Of a stretch of DNA of 64,000 nt, positions 1-64,000 are shown in pieces. The position numbers were made by a program, and so were the translations under genes. The notes beneath the pieces are model-generated. The model ran no database searches. It had not been told where the DNA came from and was given only the letters and a program-made list of their open reading frames with translations. Positions within the stretch are counted from its first letter, which is position 1; every line of letters begins with the position of its first letter. Where the stretch lies: NCBI GenBank assembly GCA_963762145.1, contig CAVXJS010000009.1, forward strand, positions 448,001 to 512,000, given 5' to 3'. The stretch comes from an uncultured Candidatus Rokubacteria bacterium (GTDB taxonomy: Bacteria > Methylomirabilota > Methylomirabilia > Rokubacteriales > CSP1-6).

Positions 1-1096
1 CGGCCTCGATCAGCTGGACCCGCCGGCCGCGGTGGGCAGAGCGCGGGATCGGCTGGAGATCGTACTTGAGCGCCTCCAGGTGCACGATGTAGAAGAGCGC
101 CACGTACGAGATGATGGCGGGCAGCGCGGCGTGCTTGACGATGTCGCTGTACGGGATGCCCACGTACTCGACCATGAGGAACGCGGCCGCCCCCATCACC
201 GGCGGCATGATCTGGCCGTTGATCGAGGAGGTCGCCTCGATGGCCCCGGCCTTCACGCCGGAATAGCCGGTGCGCTTCATCATCGGGATCGTGAAGATCC
301 CGCCCGAGACCACGTTGGACACCGAGGAGCCGGACACCAGCCCGTTGAGCGCGGAGGACACCACCGCCACCTTGGCCGGGCCGCCCCGCAGGTGGCCGAG
401 GAAGGCCACCGAGATCTGCATCATGTAGTTGCCCGCCCCCGCGATGTCGAGCAGGGTGCCGAAGAGCACGAACAGGAAGATGAACTGCACCGACACGCCG
501 AGCGCGACTCCGTACACGCCCTCGGTGGTCAGCCACATGTGCGAGACCAGGCGCTGCACGCTGGCGCCCTTGTGCTGGATCACCTCCGGCATGTAGGGAC
601 CGGAGAAGACGTAGAGGAGGAAGACGCCGGTGGTGATCAGCATCCCCATGCCCATGGCCCGGCGGGTCGCCTCGAGCATGATCGCGATCCCGGCGATGCC
701 CACCGCGAGGTCGAGCTGCGTCGGCGTGCCCGGCCGCTGGGCCAGCTCGGCGTAGAACAGATACAGATACGAGCCGCAGAAGGCCCCGACCACCGCCAGC
801 GCCCAGTCGGCCGCCGGCACCCGCCGGCGCGACGACGAGCGGAAGGCGGGAAACACCAGGAAGGCGAGGAAGATCGCGATCGCCAGGTGGATGGCGCGCG
901 CCTCGGTGTCGTTGAACAGGCCGACGCGCAGGATGAACGGCAGCGGCGAGGCGTACCAGACCTGGAACAGTGACCAGCCGCCCGCGATCAGGGAAAGGAA
1001 GAGGCCGACCCGGCCGCCGGGCTCCCGGCCACCGAGGTCGGCCTCCTTGACGAGCTGCTCGAGTTGCTCGCTGCTGAACGGCTTCTGCTGCTCCAC
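1..1096 (-). CDS. TRAP transporter fused permease (4TM/12TM, TAXI type), 3'-truncated by window edge
   Basis: Minus-strand reading from GTG 1096 gives VEQQKPFSSEQLEQLVKEADLGGR... and later SGSSVSNVVSGGIFTIPMMKRTGY and GQIMPPVMGAAAFLMVEY, which are hallmark motifs. Directly downstream of the TAXI binding protein. Confidence 0.92.
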   Translation of the reverse strand, partial: MEQQKPFSSEQLEQLVKEADLGGREPGGRVGLFLSLIAGGWSLFQVWYASPLPFILRVGLFNDTEARAIHLAIAIFLAFLVFPAFRSSSRRRVPAADWALAVVGAFCGSYLYLFYAELAQRPGTPTQLDLAVGIAGIAIMLEATRRAMGMGMLITTGVFLLYVFSGPYMPEVIQHKGASVQRLVSHMWLTTEGVYGVALGVSVQFIFLFVLFGTLLDIAGAGNYMMQISVAFLGHLRGGPAKVAVVSSALNGLVSGSSVSNVVSGGIFTIPMMKRTGYSGVKAGAIEATSSINGQIMPPVMGAAAFLMVEYVGIPYSDIVKHAALPAIISYVALFYIVHLEALKYDLQPIPRSAHRGRRVQLIEA

Positions 1097-1110
1097 CGAG
1101 CCGCCGTCCG

Positions 1111-2085
1111 CTACTTGATCCAGCCCTTCTCCTTGTAGTAGCGGGCCGCGCCGTCGTGCAGCGGCGCGGAGAGGCCGTCCTTCACCATCGCCTCGGGCTT
1201 GAGCACCGCCAGGGCGGGATGGAGCTTCTTGAACTCGTCGAAGTTGTCGAAGACCGCCTTCACCACCGCGTAGATGGTGTCGGCCGGCACCTTGGACGAC
1301 GAGACGAAGGTGGCGAGGACGCCGTAGGTCTTCGTCTCCTGGGGGTTGGCCGGGTAGAGGCCGCCCGGGATGGTCGCGTAGGCGTAGTACGGCTTCTCCT
1401 TGACCAGCTTGTCGACCGCGGGTCCCGTGAGCGACACCAGCTTGGCCCCGCAGGTCGTGGTCGGGTCCTGGATGTTGGCGGAGGGGTGACCCACCGCGTA
1501 GAAGAACCCGTCGATCTTGCCGTCGCAGAGGGCGGGACCGTGCTCGTCGGCCTTGAGCTCGGAGGCGAGCCCGAAGAAGCTCATGCTGGCGCTCATCGCG
1601 CCCAGCAGCTCCTCCATCGAGGCGCGCGTGCCCGAGCCCGGGTTCCCCACGTTGAAGCGCTTGCCCTTGAAATCGGCGAAGCCCCGGGCGTCCGCTTCCT
1701 TGCGGGCCAGCACCGTGAACGGCTCGGGGTGCAGCGAGAAGACCGCCCGCATCTCGCTGAAGGCGCCGTCCTTGAACTGGTTGAGGCCGTTGGCCGCGTT
1801 GAAGTGCACGTCGGACTGGGCGACGCCCATGTCCAGCTCGCCCGCCTTGATGGTGTTGATGTTGAAAACGGACCCGCCGGTCGACTCGACCGAGCAACGG
1901 ATGCCGTGGGTCTTGCGGTCCTTGTTGACCAGCCGGCAGATCGCGCCGCCCGCCGCGTAGTAGACGCCGGTGACGCCGCCGGTGCCGATCGTGATGAAGC
2001 GCTGCTGGGCCGCGACCGGATCCGGGGCGCTCAGGACGCCGCTCAGGGCAAACGCCAGCAAGGTGATGAGGAAACGTGCCGCCAT
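1111..2085 (-). CDS. TAXI family TRAP transporter solute-binding subunit
   Basis: Signal peptide; [27 protein letters not shown] and C-terminal [12 protein letters not shown] motifs; AGAGGAGG RBS. Confidence 0.95.
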
Positions 2086-2175
2086 CGATGGTCCTCCTCT
2101 AGCGGATGTGTGGGACAGTGCGAGTCTAGCAGAGGCGGGGCGCGGCCACAGCGCGCAACAAATGCGTGGAGCGAG

Positions 2176-3033
2176 CTAGCCCTTCACGCTCCCGGCGGTG
2201 AGACCTTCCACCATGTACTTCTGCAGATAGATGTAGGCCGCGATGACCGGCAGGGTCGTCAGCACCGCGCCCGCCATGAGGTAGCCCCAGCCGTAGACGT
2301 CGCCGGTGATGAACGTGGAGAGGCCCACCGGCAGCGTGCGCAGCTTCACGTTGGTGATGAAGACCAGGGCGTAGAGGAACTCGTTCCAGGCCTGGGTGAA
2401 GGCGTAGAGCCCGCTCGCGAGCAGGCCGGGCGCGGCCAGGGGCAGGATCACCCGGCGGAAGGCGCCGAAGCGGGTGGCCCCGTCGATCATCGCGGACTCT
2501 TCCAGCTCCACCGGGATGGACTCGAAGTACCCCATCAGCAGCCAGGTCACGAACGGCACCGTGAAGGACGGGTACGCCGCGATCAGTCCGGTGAGGCTGT
2601 CGGACAGCCCGAGGTTCCGGATCTGCGCGTAGAGCGGGATGAACAGGATCGACGGCGGCACCAGATAGGTGATCAGCACCGTGCTGGCCATGAACGCGCG
2701 GCCCAGGAACTTGAGGCGGGCCAGCGCGTAGGCGCCGAGGGTCCCGATCGCAGTGGCCAGGAACGTGCTCGCCACCGACACGATGATGCTGTTCTTGTAC
2801 CAGCTCACGAACTCGGTCTTGCTGAACAGGTGCTCGTAGTTCTCGGTCGCGAACGGGCTCGGCCAGAACATCGAGACCAGGCTACGCATCTGGGTCTCGC
2901 CCTTGAAGGACGTGACGATCATCCAGTAGAACGGGAAGATCACGAACAGGAGGAACGTGATCAGGATCGCGTATGACAGTGCGGACTGCGTCCGCTCGAT
3001 CTGGACCGTACTGCGGCCCTTCCGGACGATCAC
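2176..3033 (-). CDS. Carbohydrate ABC transporter permease (MalG-like)
   Basis: EAA motif IPVELEESAMIDGAT, C-terminal GLTAGSVKG; GTG start overlaps the upstream TGA. Confidence 0.93.
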   Translation of the reverse strand: MIVRKGRSTVQIERTQSALSYAILITFLLFVIFPFYWMIVTSFKGETQMRSLVSMFWPSPFATENYEHLFSKTEFVSWYKNSIIVSVASTFLATAIGTLGAYALARLKFLGRAFMASTVLITYLVPPSILFIPLYAQIRNLGLSDSLTGLIAAYPSFTVPFVTWLLMGYFESIPVELEESAMIDGATRFGAFRRVILPLAAPGLLASGLYAFTQAWNEFLYALVFITNVKLRTLPVGLSTFITGDVYGWGYLMAGAVLTTLPVIAAYIYLQKYMVEGLTAGSVKG

Positions 3034-3987
3034 CGCGTGCGGCCCTTTCTCATGTAATTGGACAGCACGATGATCACGAAGGCGAGCGGGGGCAGCATGT
3101 AGAGCGCGACCGCGATGGCCTCGCCCAGCCGCTGGGCCCCGAAGGCGATCTCGTAGGTGAGCACCGGCAGGACCATGGTGGCCCCGCCCGGGCCGCCCTT
3201 GGTCAGGATGTAGATGATCGCGAAGTCGTTGAACGTCCAGATAGTCGACAGCAGCACCACGATCATCAGGATGTTCCGGATGCCGGGGATCGTGACGTGG
3301 CGGAAGCGCTGCAGCGGGGTTGCGCCGTCCACCGCCGCCGCCTCGTAGAGCTCGCCCGGGATCGCCTTCATGCCGGCCAGGAAGCTGATGCCGAAGAACG
3401 GGAACCCGCGCCATACGTTGACGCCGATGACCGAGACTCATCGCGGTGCCGGGCTCGCTGAGCCAGCCCACACCCCGGCTCAGGACCCCGAACACGTTGA
3501 CCAGCAGATAGTTCAGCACGCCCAGGCTGTAGTCGTAGATCCACAGGAAGTTGAGCGCGGAGACCACGGTGGGAGCGACCCACGGGATCAGCAGCACGCC
3601 GGTCCAGAAGCTGCGGAACCGGATCTTGGAGGTGAGCACGAGCGCCATGCCCATGCCCAGCACGAGCTTGATGCCCACCGAGGCGAACGTGAAGATGAAG
3701 CTGTTGACGACCGCGCGCTGGAAGAAGCCGTCGTAGGTGAGGCGGACGTAGTTCTCGAGCCCGACGAACACCGGCGGCATGCCCACGTACTTGCGGGTCA
3801 TGCTGAGGTACACCGCGTAGCAGAAGGGGTACGCGACCAGCGCCAGCACCAGCACCACGATGGGCGCCACGAACAGGAAGCCCATCCGGTAGTCCGGCCC
3901 GAGGACACGCCGGAGCGTGACCTCGAGCCGGACGCGCGGCTGGATCAGCGCCGCCTTCTCGCGAAGCTGCGCGGCGGGAGTTGCCAT
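3030..3987 (-). CDS. Carbohydrate ABC transporter permease (MalF-like), frameshift near 3435
   Basis: FVGLENY, LLIPWVAPTVV, then IPGELYEAAAVDGA in a second frame. Confidence 0.9.
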
Positions 3988-4000
3988 GTGACGCTCGACG

Positions 4001-5364
4001 CTAGGCCTTGCCGCGGATCTTGTAGATCTCCTCGATCCGCGCGTGCGCCTCCTTCAGCGCCGCCTCGGGCGAGAGCCCGCCCACCACCACGCGCCCCGCC
4101 ATGTCGGTGAGGATCTTCTGACCCTGCACCTCTGCCGCGGCCGTGGTCATTGGACCGGGATGTCCGAGGTTCACGCTCCGCAGGATGTTCTGCAACATCG
4201 CGTCGAAGTTCGGGTCGGATTTCCAGTACGGGTTGTCCACGCGTCCCTTGTAGACCGGGCCCGCCTGTCCCACCGACACCTGCGAGATACTCGTTGAAGC
4301 GCTTCTCGTCCTCGAGGTAGCGGATCAGATCCTCGGCCAGCTCGGCCCGCTGGCTCTTCTGGAAGACCGCCCAGTTGTAGCAGGAGGAGCCGACGAACGA
4401 TCCCGCGGGGCCGCCGGGCGTCAGCACGCAGAGCGTCTTCGGCGCCAGGTCGTGCTTCTTCGAGACCATCGCGTAGTAGAGGCTGGCCCCGTTGTTGGTG
4501 GTCACGAGCTTGCCTGCCATGTAAGACTCGTTGTTCGACACATCGGTCCAACCCATGACGCCTGGCGGTTGGATGCCGTGCTTCTTGATGGTGTCCACCG
4601 CGAACTGGAGCGCGGCCGTGTTCTGTTTCAGGTTGGACGTGCCCAGCGCGGGCTTGCCATCCTTGTCCCATACACCCCCGCCGTAGTCCCATAGGATGGT
4701 GTCCATGAACCCGTCACCGTCGTCCGATCGATTCAGGGTCTGGCCGAAGCCATACAGATCCTTCGAGGGATCCTGCGCTTTCTTGGCGAACTCGACCACG
4801 TCGGGGTCATAGACCTTGGGCACCTTGAGGCCCTTGGCCTCCATGATGTCCTTGCGAATGAAAAACACGGTGGTCATCGAGTACCGCGCTACACCTAGGA
4901 ACTTGCCGTCCGACTTCATGGCCCGTTCGGCATAGGGCAGCAGGCCACCCTTGCCCGTCGCAATCTCGGTTGCGACCTTGCTCATGTCGCGCAGTGCCGC
5001 CTTGTACCGCAGCGGCCCCCAGATATTCATCTCGCGCGAGGTCGGGTGGGTTCCCCGCTTCGATCGAGGCCACGAACTTCTGCTCGCGATCGCCGAAGGT
5101 CGCCCAGTCCATCTCGACCTCGACGTTCTTCTCCTTCGCCCACGCCTCGATCTGCTTGGCCACCACGTCGTTGCCCGCGGTGACGAAGCTCTTGAACAGC
5201 CAGACCCGTAGCTTGGTCTTCGCCTGCGCCGGGGCCATGCCGCGCAGCGCGTGCAGCCCCGCCGCGGTGCCACCGGTGATGACGGCCGCCTTGCGAAGGA
5301 ACTCGCGGCGGGCGATGAGACCTGCGTCGAGCTGCTCGGCCAGATTCTTGAGGCGAGTGTCCAT
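4001..5364 (-). CDS. ABC transporter extracellular solute-binding protein with Tat signal, frameshifts near 5040 and 4285
   Basis: ARREFLRK twin-arginine leader and AQA cleavage site; IEAGNPPD, VFFIRKD; three frames join into one SBP; AGGAGG RBS. Confidence 0.88.
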
Positions 5365-5418
5365 GAGGGGGGCTCCTCCTTTGGAGCGCGTGGGGCAGGT
5401 CCGGGAATGGCCCGAATG

Positions 5419-7743
5419 TTAACCCGGCGCCGATCCGCGGGCAAGCAAACCGTTCGCGGCGCGCGCGATGGCGGCCGCGTCCACGCCGTAGTGGCGATAG
5501 AGATCGCCGCGCGAGCCGGACTGGCCGAAGTGATCCACGCCGAGCGGGATCTGCGGCACGCCGAGCGCGCCGCCGAGGAATGCCAAGCGCGTGGGAGTGG
5601 CCGTCGAGCACCGACACCACCGGCACCCCTTCCTCCTCCGCCGACACGAGATCGAGTACGTATGGGCCCGTAGTCCGGAGCCCTCGGTGCAGCAGATCGG
5701 GGCTGGTGACCACGAACACGTTCGCGTGCACCCCGTCCGCGGCGAGCGCCCGGCTCGCCGCGACCGCTTCGGGCACCATCACGCCGGCCGCGAAGATGTG
5801 CACGGCGTCGCCTTCCGGGTCGTAGCCCGGCCGCTCCCGCGCGTCGATCAGGCGGTAGCCGCCCCGGAGCACCGCGTCACGGTACGCGGCGAGGGCGCGG
5901 GGGCGAGGGCCTGGTCGATGGGCTTGGTAGACAGCCGCAGGTAGAGGCTCTCGGCGTCTCCCCGCCGCACGAGACCGCGCAGTCCCTCGAGCAGGATCCA
6001 CTCGACCTCCGGCGCGAACGCGGGCTCGTAGTAGGTGATGGCGGGCAGCGCGATGCCGATACCCGGGGTGATCACCGACTGGTGCGCGCCACCCTCGGGC
6101 GAGAGGCTCACCCCCGACGGCGTCGCGGCCACGATGAAGCGCCCGCCCGCGTAGAGGGCGTGGTAGAGCGCGTCGAGCCCGCGCGTGACGAACGGATCGT
6201 AGAGCGTGCCGATCGGCAGCAGCGTCGTCCCGGACAGCTCGTGCGTGAGGCCGAAAGCACCCAGCGCGAGGAAGAGGTTGTGCTCGGCGATGCCGAGCTC
6301 GATGTGCTGGCCCGCGGGCGACTCCTTCCACTGCACCGCCTGCGGCCCCTCCGCGGTGAAGCCGGGCTTGGCGCGCGGGAAGTACACGCCCTTGCGATTG
6401 ATCCATCCCGCCAGATGCGTGGTCACCGACACGTCGGCGGAAAAGGTGACGACGCGGTCGCCGACGGGCAGGCGGCTCAGCCGGCCGAGGATGCGCCCGA
6501 ACGCCTCCTGCGTCGAGCTCTGGGCGGGATACGATTCCTCCAGCGCGTCCGGCACGTCGAGCGCCGCGTCGGGCTCTGGCGCCGGCGGCGCGTACGGCGC
6601 GGGCGCCCGGCGGATCAGGGCGGCCTCGGCGCTGGCCGGCGCGAACCCGGCCCATTCCTCGCCGGGCGCGAGGCCCAGCGTGGCGCGCATCTCGTCGAGC
6701 TGGCCCTGAGTGGCCAGGGCGCTGTGGTTCATGGGATCGCCGCCGAAAGGATAGCCCCAGCCCTTGATCGTGTCGGCCAGGATCACGCAGGGCCCGCTCC
6801 GCTTCCGGCCCGCTTCCTCGTAGGCTTCGAGGATCGACGCGAGATCGTGCCCGCCCACGTCGGCCACGAGCGCGCCGACCGCCTCGTCCGTGAGATCGCC
6901 GAGCAGCCGGTCCATCGCCGGGTCCGTCTCCCCCGTCGCGGTCGCGATCACCGCCTTGCGCGCGCCCGCGGGCGGCAGCCGCAGGAGCGACTGGTACTCC
7001 GCGTTGCCCATGCCCTCGAGGCGCGCGCGCAGCCGCTCGCCCCCCGGCCGTCCGAAGAGCGCGCGGAGACGTGATCCCCAGCGCAGCTCGATGACGTGCC
7101 AGCCCGCGCCGCGGAACCACTCGCGCAGCTGGCCCCGGCGCGCGTCGGGCACGATGCGATCGAGGCTCTGGCGGTTGAAGTCCACGACCCACATCAGATT
7201 ATCGAGCTCGCGCACCGCCTCTTCCAGGAGCGCCTCCCACACGTTGCCCTCGTCGAGCTCGGCGTCTCCCATCATGGCGATGAAGCGGCCGGGCATCGGC
7301 CGGGCACCGCGGTGCTGGCTCACATAGCGCGCCGCGAGGGCCCCGAAGGCCGCGCTCACCGCGCCCAGGCCCATGGAGCCGGTGGAGAGATCCACGATCT
7401 CGGGATTCTTGCGCCGGCTCGGATAGGCCTGCAGCCCTCCGAGCGTGCGCAGGCCACGGAGCTGATCGGCGGTGAGGCGCCCGCGCAGATACTCGATGGC
7501 GTACAAGACGGGAGAGGCGTGCGCCTTGGTGGCCACGATGTCGCCGGGCCGCAGCGCGTGGAAGTAGAGCGCGGTCATGAGCGAGACCACCGAGGACGCC
7601 GAGGCCTGATGGCCCCCGACCTTGGTCCCGTCCGGGTTCGGCCGGGTATTGGCGTGATGCACCAGCTGGGCGCTCAACCAGAGGACGCGCTTCTGGACGG
7701 ACTCGAGCTGGGCCAGGGGGACGGCGGCGGCGCGTGGGGCCAT
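5419..7743 (-). CDS. Transketolase-like TPP enzyme (pyruvate dehydrogenase E1 AceE-like), frameshifts near 5895 and 5580
   Basis: KVGGHQASASS, STGSMGLG, TPP motif GDAELDEG...NRQSLD, HIELGIAE, EGGAHQS; C-terminal LGVDHFGQSG ending TAA at 5419. Confidence 0.88.
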
Positions 7744-7956
7744 CGGCGCCCACCACCTTACCCCACGGAAGCCGCCCGAGGCCAGAGGGGCCGACCTGGT
7801 GTCAGCCGGTCGACGGCGGGGCGGTCTTACCTGGTAGTTTCTTCGGCAGGCACCGGCGGGCGGCGCCGCCCGTCCGCGAATCGCCTACTTACACCCCATG
7901 GCCCATGGCACAGCGCTTGCCTTTTCTCTCCTCGAGCGATGTCGCATCGGGGAGGC

Positions 7957-8181
7957 ATGATCATGAACACAGGGATCAGGCGGCCCGTTCTGGTAGTGGC
8001 CATTCTCCTGGCTGCCTCGGGATACGCGGCGACCAAGGAGTGGGAGTGGCAGGCAGACGCGGATACCCTGCCCCTCCTGCACGTCTCGCAGATCGACCGG
8101 GGCGCCGCCGGCGGCCCGCGCGATGCGGGCTGGCGGACCGACGCGCTGACGGTGCAGCCCGAGCAGATCTTCCAGGACTGA
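7957..8181 (+). CDS. Small hypothetical secreted protein (74 aa)
   Basis: GGAGG RBS then ATG; signal-peptide-like RRPVLVVAILLAASGYAA; fills the intergenic gap. Confidence 0.55.
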   Translation: MIMNTGIRRPVLVVAILLAASGYAATKEWEWQADADTLPLLHVSQIDRGAAGGPRDAGWRTDALTVQPEQIFQD

Positions 8182-8205
8182 TCGTCCAGGACTGCCCGGG
8201 CAAGC

Positions 8206-9819
8206 CTACCGGGTCTCGGCGCGGAAGCGAAACGTCGCGCTCACCGGCAGCGACGGCGCCGGGATCTGCGCCGGCAGCGCCGCGAACGGCTGAGCCAGCC
8301 GCACCGCGCTCATCACGTAGCGGTCGAGCAGCTCCGACCCGGAGGAGCGCCGCAGCGTCGCGCATTCGAGACGGCCCTCGCGACCGATCCGGAACTCCAC
8401 CTGGATATCGCCTCCGACTCCGCCCTCTCCGGCCCCGCGCGGGTACACCATGTGAGCGCGCACGCGCTCGCGGACCCGGGTGACGTAGCCGCGATGCGGC
8501 GGGTCGGGATTGTCCAGATCCACCGTCCCGCCGGCCACCTCCGCGCAGGCCGGCGGCAGCGGAGGCGCCGAGGGCAGCTTCAGGGTGAGCTGCTGCCAGA
8601 GGGCGGGCGCCACGTCCTCGCCGCGGTCGTGCGCCTGCTCGGCCGCGCCCCAGGCCTCGACGGGCCGGCCGAGCCGCTCGAGCAGCTCGGCGAGCCGCAG
8701 GTACGCGGGCCCATACGAGGGATCCACCTGGATCGCGTTCTGGAACGCGGTGATCGCCTCCCCGGTCCGCTCGCGCTTCGCCAGGATCATGCCGATTCCG
8801 ACGTACGCGCGGGGAGCGCGACGGTCGATCCGCAAGACGTCGCGGAGCTCGACGAGGGCTTCCTCCTCGCGCCCGAGGCGGAGCAGGACGAACCCGAGCT
8901 CGGTCCGGGCCTCGGTCTCGCGGAAGTTGATCTTCTTGGCCGCGTCCAGCTCGCGGGCCGCATCCTCCAGCCGGCCCTGGCGCAGGAGCAGGAGGCCCAG
9001 CAGCGTGCGGGGGCGCGCCGCGGTCGGGTCGATCGCGATCGCCTCGCGCACCAGGGCCACGCCCTCGTCCACGCGGCCGATCCGCCCCAGCTCGACGCCC
9101 GCGCCCGACAGCGCGCTGGCCAGCGGGTTCGGATCCCCTCGCCGATGTCCCTCCGCGTGGATGGCGCTCCAGGCGCGGCGCGCGTCCGGATCGAGGCCGA
9201 GAACGCCGCGCGTGAAGTCGTAGCCGCGCATGAGCCGGATCACCCGCGCGGACTGGTCGTCGAAGCGATTGGCGGGCCCGCCGGTCATCACGGTATCGGA
9301 GCGCCCCACCGACGGATGGAACGCGCCGAAGAGGTGCGCGATCTCGTGCGAGAGCACCGCCTCCGGCGCGGTGTTGGCGAGCACGGCGGTGTCGAGGCAG
9401 CCGGTCTGCACCATCGCGTACCGGCCGAAGGTCAGCGCGAAGCCGTACTCGAGCTTCTCGCATCGCTCCGCCGCGAACAGCACGAGCACGTCGGCGGCGC
9501 CCGGCCCCACCTCCCCGCGCACGCGGGCCAGGATGCGGGGAACCGGCGCCGCCGGGCCGATGGTCCACGGCACCACGTCGCGGATCGTCAGACGGATCTG
9601 GAACTGGCGCTCGTAGATGTCGGAGACCGTCTGGACGGTCCGCCGGAGCGCGGCCTCCCAGCCCGGCTGGGCGCGGTACATCTCGTCGGCGACCGCGCGC
9701 AGCGTGACGATCCGGATCTCGGACAGCGAAGCGGGCTGGGCGCGGGCCGGGGGAGCGAGGCACCCGACCAGCGCGGTAAAGGCCACCAGGAACCCGAGCA
9801 CCGGGACCTGTTTGGCCAT
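8206..9819 (-). CDS. Secreted zincin metallopeptidase + TPR repeats + TonB C-terminal domain protein
   Basis: Signal peptide; HEIAHLFGAFH with a downstream Met (DTVMT); TPR helices; C-terminal YP..GVGGDIQVEFRIGREG..RSSGSELLD..AVRLAQPF TonB_C signature. Confidence 0.8.
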   Translation of the reverse strand: MAKQVPVLGFLVAFTALVGCLAPPARAQPASLSEIRIVTLRAVADEMYRAQPGWEAALRRTVQTVSDIYERQFQIRLTIRDVVPWTIGPAAPVPRILARVRGEVGPGAADVLVLFAAERCEKLEYGFALTFGRYAMVQTGCLDTAVLANTAPEAVLSHEIAHLFGAFHPSVGRSDTVMTGGPANRFDDQSARVIRLMRGYDFTRGVLGLDPDARRAWSAIHAEGHRRGDPNPLASALSGAGVELGRIGRVDEGVALVREAIAIDPTAARPRTLLGLLLLRQGRLEDAARELDAAKKINFRETEARTELGFVLLRLGREEEALVELRDVLRIDRRAPRAYVGIGMILAKRERTGEAITAFQNAIQVDPSYGPAYLRLAELLERLGRPVEAWGAAEQAHDRGEDVAPALWQQLTLKLPSAPPLPPACAEVAGGTVDLDNPDPPHRGYVTRVRERVRAHMVYPRGAGEGGVGGDIQVEFRIGREGRLECATLRRSSGSELLDRYVMSAVRLAQPFAALPAQIPAPSLPVSATFRFRAETR

Positions 9820-9824
9820 GCGTG

Positions 9825-10460
9825 TCAGGCGAAAGGATCGTCTCCGGGATCTTCGCGCCAGACGTACTCCATGAACCGCGCGGACTGCCGGGCCATGTCG
9901 GTGCCCTGCAGCCGCGCCACCACCGACAAGGCCATGTCGATGCCCGCGGAGACCCCGGACGAGGTGACGAGATCGCCGTCGTCCACCCAGCGCGCCTGAC
10001 GCTGCCACTTCACGCGCGGGCCCTGCTGCACCACCCAGTCCCACGCCACCTTGTTGGAGGTCGCCGGCCGTCCGTCCATGAGGCCGGTGCGCGCCAGCAG
10101 CGCCGAGCCGGTGCACACGGTGGTGGTCACGGCGGCGCGGCGGCTGGCCGCGGTGAGGGCCAGGAGCAGCGGGGCGTTGTTGACCGCCTGGCGGGTGCCG
10201 AAGCCGCCCGGCACGAGCAGCACGTCGTAGGCGGGCGCGTCCGCGAAGGCGTGGTCCGCGTGCGTTGTCGGCCCCTCGCCGCTCTTGATCGGGCCGGCCT
10301 TCTCGGCCACCGTCACGATCTCGAAAAGCCGCTGGACCGAGCCGTCGGGACGGGTCGAGCGGGCGGAGGCGAAGGCCTGCACCGGGCCGTAGACGTCGAG
10401 GACCGTGAAGCCCTCGAAGAGGACCACCGCGACCCGGCGGACCGAGGGCGTGTCGGCCAT
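9825..10460 (-). CDS. DJ-1/PfpI family protein
   Basis: VAVVLFEGFTVLDVYGP, LLVPGGFG, VCTGS nucleophile, TSSGVSAGID. Confidence 0.92.
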   Translation of the reverse strand: MADTPSVRRVAVVLFEGFTVLDVYGPVQAFASARSTRPDGSVQRLFEIVTVAEKAGPIKSGEGPTTHADHAFADAPAYDVLLVPGGFGTRQAVNNAPLLLALTAASRRAAVTTTVCTGSALLARTGLMDGRPATSNKVAWDWVVQQGPRVKWQRQARWVDDGDLVTSSGVSAGIDMALSVVARLQGTDMARQSARFMEYVWREDPGDDPFA

Positions 10461-10495
10461 GGTGAGGGAGACTATAGCACCCCTCACGGTCACCA

Positions 10496-10531
10496 CCCCT
10501 CACCCTGCCCTCTCCCCTGAGGGGAGAGGGG
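10496..10531. repeat. CCCTCACCC-type REP-like palindromic element
   Basis: CCCCTCACCCTG-CCCTCTCCCC-TGA-GGGGAGAGGG hairpin; same family occurs at 36822-36901. Confidence 0.8.
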
Positions 10532-10597
10532 AATGAGGAGGAGAAGCCCTTTGAGGCTCATTGAGTTCGTTGACAAGGTGGCCGGGCGCGGGACACC

Positions 10598-11275
10598 ATG
10601 AACGCCATGCGCGTGGTGGACCTGAGCTTCCCGATCGGCCCGCACTTCCGCTGGACGGTGGCGAGCGAGCGGCGGTCGACCCACGAGGCGGGGGCGAACT
10701 TCCAGTCCACCGTCCTCACCGTGAGCTGCCACGCCTATACCCACGTGGACGCGCCGGTGCACTTCCTGCCCGGCGATCGCGACATCGCCTCGATGCCGGT
10801 GGACCAGTGGATGGGCCCCGCCGCGGTGGTGGACCTCACCCACCTGGGCGAGAACGCGGAGGTGACCGGGGCCGATCTCGAGCGGCGCGCAGGCCACGTC
10901 CAGGCGGGCGACATCGTGCTGCTGCGCACCGACTGGCCGCGCAAGTGCCCGGTGGCGAGCGAGCGCTTCTGGAAGGACGCGCCCTACACCGGGTCCAGCG
11001 CCTGCGAGTGGCTCGTGGCGCGCGGGGCGAAGGCGGTGGGTTACGACTATCCGCCCGACTACTGCATCCGCACCTCGATCTTCTCGCCGGGCACGAAGAT
11101 CACGCGTGAGGAGTGCACCACGCACCACATCTTCTTCCCCAAGGGCATCACGGTGATCGAGTACCTGACCAACCTCGACCAGATCGGCGCGGCGCGCTGC
11201 CGGGTCATCGCGCTGCCGCTCCGGGTGACGGGCGCCGACGGCTCGCCGGTGCGCGCGATCGCCCTGGTGGACTGA
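10598..11275 (+). CDS. Cyclase family protein (kynurenine formamidase-like)
   Basis: HAYTHVDAPVHF metal motif, GDIVLLRT, VIEYLTNL, GADGSPVRAIA. Confidence 0.92.
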   Translation: MNAMRVVDLSFPIGPHFRWTVASERRSTHEAGANFQSTVLTVSCHAYTHVDAPVHFLPGDRDIASMPVDQWMGPAAVVDLTHLGENAEVTGADLERRAGHVQAGDIVLLRTDWPRKCPVASERFWKDAPYTGSSACEWLVARGAKAVGYDYPPDYCIRTSIFSPGTKITREECTTHHIFFPKGITVIEYLTNLDQIGAARCRVIALPLRVTGADGSPVRAIALVD

Positions 11276-11285
11276 AAGGCTCGCC

Positions 11286-11534
11286 ATGGACGTGACGAAG
11301 GCCCTGGTCAAGCGGGTCGCGGTGTGGACGGTGCTGGGCGTCGTGGGGGGCGGCGTGGCCGCCGATCTACTCTGGCGCCAGAAGGGCGGCCAGGAGCAGG
11401 CCAACCTGCGCGCGCAGCAGACCGAGGAGCTCCAGCGGCTGGAGGGTCAGCTCAAGACGCTGACCGACCAGCTCGCCGCCGAGCGCCTTCGCCGGGAAGC
11501 CCTGGAGCGCTCGCTGAGCGAAGGCCGCAAGTAG
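11286..11534 (+). CDS. Small membrane-anchored coiled-coil hypothetical protein
   Basis: One hydrophobic segment followed by a heptad-like Q/E/L-rich tail; operonic spacing. Confidence 0.65.
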   Translation: MDVTKALVKRVAVWTVLGVVGGGVAADLLWRQKGGQEQANLRAQQTEELQRLEGQLKTLTDQLAAERLRREALERSLSEGRK

Positions 11535-12292
11535 TGGCGCGCGCGCTCCGGCGCCTCGTCCTTCCCGGCACGCTCCTGCTCCTCCTGGTCGCGCCCACGT
11601 GGAGCCAGGAGCCCGGGCGTCCGCGCAGCCTGCCGGCCGCGGTCGTGAAGATCGTGAGCGGCGACACCATCCACGTCTTCGTCAACGGCGACGTGGAGCC
11701 CGTCCGGTACATCGGGGTGACCGCGCCGGACGCGGGCGACGGCCGTCCCGATTCCGGCGACCCACAGGGCCGGGAGGCCCTGCAATTCAACCGCGGCCTG
11801 ACGAACGCCAAGAACGTACGGCTCGAGCTCGACGTTCTGGAGCGGGACCCCGAGGGCCGGCTCCTGGCCTACGTCTGGGTCGGCGACGTGATGGTCAACG
11901 CGGAGCTGATCGCACACGGACTGGGGCAGGTCGTCACCGGCGGCCCCAACGTCCGGCACCAGGAAACGCTGCTGCGTCGCCAGGAGCAGGCGCGGGCCGC
12001 GAAGCTCGGCATCTGGAAGACGGCGGGGCCGGCGCCTCCCGCGAAAGGCACGTCCCCCGCCGCCCCCCCGACGGCACCGAACGTCGCGCAGGCCCGGCCC
12101 GGCGTGGCGCCGAAGACAGGCTGGAGCTGCCCCCTGACGCATCCGATCAAGGCGGACTTCACGACCTATTCGTCGGAGCGCTGCATCTACTACGTGCCCG
12201 GCAGCAGCGCCTATGCGGAGAGCCGTACCGAGCGCTGCTACGCCACCGAGGACGAGGCCCGCCAGGACGGCTGCCGCCGCTCGCGCCGCTAG
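11534..12292 (+). CDS. Thermonuclease (SNase)-like secreted protein with C-terminal Cys-containing domain
   Basis: GDTIHV, VRYIGV, GRLLAYVWV, VNAELIAHG, ARAAKLGIW; C-terminal CP..IK..IYYVPG..Y..ERCYATEDEAR..GCR domain. Confidence 0.85.
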   Translation: MARALRRLVLPGTLLLLLVAPTWSQEPGRPRSLPAAVVKIVSGDTIHVFVNGDVEPVRYIGVTAPDAGDGRPDSGDPQGREALQFNRGLTNAKNVRLELDVLERDPEGRLLAYVWVGDVMVNAELIAHGLGQVVTGGPNVRHQETLLRRQEQARAAKLGIWKTAGPAPPAKGTSPAAPPTAPNVAQARPGVAPKTGWSCPLTHPIKADFTTYSSERCIYYVPGSSAYAESRTERCYATEDEARQDGCRRSRR

Positions 12293-12345
12293 GGTGTCGC
12301 CCTCCGAACCTTGCTCCTGCGCGGTGAACCCGCTATCGTGCATGA

Positions 12346-12717
12346 ATGGCCGGACATCTGATCCTGGTCGTGGACGAGGAAGCCGCCGCGCGGCAGGCTC
12401 TCGTCGACGTGCTGAGCCTCGACGGTCACGAGGTGGACGGGGCGGGCGACGCCGACGGAGCGCTCCTGCTCCTCGACCAGCGGCGCTACGAGCTCGTGAT
12501 GGCCGACGTCCGCATGCCGAAGCTCGACGGCCCCGCGCTGCTCGACGCGCTCGCCGAGCGCTTCGCCGACGCCCTGCCCCAGGTCGTGTTCCTCACCCAC
12601 GTCGCCTTCGATCCGCACTACGGGAGCTTCCTCGCCAACCTCCGGGCGCCCGTGCTCGCGAAGCCGATCAAGCCCGGCCGCGTGCTCGAGCTGGTGACCC
12701 GGATCTTCGCCGCATGA
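12346..12717 (+). CDS. Single-domain response regulator (receiver)
   Basis: ILVVDEE, DVRMPKLDG, FLT, KP; promoter TTGCTC-N17-TATCGT just upstream. Confidence 0.88.
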   Translation: MAGHLILVVDEEAAARQALVDVLSLDGHEVDGAGDADGALLLLDQRRYELVMADVRMPKLDGPALLDALAERFADALPQVVFLTHVAFDPHYGSFLANLRAPVLAKPIKPGRVLELVTRIFAA

Positions 12718-12730
12718 GCCGGCGGGAATC

Positions 12731-13108
12731 GTGACCACGCGCCCGAGGCTGATCCTGGTGGTGGAGGACGAGAGCAGCCTCCGCGAGCTGATCGCCAACA
12801 TCCTGCTGCTCGACCACCACGAGGTGGACACCGTCCGCGACGGGGCCGAGGCCCTCTACCGCATCGAGCAGCGCGCCTACGACCTGATCATCAGCGACCT
12901 GCAGATGCCGAACCTCGACGGCCCGGGACTGTATACCGCCCTGCGCAAGCGCTTCGGCGAGGCCCTGCCCCGCGTGATCTTCGTCACCGGCCACGCGGAG
13001 GCCGACAAGTTCGTCCCCTTCCTGGCCGAGACCGGCGACCCGGTGCTGACCAAGCCCTTCACGGTGGAGGACCTCCGCACCCTGGTGCAGTGGGTGCTCG
13101 AGACCTGA
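12731..13108 (+). CDS. Single-domain response regulator (receiver)
   Basis: ILVVEDE, DLQMPNLDG, FVTG, KPF; paralog of the preceding gene. Confidence 0.9.
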   Translation: MTTRPRLILVVEDESSLRELIANILLLDHHEVDTVRDGAEALYRIEQRAYDLIISDLQMPNLDGPGLYTALRKRFGEALPRVIFVTGHAEADKFVPFLAETGDPVLTKPFTVEDLRTLVQWVLET

Positions 13109-16100
13109 TCAGAAGCTGACGCCGCCCGGGCGGCCGCCGGGCCCCGGCGCGGTGCTCGAGTCGAGATGCAGCCGCTCGAGCCAGAACGCCATCCCCATCT
13201 CCTCGAAGAGCGCGCGCGCCTCACCCAGGTGCTTGTCCGCGCCCGCCGCGTCGCCGGTCCGGCGGGCGAGCCGGCCGAGCCCCAGGTGGCAGCGCGCGGC
13301 CAGGGTCCGCATCCCGAGCTCGCTCGCCAGGGCCAGCGCGTGCGCGTGGTGGCTGCGCGCCCGGTCGAGATCGGGCGGCTGCTTCTCGGCCGCGGCCAGG
13401 CCCAGCAGCCGGAGGGCGTAGACCATGTTGCCGCGCTCCTTGTGCGCTTCGGCGAGCGCGAGGGCGCGCCGCCCGTCCGCCTCCGCCGCCGCGGCGTGGC
13501 CGGTGAGCAGGCGCACCTCGCCCAGATGGGTGGCGATCAGGGAGAGTCGGCCGAGGCGCTGCATGCTCTGCGCCTGGCGCACCGCCCGCTCGGCCAGATC
13601 GAGCGCGTCCGCGCCCCGTCCCGTGAGCGCGTAGACGATGGCGAGGTCCCCCGCGATGGGCGGGAAGAAAGCGGGCATCTCGGCCGCGAGCTCGATGCCG
13701 CGCTCGAGCACGCCCCTGGCTTCCCACATCTGGCCGCGCCGGACCAGGGTGCCGCCCAGCCCGAGCAGCGCGTACGGGACGCTGTAGGCGTCGCGGCGCG
13801 CCTCGGCCAGGCGCACCCCGTCCTGCGCGACCGCCATCGCCTCGTCGAACTGGCCCAGCTCGGCCAGGGCCCACGCGAGGTGCGCGCGCGTGAGCACCGC
13901 CGCGATGCCGGGCAGCCCGAAGGTCTCGCCGCTCTCGTGAGGCGGCAAGAGCTCCAGGTTGCGTCGCAGGACGGTGACCGCCTCGCGGTAGTCGCCCAGG
14001 GCCCGTCGGCCCGCGCCCACGTTGAAGGTGCCCACGACCCGCAGGCCCAGGTCCCCCGTCTCCTCGGCGATGGCGAGCGCCCGGGCGCCCACCCGCGCCG
14101 CCTCGTCGGTCTCGCCGAGCTCCCAGTGCACGTTGCTCTCGAACGAGAGCGCGCGGGCCAGCCGCGGTCGGTCGTCGAGGGCCTCCGCGTGCGCGGCCGC
14201 CTCGCGCAGGACCTCGAGGCTGCGCGCGTGCTGGCCGAGCGGGACCAGCGCGTTGTGCAGGTCGCAGCGGAGGTCGACCCCGGTGGCGCGCGTCACCGCG
14301 TCCACCGGCCGGTGGGCGAGCGCGGCGAGGGCCCGCTCGAAGAAGGAGACGCTCTCCCAGCTCGCCAATCGCGCCAGCATCCGGCCGCCGGCCTGGCGGC
14401 AGTAGCCCACCGCGCGCTCCCACGCCTCGCCCAGGAAGGCGTGGTGGGCGAGCCGCTCGGTCTGCTCGGCCAGACGGTCGCCCTCGTAGAACTGCTCGAT
14501 GGCCTCCAGGATGCGCGCGTGCAGCGTCCGCCGACGCTCGTGCAGCAGGCTCTCGTATGCGACGTCGTGCACCAGCGCGTGGCGGAAGCCGTACTCGAGA
14601 TCGGGGAAGAGCGCGCGCTGATCGAGCAGGCCCGCGACGTTGAGCTGGTCGAGGCCGCGGCGCACCTCGTCGGTGGGCACGTCGGCGACGGTCTCGAGCA
14701 GGCGCACCGGGACCGTGTCGCCGATGACCGAGGCGGCCTGCAGCAACCGCTTGTCCTCGTACCGCAGCCGGTCGATGCGCGAGGCGATCGTGGCCCGCAC
14801 GGTGGCCGGGACCTCGAGCGCGAGGACGGGACGCGTGAGGCGGTAGGCCCCGCGCTCCCCCGCGAGCGCGCCGGTCTCGACGAGGGTCGTCACGCACTCC
14901 TCGAGGAAGAGCGGATTGCCGTTCGCGCGGTCGGCCACCAGGCGCTTGAGCGGCGTGAGCCCGGGCTCGTCGCCCAGCAGCGCGTCGAGCATGTCGCCGG
15001 TGGCCGGCGGCTCGAGCGCGTCCACGCGCACCTGCGAGTAGCCCGGGTGGCGGCTCCAGCGGTCCACGTGCTCGGGACGGTAGGTCGAGACCACGAGCGT
15101 GTAGGGCGGCAGCGCCTCCACCAGTGCGTCCATCGCGGCGTGGGTCTCGGAGTCCACCCACTGCATGTCCTCCAGGATCATCACGAAAGGCTGCTGGCGT
15201 CCCTGGCGCGTGACGAGCCGGTGCACGGTGCGCATCACCTGGCGGCGGCGGCGATCGGGATCCATGTCGCTGACCGCGCCGTCCTGCGGCACGCCGAGCA
15301 CCCAGAGGATCGCGGACACGCCCTCCTCGAGGTCGGGATCGAGCGCGCGCAGGCGCGCGGCGACCTTGTCGCGGACCGTCGCCGGGTCGTCGCCGCTCTC
15401 GACCTGGAAGTACCGGCGGTGCAGCTCCACCCCCGGCCGGTAGCCGGCGGCGCGGCCGTAGGAGACCGCGGGCGCCTCGATGACGAGACAGCCCCGGGCC
15501 CGGCAGCGCCGGGCGAACTCGAGGCAGAGACGCGACTTGCCCACTCCCACGTCGCCCACCAGGGACACGACCTGGCCGGTGCCGGCCAGCATCGCGTCGA
15601 GCGCCTCGTCGAGGCGGGCCAGCTCCGTCTCGCGCCCCACGAGCGGCGAGCGCGCGCGCGGCGAGGCCGCGTCGAGTCGCGAGCGGATCGGCACCGCCCC
15701 GCTGATCTCGTGCACGTCGACCGGCGCCTGGAGGCCGCGCACCGGCACCGGTCCGAGGGCGCGCGTGGCCACGCGGCCCCGCACCAGCGCGACGGTGGGC
15801 TCGGTGGCCAGGATCGAGGCGGGCTTGGCCATCTGCTCCATGCGGGCGGCCAGGTGCACGGTCTGGCCCACCGCGGTGTAGGTGAACGAGAGATCGCTGC
15901 CGATGGAGCGCGCCACCACCTCGCCCGAGTTGAGGCCCACCCGGATCTGCAGCGGCAACCCGAGCGAGCGCTGCAGCGCGTCGCCGAAGGCGAGCATCCG
16001 CGTCTGCATGCGCAGGGCCGCGTAGCAGGCGCGCACCGCGTGGTCCTCGTTGGCGAGCGGCGCGCCGAAGAGGGCCATGATCCCGTCGCCCATCACCTGG

Positions 16101-16423
16101 TTGACGGTGCCCTCGTAGCGGTGCACCGCCTCCATCATCAGGTCGCGCACCTGGTCGATGACCGGCCCGATCTCCTCGGGGTCGCGCTCGCCGACCGCCT
16201 CGATCATGCCGTGGATGCCGGCGAACAGCACGGTCACCTGCTTGCGCTCGCCCTCGAGCGCCTCGCGCGAGTCGAGGATGCGCTGGGCGAGGTGCGGCGG
16301 GGTGTAGACGCCCGGCGAGGTGAAGCGCGCGGAGTCGCCTCCGCCGATCCGGCTGCCGCACGCGGGACAGAATCGCGCGCCGTCGGGCGCGGAGTTGGCG
16401 CAGCGGGGGCATGGCTGGCTCAT
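13109..16423 (-). CDS. Zinc ribbon + class III adenylate/guanylate cyclase + AAA/STAND ATPase + TPR protein
   Basis: CPRC..CPACG, GERKQVTVLF, MGDGIMALFGAP, Walker A GDVGVGKS, LEDMQWVD, GNPLFLEE, TPR tail. Confidence 0.92.
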   Translation of the reverse strand: MSQPCPRCANSAPDGARFCPACGSRIGGGDSARFTSPGVYTPPHLAQRILDSREALEGERKQVTVLFAGIHGMIEAVGERDPEEIGPVIDQVRDLMMEAVHRYEGTVNQVMGDGIMALFGAPLANEDHAVRACYAALRMQTRMLAFGDALQRSLGLPLQIRVGLNSGEVVARSIGSDLSFTYTAVGQTVHLAARMEQMAKPASILATEPTVALVRGRVATRALGPVPVRGLQAPVDVHEISGAVPIRSRLDAASPRARSPLVGRETELARLDEALDAMLAGTGQVVSLVGDVGVGKSRLCLEFARRCRARGCLVIEAPAVSYGRAAGYRPGVELHRRYFQVESGDDPATVRDKVAARLRALDPDLEEGVSAILWVLGVPQDGAVSDMDPDRRRRQVMRTVHRLVTRQGRQQPFVMILEDMQWVDSETHAAMDALVEALPPYTLVVSTYRPEHVDRWSRHPGYSQVRVDALEPPATGDMLDALLGDEPGLTPLKRLVADRANGNPLFLEECVTTLVETGALAGERGAYRLTRPVLALEVPATVRATIASRIDRLRYEDKRLLQAASVIGDTVPVRLLETVADVPTDEVRRGLDQLNVAGLLDQRALFPDLEYGFRHALVHDVAYESLLHERRRTLHARILEAIEQFYEGDRLAEQTERLAHHAFLGEAWERAVGYCRQAGGRMLARLASWESVSFFERALAALAHRPVDAVTRATGVDLRCDLHNALVPLGQHARSLEVLREAAAHAEALDDRPRLARALSFESNVHWELGETDEAARVGARALAIAEETGDLGLRVVGTFNVGAGRRALGDYREAVTVLRRNLELLPPHESGETFGLPGIAAVLTRAHLAWALAELGQFDEAMAVAQDGVRLAEARRDAYSVPYALLGLGGTLVRRGQMWEARGVLERGIELAAEMPAFFPPIAGDLAIVYALTGRGADALDLAERAVRQAQSMQRLGRLSLIATHLGEVRLLTGHAAAAEADGRRALALAEAHKERGNMVYALRLLGLAAAEKQPPDLDRARSHHAHALALASELGMRTLAARCHLGLGRLARRTGDAAGADKHLGEARALFEEMGMAFWLERLHLDSSTAPGPGGRPGGVSF

Positions 16424-16461
16424 CGAGGTAGAGGCAGTCTACCATCGCGGCGGAAGGCGGC

Positions 16462-16490
16462 TTGACACTCCCGGACCGCGCATCTAAAGT
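16462..16490 (+). promoter_or_regulatory. Sigma70-type promoter
   Basis: TTGACA-N17-TAAAGT, 7 nt before ATG 16498. Confidence 0.7.
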
Positions 16491-16497
16491 GCGCGCC

Positions 16498-17082
16498 ATG
16501 TCGCGACGGGTTTTCGCCCTCCTGGCCCTCGTGCTCGTGTCCGCCGGCTGCGCCGGGCGCGACTTCAAGCGGCCCGCGCCCGAGAGCCTGGCCGTCGGGC
16601 AGGCGACGGAGGCGGAGATTCGCCAGCGGTTCGGCACGCCCTACCGCGAAGGCACCGTCCTCAAGAACAACGAGACGATGAAGATCCTCAGCTACGCCTA
16701 CGCGACGACGGCCTCGTCGGCTCCGGGCGGCCTGGTTCCGGCCCGCGCTCAGGAGTTCTACCTCTGGCGGGACGTGCTCGTCGGCCACCACTTCACCAGC
16801 TCCTTCCCGGACGACAAGACGGACTTCGACGGCACGAGGGCGTCCGAGATCAAGAAGGGCGAGACGACGGAGGCGGCCGTGGTGAGCCTGCTCGGACCGC
16901 CCCACGGCGCCTACCGCTACCCGCTCATCGCCGACAAGGACGCGCGCGCGGGCGTCTACCTGTTCGAGCAGGTGAAGGGCACCTCGTTCAACCTGAAGCT
17001 CTACCGCCAGATCCTGGTCGTCCAGTACGACGGCGCGGGCGTGGTCAAGGACCTCGAGTACACCGCCACCGGCGAGCGCTGA
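16498..17082 (+). CDS. Lipoprotein with two SmpA/OmlA (BamE)-like repeats
   Basis: Lipobox SAGC; repeats VGQATEAEIRQRFGTP and KGETTEAAVVSLLGPP. Confidence 0.75.
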   Translation: MSRRVFALLALVLVSAGCAGRDFKRPAPESLAVGQATEAEIRQRFGTPYREGTVLKNNETMKILSYAYATTASSAPGGLVPARAQEFYLWRDVLVGHHFTSSFPDDKTDFDGTRASEIKKGETTEAAVVSLLGPPHGAYRYPLIADKDARAGVYLFEQVKGTSFNLKLYRQILVVQYDGAGVVKDLEYTATGER

Positions 17083-17087
17083 CCCGC

Positions 17088-18311
17088 CTAGACGGCCGGG
17101 GAGCGGATGTGCTCGGCGCGGATGCCGACGCCGACCACGCGGGCGGGCAGGCGCTGGAGAGCCGGGTAGCGCGCGAGCAGCCGGATCGCGAGGGGCGGCG
17201 CGAGGCCGGTCTGGCCGCCCTGCAGTGCCCGGGTGATGACTCGCCGCTGCACGAGAACCTGCAGCCGCTGCGTGACGCGAGTCGGCCACTGACGGCGCGC
17301 CTGTACGCGGCGGAGCTGGGCGAGGGTCGGCCGGCCCGCGCGCAGCGGCTCCCACAGAAGGTTGGCGGTCGCGACCGCGTCCTGGATGGCCAGGTTGATG
17401 CCGACGCCGCCGACCGGCGACATGGCGTGCGCGGCGTCGCCGATGCAGAGCAGGCCCGCCCGCTGCCACTCCCGCAGGCGATCCACCTTGACGGTGAGGA
17501 GCTTGACGTCGTCCCAGTCGCGGATCTCACCCGTCCGGTCGGGGGCCCACGGAGCGAGACGCGCCACCTCGGCGCGGAAGGCCTCGAGGCCACGCCGGCG
17601 GACGTCCTCCGCCGAGCCCTTCGGGATCACGTAGCCGCACTGCCAGTGCTCGCCGCGGTTGATGAGGACGAAGATCCGGCCGATGTCGAAGCGGCCCATG
17701 GTGGCCGCCGGGTCGGACCGGTGGCGCGAGAGCCGGAACCAGAACACGTCCATGGGCGCGCCCAGGTCCTCCACCGAGAGCCCGGCCCGCTCCCGGAGCA
17801 CCGAGGACCGCCCGTCGGCGGCGACCACCAGGTCGGCCCGCACCTCGAGCGGGCCCGCCGGCGTGACGGCGCGGACCCCGATCACCCGGCCCGCGTCCTC
17901 GATCAGCCCGGTGGCCTCGGCCCGCATCTCGAGCTGGAAGGTCGGAAAAATCTTCGCCTGGCGGACCAGGAAGTCGAGGAAGTCCCACTGCGGCATCATC
18001 GCGATGAACTTGCAGCGAGTCGCCAGGTGCGTGAAATCGGCGATGGTGACCGGAAAATCCCCGAACTGCGCGACCAGCCGGGGGACTTCCTGATGCGGGA
18101 GCCGCAAGAACTCCTCCAGGATTCCGAGCTCGTGCATCAGCTCGAGCGTGGAGGGGTGGATGGTATCGCCCCGGAAATCGCGCAGGAAGTCCGCGTGCTT
18201 CTCCAGCACCTGCACGGACACCCCAGCCCGGGCCAGGAGCAGGCCCAGCATCATCCCGGCGGGCCCGCCGCCCACGATGCAGCAGCGGACCGCCCTCGAC
18301 GCGGAGGCCAT
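17088..18311 (-). CDS. FAD-dependent oxidoreductase/monooxygenase
   Basis: GGGPAG, DFLRDFRGDTIHP, ADG, IGDAAHAMSPVGGVGINLAIQD. Confidence 0.93.
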   Translation of the reverse strand: MASASRAVRCCIVGGGPAGMMLGLLLARAGVSVQVLEKHADFLRDFRGDTIHPSTLELMHELGILEEFLRLPHQEVPRLVAQFGDFPVTIADFTHLATRCKFIAMMPQWDFLDFLVRQAKIFPTFQLEMRAEATGLIEDAGRVIGVRAVTPAGPLEVRADLVVAADGRSSVLRERAGLSVEDLGAPMDVFWFRLSRHRSDPAATMGRFDIGRIFVLINRGEHWQCGYVIPKGSAEDVRRRGLEAFRAEVARLAPWAPDRTGEIRDWDDVKLLTVKVDRLREWQRAGLLCIGDAAHAMSPVGGVGINLAIQDAVATANLLWEPLRAGRPTLAQLRRVQARRQWPTRVTQRLQVLVQRRVITRALQGGQTGLAPPLAIRLLARYPALQRLPARVVGVGIRAEHIRSPAV

Positions 18312-18384
18312 CTATGTCACGATCCCCCGGCCCGGGAGCCCGGAACACGGGGCGAATGACGGCAATCTGGGTTAGGATTCTGGC

Positions 18385-19422
18385 ATGAGCACTCCGAACG
18401 CATCGCAGGTCAGAGTATATCGTGCCGCCGACGCGCCGCCCGGCGCGCTCGCGGGCGAATCCGTCGCGGTGCTCGGCTACGGCCATCTCGGCCGCACCGC
18501 CGCGCTCAACCTGCGCGACTCCGGCGCAAAGGTGCGCATCGGCAATCGCGAGGACGAGTACGCCGAGCAGGCGCGGGCCGAGGGCTTCGAGGTGGTGTCG
18601 ATCGCCACCGCGGCCGCCGACGACGTGGTGTACGTGCTGCTGCCCGACGAGGTCATCCCGACCGTCTTCGACGCGGAGATCGCGCCCACGCTGCGGGCGG
18701 GCAGCGCCATCGCCTTCGGCTCGGGCTACAGCCTGGCCTTCGGCCTCATCCACCCGCCGGAGACGATCGACGTGCTGCTGGTGGCCCCGCGCATGGCCGG
18801 GACCACCGCGCGCAATCGCTACCTCGAGGGCCACGGGTTCTGGGCCTGCGTGGGCGTGGAGGCCGACCGCAGCGGGCGGGCCGAGCAGCGCATGCTGGGC
18901 TTGGCCGATGGCATGGGCGTGCTGCGCAAGGGCGCGGTCCAGATGTCCGCGAAGGTCGAGGCCACGCTCGATCTCTTCATCGAGCAGACGGTGGGCTCGA
19001 TGCTCGGCATGGCGATCATGATGGCCTTCGAGGTCGCGCGCGACGCCGGCATGCCCGCCGAGGCGCTGGTGCTCGAGATGTACATGTCGGGCGAGATGGA
19101 AGCGGTCTTCCAGGCCTTCCGGGAGACCGGCTTCTTCCGCGCCTCCGAGGACCACGGGCCCACCGCGGTGTTCGGCGGCATCACCCGCTCGCTCGAGATG
19201 GACCGCGAAGCCATGGCGGAGAGCTTCCGCAAGACCCTCGAGGACATCAAGAGCGGAGGCTTCGCGCAGCGCTTCCAGGAAGAGGCCCGGAACGGGTACC
19301 CGATGCTGGAGTTCGCGCGGGCCATGATGCACGGCGGCTCGCCGATCACCGAGGCGGAGAACCGCATCCGGCGCCTGACGTCTCCCGACTCGTCCGGCGC
19401 CAGCCCAGGAGGGTCGACATGA
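18385..19422 (+). CDS. Ketol-acid reductoisomerase-like protein (IlvC family, divergent)
   Basis: VLGYGHLG, ALNLRDSG, LLPDE, VAPR, DLFIEQ, DIKSGGFA. Confidence 0.85.
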   Translation: MSTPNASQVRVYRAADAPPGALAGESVAVLGYGHLGRTAALNLRDSGAKVRIGNREDEYAEQARAEGFEVVSIATAAADDVVYVLLPDEVIPTVFDAEIAPTLRAGSAIAFGSGYSLAFGLIHPPETIDVLLVAPRMAGTTARNRYLEGHGFWACVGVEADRSGRAEQRMLGLADGMGVLRKGAVQMSAKVEATLDLFIEQTVGSMLGMAIMMAFEVARDAGMPAEALVLEMYMSGEMEAVFQAFRETGFFRASEDHGPTAVFGGITRSLEMDREAMAESFRKTLEDIKSGGFAQRFQEEARNGYPMLEFARAMMHGGSPITEAENRIRRLTSPDSSGASPGGST

Positions 19423-19511
19423 CCCTCGCCCTCCGGTGCGCCTCCACCCTGCCCGTGGCGGGCGGCGACCGCCTCGGCTGAGTTGCCCGCCAGCGCCCCC
19501 GCGCGGCCGCG

Positions 19512-20141
19512 TCAGGGCTGAAGCCGCGTCCCCCGCCACGCCCCGCCGGTGAAGCCCGCCGCGGTCGGCTCGAGCGTCCGCGCCCACACCGCGCGATCGT
19601 GGGCGCGCCCCGGCTGCCCCGCCCACAGCTCCACCCGCTCCGCCCACACGCGATAGCCGCCCCAGCGCTTGGGCCGCGGCACGTCCGTGCCGTGCGTCTG
19701 CTTCGTCGCCTCGATCTTCTCGAGGAACGCCCGGCGCGAGGCGATGGGCCGGCTCTGGTCGCTCGCCGCCGCGGCCACCCGCGCGTCCAGCGGCCGCGTA
19801 TTCCAGTAGCGATCGGAGTCGGCCTCGGGCGCGTGCGTGACCGGCCCTTCCACGCGGATCTGGCGCTCGAACACGTCCCAGTGGAAGACGAGCGCGGCGC
19901 GCGGGTTCGCGGCGAGGGCCAGGCCCTTCGTGCTCTCGCGATCGGAATAGAAGACGAGCCAGCCCAGGCCCACGTCGAAGCCCCGGCAGATGACCATGCG
20001 CACCGTCGGGCGCCCGTCGGCCCCCACGGTGGCCAGCGCCATCGCGGTCGGGCTCTTCATCGCGGGCCGCGCCTCCTCGAGCCACTGCGCGAGCAGCGGG
20101 AGGGGATCGGCGGGCAGGATCTCGGGAAGCGGCTCACTCAT
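19512..20141 (-). CDS. pdxH: Pyridoxamine 5'-phosphate oxidase
   Basis: AMALATV..GRPTVRMV, RQIRVEG, SDQSRPI, RPKRWGGYRV, ELWAGQPGRAHDR, RLQP. Confidence 0.92.
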   Translation of the reverse strand: MSEPLPEILPADPLPLLAQWLEEARPAMKSPTAMALATVGADGRPTVRMVICRGFDVGLGWLVFYSDRESTKGLALAANPRAALVFHWDVFERQIRVEGPVTHAPEADSDRYWNTRPLDARVAAAASDQSRPIASRRAFLEKIEATKQTHGTDVPRPKRWGGYRVWAERVELWAGQPGRAHDRAVWARTLEPTAAGFTGGAWRGTRLQP

Positions 20142-20166
20142 GGCCGGCGCAGGATAGCACGGCGGT

Positions 20167-21594
20167 TCACGAGGTCGACCCGTCACGCCGGCGCCGGCGC
20201 TTGACGCTCTCCCGGTGCAGGGCCCGCGCGCGGACCAGCAGGGTCACCGCGAGCCAGAGCGCGATCACGCCGAGTGGCACCGCGACGACCCACGGCCAGA
20301 CCAGCGCGACGAGGCCCAGCAGGAGAAGCACGAGCCCCGCCGCGCCCATGATCCTGGCCTCGGCCGGCCCGAGCGCGCGATGCCCGGTCATCGCCGCCCC
20401 GACCGCGCTCCCGATGCTGACCGCCCCCGCGGCGGCGCGACCGGCGCTCCCCGGCTGGCGGGCCGGGCGCCGGGGTGCCTCTGCGCGCTTCACGACCCGG
20501 GCCCTGGCGGTCAGGGTGATCTCGGTCGCCCGTCCGAGATCGTCCAGGTACATGTCCTCCATCTCGGCCGCGAATCCCTCGTCCTCCACCGCCACGTCGA
20601 GCTCCCAGTTGCCGATCCACGACTGGAGATTCAGATTCGTGGAGCCGACGCGGGCCCAGCGCCCGTCCGCCACCGCGGTCTTGGCGTGGAGCATCGTGCC
20701 ATTCCACTCGTAGACTCGCACCCCAGCCTCGAGCAGCGGACGGTAGCCCGCACGCGACAGCCCGCGCAGGATCCAGATGTCGGTCGCCCCGGGCACGAGC
20801 AGCCGCACGTCCACGCCGTCGCGCGCCGCGGCGCGCAGCGACTGCACGTAGGCGCTCGTTCCGACGAAATAGGCGTCGGTGAGCCAGAGCGTCCGTCGCG
20901 CGGCGGCCGCGATCAGCTGATCGAGGCGATAGAGCTCGGCGGTGCCGGGCATGCTGGCGATCACCCGCACCGCGACATCGCCCGCGGCGGACCGCGAGTC
21001 CCTCGCCGACACCTCCGCCGCGGGGATCGGCGGACCGGTGAGGGCCCACATCCGGGCGAACGCCCGCTCGAGGTCCGCGATCGCGGGACCGCGCAGGCCG
21101 ATCCCGGTATCGCGCCAGGGCTCGATGCCCCGCGCGACGTCGCCGACCCAGTAGCGCCCGACACAGAGGCCGGTCACGAAGGCGACCTGGCCGTCCACCG
21201 CCAGCATCTTGCGATGGTCGCGCGAGAGCCAGCTGACCGCGCTCGAGAAGCTCGGTGGATTGAAGCAGCGGACCTCCACGCCCGCGGCCCGCAGCTCGCG
21301 CCAGAACCGGCGCGAGGTCTTGCCCACCGCCCCCAGCCAGTCGTAGATGACCCGGACCCGCACTCCCGCCCGGGCGCGGGCCGCGAGGGCCTGCGAGAAC
21401 TGCCGGCCCGTCTCGTCATCGTGGATGATGTAGCTCTCGAAGTGGATCGAGCGCCGGGCCGCGCCGATCGCCTCGAGCCAGGCCGGGTAGTTCTGGGCCG
21501 CGTCCTTGAGCAGGCTGACATCGTTGCCGGCCACGAGCGGCGCCCCCGAAGCGCGCGCGAACGCATGTTCGATCGAGTCGAACGCGGAGCGCAC
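20167..21594 (-). CDS. Cardiolipin synthase-like phospholipase D (ClsB-like)
   Basis: Two HKD motifs ([16 protein letters not shown]), WRDT, GSTNLN; C-terminal TM hairpin. Start codon is approximate. Confidence 0.9.
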
Positions 21595-21623
21595 CTCGTC
21601 AGCGCCGCCGCCGCACTCGCCCG

Positions 21624-22229
21624 TCAGTGGCGATGGCCGGGAAGCAGCTCCCCCTTCGCCATGGCCAGGTGATGGGGGCCGTGGTGGCCGCCCTGCACCA
21701 GGAGCCCGGCGAAGCCGAGAGCGCGGATCCGCGTGACGGTCGCGGCGTCCGCGGGCTGCCGCGCGGTCACGGTGAGACGGAGGCCGCCGGGAATCGGCTC
21801 GGTCCTGGCGGTCCAGTCGGGCATGTGGTCCAGCTCGCGCGCGTGCGGCGCGAGCATGGCGCGGATGGCCCGCTCGGTCCGCGCCGCGCCGGTGACGTCC
21901 ATGGCCAGGCCGCCGGGTACCGCGTTCGTCTTCACGCTCGACCGCAGCACGATCTCGTTCATGTCGATCAGATGCTGCCGCAACCGCTCGAGATCGACGC
22001 GGCTCCAGTCGGTGCCGGGGTCGGCCTCCAGCCGGCGCACCACCTCGGCGATCGCGCCGAACGCGTCCTGCCCCGGCATCGTCGGCGCGCCCTCCGGCCC
22101 GGCCACGCGATGGCCGTGCGTCTGGTGTGGCGCGGCCGGCGGCGCGGGCGGGCCCTGGGCCAGCAGCGGCGGCGTGATCAGCAGAGCGCCGAGGCCGAGG
22201 CTCAGCGCGATCGTGATGGGTCTGGACAT
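21624..22229 (-). CDS. Secreted His-rich hypothetical protein (possible metal binding)
   Basis: Signal peptide, [24 protein letters not shown]...HRH; AGGAGG RBS. Confidence 0.75.
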
Positions 22230-22253
22230 CGTCCCCTCCTGGTTGCGCCCATC

Positions 22254-22904
22254 TTACCCCAGGGAGTCGGCGGCGAACGCCCGGACCCATCGGGCCATGG
22301 CCTCCACGTCGCCTCGCGTGACCGCGTCCGATCTGCCCTGGTCCGCGTGGTCGCGGAGGAGGGCCAGCCCGGTGATGCGCTCCTTCGAGCGCGTGCTGTA
22401 GGCCCCGGTCTTGGCCAGCTCCGCATTGAGGCTCTCGATCGTGGCCGTGGGCGGCGGGACGAACCCGCGCGCCTCGCACAGCTTCCGCAGGGCCCGCTCG
22501 AGCACCGCGCCGACCAGCGATGCGGCGGGAAGATGGTGCCCCGCCGCGAGCAGGCCCTCCGCCTGGCCGATGAAGCTGCCGAGCACGTCGGCCTCGATGA
22601 CGTGCCGGAATTCGAAAAAGTGGCCCTCTCCGAAGTCTTTCGCGGCCGCCAGGAGCACCCCTTGCAGACGTGGCACGTACGCGGCGGGCTGGTCGATCCG
22701 GGCGAGCTCCAGCAGCGCCCGGTAGTGCTCGGAGCCTTCGCCGCAGGCCCGGCGGATGAGGTTTCTCGTCCGCAGCATCAACTCCGCCGACCGCACGCGA
22801 TTGGGGAACTTCTCCTTCGCGTCGGACAGGAGCGACTCGCAGAACGCGATGAGCGCCTCGAAGTCCCGCAGGATAACCTCGCGGACGGGCAGTGAATCGC
22901 TCAT
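22254..22904 (-). CDS. DUF4145/HEPN-like domain protein
   Basis: [32 protein letters not shown] resembles the HEPN fold with a degenerate Rx4H motif. Confidence 0.6.
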
Positions 22905-23043
22905 TCCGGGCCCCATCTTAAGGGAACGCCTCGAAAAACCGCGTACTTTGCGTCCCCCCGCGTCGGGCGCGGTTGACATCGGTCCGCGCGGCGGCTACAG
23001 TCCCCGCGACCGCCAGATCGATGCTTCACGCGAGGCGGATCCC

Positions 23044-24180
23044 GTGCTGATCGACCTCCGCAACGCTCTCCGCCGGTTCTACGATGCCCAGGGATTCCTG
23101 CTGGGATCCGCGCTCTCGTTCTCGTTCCTGCTGTGCCTCGCGCCCCTGGCCCTGCTGTTCTTCTCGGGCACCGGCTTCCTGCTGGCCTCCGACCGGGCGG
23201 CCGGATCCGTGGTGAAGGTCGCGACCTCGCTGCTGCCCGGCTACAGCGCCGAGATCCTCGGGGTCCTGGATCTCCTCAACGAGGAGCGACGGGTGACGGG
23301 CACGCTCGGCGTGGTCGGCCTCGTCGTCTTCGCCACGCCGCTCTTCGCCCTGACGCGCACCGCCATGAACGCCGCCTTCCGGGTCGAGCGAGCCCGGAGC
23401 ATCGTCCACGGCTTCGCGTTCGACCTCGCCGCGCTCGGGGCGGTCGGCCTGCTCGCCATCGCGCTGGCCTCGGCGCTCCTGCTGCTCGCCACCTTGTCCG
23501 ACATGGCGGCGACCGTGGGGGTCCCGACGTCGATCCTCTCGAGCGTCTGGGTGCGGTCGATGGCGCCCGCGCTCCTGTACGTGACCGTGCTGGGGCTGCT
23601 GTTCCTCGTTTACCGCACTTTCCCGAACACGCCCGTCTCGACTCGCGCCGCGATCATCACGACCCTGATCGTCGCGGTGCTCTGGGAGATCGCGCGCCTG
23701 GCGTTCGCCGCCTACCTGACCCGCTTCGGCACCTACAACAAGCTCTACGGCTCCTTCGGTGTGATCGCGGCCACGCTCGCGTGGATCTACTACGCGACCG
23801 CGATCTTCGTGTTCGGCGGTGTGCTGACCGCCGTCCTGAGCGAGCGCTACCGTGGCGCGGTGCTCGATCCGCCTCCCGCGGCGAGCCCGCCGGCCGCCCA
23901 GACGACGGGGCCGCCCTCGCGCGTGCCGGCCTATCTGTCCATCGCACTCGGATCCGTCGTGGTCCTGTTCGCGGTTCAGAACGGGGCACCGGTGACCCTC
24001 CACTTTCTCGCCTGGGCCTTCGTCGACATCCCGCTCGCCGGAGTGGTCCTCGGCACGCTTGGCGCGGGCGCCTTGGTCGCGGCCGTGCCGCTCGGGATGG
24101 CCTACACCCGGCTGCGTTCCAGGCTGCACGCGGCGGAGGCCCGGCGGCGGGCTTCCGAGTCCAGCGACTACGAGCGGTAG
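23044..24180 (+). CDS. YihY/BrkB family membrane protein with C-terminal LapA (DUF1049)-like domain
   Basis: YRTFPN, WEIAR..F..Y, YNKLYGSFG, WIYY; tail LFAVQN..PVTLHFLAW..IPL. Promoter TTGACA-N17-TACAGT at 22973-23001. Confidence 0.82.
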   Translation: MLIDLRNALRRFYDAQGFLLGSALSFSFLLCLAPLALLFFSGTGFLLASDRAAGSVVKVATSLLPGYSAEILGVLDLLNEERRVTGTLGVVGLVVFATPLFALTRTAMNAAFRVERARSIVHGFAFDLAALGAVGLLAIALASALLLLATLSDMAATVGVPTSILSSVWVRSMAPALLYVTVLGLLFLVYRTFPNTPVSTRAAIITTLIVAVLWEIARLAFAAYLTRFGTYNKLYGSFGVIAATLAWIYYATAIFVFGGVLTAVLSERYRGAVLDPPPAASPPAAQTTGPPSRVPAYLSIALGSVVVLFAVQNGAPVTLHFLAWAFVDIPLAGVVLGTLGAGALVAAVPLGMAYTRLRSRLHAAEARRRASESSDYER

Positions 24181-24280
24181 GCTGCCAGGCGCCTCCTCAT
24201 CGAAGGTGGCCGCTCGGATCGATCTGATCAGGAGGGCCACGCGCGCCCACGGGAGCAGGTACGGGAGCTGGTTCACTCGA

Positions 24281-26150
24281 TCACCGGGCTGACGCTACAA
24301 GGTGAAGCCGAAAAATCGCGCCTCCGGTCGGGCTGTTGTCGACGAGCAGACGACCGCCGTGAGCGTGGACGATGGCGCGGCTGATCGCCAGCCCCATACC
24401 GAGCCCGTCGTGCTTGGTGGTGAAGAACGGCTCGAAGATCCGATCGCGGTCAGCTTCCGCGATGCCCTTGCCCGAATCGTGCACGCCGAGCTCGAGGTAC
24501 GGCGCCGACGCGGCCGATGTCCACACGGTCACCTTCCGCGTCGGGGCTCCTTCGTTCGCCGCGGCACTGATCGCATTGGTGAGCAGGTTCAAGATCACTT
24601 GCTGGATCTGCACCCTGTCGCCGTACGTGACCGGGAGGGCGGCCGCAGAGGAGAATTCGATGCTGACGGCATGCAGCAGTGCATCGTTCGCGACCAGGCG
24701 GATCGTGTCTGCCGCGAGGTCGTTAAGCGCGAGAGGCGTCCTGACAAACTCGGCCTTCTTGAGCAGTTGCCGCACGCGTTGGATCACTGCGTCCGCTCGC
24801 CGGTCATCGCTGACGATGTCGTCGAGACACGATCGCAACTCGTCGAGTGTCGGCCCTGCACTCGCCAGCAGGCGCTTCGCCGCTTGCGCATTGGTGAGGA
24901 TGCCCGTCAGCGGTTGGCGCAGCTCGTGCGCGAGCGATGCGACAAGCTGGCCCATGGCGCCAAGGCGGTCGAGATGAACAATCTGACTCAGGTGGAGCTG
25001 CGCGGCCCTCTCGGCCTGCCGTAGCGCTGCCTGGGCCTCGCGGCGGCGTCGGCGCTGAACGAGCAGCGTGACGATGAGTGCCGCCTGCGTCGCGATGAGT
25101 CCTGCCGCGCTCACGATATGCCAGCGGTATTCCTGCCAGAGCGTCGGCTGGCGGAAGAGGATCACGCTGCCTGGCGGCAGGCGATTCTCGCTGATATTCC
25201 ACCGTCGCAGCTCCCGCCAGTCGTACCGCGGGCTCAGAGCCGGGATGACCTGGGGAGGGAGCCTGGAGATCGGTTCCCCGCGCAGGACCCGAATGGCGAT
25301 ACGGGCCGACGCCTCGCCCTGGGCTTCGGCCTGGTAGAGACGGCCACCAACCAGCCCCAGCCCCAGCTGGTTCTGGTAGAGGCCATTGATGGGCGCGTTG
25401 GCCACCGCGTGGAGCTGCTGGAGCGCTTCGTCCTGGTTGTGGGTCACGCCCGACGCATCGCGGATGAGCAGGGCGAGGAGGATGAACGAGCGCGGAGGCA
25501 ACGTGGCCACCCGCTGCAGCAGCTCGTCGAACGACAGGTCGTTGAGCCAGCTGAAGCGTACGCGGTCCTGGAAGGGCTCGAACGCCTTCTGAAAGATCGT
25601 CGTCCAGAACCGCTCGAGCGGGGAGGCCCCGATCACGACGGCGATGTGGTTCGTGTCGGGCGCCAGCTGCAGAATGTCCTCGACCAGGCCCGCGAGGTCG
25701 AACGACTCGCCGACGAAGGTGGCGTTGCTCTTGAACGCGTCATCAGGCAGCGTGCGCCGGTCCATGCCGGTGTAGATGATGGGCGCCCCTGGAAAGAGAC
25801 GGTCCCGATATTTCACCACGAAGCGACCAGCCGGCGATCCGATCGGCACCACCAGATCGGGATGCCACTTCGCGAGACGCGCGAGCAGGAACTCGACGAA
25901 CGGGCCCTCCATGTCCGGCTGCGCGTAGCGGGCCATGTCCAGGGAGACCTCGTCCATGTCGACGCCGCTCCCCCAGCTCCTTGGTCAGCGTGGTCTGGAA
26001 GGCGGTCGAGTGCGTCGTGAACGGGGGCGCCGTGCTCCCGAAGGAGTGGACGATGAGGACGCGCTTGGGCTGAGGCTCCGCCCCGTTGGAGGCACTGGCA
26101 GTGAGCGCCAACAGGAGGAGGCCGAGCGATAGCCTGCCCCAGGTCGTCAT
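24281..26150 (-). CDS. Sensor histidine kinase with periplasmic ABC-substrate-binding-like domain, frameshift near 25970
   Basis: Signal peptide, KRVLIVHSF, YDWRELRRW, one TM, H-box AHELRQPL, NLLTNA, DSGKG, FEPFFTTK, GLGMGL. Confidence 0.88.
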
Positions 26151-26415
26151 TTGGCGGCGACAGAATCGCATAGAGCGAATGGCCCTACAAGGCTCGTGGG
26201 ACCGCTCCCAATCCCTTGCACAGGCTTCACCGCGTTCCAACCATTAGGTCCGCAGCATGAAGACTGCGACCGGGTCTGCTTGTGAGCTTACAAATCGAGT
26301 TGCTCGAACAGACCTATCCCGGATTTGAGGAACGGCTCATGAGGTTCCAGGGTGGCACAGAGCGAGCATCAGACTAGACGAGGCGCTCGGGGGCCGGCTA
26401 ACTCCGTATGGTAAA

Positions 26416-26459
26416 TGGTAGGCGGGGGAGGATCGAACTCCCGACCCCGGCCTTGTAAG
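26416..26459 (-). repeat. att site: duplicate of the 3' half of tRNA-Val (anticodon loop to CCA)
   Basis: TGGTAGGCGGGGGAGGATCGAACTCCCGACCCCGGCCTTGTAAG matches 28221-28265 except for one G in the homopolymer. Confidence 0.93.
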
Positions 26460-26552
26460 CGCGTCTCGCCCCTACCGGCTACTGTTGGTGATGCTGCTAT
26501 TCCGGTGACTTAGCGCTGACCATTGTTGGTACTGTTGGCCGGTTTTGGCACT

Positions 26553-26688
26553 TCAACTGGCACTGGTTTTCTGCGCCGCTTCGAGCATGCGCATGGCATC
26601 GCGCAGGTGACTGGGCGAGAGGTGCTGGTAGCGCATCGTCATATGCGGGTCGCGGTGCCCGAGGATCTCCATGATCGCCCGCTGCGGC
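26553..26688 (-). pseudogene. Tyrosine recombinase/integrase C-terminal fragment
   Basis: PQRAIMEILGHRDPHMTMRYQHLSPSHLRDAM = box II LGH-x5-T-x2-Y with catalytic Tyr; transcribed toward att. Confidence 0.85.
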
Positions 26689-26904
26689 ATCGTGTCGGCG
26701 GTGATGGCGGCCGGCACCGCGCTCGTGGGGTGGTTCCAGCGCGGCACCGCGCTCTACCGCAAGCGCGGCTACCGCATCGAGCTGGGGCAGCCGAACGACT
26801 ATTTCCTCAAGAACATGACCGCGATTAGGGCGGAAGTACGCGAGACGCTGGCGATCTACAAGCCCTCTGCTTTCGCGAAGGTGGCCGGGCTCACCCCGGC
26901 CCGA
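26689..26904 (+). pseudogene. HK97-family phage major capsid protein C-terminal fragment
   Basis: MAAGTALVGWF..DYFLKNMTAIRAEVRETLAIYKPSAFAKV matches the typical F.KN...IRAE.R..LAV..P.AF capsid terminus. Confidence 0.8.
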
Positions 26905-27189
26905 CGGGCGCCCGACCGAGAATCCGCTCGTGGTGGTATTCTCGTGCCGGCATGGCGACTTCTTGGCGCATCGAGTGCTCACCGTGCCGGAGGCTGGGTT
27001 ACGCCGATCGGCGCGCGGATGCGGATCGCATGGCCAAGGACCATGTTCAAGGCGACAGTACGAAAGCCCATTCCGTGACCGTCGAGCGCGGGTCAGCGGA
27101 CCCTCCACCGGTCAGCGGGCGACGCTAACGATGAGTCGCGCTCGATGACGTCCTAATGGCGTGGGCGCAGTGCCGCTGAGCTGACGCGC

Positions 27190-28073
27190 GTGTACCCAGC
27201 CACTTTCTTCGGTCTATTCCCCGCCTTTCCAAGGAACCTTCGTGTATTCGTCGCGATGAGCTTTGATCGGGCCTATGAGGCGCGTTGGCTCAATGTCATT
27301 TCGCGGGCAGTCAACCTCATCGAGATAAACGGGCAGCCGCTGGAGCCTCATCGTGTCGACTTTCGGAGCGCCGGCGATTCGATCCTGACGGAGATCCTTG
27401 ACGGAATCGCTCAATGTCGTACCTTCGTGGCCGATATCACATCGATTGGTGACATTGGAGGGCGACCAGTCCGAAACGCGAATGTCATGTATGAGGTTGG
27501 GCTCGCTCATGCGATGCGGCAGCCTGAGGAAGTGCTGTTGTTTAGATCGGACGAACACCCGCTAATGTTTGACATTTCCAATGTTCGTGTCCACCGGTAC
27601 GATCCCGATGGCTCGCCAGATTCGGCCACGGAGCTTGTCAGGGACAAGATAGCGCAATCGCTCCGCGAGATAGACTTGAGGAAGAATCTAGCGGTCAGAC
27701 GGATTGCGACGGCGCTTGACTATCGCAGTTGGATGACACTTGGGAAACGATGGGCAAGCCTATCCAGCACCCACAACTGGTAACCATGGGGCAGGCTGTC
27801 GCAGGAATAGCCCGGTCACAAGCGATTTCGCGGCTGCTTGATGTTGGAGCCTTAGAGGTTGAATTCGCCAAGATCTCCCCGGCGCTCGTCAGGGACACCA
27901 CGCGAAAGGGAGAAGACCTCGTCAGCTACAAGGTCACTCCACTCGGAGTAGCCCTTGTAGAGTACGCGGCCCGAGAACTGAACCTGCACTCACCCGACGT
28001 CCGCGAGATGGTTGAGGATGAGATCAGAAATCCTCCGAATCCGAATCCGGGCACGCCAAGGCAACAAGGATAG
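27190..28073 (+). CDS. Nucleoside 2-deoxyribosyltransferase-like (NDT/TIR-like) protein, frameshift near 27745
   Basis: VFVAMSF, RVD, ILDGIAQCRTFVADIT, NANVMYEVGLAHA, LMFDI. The two ORFs 27190-27783 and 27729-28073 overlap. Confidence 0.75.
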
Positions 28074-28220
28074 CAGGGTGCGGTGGGCGGATAGCAGGGC
28101 GGGACGGCAAGGTGACCAGACTCGGCTTCAGCAGCGTGCCCCACGGGCTTTCTGCACTGGCACTATTTCGGCACCGGGGGGAACCGACAGATCAGCGGTG
28201 TACTCCAGGGACCTGATAGT

Positions 28221-28296
28221 TGGTAGGCGGGGGGAGGATCGAACTCCCGACCCCGGCCTTGTAAGGGCCGTGCTCTCCCAGCTGAGCTACCCGCCT
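28221..28296 (-). tRNA. tRNA-Val(TAC)
   Basis: AGGCGGGTAGCTCAGCTGGGAGAGCACGGCCCTTACAAGGCCGGGGTCGGGAGTTCGATCCTCCCCCCGCCTACCA; 76-nt cloverleaf with encoded CCA. Confidence 0.98.
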
Positions 28297-28366
28297 ATCG
28301 TTGGAATATCCGAGGCTTCCACGAAGAAGTCTATCGTCTCCGAATTGATCGTGCGCGGAATTGTGC

Positions 28367-30169
28367 TCACGGACTCTCGGTGCGTCGCCGAGCGCTGCCT
28401 TTGAGGAGCCAGTCGATCGCCGCGGCAGGGTCCGAGGGCTCCGCCTGCGCCTCCACGGCCACTGGCTCGGACCGGCGCACCGGAGCCGGGATCGCGGCGT
28501 GCGTCTCGGGTGCCGCGACGCGGCGCGCCGGAATCGGTTGAGGCATGCGAGCAGGCCGCGGAGGCGCGTCCTGGACGACGACAGGCGTCGCAACGACCGG
28601 CTCGGCGGGCTTGCGGTCAACGGACAGGACCGGATCCCGCCGCATGCCTTCGTCGGGCGAGAGCAGAGCGTCGGGTCGCGGGCGCGGGCCCAGGAACAGG
28701 AGCGATGAGACGATCACGACTCCGCTCACGATCCCGGCGCAGACCCTGGGATGGGCGCGGGCGCCGGCGGGAATGGTCCCGACGAGGTGGCCGACGGCCC
28801 GGGCGGACGAGGCAGCGACCGCGGACATCCGTCCCCCGAACCGGACGAGGACGTCGCGGAGTCGCAGGGCCCCAAGCCAGCAGATCGCAATCACCCGGCC
28901 CGCCGCTCGCACCGATTCTCCGATGAAGCGCGACATCAGCCCGAGGAGCGCGCCGGCCGCCACGGCCGCGGCGCGCGCAGCCCCGTGACAGGCCATCATC
29001 AGCGCCGCGCCGAGCCGGGTCAGCCCGCGCGCCGAGCGCGCGCCGGCGCGTCCGGCGTGCGCGACCAGACGGGGAATGGTCCCGACGAGGCGGGCGACGG
29101 CCCAGCCCGCCGTCCGCACGGCCTTCGCGAGGGAGCGCCACACCAGACCGAGGATCGCGCCAGCCGCCCCGCCCACGGCGCGTCCGGCACCGTGACACGC
29201 GATCATCGCCGCCGAGCCAAGCCGGGTCAGTCCGCGCGCCGAGCGCGCACCGGCGAGTCCGGCGTGCGCGACCAGGCCGGGAATGGTCCCGACGAGGCGG
29301 GCGACGGCCCAGCCCGCCGTCCGCACGGCTTCCGCGAGGGAGCGCCACACCAGGCCGAGGATCGCGCCGGCCGCCCCGCCCACGGCGCGCCCGGCCCCGT
29401 GGCACGCCATCATCGCCGCCGCCCCGAGCCGGGTCAGCCCGCGCGCCGAGCGCGCGCCGGCAAACCGGGCGCGATCGACCAGGCCGGGAATGGTCCCGAC
29501 GAGGTGGCCGCCGGCCCGCGCGAATGGCCCAGCGAGTGACGGCACCCACCCCCCGACACGGACGAGGACGTCGCGGGTTCGCACGACACCGAGCCAGCAG
29601 GTCACCGCCACCCGGCCCGCCGCGCGCACGGTTGCGCCGAGGGATCGCGACACCAGCCCGAGAATCGCGCCGCCCGTCTCACCCGCGGCGCGTACCGCCC
29701 CATGGCAGGCGATCATCGCCGCCGAGCCAAGCCGCCCCGCCAGGCGCGCCGCGCGCACGCAGACGAACCGGACGCCGTCGACCAGGCCGGCGACGGCTCG
29801 AGCGGGTAGCATGACGAGCATCCGCAACCGCGACGCGAGCCAGGAGAGCCCGGCCCACGTGCCCTCGATCCCCCTCACACCCGCTCGCGTGGACACGACC
29901 AGCGAGCTCGATGTGAGCAGGCGGAGCCGGGTCGGCACGCCGAGGACCTGCGTCAGCTCGGTCCGGATGGTCTCACGCGCGGCACGCGCGACGATCGCCA
30001 GGTTGACGGGAGGCGGCTCAACGCTCGGAGGGGCGAGCGTGAACGACGCGCGCTCCGCCCGGCAGTCCGCGCATTGCGCGATGTGGACGTGCGCGAGCGC
30101 CCGTTCGGTCAGACTCGTTCCGTCGCGCGAAGAGACCGAGTGCTGCTCTCGAACCTCGTGGCAGTTCAT
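28367..30169 (-). CDS. Hypothetical protein: zf-HC2-like N-terminus, four internal repeats, TM helix, Pro-rich tail
   Basis: MNCHEVRE..HIAQCADC; four ACHG repeats; TM GIVSGVVIVSSLLFLG; terminal DPAAAIDWLLKG. Repeat lengths preserve frame. Confidence 0.65.
   Translation of the reverse strand: MNCHEVREQHSVSSRDGTSLTERALAHVHIAQCADCRAERASFTLAPPSVEPPPVNLAIVARAARETIRTELTQVLGVPTRLRLLTSSSLVVSTRAGVRGIEGTWAGLSWLASRLRMLVMLPARAVAGLVDGVRFVCVRAARLAGRLGSAAMIACHGAVRAAGETGGAILGLVSRSLGATVRAAGRVAVTCWLGVVRTRDVLVRVGGWVPSLAGPFARAGGHLVGTIPGLVDRARFAGARSARGLTRLGAAAMMACHGAGRAVGGAAGAILGLVWRSLAEAVRTAGWAVARLVGTIPGLVAHAGLAGARSARGLTRLGSAAMIACHGAGRAVGGAAGAILGLVWRSLAKAVRTAGWAVARLVGTIPRLVAHAGRAGARSARGLTRLGAALMMACHGAARAAAVAAGALLGLMSRFIGESVRAAGRVIAICWLGALRLRDVLVRFGGRMSAVAASSARAVGHLVGTIPAGARAHPRVCAGIVSGVVIVSSLLFLGPRPRPDALLSPDEGMRRDPVLSVDRKPAEPVVATPVVVQDAPPRPARMPQPIPARRVAAPETHAAIPAPVRRSEPVAVEAQAEPSDPAAAIDWLLKGSARRRTESP
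28760..29760 (-). repeat. Intragenic tandem repeats of 207 bp and 303 bp
   Basis: GAATGGTCCCGACGAGG at 28771, 29074, 29281, 29488 (spacings 303, 207, 207). Confidence 0.9.
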
Positions 30170-30584
30170 GGCCTGCAATCAGCCTTCGACCTACGGTCAG
30201 TCTTGGGAAGGTTCAACCGAGGGCATCGATGCCCTCTCCCTGTTCGCCGCTCAGCCCTCTCCGTCAGTCGGCGTAAGGTCCGTACCTTACCACGCCTCCG
30301 ATCGGGCCGCCCAGATGTCTGGCGGGAATACCCGGGGGAAGAGCTTACCGGGCAGCATCTGCCCCGCGGGGCCCGGACCTGGCCAGGGGGGACGCCCATT
30401 GGCCCCTCTTGAACGCCTGATAAGACACGCATAGGCCTTGCTCGGGGGTCGGGCTATGGCCAGCCCTGACACCGACGACTACGCCGGCGATCAGCCGCAG
30501 GGGCCCGGACCGGACGACGAGCCGCGGATCAAGCCGCCGGCCCGGCGGCGCCCCCGGCGGCCCGCACGTCAGTAACCGCTCCGG

Positions 30585-31232
30585 CTACTTTCGCTGCTGG
30601 TTGCTCGACAGCGCGGCGGCCACGCCCAGGCCGATGTAGAGGCTTCCCGAGATCCAGCGCTCGCTGGCCAGGAAGCGCGGGCTGCCGCGGAGCCACTGCG
30701 CGGCCGCGCCGGCACCGATCGCGTAGAGCGAGTCCGTGATCGCGCCCAGGAGCACGAAGACCACACCCAGCGCCACGATCTGTTCGCCCACGTGCCCGCG
30801 GGAGACCGTCACGAACTGAGGGAGGAAGGCGAGGAAGAACAGGCCGGTCTTCGGGTTCAGGACATTGACGATCACGCCGTCGAGGAAGGCGCGCCGCAGC
30901 CGCTTGGGCTCGCCGGGCGTGACCGCGCCGAGCGGGGTGCGGTCGAGGAGCCGCCGTACCCCGATGAAGATGAGGTAGGCCGCGCCCAGATACTTGACCA
31001 CGCTGAACGCGGTGGCGGAGGCGGCGAGCACCGCCGAGATGCCGGCGGCCGCCGCGAAGATGTGGGCCAGCGTGCCCACGTGCACGCCCAGCACCGAGAC
31101 TAGGCCCGCGCGCCGGCCCTGATCGATGCTGCGGGTGACGATGTAGAGGACCGCGGGACCGGGCGTCAGCAGCAGCACCAGCGCCGCGATCACGAAGAAC
31201 CCGAGGCTCGACCACTCCGGCAGGACCAGCAT
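30585..31232 (-). CDS. LysE/RhtB family translocator
   Basis: TPGPAVLYIV, VKYLGAAYL, NVLNPKTGLFFLAFLPQF. Confidence 0.93.
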   Translation of the reverse strand: MLVLPEWSSLGFFVIAALVLLLTPGPAVLYIVTRSIDQGRRAGLVSVLGVHVGTLAHIFAAAAGISAVLAASATAFSVVKYLGAAYLIFIGVRRLLDRTPLGAVTPGEPKRLRRAFLDGVIVNVLNPKTGLFFLAFLPQFVTVSRGHVGEQIVALGVVFVLLGAITDSLYAIGAGAAAQWLRGSPRFLASERWISGSLYIGLGVAAALSSNQQRK

Positions 31233-32443
31233 CAGCAGCACCCTCCCCGGATGGGGCCGCCCGCGGGCAATGCCCGATCCGGCTCCCAGCCCCACGAGCG
31301 GGGACCCCAGTCGGGCGTGAACACGCGCCCCTTCTTGACGGTGACGAAGGGGACCACCGCGCGGTCCACCCGCAGCCCGGCGCCCAGAACATCGTAGACC
31401 ATCCAGTCGCCGGGACGGATGTCGAGGACCGAGATGTCGGCCTGCCGGCCCACCGCGAGGCTGCCGAGACGGTCATCCACGCCCGCCGCCTTCGCGGGAT
31501 TGGCGGTGCACATCGTCACCACCTGCGGCAGCGTGAAGCCCAGGCCGAGGAAGCGCGTCATCATCTCGGCCATGCTGTGCACGGTCATCACGCGACCGGG
31601 CACCGTGAGATCGGTGCTGATGCAGTGGGGGAGCACGCCCTGCTCGATCACGCGCCGGCCCACGTCGAAGCTGAAGTTCATGCGCCCGTGCGCGGTGTCG
31701 AACCACACGCCGCGGTCGGCCGCCTCTCGGACCTCGGGCACCAGCTTGCCGTTGCCGTCGAGGACCCCGCCCGGATTGGCGGTGAAGTAGTGGGTGAGGA
31801 TGTCGCCCTTCTCGAGAATCGGCAGCAGCGAGCGAATCACCTTGGGGTCGTAGCGCTTCTCGGTGTCGCCGATGTGCACCATGAGCTTGACGCCGCTCTC
31901 CTTGGCCGCCCGCTTGGCCAGCTTCGGCATCTCCATGCCCATGATCTCGAGCGCGGGCGAGACCATGCGCGCCTTGATCCCGCGGATCAGGGACTTGTGC
32001 TGATCCACCACCTTCAAGGTGTCGTCGAGGTTGATGCTGCTCTCCGCGATGATGTCGGGCATCGTGGCCAGACCGGTCTGGCAGATGTGGAGGAACGGAA
32101 TCACCTCGGTGTGGCAGTGGGGCAGGATGTGGCGGGGAAACCCCGCGAAGGTGGCCGCCCCCGCGCTGCCCGCGTCCACGATCGTGGTCACGCCCGAGTA
32201 GACGCCGCCCAGGTCCGGGTTCACCCCGGTGCGGCTGATCCCCTCGAAGACGTGGGCGTGCAGGTCGATCAGGCCCGGCACCACGGTGCGCCCCCGGACG
32301 TCGATGGTGCGCGCGGCCTCGGTCTCCGCGATGTCGGGGGCGATGCGCGCGATGGCGCCCCCCTGCACCGCCACGTCCTGCTTGCCGTCGAGCTTCGTGG
32401 AAGGATCGAGCACGGTGCCGCCCTTGAGCAGGAGGTCGTACAT
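31232..32443 (-). CDS. Amidohydrolase/deacetylase (dihydroorotase-like metallohydrolase)
   Basis: PGLIDLHAH, GVTTIVDAGS, GIKAR, MVHIG, GDILTH, ISTD, T.NPA. Confidence 0.9.
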   Translation of the reverse strand: MYDLLLKGGTVLDPSTKLDGKQDVAVQGGAIARIAPDIAETEAARTIDVRGRTVVPGLIDLHAHVFEGISRTGVNPDLGGVYSGVTTIVDAGSAGAATFAGFPRHILPHCHTEVIPFLHICQTGLATMPDIIAESSINLDDTLKVVDQHKSLIRGIKARMVSPALEIMGMEMPKLAKRAAKESGVKLMVHIGDTEKRYDPKVIRSLLPILEKGDILTHYFTANPGGVLDGNGKLVPEVREAADRGVWFDTAHGRMNFSFDVGRRVIEQGVLPHCISTDLTVPGRVMTVHSMAEMMTRFLGLGFTLPQVVTMCTANPAKAAGVDDRLGSLAVGRQADISVLDIRPGDWMVYDVLGAGLRVDRAVVPFVTVKKGRVFTPDWGPRSWGWEPDRALPAGGPIRGGCC

Positions 32444-32457
32444 GAGGTCTCCGATCG

Positions 32458-34413
32458 TCAGCGAGTGAAGTGGTCCCAGAAGCGCGCGCCCGCGGCGACC
32501 GAGAGCGGCACGTCGTCCGCCAGCATGTAGCCCTCGCGCGCCAGCGCCTCCGCGGCCTGCCGCACGCGGTCGAGATACTGCTCGCGGGACGCATAGCGCT
32601 CCGCCACGGACAGGCGAGGGTCGCCGGTCGCCTCCCGCTCGGCGCGATCTCGCGCCAGGGGCAGCACGGCTCCCGCGAAGACCAGGAGCTGCTCGGCGCC
32701 GCCGATGTCGGGATGCCGCAGGTTCCAGCCGGTGTGCGCGGCCAGTGGCACCGCGATCTCCGGCAGGATGATGCCACCGAGCTCGTTCCCGTCACCGTCC
32801 ACCGCGGAGACGAGCGAGCCGAAGGGCTTGCCGGGGGTGGGCGGCAGCGCGCTCCAGTCGAGGCGGCGCGGCCGCGGGTTGTGGCGCGGGTAGCGGGCGG
32901 CCGGGATCCGCGAGAAGGCGGCCGCGAGGCGGTCGGGCGGCACCGCGGTGCCGTCCGCCAGGCGCGGGTGACGGCTCGGCGGCGGCTCGATCCCGTCCAC
33001 CACCCAGCGGTCGAGGCTCACCAGGCAGGCGCGCAGCAGCACCGAGTAGTCGGCCACGCCGCGGAGGTTCTGCGAGCGCTCGACCGGCGCGGTCGGGTCG
33101 GCGGGCGCCGGCTGCGAGTCCGTGGGCGGCCAGATGCCGAGACCGTGCTCCGTCCCCGCGAAGTGATAGACGCGGGTGTGGGGCCCGGACGGGACGTCGC
33201 GCGTCCCGTCGGGATCGGTGTGGATCAGCGAGGCGTCGCCCCGGTGATACTCGGCCGAGCTGTTCGTGTAGTAGGCGCGCAGCCGGCTGCCGCGCGCGTC
33301 GAGGCGGGCGTGCAGCGCGTCCTTCGCGCCCGTCTCGGGCTCCGCCTGGGGCTGATCCGTGAACGGGAAGAGATGCGCCATCATGTTGTTGCGGTCCTTG
33401 GAGTGCTGGCCGAACCGCTGGTTGAACTCGCCGCGCATGCCGCCCGCCACGTTGGCGATGACGCCGTCGAGCGCCTCCCGCCCCTGCTCGTCCAGGTTGA
33501 GGTCCTCGTGGATCAGCGTGCGGAGCAGGCGTCCGGTCTGCGAGCGCCCGTAGCCGTAGGCCCAGCGGAGGCGCCCCGGCGCGGGATTGCCCGCCTCGGC
33601 GCCGCCGTGCTTGAGCCAGGCGACGCTGTCGCGCAGCGCAGCCATGGCGAGCCCCTGCACCGGCGCGCCCTCCGCGGTGTAGGTGATCTGGTAGAGCCGC
33701 CCCTTCTCGAAGCCGCCGTCGAGATGGATGTGGCCGGCGTCGGGCACCGCGCGGCCGCCCTCCGCCCGCGCGAAGCGCCAGCGCTCGCGCGGGATCACCG
33801 CGGGCGGCCCGTCGGGCTGGTCGCGCACGGTGAGGAGCGCGTCCCGCTCCTCGAGGTCCGCGGCGGGATAGGGCACGTGGCCGCGGTCGGACAGCAGGAA
33901 GTCGGCCACCGGCCCGGTGGACTGCACCTGGGTGTAGATGCGGCCGCGCAGCGGCCGGCCCTGCGCGTCGCGCGCCTCCGGCGTGCGCATGCCGATGAGC
34001 CCCGGCACGCGCGGCAGGTCGCCCTGCCAGCCGCAGGAGATCACCACCCAGCCGCGCTTCATCAGGAAGCCGTCGCCCACGTCCACGGGCGGATTCGGAT
34101 CCGATCCCGGGCCGAAGACGGGCCGGGTGGCGCGGTTGAAGTTCGGCACCGCCACCGTGTTGCCGCGGTTGACCACGTCGAGGAGCACGCGCCCGCTGCA
34201 CTGCCCCCGATCCACCGGCAGCAGGATGGACACGTCCGAGTCCCACGTCACGCGTCCCTGCGCGTCGCGAGGGGCCAGCTCCACGTCGGTGATGCGGCGA
34301 TTGGCCGCGTGGAGCGGATCGATCGCGAAGTGCAGGCGTCCCTTCAGCTCTTCGTAGCCGGGGAAGCCGTTGAGCGGACGCCGCAGCGTGATCTCGAATC
34401 GCGTGACGGGCAT
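32458..34413 (-). CDS. Alpha/beta hydrolase domain-containing protein
   Basis: DVVNRGN, CGWQGD, nucleophile GRSQTGR, SAEY, GTEH, DGDGNELGGI, ERYASRE.Y. Confidence 0.85.
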   Translation of the reverse strand: MPVTRFEITLRRPLNGFPGYEELKGRLHFAIDPLHAANRRITDVELAPRDAQGRVTWDSDVSILLPVDRGQCSGRVLLDVVNRGNTVAVPNFNRATRPVFGPGSDPNPPVDVGDGFLMKRGWVVISCGWQGDLPRVPGLIGMRTPEARDAQGRPLRGRIYTQVQSTGPVADFLLSDRGHVPYPAADLEERDALLTVRDQPDGPPAVIPRERWRFARAEGGRAVPDAGHIHLDGGFEKGRLYQITYTAEGAPVQGLAMAALRDSVAWLKHGGAEAGNPAPGRLRWAYGYGRSQTGRLLRTLIHEDLNLDEQGREALDGVIANVAGGMRGEFNQRFGQHSKDRNNMMAHLFPFTDQPQAEPETGAKDALHARLDARGSRLRAYYTNSSAEYHRGDASLIHTDPDGTRDVPSGPHTRVYHFAGTEHGLGIWPPTDSQPAPADPTAPVERSQNLRGVADYSVLLRACLVSLDRWVVDGIEPPPSRHPRLADGTAVPPDRLAAAFSRIPAARYPRHNPRPRRLDWSALPPTPGKPFGSLVSAVDGDGNELGGIILPEIAVPLAAHTGWNLRHPDIGGAEQLLVFAGAVLPLARDRAEREATGDPRLSVAERYASREQYLDRVRQAAEALAREGYMLADDVPLSVAAGARFWDHFTR

Positions 34414-34434
34414 GGGATGACCTCGCGGAGCGGG

Positions 34435-36253
34435 CTAGAGGCCGAGCGCGCCGAGGCGCTCCGCGCGTCGGCACCCCGTCGCGGTCCCAGCCGCGCAGGG
34501 CGTAGTAACGATCGAGCATGCGGCCCAGCTCCTCGGGCGGGCAGTAGGCGCCCGCGGAGGGACCCTCGGGAATGGGCTCGTGCATCACGCGCCACGGCAG
34601 CGCGTCGTCCTTCCGGCGCACGCCCTCACGCACGTTGAAGAGCCGCTCCAGGTTGATCACGCGCTCCCCCACCCGCTCGAGCTCGTCCACCGTGACGTCG
34701 AAGCCGGTGACCGCGCTGACCATCCGGGCGTACGGCTCCTCGATGTAGACGCCGAAGCCGCGCTCCGAGGTGAATCGGCAGAGGACGAGGGAGTCGTCCA
34801 GCGCGGTGAAGTGCTGGCTGCGCACCGCGAACTCCGGCTTGCCCTCCGGGCTGCGCCGATCGTAGTTCTGCGCGTACTGGGGCGTGGGGCGCGTGTCGTG
34901 GTGGCTGCCCCCGCGGGTGGCGGTGGCGTAGCCGATGGACATCCCCTTGAGCGCCCGCGCCGAGTGGGCGGGCAGCTCGAGGCGCTTGACCGCGTAGACG
35001 AGGCGGGTGCCCTCGGCGTGCACGGACTCGGCGAGGCGCCAGCCGCCCTCGGCGAGCCGGTCGCCGAAGCCCTCCCGCGCCGCGGTCATCTCGATGAGCT
35101 TCAGCATGCCGCGCCAGTCGCCCCAGCCGAAGGGCAGGCCCACCTCCGACTCGCGGAGCCAGCCCCGCTCGAGCGCCTCGCACACGAAGGCCAGCGTGAC
35201 GCCCATGCTGATCGTGTCGAGCCCGAGCAGATCGCAGAGATCGTTGGCCCGCGCGAGCGAGGCCGCGTGGCTGTTGCCGAGCATGGAGCCGAACGCGAAG
35301 ATCGTCTCGTACTCCGGCATCTTCGCCTTGAGGCCGGCCAGCTCGCCCTCGCGGATCTCATACTGCTTCCCGCAGGCCACCGGGCACTTGAGACACGTGG
35401 TGTCCTTGTCGTGGAAGTGCGCGTGCATCTCCTCGCCCGAGATCGCCACCGCGTCCGCGAAGACTTCCCCGCGCAGGTTGTAGGAGCCGAGCGCGCCGAG
35501 GGTGTTGATCGGCTTCACCAGGAACGGCGTCCCGTAGGTCGAGAGCGCCTTGGTGCCGGTCTTGAGCGGCTCGCGCTGCTGCTCGAGCAGCGCCTTCAGC
35601 GCGGGGGGGTCGGCCACCTCGGTCTTGCGCGAGCCCGCGACGACCACCGCCTTGACCCGCTTGCTGCCGAGCACCGCGGCGAGCCCGCCGCGGCCCGCGA
35701 AGGCCTCGCGATTCTTCCAGTAGGTCCCCATCGCCGCGAAGCGCACGAGGTTCTCGCCGCCGGGCCCGATGGCCATCGCGTCCACGTCGCCGCCCTCGGC
35801 CGCGTGGATGGCGGCCACCGTGTCGCGCGTGGTCCGGCCCCAGAGCCCCCGCGCCGGCCTGAGCTCGGCGCCCGCCTCGGTGATCTTGACGTACACCGGC
35901 TCCGCGGCGCGGCCGGTGATCACGATGGCGTCGAAGCCGGTGCGCTTCATGGTGGCGGGCCAGCGGCCCCCGAACGTCGAGTCGAAGAAGAGACCGGTGA
36001 GCGGCGACTTCCCGGCCACGCAGGCGCGGCTGTTGCCGGGCACCGTGGTGTCGGTGATCGGGCCCACCGCGAAGACCACCGCGCTGGCGGGATCGTAGGC
36101 GTCCACGCCCGCCGGCACGTGATCGAGCATGATGCGGGCCGCGAAGCCGTTGCCGCCCAGCAGGCTCCGCGCCATCTCCGGGGAGACGGACTCGACGCGG
36201 CTCCGGCCGTCGGTGACGTCCACGAACAGGATCCGGCCGCCGTAGCCTCGCAT
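34435..36253 (-). CDS. Aldehyde:ferredoxin oxidoreductase (W/Mo-pterin AOR family), frameshift near the 3' end
   Basis: KSPLTG, IGPGGEN, AGRGGLAAVLGSK, CLKCPVAC, PEYET, DLLGLDTIS, DSLVLCRF, YY..RGWD. Confidence 0.93.
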
Positions 36254-36297
36254 GGGCGCCCATTTTAGAGAGATTGAGAGGCGGTTACAATGACCGG

Positions 36298-36834
36298 GTG
36301 GACGATCTGCTCGCCGCCGCGCTGGGCCAGATGACCGTGCTCGACGAGGCCGGCACCGGGACCTCGCTGGGCTCCTTCTGGGTCAAGCGGCCGATCGTAC
36401 TCGCCTTCGTCCGTCATCTGGGCTGCATCTTCTGCCGCCAGCAGGTCGCCGGGCTCTCGAAGCGGGTGCCGGAGATCGAGCGGCGCGGCGGCCTGCTCGT
36501 GGTGGTGGCGCCCTCCAGGACCGAGCACATCGCGGGCTTCCGCCAGAGCACCGGCTACAAGGGCGCGCTCTTCGTGGATCCCACCCTGCGCGCATTCAGG
36601 GCCGCGGGCCTCGTGCGCGGGCGGGCCAGCACCTATCACCCGCTCGCGATGCTCCGCGGCATCGGCGCGATGGTGCGGGGCTTCCGCCAGGTCGGCCGGC
36701 ACGGCGATATCGTGCAGCAGGGCGGCACCTTCGTGCTGGGACCGGGAAACCGGGTGCGATACGAATGGCGCGACCGCTACGCGGGGCACCACCCGGACCT
36801 CGACGAGGTCGTGAAGGCGCTCCCCTCACCCTAG
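36298..36834 (+). CDS. Peroxiredoxin-like AhpC/TSA family protein
   Basis: FVRHLGCIFCR (CxxC), DP, QQGGTFVLGPG; TACAAT -10 box 6 nt upstream. Confidence 0.85.
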   Translation: MDDLLAAALGQMTVLDEAGTGTSLGSFWVKRPIVLAFVRHLGCIFCRQQVAGLSKRVPEIERRGGLLVVVAPSRTEHIAGFRQSTGYKGALFVDPTLRAFRAAGLVRGRASTYHPLAMLRGIGAMVRGFRQVGRHGDIVQQGGTFVLGPGNRVRYEWRDRYAGHHPDLDEVVKALPSP

Positions 36835-36901
36835 CCCTCTCCCCAGAGGGGAGAGGGGACCACGAGAACCCTCTCCCTTGAGGGAGAGGGCAGGGTGAGG
36901 G
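36822..36901. repeat. Inverted pair of CCCTCACCC-type REP-like elements between convergent genes
   Basis: CCCTCACCCTAGCCCTCTCCCCAGAGGGGAGAGGG ... CCCTCTCCCTTGAGGGAGAGGGCAGGGTGAGGG. Confidence 0.85.
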
Positions 36902-36905
36902 TGGT

Positions 36906-39899
36906 CTAGCTGGCGCCCAGGCCGCGCAGCCCGCGGCGCGCCGCTTCCGCCAGGTCGGGCTCGACCCCGTTGATCGCGAGCAGCTTGCGGTACACGATCA
37001 CCGCCGCGGCGTTCTGCTTGAGCGTGGCGAAGGCCTGACCGGCGCCGACCAGCGCGCGGCGGGCCCACGCCGAATCGGCGTTGAGATAGGCCGCGGTCAT
37101 GTACATGTCGGCGGCCTCCTGGGCCTTGCCCGCGGTGCGATATCCCTCGCCGAGCCGGTAGGCGGCCTCCGCGGCCACCGCGCCGTCGCCGGCGTCGAGG
37201 GCCTCCTCGAGCCGGCCGCGACCCTCGTCCCACTTGCCGTCGGCCACCAGCAGCCGCCCCTGCCCCAGCAGGCCGAACGCCTTCTCCTTCGGGCTCCCCG
37301 CCGCGGCGGCCGCGCGCGTGTAGGTGTCGAGGGCCGCGGCGCGATCACCGGTGGCCTCCTGGGCCTCCGCCATCAGCATGGTGCCGCGCGGGGTCGGGGC
37401 CGGCGCGGCCGCGCCTCCCGCGGCGGGCTCGAGCGCGCGGCGCGCCTCCGCGGCGGCGCCGGTGCGCAGCAGGGCCTCCGCGTAGCCGAGCCGGTTGGCG
37501 CCGGTGGTGGCGCTGCCCGGGAAGCGCTCGCCGAGCTTGGCGTACATCTCGCGCGAGAGCGTCCACTGCTCCCCCTGGCTCGCCGCCGTCGCGAGCGTGG
37601 TCAGCGCGACCTGGGTGCCCTCGTAGCGCGGGAACTGGTCGGCGAGCCGCAGGGTGAGCGTCTTCGCTTCGGGCCAGCGCTTCTCCTCCGCCGCCACCGC
37701 GGCCAGCCCGTGGAGGAGGCGCGGCGTGGTGATCGGGTCCACCGCGCCCGCGACGATCGGCGTCGCGGCTTGCTTGAACTCGTCGAGCCGGCGCTGGTTG
37801 AACAGCACCGCGGCGAGGCCGTAGCTCGCGGCGGCCGACACCGGCCCGGTGGTCGCGTCGCGCGCCTGCACGTAGTCCCGCACCGCCGCGTCCCACTGCT
37901 GGCGCGCGAAGTCCGCGTTCCCCATCCCGAGGTAGGCGACCCCGGTCTCGCCGAGGCCCTGCGCGGCCTGGAAGTCGCGCTCCGCCTCCGCGGGCTTGCC
38001 GGTGGCCAGGAGCGCCGCGCCGCGCGTGACGCGCGCCCGCCCCACGTAGGGCGAGACCGGCCCGCGGGCCACGATGCGGCCCAGCTCGGGCAGCGCGTCG
38101 GCGGCGCGACCGCCGCGCACCGCGAGGATCGCGCGGTTCAGCACCGCCACCTCCGTGTACGGGCTATTCGGGTAGCGATCCACCACCTGATCGAGCAGGG
38201 TCTGCGCCCCCGCGAAATCTCCCGCGCGCCCGGCCAGCTCCGCCGCGAGCACGAGGGCCTCGGGCGCGCGCGGGTCGCTCTGCGCCTCCTGCGCGTAGCG
38301 CGTCCAGCGCTGGCGCGCCGCGTCGGGCTTGCCGCTCTGCACCTCGGCCCAGCCCAGCGCGAGGCTCGCCGCCGGCGCCTGCGGATAGCTGGGATACCCC
38401 GACAGGAACCCGCTGTAGGACGTGACGGCCTGGCCGTAGTCCCGCGCCCAGTAGGCGGCCTCGCCGCCCAGCACGAGGGCGGCGGCCCGGATCTCGGCGG
38501 GCGCCGCGGTGTCGGCGACGAGCTTGCGTGCCCCGTCGCGCGCCTTGGCGAACTCGCGCGTGTCGAAATCGATCTGGGCGAGCCGCAGCGCGGTGTAGGC
38601 GGCCAGCGCGGGCGAGCCGGGCGTGGCGCGGACGAGCTCGAACCGATCCCGCGCCTCGGCGACCTGTCCGCTCGCCCGGCTCGCCTCCGCGCTCAGCATC
38701 AGCACGTAGGAGCGCGTGGCGGGATCGAGCGTGCGCGCGAGCAGCTCGTCGTTGATCTCGCGCGCCTCGTCGAAGCGCCCCTTCTCGGTGGCCCAGCGGC
38801 TGATCAGGAGGCGCACCGGCACCACGAGCGGGCTGTTCCGGTCCATCGCCTCGAGCTTCTTGGCCTCCTCGCGGGCGGCCGGATAGTCATCGAGGTCGAG
38901 CAGGGCCTGCACGAGCCCGGCCCGGGCCCAGACCGCCTCGCGCGATTTCGGATAGGCCGAGAGCAGGCCGCGATAGGCCTTCGCGGCCTCGAGCGGCTGG
39001 CCGGCGGCCCGGCTCCACCAGCCCAGACGCAGGAGCCCGTTGTCGATCAGCACCTGCGGTCCGCCGGAGACGAACGTCTGCAGGCGCTGGACCGCGCCCG
39101 CGTGATCCCCGAGGCGGCCGAGCGTGTCCCCGAGCCAGAACGTGCCTTCCCACGCCACCGCGCGCGGGGCGCTCTGATTGAGCAGGCCGACCCAGGTGTC
39201 GCGCGCCTCCGGGTAGCGCTTGAGCCCGTACAGCGCGAGCCCGCGGCCGTGGCGCGCGTAAGGGATGATGGCGGGCGGCGCGCCGGATTTGAGCAGGGCA
39301 TCGAAGGAGTTGAGCGCGCGGTCCGGCTTGCTCAGCTCGAGCGAGATCCAGCCGAGCTGGTGCGCGGCGTAGAGACCGAGCTCGCCGCGCGGATCGTCCT
39401 GCTGCACCTGCAGCATCAGACGCTCCGCCTCGGCCGGCTTGTTGAGCCGGACCAGCGTCTCGCCGAGCCAGTAGCGCGCCTCGCGGATCTGCGCGCGCTC
39501 TCTGGTCGACTGCACGGCCTTCTCGAGCGCGACGCGGGCTTCCTCCAGCTCGTTGCGCTGATAGCGGGCGCGCCCGCACTCGATCAGCTCGGAGGCCACG
39601 CCGAGCAGGCTGCCCACCGGGTTGCAGGCCAGGAAGCGTGGCGGGGCCAGCGGGGCCACCGGGCGCTCGCCGAGGTGACCCACCATCGGGGCGGGCGGCA
39701 GCTCGGGCATCCCCTGCGGCGCGGGCGGCAGCGGCACTGCGGGCAGCGGGACCGGCGGCTTGTCGAGCGCGGGAACCGCCAGCGGCACCAGCGCCGCGAC
39801 GTCGGGTGCCGGCAGCGTCAGGGTGATCTCGGCGTGCGCGGGGGCGCCGCCCAGCCCGGCCAGTAGCGCAGCCACCAGGAGTACGCGCGACCTGATCAC
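36906..39899 (-). CDS. Large secreted TPR repeat protein (~997 aa)
   Basis: Signal peptide, Pro-rich linker, many TPR units (EARYWLGETL, YP.S); GTG start overlaps the upstream TGA. Confidence 0.85.
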   Translation of the reverse strand: MIRSRVLLVAALLAGLGGAPAHAEITLTLPAPDVAALVPLAVPALDKPPVPLPAVPLPPAPQGMPELPPAPMVGHLGERPVAPLAPPRFLACNPVGSLLGVASELIECGRARYQRNELEEARVALEKAVQSTRERAQIREARYWLGETLVRLNKPAEAERLMLQVQQDDPRGELGLYAAHQLGWISLELSKPDRALNSFDALLKSGAPPAIIPYARHGRGLALYGLKRYPEARDTWVGLLNQSAPRAVAWEGTFWLGDTLGRLGDHAGAVQRLQTFVSGGPQVLIDNGLLRLGWWSRAAGQPLEAAKAYRGLLSAYPKSREAVWARAGLVQALLDLDDYPAAREEAKKLEAMDRNSPLVVPVRLLISRWATEKGRFDEAREINDELLARTLDPATRSYVLMLSAEASRASGQVAEARDRFELVRATPGSPALAAYTALRLAQIDFDTREFAKARDGARKLVADTAAPAEIRAAALVLGGEAAYWARDYGQAVTSYSGFLSGYPSYPQAPAASLALGWAEVQSGKPDAARQRWTRYAQEAQSDPRAPEALVLAAELAGRAGDFAGAQTLLDQVVDRYPNSPYTEVAVLNRAILAVRGGRAADALPELGRIVARGPVSPYVGRARVTRGAALLATGKPAEAERDFQAAQGLGETGVAYLGMGNADFARQQWDAAVRDYVQARDATTGPVSAAASYGLAAVLFNQRRLDEFKQAATPIVAGAVDPITTPRLLHGLAAVAAEEKRWPEAKTLTLRLADQFPRYEGTQVALTTLATAASQGEQWTLSREMYAKLGERFPGSATTGANRLGYAEALLRTGAAAEARRALEPAAGGAAAPAPTPRGTMLMAEAQEATGDRAAALDTYTRAAAAAGSPKEKAFGLLGQGRLLVADGKWDEGRGRLEEALDAGDGAVAAEAAYRLGEGYRTAGKAQEAADMYMTAAYLNADSAWARRALVGAGQAFATLKQNAAAVIVYRKLLAINGVEPDLAEAARRGLRGLGAS

Positions 39900-41323
39900 T
39901 TGGTGCCTCCGGGCGCCTTCTTGGGGGTCGCCGGCTCGGGGGCCGCCTTCTTGGGCGCGGCCTTCTCCGCCGGCGCGGGCTCGGCCCGGGCCGCCGCGTT
40001 GACCGCGGCGAGCCGCTCCTTCGCCCAGGACGCGAGCGTCTTGTCCGGGCTCTTGGCCGCCACCTCCTCGTAGAGCTTCGCGGCCGCCCCGTACTGCTTC
40101 TGCTCCTCGTGCGCCAGGCCGGTGCCGGCCAGCGCGCGGAAGCGCATGGCGGGGTCGAGGGCGGGCGCCTCCGCGGCCGACTTGAAGGCGGTGATCGCGG
40201 CGGCGTGGCGGCGCTGCTTGAGCTCGCTCTCGCCCAGCAGCACGAAGGCCTCGCCGCGCACCGCGTCCTCCGGGCTGCGGGAGGCCGCGCGCGCCAGGGT
40301 GGAGGCGTCCTTGTAGCTGTTCTTGGCGAAGGCGGACTGGGCCATCTCGAGCGAGACGCGGCCGCTCAGCGGGTGATCGGGGAAGTCCTTGCGCAGCTTG
40401 GCCCACGCGGCGTCGGCGTCGCGCGGCCGCCCGATCTTGCTCGCCACGACGCCCGCGTCGTAGAGGCTCTCGGCGCTGGCGGGCTGCGACGCGAGGACCT
40501 TGTACTCCTCGGCCAGCTCGTCCTTCTTGCCCTGGCGCACGAGCGTGTCCACGATGTTCCGGCGCGCGCCGGCCGTCAGGTCGTTATTCGGATAGGCCTT
40601 GGCGAACGCACGCAGCTCGGCCACCCCCTCGTCGGTCTGCCCGCTCGCGATCAGGGCCTGGCCCAGCGTGTAGCGCGCGTCGGGCAGCAGCCGGTGATCG
40701 GTGTACTTGGCCACGAAGCCGCGGAGGAGCCCCACCGCCTCCTCCGCCCGCTTGAGCTCGAGGAGGGTGCGGGCCAGATAGAAGGTCGCGGACGAGACGT
40801 TGGCGTGCTCGGGATAGCTCGAGAGGATGCGCCGGAACTCGGTGACGGCCTGCTCGCGCCGCTTGAGCTCGAGATTCACCCAGGCGAGCCCGTAGACGGC
40901 GTCGGGGGCGCTGGGCGAGCTCGGGCTGTCGGCGAGGATCTTGTCGTAGATGGCCCGCGCCTCCGGGAAGCGCTTCATGCGGAACAGCGTCTCCCCCTCC
41001 CAGAAGCGGGCCTCTTCGGGCCGGCCGGGCGGAGGCGAGAAGGTCTGGGCCTTCCGGAATGCCTGCAGTGCCGCCTCGTGCTGCCCCTGGGAGAGGCGCA
41101 CCTTGCCGAGCAGAAGTGTGGCGTCGGGGATGCGCCCGTCAGTCGGGTAGCGCTCGACCAGACGCTCGAGCATGCGGCTCGACACCCCGTAGAGGCCGTC
41201 CTGGAAGGCCCGGTCGCCGACGGTCCACAGCCGCTCCGGCTCTCCGACCGCAAGCGCGAGCGACGGCCAGGCCACCAGCACGCCGAGCGCCGAGATAAAG
41301 ACGCGTAGCGCCGTGGGTTTCAT
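39896..41323 (-). CDS. Secreted TPR repeat protein (BamD/CpoB-like repeats)
   Basis: Signal peptide; repeated YP...APDA.Y.L TPR units; Lys/Ala/Pro-rich tail. Confidence 0.87.
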   Translation of the reverse strand: MKPTALRVFISALGVLVAWPSLALAVGEPERLWTVGDRAFQDGLYGVSSRMLERLVERYPTDGRIPDATLLLGKVRLSQGQHEAALQAFRKAQTFSPPPGRPEEARFWEGETLFRMKRFPEARAIYDKILADSPSSPSAPDAVYGLAWVNLELKRREQAVTEFRRILSSYPEHANVSSATFYLARTLLELKRAEEAVGLLRGFVAKYTDHRLLPDARYTLGQALIASGQTDEGVAELRAFAKAYPNNDLTAGARRNIVDTLVRQGKKDELAEEYKVLASQPASAESLYDAGVVASKIGRPRDADAAWAKLRKDFPDHPLSGRVSLEMAQSAFAKNSYKDASTLARAASRSPEDAVRGEAFVLLGESELKQRRHAAAITAFKSAAEAPALDPAMRFRALAGTGLAHEEQKQYGAAAKLYEEVAAKSPDKTLASWAKERLAAVNAAARAEPAPAEKAAPKKAAPEPATPKKAPGGTK

Positions 41324-41369
41324 GGCAATGAACCCACGCTACCACGAAACCCAAGCCCCTACCGCATCC

Positions 41370-41551
41370 GGAGACAGGGGGGCGAGGGCCCGGACTTCGT
41401 CTTGTCCAACCGTCCGGCTCGTTGCAGCTTCCTGGTATCCTCTGCCATGGCCGGTTGCCGTAAGCGTCCCGCCCGAGGATGATGGTCTACCTTCCCAGTC
41501 ACTCCCGAGAGACAAAGCGTCGGCTCCCGGACGGGCCCGAACCGTCCTCCC
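41370..41551. ncRNA. Candidate structured ncRNA (possibly 6S-like)
   Basis: Nested pairings GGAGACAGG/CCGTCCTCC, GGGCCC/GGGCCC, CCGTCCGG/CCGGACGG and ATCCTC/GAGGAT in a non-coding gap. Confidence 0.4.
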
Positions 41552-41570
41552 GAGCGCCTGAATGGCACGT

Positions 41571-43070
41571 ATGAGTCTCGAGCCCAACCTTCGCGAGATG
41601 GAGCGCGGCCGTGAGGCGTACTGGCTCGCTACGCCTCGACCTCGCCCGTCAAGCTCCGCTGGCGGGCCGTGACCGTGCGCCACTGCTTCCACGTGCTTCC
41701 CGGCGAGTCGATCCTCGAGCTCGGCGCGGGTAGCGGGCTCTGGACCGAACACCTGACCTCCGTGCTTCGGGGCGAGAACCCGATCACAGCCGCTGTGTTC
41801 AACTCGGACTTAGCTGACCAAGCGTCAGCGCGGCGGCTCGAGAACACCGACGTGGCGCTGGTCAGCGACCTCGGGGCGCTACCTGCCCGCCGAGACTTCG
41901 ACTACGTGGTCGGAACGGCCATCCTGTGTCACGAACGCTATACGGGAATCTCAAACATATTCACCGTCTCTTGAAGCCCGGAGGGCAGATGCTGTTCTTC
42001 GAGGCCAACTACTGGAACCCGCAGGTACTCCCAAGAGCCGGTCCGGCCTTGAGACGGCGTGCCGGAAACGCGCAGTGCCAGGTGGGCATGCGAAAGTACA
42101 AGTTGATGAAGGCCGCGTCGCACCAGGGGCTGACCCACGTCGAGATCGATCCCTTACGACATCGTCCACCATGTGCCACGCTCCCTCGTCCGATCCCGAT
42201 CCAGCAGATCAGCCTTCATTCTCGAGCACGTCCTCCTGGTCCGCGAGGCGTGCGGGACTCTCTACATCTGGGCCGAGAAAACCGGCGAACGGCAAGCCCC
42301 GGCGCCACCGGTCAGCCTCGCCCACCACGAGGAGCCTGCGGGGATCGACGTCCGTGGTCGTGCCCTCGTCGCAACGAGGAGATGAACGTGCCCGGCGCTG
42401 GTCGAGACCCTCCTGGACGCCTATGGCGACTAATCCACGAGATCATCATCGTCAACGACAACGGCACAGACCACACAGCCTAGGTGACGCGAGAGGTCGC
42501 GCAGGACGAGCCGAGAGTCCGGCTCGTCGACCGGCCGCCGCCCAACGGCGTCGGGCTGGCGCTCAGGGACGGCTATGCCGCCGCTACCGGGCGGTACATC
42601 CTCACCATGGACTGTGATTTCGTACAGATCATTCCCGAGCTTCGAGATCTCTTCGATGTCATCGCCGCCGGACATGACGGCGCCATCGGCAGCCGCTTCT
42701 CCCACGAGTCCGTGCTGATCAACTATCCTTTCTTCAAGATCGATCTGCAACCGCGCCTTCCACCTGCTCGTCAGGCTTGTTCTGTCCGGCGGGTCCATGA
42801 TATTTCGAACAACCTGAAGCTCTACCGGGCGGAGATCTTGAAGAGCATCCACATCAAGCAGCGTCACTTCGCGGCGAACGCGGAGACGGGGCTCAAGCCA
42901 CTGCGGCCGGATACGACATCGAGGAGGTGCCGATCTCCTGGATCAACCGGACGCTCGAGATGGGCAGCTCCTCGTTCCGGATCGTGACGGTAGCGCCGAA
43001 CTATCTGGGCACACTGGTGCGGGCGCTCTCCATCGTCTGGAGAGGCAAACCTCGCTCTCGGCCAAGATGA
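41571..43070 (+). CDS. SAM methyltransferase + GT2 glycosyltransferase fusion (multiple frameshifts and one in-frame TAG)
   Basis: ILELGAGSG, LKPGGQMLFFE, NEE, EIIIVNDNGTD, LTMDCD, AIGSRF; fragmented across frames. Confidence 0.75.
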
Positions 43071-43196
43071 ATGGCCGCATCGAGCGTTGTCAGGACCTCA
43101 TCCGCAAGTCACTGACCGTGGAATACGTGAATACGATTCGCCTCGGCGATCACGTCACATACATCAGCGACCTCGGAGAGCTGACGGGCACTCGCG

Positions 43197-44786
43197 GTGC
43201 TTGAGAGGCTGAATCGCCTCGAGGGTCGGGTGGCCGCGGCGCTCGACGCCAGGCGATGGTGGATCGTCGGCGCGGTTTCTCTCCTGTATCTCTCCGTCAC
43301 GTGCGTCCTGGCCCACTACAAGCTCTTCTGGAACGACGAGCTCTTCACCGTGTATATCGCCCGGCAGCCCACGCTCGCCGACATCTCGGCCATCCTGGCC
43401 ACCGGCGTGGAGCAACTGCCTCCCACCTTCCACGTCCTCACGCGCCTGCTGATGCACCTGTTCGGCGAGTATCACCTCACGGTCCGCCTGCCCGCGATCA
43501 TCGGGGTCGGCGCGATGGGGATTTGCCTGTTCATAGTCGTGTCCCGGCGCACGTCGACGGTGTACGGGTTGATCGCGATGCTCCTTCCGCTCGCCACCCT
43601 GCCGCCCGTCGCCCAGGCCTACTCCTATGCGTACGAGGCCAGGCCCTATGGTCTGGTCCTGGCTTTTTCGGCCGCATCTTTGCTGTGCTGGCAGTCGGCG
43701 ACGGACGGACATCGGCGAACCCTCTCGCTCGTGGGGCTGACCGCCACGCTGGCGGCGGCGCTCGCCAGCCACTACTACGCGGTCCTGGTGTTCGTTCCTC
43801 TCGCGGTGGGAGAGCTCGCCCGATCTCTAGGGCGCCGGCGCCTCGATCTCGCGATCTGGGTCGCCTTCTGCGTGGCGACGATCCCGCTCTGGGCCTTCCT
43901 GCCGTTGATTCAGGCCGGTCGGAAGCTCGCCAGCACGTTCTGGACGAAACCGCGATGGGCCGACCTGGTCGGCTTCTACCAGAACATCCTCTCCCCGGCG
44001 GCGGTCCCATTCGTTGTCATCATCCTCATCCTGGCGCTCTATGCGATCGTTCGCTCCTCGGCTGCTGCGGAGCGGAAGGCTACCACCGATGCTTCGCCAC
44101 CCCTGCACGAGGTGGTCGCCGCCCTCGGCTACCTGGCGATCCCCGGCATCGCCATCGTTCTCGCCAAGTTCGTGACCGGAGCGTTCACCGATCGATATGC
44201 GCTTCCGGCCGTGATTGGCTTGGCGCTGATCGTTCCGTGGGGTGCGTATCACCTCCTCGATCGCCGCGCGACGATGGGCGTGGTCCTGGCCGCTCTACTG
44301 TGCAGCTGGTTCGTGGTGATGGTTGGCATCGAGCCGGCGAGGCAGCTACGCCAGGACCGCGCCTATCTCGAAGCGGCCTACCACCTCTTTCGGCGGCTGG
44401 CGCCCGGCGACGAACCGATCGTGATTGCCAGCCCGCATACATTCCTCCAGCTCAGCTACTACGCTCCTCCAGATCTCGTCTCGCGCTTCGTGTACTTGGT
44501 CGATCCGGCCACCGCGCTGCGCTATCTCGACACGGACACGCCCGAGCTGGGGATTCGCGAGTTCCGACGCTGGACACCGCTAAGGATCGAGGACTACGAT
44601 GCATATCTGTCGGCACATCCCCGCTTCCTGCTCTATAATCGCGGCCGTTGGGCCTGGCTGTTACCGGCGCTGGAGGCCAAGAGCGTCCGCATCCAGGTGG
44701 TCGCATTCGATGCCAACCTTCCGCTCCTTCTGGTGGAGGCCGTGCCCAAACCAGCCACGGGCAGAGACCCTGCATCCCCGAGATAA
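43197..44786 (+). CDS. GT-C fold membrane glycosyltransferase (ArnT/PMT-like)
   Basis: FWNDELFT, PP.F, VRLP, YAYEARPY, SHYY, DRY; about 11 TM segments. Confidence 0.85.
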   Translation: MLERLNRLEGRVAAALDARRWWIVGAVSLLYLSVTCVLAHYKLFWNDELFTVYIARQPTLADISAILATGVEQLPPTFHVLTRLLMHLFGEYHLTVRLPAIIGVGAMGICLFIVVSRRTSTVYGLIAMLLPLATLPPVAQAYSYAYEARPYGLVLAFSAASLLCWQSATDGHRRTLSLVGLTATLAAALASHYYAVLVFVPLAVGELARSLGRRRLDLAIWVAFCVATIPLWAFLPLIQAGRKLASTFWTKPRWADLVGFYQNILSPAAVPFVVIILILALYAIVRSSAAAERKATTDASPPLHEVVAALGYLAIPGIAIVLAKFVTGAFTDRYALPAVIGLALIVPWGAYHLLDRRATMGVVLAALLCSWFVVMVGIEPARQLRQDRAYLEAAYHLFRRLAPGDEPIVIASPHTFLQLSYYAPPDLVSRFVYLVDPATALRYLDTDTPELGIREFRRWTPLRIEDYDAYLSAHPRFLLYNRGRWAWLLPALEAKSVRIQVVAFDANLPLLLVEAVPKPATGRDPASPR

Positions 44787-44823
44787 CGCCCTGCTGCCAG
44801 CTGGCAACTGAGGAGCACTGCCT

Positions 44824-45921
44824 TCACGAACCGCCGCGCCCATCCATCCACACTCTTTTGGGACGACGCGCCTCGACACATCGCCGGTATTGCGCCGACA
44901 CGACCAGGAAGCCGTCGTCTAGAAGCTTCTCGACACCTTCGAACCGTCGAGCCGTCGCCTGCTTCAAGCTAAGATTCCGGTTCTCCTTCAATCGAGCCCA
45001 ATACGTCTGATACTCCTCAGCGGCCGAGACCCGATAACGATCGGTCCGCACCGCTTCCTGAACCTTATCGGGGAAGTTGCTCACGAACGGGTAATGCCGC
45101 AGGACACAAGTCAAGTCGGCGATGGCCGCATTTGCAGTGTGATGCCATCTCACGAACGGGAGGAGGGGCGGCGACAGAAAGATCAGGGGAGCTTTCGTGA
45201 GACCGTTCTCGGTTCCGAAGATCGACTTGCGAATGCCCCCGACATGCGCCTTGATGTCGGGGTTGGCAGGGGCGCCGTGGCCGTAAGGCCGCCGCTCGAC
45301 GTTCGACGTATCGTAGTACGGATAGCACTCCTTGAGAGAATCGTCCGGTGCACTCTTCAATTCGTTCAGTGGTATATCGGAAAAGAAGTCGAGCATCTGC
45401 GCCAGCACGGCGGTGTAAGCGTTGGCGTTCAAATATGTCAGGAGTGCGCCCACATCGAGCACCTCGGAGAATGGATAGTCGAACAGCTCGTCTATATCCG
45501 CCATGAGATTCCATCGACCCTCGGAAAATCGCCGCACGAGATACCGCTTCATCACCGTCTCGTACTTTCGATACGGCCGCATGGTCTGGAGGATGGTGAT
45601 CCGCTCGAACGTCCGCGCGAGCTCGACGGTCTGATCGGTGGAACCATTGTCCAACAGGACGATGTGCTTCACGCCCAGCGCCTGGTGATGTTCAATAAAT
45701 GACTTGACGTGGAGTTCACCATTTCTGACCACGCAGAGCACGATCAGCTCGTCGATTGCATACGAGATCTTCCTTGGGCCGTGGAGGTGGCGCACGGTTG
45801 CCCGGAGGATAAGTGGACGAAGGCGAAATTCGACGACCTGCGACAGTCGCTCGCGCAGGCGCTGCACCTTGTGGGAAGTCCGTACCTGACTCTTGAGCCA
45901 CGATACCCAGGATGGACGCAT
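44824..45921 (-). CDS. Glycosyltransferase family 2 protein
   Basis: LCVVRNG, FIEHH..LGV, LDNGSTD, ADIDELF, LTKAPL. Confidence 0.88.
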   Translation of the reverse strand: MRPSWVSWLKSQVRTSHKVQRLRERLSQVVEFRLRPLILRATVRHLHGPRKISYAIDELIVLCVVRNGELHVKSFIEHHQALGVKHIVLLDNGSTDQTVELARTFERITILQTMRPYRKYETVMKRYLVRRFSEGRWNLMADIDELFDYPFSEVLDVGALLTYLNANAYTAVLAQMLDFFSDIPLNELKSAPDDSLKECYPYYDTSNVERRPYGHGAPANPDIKAHVGGIRKSIFGTENGLTKAPLIFLSPPLLPFVRWHHTANAAIADLTCVLRHYPFVSNFPDKVQEAVRTDRYRVSAAEEYQTYWARLKENRNLSLKQATARRFEGVEKLLDDGFLVVSAQYRRCVEARRPKRVWMDGRGGS

Positions 45922-46167
45922 CTAGAGCTGTGATGGGCGAAATAAGGAGTTGACGTGCAGCGCGCCGTTTCTGACCACGGAGAGGACGATCAACTCGTCC
46001 GCGCTATATGGGATCTTTCTCGGACCATGGTGGTGGTGCACGCTCGCCCGGAAAATGAACGGAAGGATGCGATGCTCGATGTCCTGGGGGACGAGGTCGC
46101 CCAGGCGCTGGGCCCGGGGGGATCTCGATATCCGGCTCTTCAGCCGGGATCGCCAGTCTGGAGCCAT
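45922..46167 (-). pseudogene. Truncated paralog of the N-terminus of the adjacent GT2
   Basis: HHHGPRKIPYSADELIVLSVVRNGALHVNS versus HLHGPRKISYAIDELIVLCVVRNGELHVKS. Confidence 0.75.
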
Positions 46168-46332
46168 TTTTTACCTCTTTGCCCCCTCGCCCGAGCTCGG
46201 ATGAGTCGCGCCCGACCCGGTACATCCGAGGATCGGGCCGAAGTCACAGCATGTCAAATCGGCCCCGCGCTCCGGGGAATGGCGGGACGACCGTCGGCGG
46301 CTTGGGTCGAGGCGCCTGGGAGCCGATAGGCC

Positions 46333-48057
46333 TTGTACCGCAGCGAGTTGAAGGCGTTCGCCCTCGTGATGGGCCTGACCGTGGCCTGGTGGATACCCCA
46401 GCGTCATGGCCCCATCGATGCCCGGTCCGATGGCGCGACTTACTACATCCTGGGAACCTCTCTGGCTCAGGGACAAGGATATCGTCTCCTCAACGAACCG
46501 GGGGAGATCCGGGCAGTGCAGTACCCACCTTTGCTCCCGCTGGTGGTCGCCGCACACCAGAAGGCTCTCGCCACCGGCGACTTCGTCGTCGTCGGAACGT
46601 GGCTGCGCGCGTTCTACTTCCTTCTCTCGCTGGCATTGGCGGCCGGGGCCTATCGGCTCGCCCGGGACTACCTGCCGCCGCGGCGGGCACTTCTGGCGGC
46701 GGCGGTCTCGGCCATGGCACTGCACACCTGGTACCTCGCCGGCGTGCTCTACACCGAGATCCCGCTCGCCCTGGTGGCGGTCTGGTTCGCGATCTGTGCG
46801 TGCCGGGCCCACCGTCCAGGATATTGGCTCGCCACTGCCGCGCTGGGTGTGGCCGCATATTCTCTGCGCACGGCCGGCATCGCGTTGCTCGCCGCGTGGT
46901 GCATTTCCGCGCTCGTCGACCGACCCGGGGGAAGGACCGAGGGCGGGCCGCCCGCCTATTCGCGGTTCATGCGAGCGGGCGCCCGCGCCGCCGTCGCCCT
47001 CCTCCCCCTCATCGTCTGGCAGACCTACATCGGATCAGTCACGGCGAGCGACGAATACCACCGTCCGGTCTACCCGTACCAGCGATCCGCCTATCAGTAC
47101 CCCAACGTGACCTATTCGGAGAATATGAGTCTGGTGAGTCCCTTCACGCCGGAGCGGGGACGGATCACGCTCTGGGGGCAGATCTCGCGGTTCGCGATCA
47201 ACGCGGCCTACATCACTCCCTCTCTGGGCGGGGCGGTCACCGCCCAGCGGGGATTCTGGGAACTGACGATCCAGGACATCAACCGCCTGGTGAGGCGCGA
47301 CCTCCTCCCCCGCTGGGCCGCGCTCCTTCCCATGACCGGGTTGGGCCTCGTCATCCTCGCCGGAGCCGCCATCATGCTGAGCCGTCGACAATGGCTCCTT
47401 CCGCTCTGCGGCGCTACTGCCGCCGCTCTGATGTGCTTGACTCCATGGCCCGAGCAGTTCGTCCGCTATTTCACGCCGATGATTCCGTTCCTCGCGATCA
47501 TGCTCGTGACGGCCCTGGGCGCCGCCGTCGACGTGACGGTACCCGCCGACCCCGGTGCAGGTCGACGGCTTCCCCGGTTCGGCCGGGCGCTCATGGTCGC
47601 GGCGCTAGCGATCGTGCTGGCCGAGGACGGCTATGTCACGTGGTGGTCGTTCCACGCACGTCCGGCCATCCCGGTGACCTTCCATGACACGGCCGGTCGC
47701 GCGACGACCACCGCGCGGCTACTCTTCTACGACCCCCAGGCGGCTGCGCTGGATGCGGCGCTGGAGCAGGTGCGCCAGCGGGCGAGGCCCGGTGACGTGA
47801 TGGCCACGACCATGCCGCACTGGGCGTATCTGCGAACCGGAGTCAAGGCCATCCTTCCCCCGATGGAGGCCGACCACGAGGAAGCGCGGCGACTGCTGGA
47901 CACGGTGCCGGTGAGATTCGTCGTCCTGGACGAGCTACGGTACCCGCAGATCAGCCAGCGCTACGCCTCCCCGGCCGTCGAGGGGCACCCGGCCCTCTGG
48001 CATCGTATCTACGAAACCTCCGATGGCCAGGCCCGCCTCTACGAGAGGGTACGCTGA
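46333..48057 (+). CDS. Putative GT-C membrane glycosyltransferase
   Basis: DARSDGATYY..SLAQGQGY, YPPLLP, TEIP, LRTAGIAL, RYF.P; multi-TM. Start codon uncertain. Confidence 0.8.
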   Translation: MYRSELKAFALVMGLTVAWWIPQRHGPIDARSDGATYYILGTSLAQGQGYRLLNEPGEIRAVQYPPLLPLVVAAHQKALATGDFVVVGTWLRAFYFLLSLALAAGAYRLARDYLPPRRALLAAAVSAMALHTWYLAGVLYTEIPLALVAVWFAICACRAHRPGYWLATAALGVAAYSLRTAGIALLAAWCISALVDRPGGRTEGGPPAYSRFMRAGARAAVALLPLIVWQTYIGSVTASDEYHRPVYPYQRSAYQYPNVTYSENMSLVSPFTPERGRITLWGQISRFAINAAYITPSLGGAVTAQRGFWELTIQDINRLVRRDLLPRWAALLPMTGLGLVILAGAAIMLSRRQWLLPLCGATAAALMCLTPWPEQFVRYFTPMIPFLAIMLVTALGAAVDVTVPADPGAGRRLPRFGRALMVAALAIVLAEDGYVTWWSFHARPAIPVTFHDTAGRATTTARLLFYDPQAAALDAALEQVRQRARPGDVMATTMPHWAYLRTGVKAILPPMEADHEEARRLLDTVPVRFVVLDELRYPQISQRYASPAVEGHPALWHRIYETSDGQARLYERVR

Positions 48058-48067
48058 GCGATCGACG

Positions 48068-49798
48068 TCATCGACCCGGCTTCGCGCGGTCGGTCGCAGT
48101 TCCCTCGGTCGGCTCGGCCGAGCGCTCGTACACCGCGACCTGGCCAGACGAGCCCTTGTAGATCTCGGTCCAGCGGGCGGGCGCCGCGCGCAGCACCTCC
48201 ACGGTTGACCGCCGCATGAGATGCGCGATATCGACGTCGGTGCCGTCCAGCACGATGTACTTGACCGGCACGCCATCGAGGAGCGCTCCGGCTTCTTTCG
48301 GATCGGCCTCGAACGGAGGCATGACGGTCTTCGCGCCCGTGACCAGGTATGCCCAGTGCGGCATGGCGGCGGCGACGACGTCGGCGGGCCGGACACGAGG
48401 CCTCAACCATTCCAGCGCCTCGTCGAGCTCCCGATCCGGCCGCGTGTAAAAGAACAGCCGGAATTGCACCGGCGAGCCCCGCCGATCGTGCAGCACGACC
48501 TCGCCGCGGATGGTGCGATATGCATCCAGCACGGTGAACGTCTCCACCATGAGGACGACGCAGACCACTGCGGCGGGAAGCACGCGAGCAATCGCCCGGA
48601 TCGGGACTGGCCCCCCGGGCCACGCCCGGCTTCCCAGGGATCGGAGACACTGGAGCAGGAACAGGACCAGGAAGGGAGCCAGCGGCGACCAGTAACGCTT
48701 CAGCTGCAGGGGCCACGGCGTGAGGCAGACTGCTCCGACGTAGAGCAGGACGTACAAGGCGATGACGCGTTCCGGCCGCGCCAGATGCAGGGCGAGACCG
48801 ACAAGGACCAGCAGCCCCAGGAACGCCACCGCCGCCGTCGCCAACCCAAGGCCACTCGGCTCCCAGGCGAGCGCCCGCAGGCCCGGCACCCGAGCCAAAA
48901 GCGCCTGCCACTGCCCCCGATCCGCGCTCACCGCTTCCCCGAGTGATCGGGGCAGCCGGGTCAGGTTGCCCACCACGCGCCATCCGAGATCTGCCGGGGA
49001 CGCCTTGCCCAGCTCCGGCCGATACGGGTCCCGGAGGGTCAGATTGGTCCCATAGGTGACGTTGTAGAAGAGGTAGTCGGCACGCTGATACGAATACGCG
49101 GGCATCGCATACGACCCGCCCGCCTGCACCCCCGCAACATAGGCCTGCCAGCCCACGATCGGCAGCATCGCGAACGCACACCGGAGAGCCGCCCGCTTGA
49201 ACTCCCGGCGCACCAGACTCTCGCCGATCCATGCCATGAACAGGGCGATTCCGGCCGTTCGTAGCAGGTACGCGCATGTGGCGCACACCGCGGCCGCGAC
49301 CGGACGCCGGCGGGGGCCGGACCCGCCGCTCCAGAGCACGAACAGGACAGAAGCCAGCGCGAAGGGCAGCTCGGCGGAAAGGAGATCCGACAGGAACATC
49401 GTGAACAGGTGGAGCACGCACACCGCCGCGCCGGCCAATGCGTGCCCGCTCGGCAGGAATCGCTGGAGCAGCACGTAGCTGCTCAGCGCGTGAACGGTGA
49501 ACATGAGGAAGAACGTCAGCCGCAGCCAGCGGCCGACGACCATCGGATCACTGCTTCCCAGGACCAGCTGGTGAAGCGCCACGAGGGCGGGGAGGAGCGG
49601 CGGGTACTGCACCGCCTCGATCTCTCCCGGTTCATTCAGGAGCCGGTATCCCTGACCCTGTGCGAGCGCGGTGCCGAGAACGTAGTAGACACCCCCATCC
49701 CAGCGAAGATCGATAGGCCCCCGGAGACGTGGAAGCCAGACCGCGACGATCAAGGCCAGCAGAGCGAGGAAGGCCAGCGAGCGGGTCGAGCGACGCAC
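48068..49798 (-). CDS. Putative GT-C membrane glycosyltransferase, paralog of 46333-48057
   Basis: DLRWDGGVYY..ALAQGQGYRLLNEPGEI, YPPLLP, AELPF, LRTAGIAL. Confidence 0.8.
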   Translation of the reverse strand: MRRSTRSLAFLALLALIVAVWLPRLRGPIDLRWDGGVYYVLGTALAQGQGYRLLNEPGEIEAVQYPPLLPALVALHQLVLGSSDPMVVGRWLRLTFFLMFTVHALSSYVLLQRFLPSGHALAGAAVCVLHLFTMFLSDLLSAELPFALASVLFVLWSGGSGPRRRPVAAAVCATCAYLLRTAGIALFMAWIGESLVRREFKRAALRCAFAMLPIVGWQAYVAGVQAGGSYAMPAYSYQRADYLFYNVTYGTNLTLRDPYRPELGKASPADLGWRVVGNLTRLPRSLGEAVSADRGQWQALLARVPGLRALAWEPSGLGLATAAVAFLGLLVLVGLALHLARPERVIALYVLLYVGAVCLTPWPLQLKRYWSPLAPFLVLFLLQCLRSLGSRAWPGGPVPIRAIARVLPAAVVCVVLMVETFTVLDAYRTIRGEVVLHDRRGSPVQFRLFFYTRPDRELDEALEWLRPRVRPADVVAAAMPHWAYLVTGAKTVMPPFEADPKEAGALLDGVPVKYIVLDGTDVDIAHLMRRSTVEVLRAAPARWTEIYKGSSGQVAVYERSAEPTEGTATDRAKPGR

Positions 49799-49816
49799 GC
49801 GGGCGGGGTTCCGAGC

Positions 49817-50995
49817 CTAGTCGGCTCGCCTCGTGTTGTGGGCCAGCTGGGTGTCCAGGAGACCGAGGACGTAGTCGATGACGCCGGTCACCACAACGAT
49901 GGCCGCGATGACCCAGCAAAACGACATGGCGATGAACCGCGACCAGTGCTCGTACGTGGAGCCGGTCCGGACCAGCTCGAAAAAGCTCGGCAGCACCAGG
50001 AGTCCGCCGCCGATCAGCAGGATCCCGGGAATCCACCACACGAGGCGGCTCGCGAAGAACCGATCGAGCAAGCTCGCGCTCCGCACGTTCAGCGCGATCG
50101 CGACCATCCGGGCGGTCAGATAGCTGGCGCACAGCAGCAACCCGGCGAGCGTTCCCGCCAGGTGGCTCACTACGAACCGGTAGATCATCCACTCCTGCAC
50201 TTCGCGATACCGCGCGTAGTGCGCGGTCGGGGTGAGCATGAGGGCGATCGCCAGCGCGAGCCAGAGCAATCCGAGGATCGCGAGCGGACGCGCGGGTCGA
50301 TAGAGCAGGGCCGCGTCGAGAATGGCCTTCAGGAATCGCAGACCATCCTTCCCGGGGCGGAGCTTCGATTCACCCTCCCGTTCGTGGTACGGCATGTCGG
50401 TCTCCACGATCCGAAGGGTGTCGTTCAGCACCGCGCGGGCGCTCATGGCGGGCGTGAAATGCAGGCCATCCGGCAGCGGGAGCAGCTTCGCGAGACATGT
50501 GCGGCGCACGACCCGCATGCCGCTGGCGGTGTCGCGCACCGGCGAGGAGGACAGCAGGATCAGCAGCCCGGCGAACATGCGATTGCCGACCCGACGGAGC
50601 CAGGGCATCTTGCTCTTCTCGTTGAGGCGACAGCCGAGAGCCACGTCCGCGTCGTGCTCGGTCAGGGTGTTGACCAAGCGAGAAAAGAATCGGGGCTCGC
50701 ACGTGCCGTCCGCGTCGAGGAAGCCGAGCAGATCCGCGTCGGACTGCGTCCACGCTTCCTTGATGGCGGCGCCGTAACCGCGGTTCTCGGGGAAGACGAT
50801 GAGCTTGATCCGATCGCTCCATCGGCTCGCCAGCTCGACGGTGCGATCCGTCGAGCCATCGCTCACCACCGTGATCTCCACGCGCGTCACCGGCGATGTG
50901 CCGATGATGTATTCGCGGGCCTCGAGACATCGCTCGATGGTCTGCTGGATACTGGCTTCCTCGTTGAGCGCGGGGATCGCGATCAGCAGCTTCAT
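49817..50995 (-). CDS. GT2 polyprenol-phosphate glycosyltransferase-like protein with C-terminal TMs
   Basis: IAIPALNEE, VSDGSTD, NRGYGAA, FLDADGT, DTASGMR, R.GESK. Confidence 0.9.
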   Translation of the reverse strand: MKLLIAIPALNEEASIQQTIERCLEAREYIIGTSPVTRVEITVVSDGSTDRTVELASRWSDRIKLIVFPENRGYGAAIKEAWTQSDADLLGFLDADGTCEPRFFSRLVNTLTEHDADVALGCRLNEKSKMPWLRRVGNRMFAGLLILLSSSPVRDTASGMRVVRRTCLAKLLPLPDGLHFTPAMSARAVLNDTLRIVETDMPYHEREGESKLRPGKDGLRFLKAILDAALLYRPARPLAILGLLWLALAIALMLTPTAHYARYREVQEWMIYRFVVSHLAGTLAGLLLCASYLTARMVAIALNVRSASLLDRFFASRLVWWIPGILLIGGGLLVLPSFFELVRTGSTYEHWSRFIAMSFCWVIAAIVVVTGVIDYVLGLLDTQLAHNTRRAD

Positions 50996-51082
50996 CGGTG
51001 ATCGTGCCCCCGCCATGACCGCATGGCATATCTTACCCTCTTTCTTGACGTCATCTTCGGGGCCCACTATCGTACACAGTGG

Positions 51083-52915
51083 ATGAAGTCCTCGGCACGC
51101 GCGCCGCACCCTCGGGTCGACCGCACGGTCGCCGTCTTCCTCGCCGCCTTCATCCCGGTCGCGGCCTACGTGGTGTTCCGGCTCCCCTTCCGCTTCCCCC
51201 CGGAAGGAATGATCGTCTCGCCCTCGCTCGTCTTTGGCTTCAACAACGCGGTGGCCATCGCGGGGGTGGTCATTCTCCTGGCCCTCGTCACCGTTTTTCA
51301 GCTCTGGCGGCGATCCGACGCTGCAAGGCGTCGGACTTTTGCTCCGTGGTTCTACGAGAACGAAGAGGTCGCGCCGCGGGATCGAATCCGGTGGAGAATC
51401 TTCGCGTTCATGACCGCCGCGCACATCGTGCTGACGGTCGTGATGTGGGTGATCGCCCGCACCTCGAACACCTGGCGAATCGACTTCGAGGCGTCGCACT
51501 TTCTCTGGCGCCTGCAGCTCATGGAGCTCTTCGGCGCCCGTCCCTACCTCGACTTCCAGCACGAATACGGCCCCGCCCTGCTCTACGTGCCCATCCTCGT
51601 GCATCGCGTCCTCGCGCCGGCGGGGCTCACGCTGGAGGCGGCCTACTATCTCTCGCACCTCGGCGCCAGCGTGCTCGGGATGGCAGCGATCGTCGTGCTG
51701 CTCGACCACACGCGCGTCCCGAGGGTGCGGAAGGAAGTGGTGTTCTGTCTCCTGGCCGCCGCCGGCCTCATGCCGTACATGGGGCTCAACGGCAATCTCG
51801 TGCGCTACCTTCCGCCGTATCTGAGCGTCCTCCTAGCGGCTCGGGTGCTCGGCGGGGCTCACGGCCGGGCCTGGACGGTGGCCGTCGTGTCGGCGCTCGG
51901 AGTGGTCAACATCCTGATCTCGCCAGAGATCGCCCTCGCCTTCGGCCTCGGCTGGGGCGCCTACTGCGTGTTCATCGGCTGGACCGATCGCGGGCGGGCA
52001 ATCCTGGGCCTCGCCGGGCTCGTGGTGGCGGGCGTCCTCGGGGCGGTGACCCTGCCGCCTCAGTATGCCGGAACCGTGTTCAGCTTCTCGGGCGGCGCCA
52101 ACAACTTCCCGCTCGTGCCGGCTGCCCACATCGTGTTCTACCTGACGACCCTCTTCGTGGTCGTGCCCACCCTGTTCGCGGACGCGCTGACGGGTCGAGG
52201 CCGCCCGCCCGCGCTCCTGTTCGCGATGGCCACCATCTGCGTGGTGATGATCCCCGGCGCCCTCAGCCGCGCCGATCCCCCTCACGTTCTCTTCTACGGC
52301 CTGGGTCTGTCGCTGCTGCTCCTCGTGCAGGCCGGGATGCGCTCCCGGTCGGCGTTCGCGCTCTGGGCGGTGGGCTACGCGGCCGTGGTCATCGGCGGCT
52401 CCCACGTGAGCAACGCGCGCGCATTCTACGGAGCGTCGCTGCAATCCCTCCTCCATCCCCGAAGCTTCGTCGTCGAATTCGTCCGCAGCCAGGAGCCGCC
52501 GATCACCGACGCGCAGCTGGATCGCCTCAAACAGTACCCGCCCCTGGGAGTGCCATTCTGCTCGTACGGCACCGACCGGCGGACCATGGAGCAGCTGTGG
52601 GCGCGGCGCCAGATCGATCCGGAATACTACTGCGGGATCATCGGGGTCTATTCAGAGGATCAGCTCGCCCGCAAGATCGCCGACACCACCCGGCACGAAT
52701 ATCTCCTCGTGCGCAAGGCCTTGCTGGGCCAGGTCGACACATGTTCCCGGCACGTTGCGACCATCCAGGAATCATTCATCTATCCGGGTCCGCTCTCGTG
52801 CAAGCGGGAAGCGATCGAGAGCGACCTCGCGGTGAACCGGGCCATCACCACCCACTATCGGGTCGCGGAAGAGCTCGGACCGTACGCGATCATGAGGCGC
52901 GCCGGCGGGTCCTGA
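51083..52915 (+). CDS. Multi-pass membrane protein, probable GT-C fold
   Basis: GARPYLDFQHEYGP (PY.DF..YGP), SPE, SRAD..H; many TMs. Start could be 51023. Confidence 0.7.
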   Translation: MKSSARAPHPRVDRTVAVFLAAFIPVAAYVVFRLPFRFPPEGMIVSPSLVFGFNNAVAIAGVVILLALVTVFQLWRRSDAARRRTFAPWFYENEEVAPRDRIRWRIFAFMTAAHIVLTVVMWVIARTSNTWRIDFEASHFLWRLQLMELFGARPYLDFQHEYGPALLYVPILVHRVLAPAGLTLEAAYYLSHLGASVLGMAAIVVLLDHTRVPRVRKEVVFCLLAAAGLMPYMGLNGNLVRYLPPYLSVLLAARVLGGAHGRAWTVAVVSALGVVNILISPEIALAFGLGWGAYCVFIGWTDRGRAILGLAGLVVAGVLGAVTLPPQYAGTVFSFSGGANNFPLVPAAHIVFYLTTLFVVVPTLFADALTGRGRPPALLFAMATICVVMIPGALSRADPPHVLFYGLGLSLLLLVQAGMRSRSAFALWAVGYAAVVIGGSHVSNARAFYGASLQSLLHPRSFVVEFVRSQEPPITDAQLDRLKQYPPLGVPFCSYGTDRRTMEQLWARRQIDPEYYCGIIGVYSEDQLARKIADTTRHEYLLVRKALLGQVDTCSRHVATIQESFIYPGPLSCKREAIESDLAVNRAITTHYRVAEELGPYAIMRRAGGS

Positions 52916-52928
52916 GGCCCCGGCCTCG

Positions 52929-53684
52929 CTACCGCATCCGGAGACCAAGGATCGAGGCCGCGACCGCGAGCGTCCGGCTCTCGTCGAGGCCAAAGCCCCG
53001 GTCATTGCCCTCCCACAGGTCGAGCGACATCGGGCCGCGCGGGGTCTGGAGCATCAACCGCCCGCCGTCCTCGGGGAGCCGCAGCCCCACGGCCCCCATC
53101 CGCGGGCTCGCGTCATTCACCGCGAAGAGCGTGGTGCCGTCGAGCGCCATCCGCGGTGCCGGGTGCGCCCCCGCCTCGGCGGGCACCGCGGCCAGCACGC
53201 GCCCGGACTCGTCGCGCAGCACGAGGCCGCCCAGCTTGAACCCGGCCCGCAGGTCCTGCAGCAGGCCGTCGAGGGGCCGGCCGCTCCGAGCGCGCTCCGC
53301 GAACCGGGCGAGCGTCGTCATCTCCCGGTCGGCACGGTCCGCGACGTCGGAGAGCCGCTCCCGCCGCCGGCCGAAGGCCGCCGCGATGAGCCCGCAGGCG
53401 GCCAGCGCGACGAACGCGATCACGTCGTCGGTCTTGCTGATCGAGAGCGTCAGGTAGGGCTCGGTCAGGAAGAAGTTCAGGCTCATCGCGGCGATCAGCG
53501 CGGTGACGAGCGCCGCACCGCGGCCGCCGAGCTCAGCCACGACGATCGTGAAGGCGATGAACACGAAAGCGAGATTGGACGCGGCCACCTGAGTGCGCAG
53601 CGGGATGAGGACGATAGCCAGCAACATGGAGCCCAGCGTCCCCGTCACCATCCAGATTCTGGCGTCGTCGGTCCGGCTCATCAT
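52929..53684 (-). CDS. Stand-alone DUF4118 (KdpD transmembrane domain) protein
   Basis: Four TMs with SNL, NFFLTEPYLTLSI like the KdpD TM domain; degenerate GAF-like tail; no kinase domain. Confidence 0.78.
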   Translation of the reverse strand: MMSRTDDARIWMVTGTLGSMLLAIVLIPLRTQVAASNLAFVFIAFTIVVAELGGRGAALVTALIAAMSLNFFLTEPYLTLSISKTDDVIAFVALAACGLIAAAFGRRRERLSDVADRADREMTTLARFAERARSGRPLDGLLQDLRAGFKLGGLVLRDESGRVLAAVPAEAGAHPAPRMALDGTTLFAVNDASPRMGAVGLRLPEDGGRLMLQTPRGPMSLDLWEGNDRGFGLDESRTLAVAASILGLRMR

Positions 53685-53794
53685 CGATCACGCCTCCTCA
53701 TCGGCGATCGACAAACAGGTTGAGGGCAAGACCGCGAGTCCTAGAAGAACGAGTACAGGTCATTTTCAATCATTGCCCCCTCCGGTTGGCTGCG

Positions 53795-54365
53795 TTACCG
53801 GCCGTCGAGCGCGAGGTTCAAGGCAAGCACGTTGACGCGAGGCTCCCCGAGGAGGCCGAGGAAGCGTCCCTCCGTATGCTGGTCAACGAGGGCGCGCACC
53901 GCATCCGGCGCGAGCTTGCGTTCCCGCGCGACGCGAGGCACCTGATAGAGCGCCGCGGCCGGGCTGATGTGGGGATCGAGGCCGCTGCCGGACGCGGTCA
54001 CGAGATCCACCGGCACCGCCGCCTTGTTGCTCGGGTCCGCGGTTCGCAATGCCTCCACCCGTCCCTCGACCGCGGTGATCAGCGCCGGATTCGTCGGGCT
54101 CAGGTTCGAGCCGGACGAGGCCGCGGCATTGTTGGGGAACGGACTCGTGCGCCGAGGGACGGCTCCAGAAGTACTTGGGATCGTCGAAGGGCTGCCCGAT
54201 GAGCGCCGAGCCCACCACCTTGCCGTCCTTCACGATCAGGCTGCCGTTTGCCTGGAAGGGAAACACCATCTGGGCGATGCCGGTCACCACCAGCGGATAG
54301 ACGACGCCGGTGATCACGGTGAGGATCAACAGGGACATCAGAGCCGGTCTCAGGTGCGTCGCCAT
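53795..54365 (-). CDS. kdpC: K+-transporting ATPase subunit C, frameshift near 54150
   Basis: [50 protein letters not shown]. Confidence 0.95.
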
Positions 54366-54379
54366 GGTGATCCCTCCAC

Positions 54380-56461
54380 TCACACGAGCTTCAGGGCAAC
54401 CAGGATCATGTCGATGATCTTGATACCGGGGAACGGGATGATGAGCCCCCCGACGCCGTAGATCCACAGGTGACGGCGCAGCAGGGCGGCCGCGCCGACC
54501 GAGCGATACTGCACGCCCTTCAGCGCCAGGGGGATCAGGGCGATGATGATGAGCGCGTTGAAGATGACCGCGGAGAGGATCGCGCTCTCCGGGGTGGCCA
54601 GCCCCATGATGTTGAGCGTTGCCAGCGCCGGGATAGGTGGTGGCGAAGGCGGCCGGGATGATCGCGAAGTACTTGGCCACGTCGTTGGCGATGCTGAAGG
54701 TGGTGAGCGCGCCCCGGGTCATCAGCATCTGCTTGCCGGTCTCGACCACCTCGAGCAGCTTGGTCGGGTTGGAGTCGAGATCGATCATGTTGCCCGCTTC
54801 CTTGGCGGCCTGGGTGCCGGTGTTCATGGCCACCGCCACGTCGGCCTGGGCGAGCGCGGGCGCGTCGTTGGTGCCGTCGCCGGTCATCGCGACCAGCCGG
54901 CCCTGCGCCCTGGAGGTCGCGGATCAGCTTGAGCTTGGCCTCCGGGGTGGCCTGGGCGAGGAAGTCGTCCACCCCCGCCTCCGCGCTGATCGCGGCCGCG
55001 GTGAGCGGGTTGTCACCCGTGATCATGATGGTCTTGATGCCCATGCGGCGGAGCTGGGCGAACCGCTCCCGGATGCCGCCCTTGACGATGTCCTTGAGCT
55101 GGATCGCCCCGAGCACGGTGGCTCCGTCGCAGACCACGAGCGGCGTCGCGCCCGCCTTGGCGATCGTGTCCACCGCCAGCCGCACCTCCGCGGGATAGCG
55201 GCCGCCGAGCTTGCCGACATGCGCCTCGATGGCATCGGCCGCGCCCTTGCGGACCTGCCGGCCGTTGAGGTTCACCCCGCTCATGCGGGTCTGGGCCGTG
55301 AAGGCCACGAAGGTCGCGCCCAGCTTCTCGATCTCGCGCTCGCGGATCTGGTACTTCTCCTTGGCCAGGATGACGATGCTGCGGCCCTCCGGGGTCTCGT
55401 CGGCGAGCGAGGCGAGCTGGGCCGCGTCGGCCAGGGTCGCTTCCGTCACGCCCGCGGCCGGGAAGAAGGCGGTGGCCTGCCGGTTGCCGAGCGTGATCGT
55501 GCCGGTCTTGTCGAGCAGCAGGACGTCCACGTCGCCCGCCGCCTCGACCGCCCGGCCCGACATGGCGATGACGTTCTTCTGGATCATGCGGTCCATGCCG
55601 GCGATGCCGATGGCGGACAGCAAGTGCGCCGATCGTGGTCGGGATCAGGCACACGAGCAGCGCCACCAGGACCGTCACCGTGACCGGGGTGCCCTGGCCG
55701 GCCGCCGCGACACTGTAGAGGGAGAACGGTAGCAGGGTGGCGGTGGCCAGCAGGAAGACGATGGTGAGCGCGGCGAGCAGGATATCCAGCGCGATCTCGT
55801 TGGGGGTCTTCTGCCGCTTCGCGCCCTCGACCAGCGCGATCATGCGGTCCAGGAACGCCTCGCCGGGGTTGGCGGTGACCTCGACGATGATCCAGTCGGA
55901 CAGCACCTGCGTGCCGCCGGTGACCGAGCTGCGGTCGCCACCGGCTCTCACGGATCACGGGCGCGCTCTCACCGGTGATCGCGGCCTCGTTCACCGAGGC
56001 GATACCCTCGACGACCGTCCCGTCGGCCGGGATGAAGTCGTCCGGCCTCGACCAGCACCAGATCGCCCTTGCGCAGGGCCGAGGCCGAGACCGCCTCGTA
56101 CCCCTCCGTCCGGTCCGGACGCGACAGCCGCTTGGCCTGTAGGTCGCGGCGCGCCTTGCGCAGCGACGCGGCCTGGGCCTTGCCTCGGCCTTCGGCCATG
56201 GCCTCGGCGAAGTTGGCGAAGAGCACGGTGAACCAGAGCCAGACCGAGACCCAGAAGATGAACCAGCCCGGCGCCTCGCCCTTTCCGACCAGCGCCTGGA
56301 ACCAGAGGAGGGTCGTGAGGATGGAGCCGACGTAGACGACGAACATCACCGGGTTCCGCACCTGGCGCTTGAACGTCGAGCTTCCGGAACGAATCGACGA
56401 TCGCCTGCTTGACGATGCCGGCGTCGAAGAGCGAGCGCGAGCGGGCCACCGTGCTAGCCAT
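54380..56461 (-). CDS. kdpB: K+-transporting P-type ATPase subunit B, several frameshifts
   Basis: [31 protein letters not shown], across shifted frames. Confidence 0.95.
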
Positions 56462-56471
56462 GTGTCAGCTC

Positions 56472-58278
56472 CTACTTCGCCTGCGATCAAGGTGAGGTGC
56501 TCGACGATCGGGCCCAGGGCCAGGGCCGGCACGAACGTCAGGGCGCCGACGAGCACCACCACGCTGATCAGCAGGACGACGAACAGCGGCGTGTGGGTCG
56601 CGAGCGTCCCCGGCCCCGAGGGGACGATCTTCTTCCGGGCCAGCGAGCCCGCGATCGCCAGGACCGGAACCGCCAGCCAGTACCGGCCGAACAGCATGGC
56701 CAGCCCGAGTGCGGTGTTGTAGAACGGCGTGTTGGCGGAGAGCCCGGCGAAGGCGCTGCCATTGTTGTTGGACGCCGAGGAGAAGGCGTAGAGGATCTCG
56801 CTGAACCCGTGGATACCCGGGTTGAGAATGCCCGCCTTCCCGGACGCGGTGACCACCGCGATCGATGTGCCGATCAGCACGAGGGCCGGCGTGATCAGGA
56901 TGACCAGCGACGACATCTTCATCTCGTAGGCCTCGATCTTCTTGCCGAGGTACTCGGGGGTGCGGCCCACCATCAGACCCGCCACGAAGACCGCGACGAT
57001 GGCGAACATGAGCATGCCGTAGAGGCCCGAGCCCACCCCGCCGTAGACGACCTCGCCGAGCTGCATGAGCCACATGGGCACGAGCCCGCCGAGCGGCGTG
57101 TACGAGTCATGCATGGAGTTGACCGAGCCGTTGGAGGCCGACGTGGTGGCGGTGGCCCAGAGGGCCGAGTTGGCGATGCCGAAACGAATCTCCTTTCCCT
57201 CCATGTTGCCGCCCGACTGCAGCACGCCCGCCGTGTGATCCGCCCCCTGCTTGACGAGGACCGCCCCGTTCTGCTCGGCCACGTAACAGACCGCCAGCAG
57301 CGCCACGAACATGACGGTCATGGCCGCGATCAGCGTCCAGCCCTGGCGGGTGTCCCCGACCATGACGCCAAACGTGTGGCAGAGCGCCGCGGCGATGAGG
57401 AGGATCGACAAAACCTCGAGGAAGTTCGCGAGCGGCGTGGGGTTCTCCAGAGGATGGGCGGAGTTGGCGTTGAAGAAGCCGCCGCCGTTGGTCCCGAGCT
57501 GCTTGATCGCGATCTGCGAGGCGGCCGGGCCCACCGCGATGACCTGCTCGGTCAGCGTGGACTTCTTCATCTTGGGCTGGCCCTTCTCGTCGAGCACGGG
57601 TTTGCCGTCCTTGTCCGTCTCGGGCTCCTCGTACTGGGTCGGCTGGACCACGGTGGCCTTGGCGTAGGGGCCGAATGTCTGGACGACTCCCTGGGATACC
57701 AGGGCCAGGGCGAGCACGAACGAGAGCGGGAGCAGGATGTAGAGCGTCCCCCGGGTCAGGTCGACCCAGAAGTTGCCGATGGTCTCCGATGAGCGCCGCG
57801 CGAAGCCGCGGATCAGCGCGACCAGAGTGGCCATGCCCGAGGCCGCCGACACGAAATTCTGCACCGTGAGGGCGAGCATCTGGGTCAGGTAGCTCATGGT
57901 GCTCTCGCCGCCATAGCCCTGCCAGTTCGTGTTCGAGGCGAAGCTCACCGCGGTGTTGAAGGCGGAATCTGCGGAGACCGCGCCCATGCCCTGCGGATTG
58001 AAGGGCAGAACCCCCTGGACGCGCTGAAGCAGGTACACCGCGAGCAAGCCGAGCAGATTGAAGGACAGCATGGCCGACGCGTACGACTTCCAGCCCATCT
58101 CCGCATTCGGCCACACTCCGCCCGCGCGATAGATGAGGCGCTCGAGCCAGCCGAGGACGCGGTCGAGGGCGATGCGGCGGCCCTCGTAGACGCGAGCCAT
58201 GTATGCCCCGAGCGGCTTCGCCAGGGCGAGCAGCACCACCACGTAGAGGACGAGCTGGAAGATCCCGTTCGCAGTCAT
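56472..58278 (-). CDS. kdpA: K+-transporting ATPase subunit A
   Basis: [36 protein letters not shown]; true stop probably TAG at 56472 after a 1-nt indel. Confidence 0.96.
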
Positions 58279-58367
58279 TGAAAGAGCTCCGGCTTCAGCA
58301 AGGCCATTGCCAGGTAGACCAGAAGTCCCAGGGAGACCACCGCGCCGACGACATAGAGCAAGGGCAT
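58275..58367 (-). CDS. kdpF: K+-transporting ATPase subunit F (30 aa)
   Basis: [30 protein letters not shown]; AGGAGG RBS; stop overlaps the kdpA ATG. Confidence 0.93.
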
Positions 58368-58376
58368 GGAAACCTC

Positions 58377-58460
58377 CTACAGCCGCTCACAGAGCCCGAC
58401 CAGGAGCCACGACAGCCAAAAGAACACGAGGGTCACGCCGAGGAACAGGATGTCCGCCAT
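58377..58460 (-). CDS. Second small hydrophobic Kdp peptide (27 aa, KdpZ-like)
   Basis: [27 protein letters not shown] with AAGGAG RBS; first ORF of the operon. Confidence 0.8.
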
Positions 58461-58563
58461 CACACGCTCTCCTTCTTGCAATCTCGGTCATCGCGCCGAA
58501 CCTTCCGAACTCGAATCCTAGCCGGGCTGCCCTCAGAGGGGTCTCAAGAACGGGCCCTGCCGT

Positions 58564-58658
58564 GTCAAGAAGACGTCAAGAGCCGGCGAAGCGAGGCGGT
58601 TTGCGCAAGAAATCGAAAAACAGCCTGCCCGCCCGGCGGATTTTGACGTCTTCTTGAT
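58564..58658. promoter_or_regulatory. Two inverted putative KdpE-binding boxes
   Basis: TCAAGAAGACGTCAA (58565-58579) and its exact reverse complement (58643-58657); each has TCAA half-sites spaced 11 bp. Confidence 0.72.
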
Positions 58659-58733
58659 GTGCCGCCGGTATCTACTGGGCGTGGTGGTTGAATCGCGTGG
58701 TTCTTCCGGCGTAGGCTGGCGCCGGGCCGATTG

Positions 58734-61431
58734 ATGAGCACCGAGCGTCGCCCGGATCCCGACGAGCTGCTGGCCCGTGTCAAGGAGGCGGAAACTCGCC
58801 AGGCACGCGGCAAGCTCAAGATCTTCTTCGGGGCGGCCGCCGGCGTCGGCAAGACCTACGCGATGCTCGAAGCGGCCCGCGAGCAGCGGGCGCAGGGCGT
58901 GGACGTGGTCGTGGGCTGGGTCGACACCCACGGCCGCGCGGAGACGGAGGCCCTCCTGGGCGGCCTGGAGATCCTGGTTCGCCGCCCGCTCGAGTACCAC
59001 GGCACCACGATCCGAGGAGTTCGATCTCGACGCCGCCCTGGCACGCCGGCCCGCCCTGATGCTGGTCGACGAGCTGGCCCATACCAACGCGCCCGGCTCG
59101 CGTCACGCCAAGCGCTGGCAGGACGTGCTCGAGCTGCTCGACGCGGGCATCAACGTCTACACCGCGATGAACGTGCAGCACGTCGAGAGCCTCAACGACG
59201 TGGTGGCCGAGATCACCGGCGTGATCGTGCGCGAGACCGTGCCGGACTCCATCTTCGAGCACACCGACGAGGTCGAGCTGATCGACCTGCCCCCCGACGA
59301 TCTGCTCCATCGCCTGCGGGATGGCAAGATCTACGTCCCCGATCAGGCGCGCGAGGCGGCCGAGAACTTCTTCCGCAAGGGCAACCTGATCGCCCTGCGC
59401 GAGCTGGCCCTGCGGGTGACCGCGCAGCACGTGGACGCCGAGATGCGCCACTACATGCGCGACCACGCGATCCAGCGGACCTGGCCGGTGCGCGAGCGGC
59501 TGCTGGTCTGCATCGGGCCAAGCCCGTCCTCGATCCGCCTGGTGCGCGCGGCGAAGCGCATGGCGGAAGGGCTCGGGGCGGAGTGGATCGTCGCCTACGT
59601 CGAGACGCCGGCCCAGACCCGTCTGTCGCAGGACGCCCGCGATCGGGTCGCCCAGACCATGCGGCTGGCCGAGCAGCTCGGGGCGGAGACGCACACCCTG
59701 ACCGGGGCGCGGATGAGCGACGAGATCCTGGCCTTCGCGCGCGCGCGCAACGTGAGCAAGATCGTGGTGGGCAAGCCCGAGCGGCCGCTGTGGAGGCGGA
59801 TCGCGGCGGGCTCGATCGTGGACGCGCTCGTGCAGGGCAGCGGCGAGATCGACGTGTACGTGATCAGCGGCGATCGCGACGAGCCGCGACCGCTGCCGCC
59901 TCGCGCGTGGCAACCGCAGACGGAGTGGGCGCCCTACGGCGCCGCCCTGGTCGCGGTCGCGATCGCGACCGCGATCGCGTGGGCGATGTTCCCGTACTTC
60001 GCGGTCTCCAACCTGATCATGGTCTACCTGCTCGGGGTGATCATCGTGGCCACCCGCTACGGCCGGGGCGCGCTCCCTGCTCGCCTCGATCCTGAGCGTG
60101 GCCGCCTTCGACTTCTTCTTCGTGCCGCCCTACTTCACCTTCGCGGTCTCGGACACCCAGTACCTCGTCACCTTCGCGGTCATGCTGGTGGTGGCCCTCG
60201 TGATCAGCAGCCTCGCCGTGCGCATCCGCGCCCAGGCCGAGTCGGCGCGGGAGCGCGAGCGGCGCATGGCCTCGCTCTACGCGATGAGCCGCGAGCTGGC
60301 CAGCGCGCGCAGCGTCGGCGCGCTCCGCGAGGCGGCGGTGCGGCACATCGCGGAGGTGTTCGGCAGCCGGGTGGTCGTGCTGCTCCCGCAGCCGGACGGC
60401 CGTCTCGCCCCGGACGAGGGGGACGCCGCGCACTTCCCGCTGGACGCGAGCGAGCTGGCGGTCGGCCAGTGGGTCTACGAGCACGGGCAGGTCGCCGGGC
60501 AGGGCACCGACACGCTCCCCGGCGCCTCCGGGCTCTACCTGCCGCTCACTCGGCTCGCGCGGCGGCGTGGGCGTGCTCGGGGTCCGGCCCGTGGACCCGC
60601 GCGCCGCTGCAGGCGCCGGAGCAGCTTCACCAGCTCGAGGCCTTCGCCAGCCAGACCGCGCTGGCCATCGAGCGCGCCCAGCTCGCCGAGGAAGCGGAGC
60701 GGGCGCAGGTGCGCGCCGAGACCGAGCGGCTGCGCAACTCGCTGCTGAGCTCGGTCTCGCACGACCTCCGCACGCCGCTGGCCTCGATCACGGGCGCCGC
60801 CAGCACCCTGCTCGAGAACGAGACGCACCTCGACGCCGGCACCCGCCGCGACCTGCTCGAGTCCCTGCACGAGGAGGCCGACCGGCTGAACCGCCTCGTG
60901 CAGAACCTCCTGGAGATGACGCGCCTCGAATCGGGCACGCTGCAGCTCCACACCGAGTGGCATCCGGTCGAGGAGGTGGTGGGGGCCGCGCTCGGCCGCT
61001 TCGGCAAGGCGCTCGCGCGGCGTGCGGTCACCACCCGCGTCCCCGCCGACCTGCCGCTCGTGCCGATGGACGACGTGCTGATCGAGCAGGTGCTGATCAA
61101 TCTCCTCGACAACGCGCTCAAGTACACGCCGGCGGAAAGCCCGATCGAGGTGAGCGCGGAGGACGGCGGCGGCGCGGTGCTGATCGAGGTGGCCGATCGC
61201 GGGCCGGGGCTCCCGGCGGGCGAGGAGCGGCGCATCTTCGAGAAATTCCACCGCGCCGAGACCGCCCCGAGCCAGCGCGGCGCCGGGCTCGGCCTCGCGA
61301 TCTGCCGGGGCATCGTCCACGCGCACGGCGGGCGGATCTGGGCCGAGAACCGTCCCGGCGGCGGCGTCAGCGTCCGCTTCACGCTGCCGGTCAAGGAGGC
61401 CCCGCCGATCCTGAACGAGGCCGATGGCTGA
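58734..61431 (+). CDS. kdpD: Sensor histidine kinase KdpD, several frameshifts
   Basis: GAAAGVGKT, VDELAHTN, KRWQD, NVQH.ESLND, Usp domain, 4 TM, GAF, SHDLRTPL, GLGLAIC. Confidence 0.95.
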
Positions 61432-62143
61432 GCCCGGCGCGGGCACGCCCCCCCCGGCCCCCCCACCGGTGATCGTCCTCATCGAGGACGAGCCCCAGAT
61501 CCGGCGATTCCTGCGCGCCACCCTCGGAGCTCAGGGCTACCGCCTGCACGAGGCCGCCACGGGCGAGGACGGGCTGATCGAGGCCGCCGCGCGCCAGCCC
61601 GACGTGGTCATCCTCGACCTGGGGCTGCCGGATCTCGACGGGCTGCAGGTGATCCGCCGGCTGCGCGACTGGAGCCGCGTACCGATCATCGTGCTCTCGG
61701 CCCGCGGCCAGGAGCGGGACAAGGTCGCAGCGCTCGACGCCGGCGCCGACGACTACGTCAGCAAGCCATTCGCGGTGGGCGAGCTGCTGGCGCGCCTGCG
61801 GGTGGCGCTGCGCCACGCGGCCGGCGGCGAGTCGGGGGAGCCCACCTTCACGGTGGGCGGCCTCCGGGTGGACCAGGTCAAGCGCCAGGTCCAGCTCGAC
61901 GGCAACGACGTCCACCTGACCCCGATCGAGTACCGGCTGCTGACCTGCCTGGTCAAGCACGCCGGCCGGGTCCTGAGCCAGCGCCACCTATTAAAGGAGG
62001 TGTGGGGCCCCGCGCATACCGACCAGGCCCACTATCTCCGCGTCTACATGGGGGCCCTGCGCCGCAAGCTCGAGCGGGACCCCGCCCGCCCCCGCTACCT
62101 GCTGACCGAGCCCGGTGTCGGGTACCGCCTGGCCGCCGAGTAG
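61424..62143 (+). CDS. kdpE: Response regulator KdpE
   Basis: IEDE, DLGLPD, GADDY.KPF, YLRVYMG.LRRKLE, TEPGVGYRL. Confidence 0.95.
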   Translation: MAEPGAGTPPPAPPPVIVLIEDEPQIRRFLRATLGAQGYRLHEAATGEDGLIEAAARQPDVVILDLGLPDLDGLQVIRRLRDWSRVPIIVLSARGQERDKVAALDAGADDYVSKPFAVGELLARLRVALRHAAGGESGEPTFTVGGLRVDQVKRQVQLDGNDVHLTPIEYRLLTCLVKHAGRVLSQRHLLKEVWGPAHTDQAHYLRVYMGALRRKLERDPARPRYLLTEPGVGYRLAAE

Positions 62144-62163
62144 TCCCGGAACCCTCCGAAAAC

Positions 62164-62207
62164 TTGACAGCATCTATATAGTGTCTTAGTGTTCTAGGAC
62201 ACTATAT
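62164..62207 (+). promoter_or_regulatory. Sigma70 promoter overlapped by a GntR/YtrA-type palindromic operator
   Basis: TTGACA-N17-TAGTGT; ATATAGTGTCTTAG-TGTT-CTAGGACACTATAT (14-bp arms, 1 mismatch). Confidence 0.8.
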
Positions 62208-62257
62208 CTTTAACGGCGAGTTCGGCTTCGAATTGTCCTAGGGACAGTTGGCCGGGA

Positions 62258-62293
62258 CCCACCATCGAGCCCACCATCGAGCCCACCATCGAG
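62258..62293 (+). repeat. 12-bp tandem repeat x3
   Basis: (CCCACCATCGAG)3 running into the GAGGAGG RBS. Confidence 0.9.
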
Positions 62294-62297
62294 GAGG

Positions 62298-62510
62298 ATG
62301 GAGATGAATACGCACCTGCACGAGCAGCTGGTCAGAGAGCGGTTGGACGAGGCCCGGGCGACGGCGGCCCACCTGGCCCTCCTCCGAAAGCTCCGGCCCG
62401 CGCGCCGGCCGGTGCGGGTCGCGGTGGGGTTCGCGCTCATCAAAGCCGGGCACTGGGTAGCCGGGCGGGCGCCGAAGCTGGCGGCCGGCACGCGACGAGC
62501 TACCGCCTGA
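62298..62510 (+). CDS. Small basic hypothetical protein
   Basis: Strong RBS; R..VG.ALIKAG.W.AG motif; first gene after the operator. Confidence 0.65.
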   Translation: MEMNTHLHEQLVRERLDEARATAAHLALLRKLRPARRPVRVAVGFALIKAGHWVAGRAPKLAAGTRRATA

Positions 62511-62523
62511 GGGAGCGGCGGAC

Positions 62524-63525
62524 GTGGCGCGCGAAGCCTCGCAGATCACCCCGCCCTCGGGGCTCCGGGTCAACCCGAAGAGCGCGGTGCCGGTCCACGT
62601 CCAGCTCCAGACGCAGATCCGCCACCTCATCAACATCGGCTCGCTGAAGCCGGGGATGCAGCTGCCGACCGTGCGCCAGCTCGCGGGGTTTCTCCGGATC
62701 AACCGCAACACGGTGGCACGCGCGCTGGCCGACCTGGACCAGGACGGGTACCTCGAGAGCCACCAGGGCCGCGGCACGTTCGTGGCCGACCGACCGCCCG
62801 CACACGAGGGGCGGGCCGCGCGCAGCCTCGAGCGGCTCGTGCAGGAGACGCTCGAGCGGGCTCGGCGACTGGGCTTCACGCACGAGGAGCTGGCCGCGAC
62901 CATCGCCGGGCAGGCCCCGGCCGCGGGCTCGACGCACCGGACCAAGGTGCGGGCGCTGCTGGTCGAGTGCAATCATCCCGAGCTCACGCGCTATCGCGAG
63001 CAGCTCGAGGAAGAGCTCCCGATCGTCGTGGATCGGCTCCTCGTGGAGGAGCTCGGCGCGCGCTTCCGGGAGCCGGGCTTCCTCGCGGGCTACCGCGTGG
63101 TGATCACCACGTTCTTCCACATCCACGAGGTCAAGCAGGCCCTGCCGCCCGATGGGCCGCCCGCCCTCGCGCTTCTGTCCGAGTCCAACATCTCCTCCCT
63201 GCTGCGGCTCACCGAGCTGCCGCCGGGCACCCCGGTCGGCCTGATCTGCAGCATCCCGAGCGGCAGCCAGAACCTGCTCAGCTCGGTCCAGTCCGCTGGC
63301 CTGTCGCATCTCGTGCCGGTCCTGGCTTCCGCCGACGATCCCTGGTCCATCGACCGGCTGCTCGAGAAGACGCGCATCCTCGTGTGCTCCGAGCAGGCGC
63401 TGGCCGTGCTCGACGGGCGGATCCCGGAAGACGCGGAGGTGATCCGCTCCCACCGGCGCCTGGACGAGGGAGGAATCGGGCTTCTCCGGGACCTCCTCGC
63501 GCAGCTCGACGGGGAGCGGGCATGA
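62524..63525 (+). CDS. GntR (YtrA-like) transcriptional regulator with extended C-terminal domain
   Basis: PVHVQL..QI..I..G.LKPG.QLPTVRQLA..L.INRNTVARA..L, GRGTFV. Confidence 0.9.
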   Translation: MAREASQITPPSGLRVNPKSAVPVHVQLQTQIRHLINIGSLKPGMQLPTVRQLAGFLRINRNTVARALADLDQDGYLESHQGRGTFVADRPPAHEGRAARSLERLVQETLERARRLGFTHEELAATIAGQAPAAGSTHRTKVRALLVECNHPELTRYREQLEEELPIVVDRLLVEELGARFREPGFLAGYRVVITTFFHIHEVKQALPPDGPPALALLSESNISSLLRLTELPPGTPVGLICSIPSGSQNLLSSVQSAGLSHLVPVLASADDPWSIDRLLEKTRILVCSEQALAVLDGRIPEDAEVIRSHRRLDEGGIGLLRDLLAQLDGERA

Positions 63526-63938
63526 CCGCGCGCGAGGCGATGACGCCGGCGCCGCTGACCGTGACCCCGCGCACGAGCGTGGCGGCCGCGCTCCGCCTGG
63601 CCCGCGACAACGGGATCGGTCACCTGCCGGTGGTGGAGCGGGGCCGGATCCTCGGCGTGCTACGGCGCGAGCGGCTGCTCGCCCTGACGCCGTCCGAGGC
63701 TACCACGCTCTCGCGCCACGAGATGCACGACGCGCTCGCGCGCCTGACCGTCGAGCGCGCGGTGGAGCCGGCGCTGACCCTGTCGGCGGCCACGTCGCTC
63801 ACGGAAGCGGCCCGCCTTCTCCTGGAGCGCGGCGCGCACGAGGCCCTCGTGACGGAGGACGGGCGGCTCGTCGGCATCCTCACCCACTCCGATCTCCTGC
63901 GCGCGCTGGTGATCGACGAGCCGGAGGCGGTGGCATAG
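63522..63938 (+). CDS. CBS domain pair protein (AcuB-like)
   Basis: AMT..PLTV.P, IGHLPVV, PSEATTLS.HE, LVGILT.SDLL. Confidence 0.88.
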   Translation: MTAREAMTPAPLTVTPRTSVAAALRLARDNGIGHLPVVERGRILGVLRRERLLALTPSEATTLSRHEMHDALARLTVERAVEPALTLSAATSLTEAARLLLERGAHEALVTEDGRLVGILTHSDLLRALVIDEPEAVA

Positions 63939-64000
63939 GTACCGGGCCGGCGGTCTGCGTCTTCGATCTGGATCACACGCTGGTCAACTCCCCGCTCGAT
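63935..64000 (+). CDS. HAD-family hydrolase N-terminus (partial)
   Basis: VCVFDLDHTLVNS = DxDxT motif I; start codon unclear. Confidence 0.7.
   Translation, partial: MGTGPAVCVFDLDHTLVNSPLD

Follow-up and report, generated by a model that had tools for sequence, protein, structure and literature searches.

Cryptic or defective prophage remnants at tRNA genes show direct repeats of the tRNA 3' half, truncated integrase or structural genes and accessory genes of lower G+C, and the decay of prophages by deletion is common. PICIs have, in conserved order, an integrase, a regulator, a primase-replicase, a capsid-modification gene and terS; they lack further structural genes, and some of them carry a single capsid homologue, such as Ccm of SaPIbov5. 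In the description of the SatelliteFinder model, a cfPICI has at least nine of eleven components (integrase, regulator, pri-rep, HNH, terS, terL, portal, protease, capsid, head-tail adaptor and connector) and neither tail nor holin; the same description places these elements in Proteobacteria and Firmicutes and mentions a protease-capsid fusion for the Firmicutes variants (PMC10085698). CIMEs are presented, in the account on which we draw, as derivatives of ICEs or IMEs that keep attL and attR but not the genes for recombination and transfer; they are defined for conjugative elements of streptococci and often lie in tandem accretions (PMC5704250).

The locus described here, next to a tRNA-Val gene in an uncultured bacterium from soil, is the 1.76-kb remainder of a mobile element. 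It lies in the window, the whole 64,000-nt stretch that was analysed, which belongs to a 6.26-Mb assembly (genome G000). We propose, giving the full reading about an even chance, that a small tRNA-Val(TAC) island with an HK97 capsid gene survives here as a dead relic, and that its ancestor was most likely a tail-less capsid-encoding satellite. It shares the traits of the cryptic prophage remnants found at tRNA genes, and differs from them by its small size (1.76 kb) and by the preservation of both att arms. Its features are as follows.

26416-26460, no strand: distal att core, a displaced copy of the tRNA-Val 3' half from the acceptor/T arm to the anticodon loop; 44/45 identical to 28221-28265.
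26545-26579, plus: distal arm-type sites, TTGGCACT at 26545-26552 and a degenerate family motif, TGGCACTGGTTTTCTGCGCCGC, at 26558-26579; aligned with G007, G131 and G133.
26553-26711, minus: tyrosine-integrase C-terminal stub, with homology over ~26580-26711; PF00589, phrog_1 and alignment to relatives.
26689-26895, plus: C-terminal stub of an HK97-fold major capsid protein, 69 codons; PF05065, phrog_10 and alignment to full-length capsids.
26952-27128, plus: 58-aa Cys-containing ORF; a 62% identical paralogue lies at G000:C11:958274-958423.
27190-27783, plus: N-terminal piece of the accessory gene, putative TIR / nucleoside 2-deoxyribosyltransferase-like domain; profile positions 1-189 of a ~290-aa family.
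27729-28073, plus: C-terminal piece of the accessory gene, in another frame; profile positions 190-283 of the same ~290-aa family.
28158-28177, plus: proximal arm-type site TGGCACTATTTCGGCACCGG, an exact family motif 43 nt from the tRNA 3' end.
28221-28296, minus: tRNA-Val(TAC), intact, its 3' 45 nt forming the proximal att core; ARAGORN, and Rfam RF00005 at 65.2 bits.

This tRNA gene is the only one that ARAGORN predicts in the window, and an Rfam scan at E up to 1 returned nothing besides it. The two att cores differ solely by one G in a G-run (5 versus 6 G), and they are the only copies that blastn finds in the assembly. They enclose an interior of 1760 bp (26461-28220) with 60.6% G+C, against 69.7% for the window, so that the first-pass annotation, which had described a 44/45-bp duplication of the tRNA 3' half around ~1.76 kb, is borne out. 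No third, older core copy was detected when 22000-31000 was scanned with up to 11 mismatches allowed in 35, and an alignment of 24150-24300 revealed none either; a promoter and terminator scan gave no signal above that of shuffled sequences. The tRNA-Val site is unoccupied in G016, a genome of the same genus. As a separate observation, the segment 24181-26415 is missing from the same locus in G016 and G001.

Between the cores, fragments of two phage-related genes stand back to back, and both match their families at the C-terminal ends of the profiles with scores below the cut-offs. The minus-strand ORF 26553-26747 corresponds to positions 144-171 of 172 of PF00589 (E 4.3e-5; 23.8 bits against a cut-off of 27.1, a shortfall to be expected because only a stub is left) and to the phrog_1 integrase (E 3.6e-10). 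Over 48 aa it shares 71% identity with an integrase of 393 aa (residues 329-376) located at tRNA-Val in G169, and the tRNA-Val(TAC) integrases of G169 and G127 are its closest relatives. Alignment with relatives reveals that LGH and the RY(Q)H motif (RYQH) are retained and that all upstream catalytic boxes, including HDLRH, are absent; the R...K...HxxR...H/W...Y set that characterises the ~170-aa catalytic domain of a tyrosine recombinase is incomplete. The stub is homologous to tyrosine recombinases but cannot function. Its final 9 codons and stop are the reverse complement of the arm motif. The capsid stub covers positions 220-278 of the 280 of PF05065 (E 4.7e-5; 23.4 bits against 24.2) and matches the major head protein phrog_10 at E 1.1e-8; measured against the ~280-position HK97 capsid domain, it is a fragment and not a gene. 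The C-termini of full-length capsids align with it end to end at 42-58% identity (58% for P0001, 42-48% for three capsids of G132), a comparison that spans 69 residues and resolves little. Its ORF runs on to 27078 with no homology, that is, 60 codons beyond the point at which homology ends.

The two homologies meet within 26689-26711, possibly with an overlap of a few Ala-rich codons, and the junction formerly placed near 26688 is therefore right to within ~20 nt. The other elements of that first description fared unequally. The last ~70 codons of an HK97 capsid gene on the plus strand are present, and no tail or terminase family is matched by any ORF of the island in Pfam or PHROG. The last ~45 codons of an integrase on the minus strand are confirmed as a 3' part of such a gene on that strand; the homology amounts to ~41-48 codons, and the usual C-terminal tail is also absent. 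The removal of everything in between in one step cannot be demonstrated; the integrase stub lies on the strand and at the end opposite to those found in 12 of 12 relatives.

The wider context of the locus is provided by the arm sites. A conserved arm motif at ~45 nt from tRNA 3' ends defines a family of tRNA-integrating islands, delimited here by TGGCACTATTTCGGCACC at about that distance, a direct distal copy of it and a tRNA 3' half that is directly repeated. The window has the motif pair and the repeat, and the same layout is found in G007, G131 and G133. All 8 aligned proximal arms share an identical 18-nt core of the motif. Searched as a 20-mer with up to 2 mismatches (a reversed-pattern control gave 2 matches), the motif is present in 30 of the order's 183 genomes. 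With G000 not counted, the family of the window has it in 29 of 158 genomes, and the other four families have it in none of theirs (24 in all). Of the 30 loci fetched, 11 have a tRNA gene (Val-TAC, Val-CAC, Asp or Glu) at a distance of 25-66 nt from the motif. A second copy of the exact family type was found nowhere else in G000 by a search of the genome. In the window itself, one indel and a few mismatches set the distal motif apart from the consensus; it sits 97 nt inside the distal core and, on alignment, belongs to an arm with the same three half-sites as the intact G007 element. The possibility that the motif is mere integrase coding sequence was rejected, since it is present on both arms and also in islands that have no integrase. 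Such islands, with both motifs and both cores, stand at tRNA-Val in G131 and G133, and integrase stubs adjoin the tRNA gene, or the arm motif where no tRNA was found, in five further genomes (G063, G066, G073, G093 and G029). Two observations concern additional motifs: G171:C88 carries two of them, separated by 16 kb, and an integrase on the far side of the second, and a degenerate motif (10/18) lies in the window at 26353-26370, exactly 45 nt outside the distal core.

The relic alone is ordinary, in that mobile elements at tRNA genes decay by deletion; it points, however, to an undescribed element family. It provides an entry point to tRNA-integrating islands of an uncultured soil phylum whose arm motif is strongly conserved, which use several tRNA genes as targets and which include at least one capsid-forming member that is cfPICI-like, along with repeated cases of integrase-less or stub-bearing derivatives. 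These derivatives offer a natural series for the decay of satellites and islands into att-flanked cassettes, and the islands supply candidate integrase/att pairs for a lineage without genetic tools. Our literature search returned no report on phage satellites of Rokubacteria, and in the part of the published account considered here only prophage-like genes are mentioned for these bacteria (PMC5712423).

We hypothesise that the ancestor integrated by means of a lambda-type tyrosine integrase, with a crossover in the anticodon-loop region that would have produced the 45-nt identity block at each end, and that this integrase may have bound arm-type TGGCAC doublets on both arms. An internal deletion, in one or more events, would then have taken out the stretch between a point within the integrase gene and a point within the capsid gene, leaving face to face two stubs truncated at their 5' ends. 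What was left over would be the att cores and arm sites of both ends, the 58-aa ORF and a frameshifted TIR/NDT-like accessory gene. The orientation of the integrase stub complicates this scheme. The stub lies at the distal end on the strand opposite the arm motif, whereas all 12 relatives of its clade carry the integrase on the motif strand and, where a tRNA was found, have it reading toward that gene; the window thus departs from the arrangement of the island family, in which the integrase sits at the proximal arm. Plain deletion from the standard layout cannot yield the observed structure, and either an inverted att module in the ancestor or a further rearrangement is therefore to be assumed. 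The idea that the integrase stub and its flank are an inverted standard proximal arm was rejected, the neighbouring core copy being direct and not inverted. An unlikely alternative is that the integrase and capsid stubs come from two tandem elements at this hotspot and were joined by deletion or rearrangement across their boundary. The odd orientation, which shows that more than plain deletion took place, would suit such a composite, as would the tandem arrays of relatives (the two motifs of G171:C88, the three tRNA-Glu 3' ends of G132:C10), the degenerate motif outside the distal core and the absence of the adjoining segment from G016 and G001. Tandem integration nevertheless keeps one orientation, so that the inverted stub would stay unexplained, and the region 22000-31000 contains no detectable third core copy.

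The nature of the ancestor depends on the elements with which the capsid stub can be compared. In the same genus, G007:C71 comprises 10.4 kb between perfect 48-nt repeats and encodes an integrase, an AlpA-type HTH_17 protein, DUF3854, AAA_25, HNH, TerL, an S78 protease-capsid fusion and a portal. With TerL, the fusion and the portal, and with no tail genes found, it resembles the cfPICIs: it has 8 of the 11 core components listed in the description of the model, the protease-capsid fusion, and neither tails nor holins. It differs in that TerS, the head-tail adaptor and the connector were not recognised. The window has stubs of two of these components and none of the others, in a Rokubacteria-like MAG; its capsid is also unrelated to that of G007, the only integrase-clade element examined that has head genes, no relation between the two capsids being detectable. 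An IMG/VR contig carries the arm motif beside a portal 68% identical to the G007 portal. Closer in topology are two tail-less elements of ~8 kb, G132:C9 and G132:C10, in which, as in the window, the capsid gene is the last one. The former spans 7.9 kb between perfect 49-nt repeats at tRNA-Met, with its integrase distal and its capsid gene next to the tRNA, and the latter is similar but has a serine recombinase. Both have the recombinase, regulators, replication gene and single terminal HK97 capsid homologue of a single-capsid PICI; no TerS was recognised in either, and their capsids are 42-45% identical to the stub over 66-69 aa. In G132:C10, the tRNA-Glu 3' end is present in three copies.

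The proposal of a remnant of a capsid-encoding, PICI-like satellite is thus upheld as regards a phage-related integrative element with both att ends kept, and small tail-less capsid elements do exist in relatives; what speaks against it is that the nearest capsids belong to ordinary tailed phages. Satellite ancestry, taken by itself, is about an even call, and the satellite family of the ancestor is most likely a common one in the Rokubacteria-like bacterial family of the window. The closest capsid relatives (the P0001 type, G132:C2 and IMG/VR contigs) lie within tailed phages, in which the genes for adaptor, head closure, neck, tail tube and tape measure come after the capsid gene, and P0001 and G132:C2 are nearer to the stub (58% and 48%) than the capsids of the small elements (45% and 42%). 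An ordinary temperate tailed prophage at tRNA-Val, cut by at least two deletions (integrase to capsid; connector, tail and lysis to accessory genes) and by point decay, is therefore a live rival, possible if less probable. It would account for nearest capsids that stand in the usual TerL-portal-protease-capsid-connector-tail order and for the signs of stepwise decay, namely the frameshifted accessory gene, the degenerate distal motif and the 60-codon overrun of the capsid ORF. It demands, however, one deletion more than the satellite model, non-phage ORFs begin 57 nt after the capsid stub, and tail genes occur in none of the loci of the integrase family that were examined: no tail or head domains were found in 35 proteins from 7 further family loci, and no tail or head genes by tblastn in 22 family loci.

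Neither the order's 183 genomes nor genome_contigs nor metagenome_contigs yielded an intact progenitor; a search for full-length elements in related MAGs had been suggested by the first-pass annotation. The capsid stub matched G132 only among the 183 genomes, nothing in genome_contigs, one weak 21-residue segment in metagenome_contigs and, when longer proteins were sought among 5.8 billion, a single one, P0001, on a 1.9-kb contig. P0001 as a query led to 2 distant loci in genome_contigs and to 18 IMG/VR loci at 34-45% identity to it. This scarcity, together with a host gene whose named homologues come from Methylomirabilota/Rokubacteria, agrees with the under-sampled lineage initially suggested.

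As to the present state of the proposed relic, no other integrase of the clade of the stub was found in G000, the best other match having 35% identity or less, and the cassette is therefore unable to move by itself. It keeps attL and attR (cores 44/45; motif exact at the proximal and degenerate at the distal arm) and has lost recombination functions, the integrase being a stub. By analogy, it would be comparable to a CIME, and its movement would depend on a related integrase acting in trans or on accretion with an incoming element. The likeness extends to decay at a tRNA/att hotspot, where CIMEs, in the account cited, often form tandem accretions (PMC5704250); unlike them, the cassette derives from a phage-related parent. 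One could go further and see the cassette not as debris but as one of the non-autonomous mini-islands of a recurrent class (att core, arm sites and cargo with no integrase, as in G131 and G133), excised and moved in trans by TGGCAC-arm integrases as MITE- or CIME-like hitch-hikers on satellites that carry accessory or defence genes among Rokubacteria, a scenario that we consider quite unlikely.

The cargo was first taken to be one gene. An accessory gene is indeed present, but there are two items, the 58-aa ORF and a ~290-aa gene split between two frames. The small ORF has no match in Pfam or PHROG, occurs in 3 of the 183 genomes of the order, G000 included, and was unproductive among them as a marker for intact elements. 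The larger gene changes frame between ~27739 and ~27756, both pieces sharing one frame in G034. Such a frameshift raises the question of an assembly artefact, according to which the junction, the frameshift or the 1-nt difference between the repeats would be errors of metagenome assembly. The genome is a MAG (88% completeness, 5.4% contamination). With 25 contigs, which reach 1.2 Mb, it was presumably built from long reads, and the homopolymer errors of such reads could account for both the G-run difference and the frameshift; at a distance of 2 kb, a histidine-kinase gene also seems to be frameshifted. We nevertheless hold an artefact to be very improbable: a fraction of 0.92-0.94 of sampled 31-mers from 26300-28400 recurs in contigs of six runs from two studies (one of them maybe the source), the att cores and arm motifs are internally coherent in standing at canonical distances, and other genomes likewise contain integrase stubs and islands without an integrase.

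The N-terminal piece of the accessory gene has 55% G+C and is 62% identical to an intact 292-aa protein of G034; it matches phrog_3634 at E 6.4e-10, and PF10137 and PF05014 weakly, below cut-off. The protein has no match in PADLOC, and a PDB sequence search with the family profile gave none either. The AF2 model of the G034 homologue (pLDDT 84.7) finds as best Foldseek matches bacterial TIR-STING, NDT, DNPH1 and TIR-APAZ, at E 8e-5 to 5e-3 and with TM of just 0.25-0.39. TIR / nucleoside 2-deoxyribosyltransferase-like enzymes, which we take to be marked by a flavodoxin-like fold and a conserved catalytic Glu, served as the standard for this gene, and a Y-E-x-G motif is invariant across 42 sequences.

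The 1,760-bp island at tRNA-Val(TAC) is a genuine remnant of a phage-related integrative element which, like a cis-mobilizable element (CIME), has kept its att sites and lost its recombinase. Its features, in window coordinates, are as follows.

26416-26460: distal att core, the displaced copy, matching 28221-28265 at 44 of 45 positions, with one G differing in a G-run
26545-26552: distal arm element TTGGCACT
26553-26747, minus strand: ORF with a tyrosine-integrase C-terminal stub (PF00589 and phrog_1)
26558-26579: degenerate motif copy of the distal arm, TGGCACTGGTTTTCTGCGCCGC
26689-26895, plus strand: HK97 major capsid C-terminal stub (PF05065 positions 220-278 of 280; phrog_10)
27190-27783: accessory gene, piece 1 (profile positions 1-189 of a ~290-aa family)
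27729-28073: accessory gene, piece 2, in another frame (profile positions 190-283)
28158-28177: 20-mer arm motif TGGCACTATTTCGGCACCGG, 43 nt from the tRNA 3' end
28221-28265: proximal att core, the 3' 45 nt of tRNA-Val(TAC)
28221-28296, minus strand: tRNA-Val(TAC), the sole tRNA in the window (ARAGORN; Rfam 65.2 bits)

The duplication of the tRNA 3' half around ~1.76 kb, described in the first-pass annotation, was recovered; the enclosed DNA has a G+C content of 60.6% vs 69.7% in the window (55% in the accessory gene), and blastn against the assembly (6.26 Mb in 25 contigs) detected no further core copy. The relic retains the two att cores and the two arms, of which the distal one is somewhat eroded. 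The annotated integrase remnant on the minus strand is corroborated by profile searches, in which its ORF covers the final 28 positions of PF00589 (E 4.3e-5, under the gathering score) and matches the phrog_1 integrase (3.6e-10); over 48 aa it shares 71% identity with a full-length integrase (residues 329-376). The capsid remnant on the plus strand is equally recognisable, matching the phrog_10 major head protein at 1.1e-8 and aligning with the extreme C-termini of full-length capsids. The two homologies join between 26689 and 26711, in agreement with the back-to-back fusion proposed near 26688; this join is Ala-rich and plausibly coding on both strands, so microhomology at the junction is possible. 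As the annotation had also noted, no tail or terminase genes follow the capsid, no island ORF matching such a family.

The orientation of the integrase stub bears on how the collapse took place. In all 12 genomes in which an integrase of its clade lies by an arm motif, gene and motif share a strand, and the gene reads toward the tRNA wherever one was detected. The window stub is on the strand opposite to the motif, at the distal end, and its last nine codons are the reverse complement of the distal motif. Either the att module of the ancestor was inverted relative to the genes, an arrangement that would be functional and compatible with deletion in a single step, or the collapse involved an inversion or template switch as well. 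The one-step deletion is thus a step that we infer.

The wider island family revealed by the relic is a more interesting result than the relic itself. At up to 2 mismatches, TGGCACTATTTCGGCACCGG was found in 30 of 183 genomes of the order, namely in 29 of 158 of the window's family (its own assembly, G000, left out) and in 0 of 24 from the other four families, against 2 matches for a reversed-pattern control. Eleven of the 30 loci have a tRNA gene (Val-TAC, Val-CAC, Asp-GTC or Glu-CTC) at a distance of 25-66 nt from the motif, with the 3' end of the tRNA nearest in every case; one integrase family thus has several tRNA targets. The 18-nt core is unchanged in all eight aligned proximal arms, with a variable spacer to the tRNA, and across loci L022-L051 the motif is kept, often exactly, over 15 genera of one bacterial family. 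It occurs identically on both arms of the same-genus element G007:C71; the window's distal arm aligns with the three-half-site distal arm of this element and also with the G131 and G133 islands. Given their presence on both arms, their direct orientation and general knowledge of such systems, these motifs are read as putative arm-type sites of a lambda-type integrase.

G007:C71 (L020 1446-11853), 10.4 kb between perfect 48-nt repeats of a tRNA-Glu 3' half, encodes int, two small ORFs, HTH_17 (AlpA-like), DUF3854, AAA_25, HNH, TerL, an S78 protease-capsid fusion, a portal and two unassigned ORFs, with no tail or lysis families among them. Eight of the 11 core components of the SatelliteFinder model for capsid-forming PICIs (cfPICIs), as described in PMC10085698, are present, a count that could shift under SatelliteFinder's exact profiles. 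It is apparently an intact cfPICI-like satellite candidate in a Rokubacteria-like genome. An IMG/VR contig of 12.2 kb carries the arm motif beside a portal 68% identical to that of G007. In G132, a 7.9-kb element on contig C9 (perfect 49-nt repeats at tRNA-Met) has a distal tyrosine integrase, HTH_17, a 517-aa ATPase, HNH and an HK97 capsid adjoining the tRNA, and a ~8-kb element on C10, in a tandem array at tRNA-Glu, has a serine recombinase, a replication initiator and a capsid; the capsids are 69% identical and last in both elements. These two lie at L016 10850-18828 and L018 9525-17711, and the same genome holds a full tailed phage on contig C2.

The satellite origin originally proposed for the relic has good precedent in relatives, but descent from a prophage is about equally probable. 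The stub is closest to P0001, a protein on a 1.9-kb contig (58% identity), then to the G132:C2 capsid (48%) and, at a slightly greater distance, to the capsids of the small elements (45% and 42%), a comparison over 69 residues, too few to place the stub firmly. The G132:C2 and IMG/VR relatives belong to tailed phages, with adaptor, head-closure, neck, tail-tube and tape-measure genes after the capsid. No intact progenitor was found in the 183 genomes, genome_contigs or metagenome_contigs.

Cargo associated with the integrase clade comprises Prim-Pol and Fic (G169), DUF3631 (G114), a methylase/ResIII/AAA_21 island (G171) and a permease only (G131/G133); phage structural domains were absent from 35 proteins scanned at seven further loci, and tblastn searches of 22 loci with TerL, portal and capsid as queries were negative. 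The G171 island (L056 2785-19000, contig C88) spans 16 kb between two arm motifs at tRNA-Glu and carries a DNA methylase, ResIII helicase, AAA_21 ATPase, DUF6880 and a PRiA4_ORF3 protein; the integrase of a second element comes next, making this a tandem accretion.

Decay in these islands is recurrent. At tRNA-Val(TAC), the 3.9-kb islands of G131:C16 (L054 4085-8089) and G133:C7 (L055 3698-7705) retain both cores, both arm motifs and two cargo genes (for an Asp-Al_Ex/TrkA_C permease and a 414-aa protein) without an integrase; the islands are conserved across two species. Four genomes, G063 (stub of 131 aa), G066, G073 and G093, have integrase C-terminal stubs adjoining the tRNA or arm motif; in G029, which belongs to a different family within the order, a frameshifted remnant of an integrase sits at tRNA-Val(TAC). 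In same-genus G016 the site is without an island, the tRNA lying 117 nt from the homologue of window gene 23044-24180. An 80-aa integrase C-terminal stub of a different type abuts tRNA-Val(TAC) in G019:C76 (L066 1282-1594); this tRNA gene is a hotspot for unrelated elements. G001 too has an island at its tRNA-Val site, and on its contig C367 a displaced tRNA-Val 3' half (L070 1501-1551) lies 25-31 nt from a membrane-protein gene, with no tRNA within 1.5 kb.

Searches of G000 gave no other integrase of the stub's clade (best other match at most 35% identity) and no further capsid, TerL or portal among the types tested; the single TGGCACTATTTCGGCACCGG match at up to 2 mismatches is the proximal copy. 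The cassette is therefore stranded. PMC5704250 describes CIMEs as movable through a related incoming element, and by analogy the cassette would be movable only in this way.

The single cargo gene that the relic was said to have kept is split between two frames, the change falling between ~27739 and ~27756; barring an assembly error at the frameshift, it is broken. The G034 homologue, intact at 292 aa, has both pieces contiguous in a single frame; the G116 copy has two in-frame stops. The family comprises at least 708 clusters, all unnamed or 'hypothetical' and without a Pfam domain, and PADLOC gave no match for the protein. In an AF2 model of the G034 protein (pLDDT 84.7), the N-terminal domain is flavodoxin-like, with similarity to bacterial TIR-STING, nucleoside 2-deoxyribosyltransferases (NDT), DNPH1 and TIR-APAZ (Foldseek E 8e-5 to 5e-3, TM only 0.25-0.39). 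CAP12/Pycsar TIR and NDT clusters lie near it in the protein atlas, and the glutamate of its Y-E-x-G motif is invariant over 42 sequences. We propose a putative defence-type enzyme that would cleave nucleotides or NAD and carry a helical/wHTH-like domain at its C terminus. The small Cys-containing ORF 26952-27128 (WRIECSPC...ADADRMA.DH) is almost absent elsewhere in the order; a 62% paralogue lies at G000:C11:958274-958423 (L001 14575-14724), in a stretch of low GC3 close to the end of a contig.

Close homologues of a host amidohydrolase gene in the window are named by their sources as Methylomirabilota (93%) and Candidatus Rokuibacteriota (83%). The stretch is present in soil and rhizosphere metagenome runs, with 0.92-0.94 of sampled 31-mers in six runs from two studies, one of which is possibly the source. 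Completeness of the MAG is 88% and contamination 5.4%, and the small number and large size of the contigs suggest a long-read assembly; the G-run difference between the repeats, the frame change in the cargo gene and a further apparent one in the neighbouring histidine-kinase gene could therefore be homopolymer errors, whereas the integrase/capsid junction is not of that kind. This sensor histidine kinase (24281-25957, minus strand), the N-terminal part of which is in a different frame (ORF 25743-26240), lies in a segment, 24181-26415, that G016 and G001 lack at this locus. The segment may be an older tandem island; a third core copy was not found, and a degenerate arm motif (10/18) at 26353-26370 stands outside the distal core at a distance of exactly 45 nt. 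On the other side, three tandem copies of a ~207-nt unit (28894-29500; 82-84% identical) lie inside ORF 28367-30178 (minus strand). This gene, 80% G+C and variable among same-genus genomes, encodes a repeat protein of ~600 aa that has a Cys-rich, anti-sigma-like N-terminal start.
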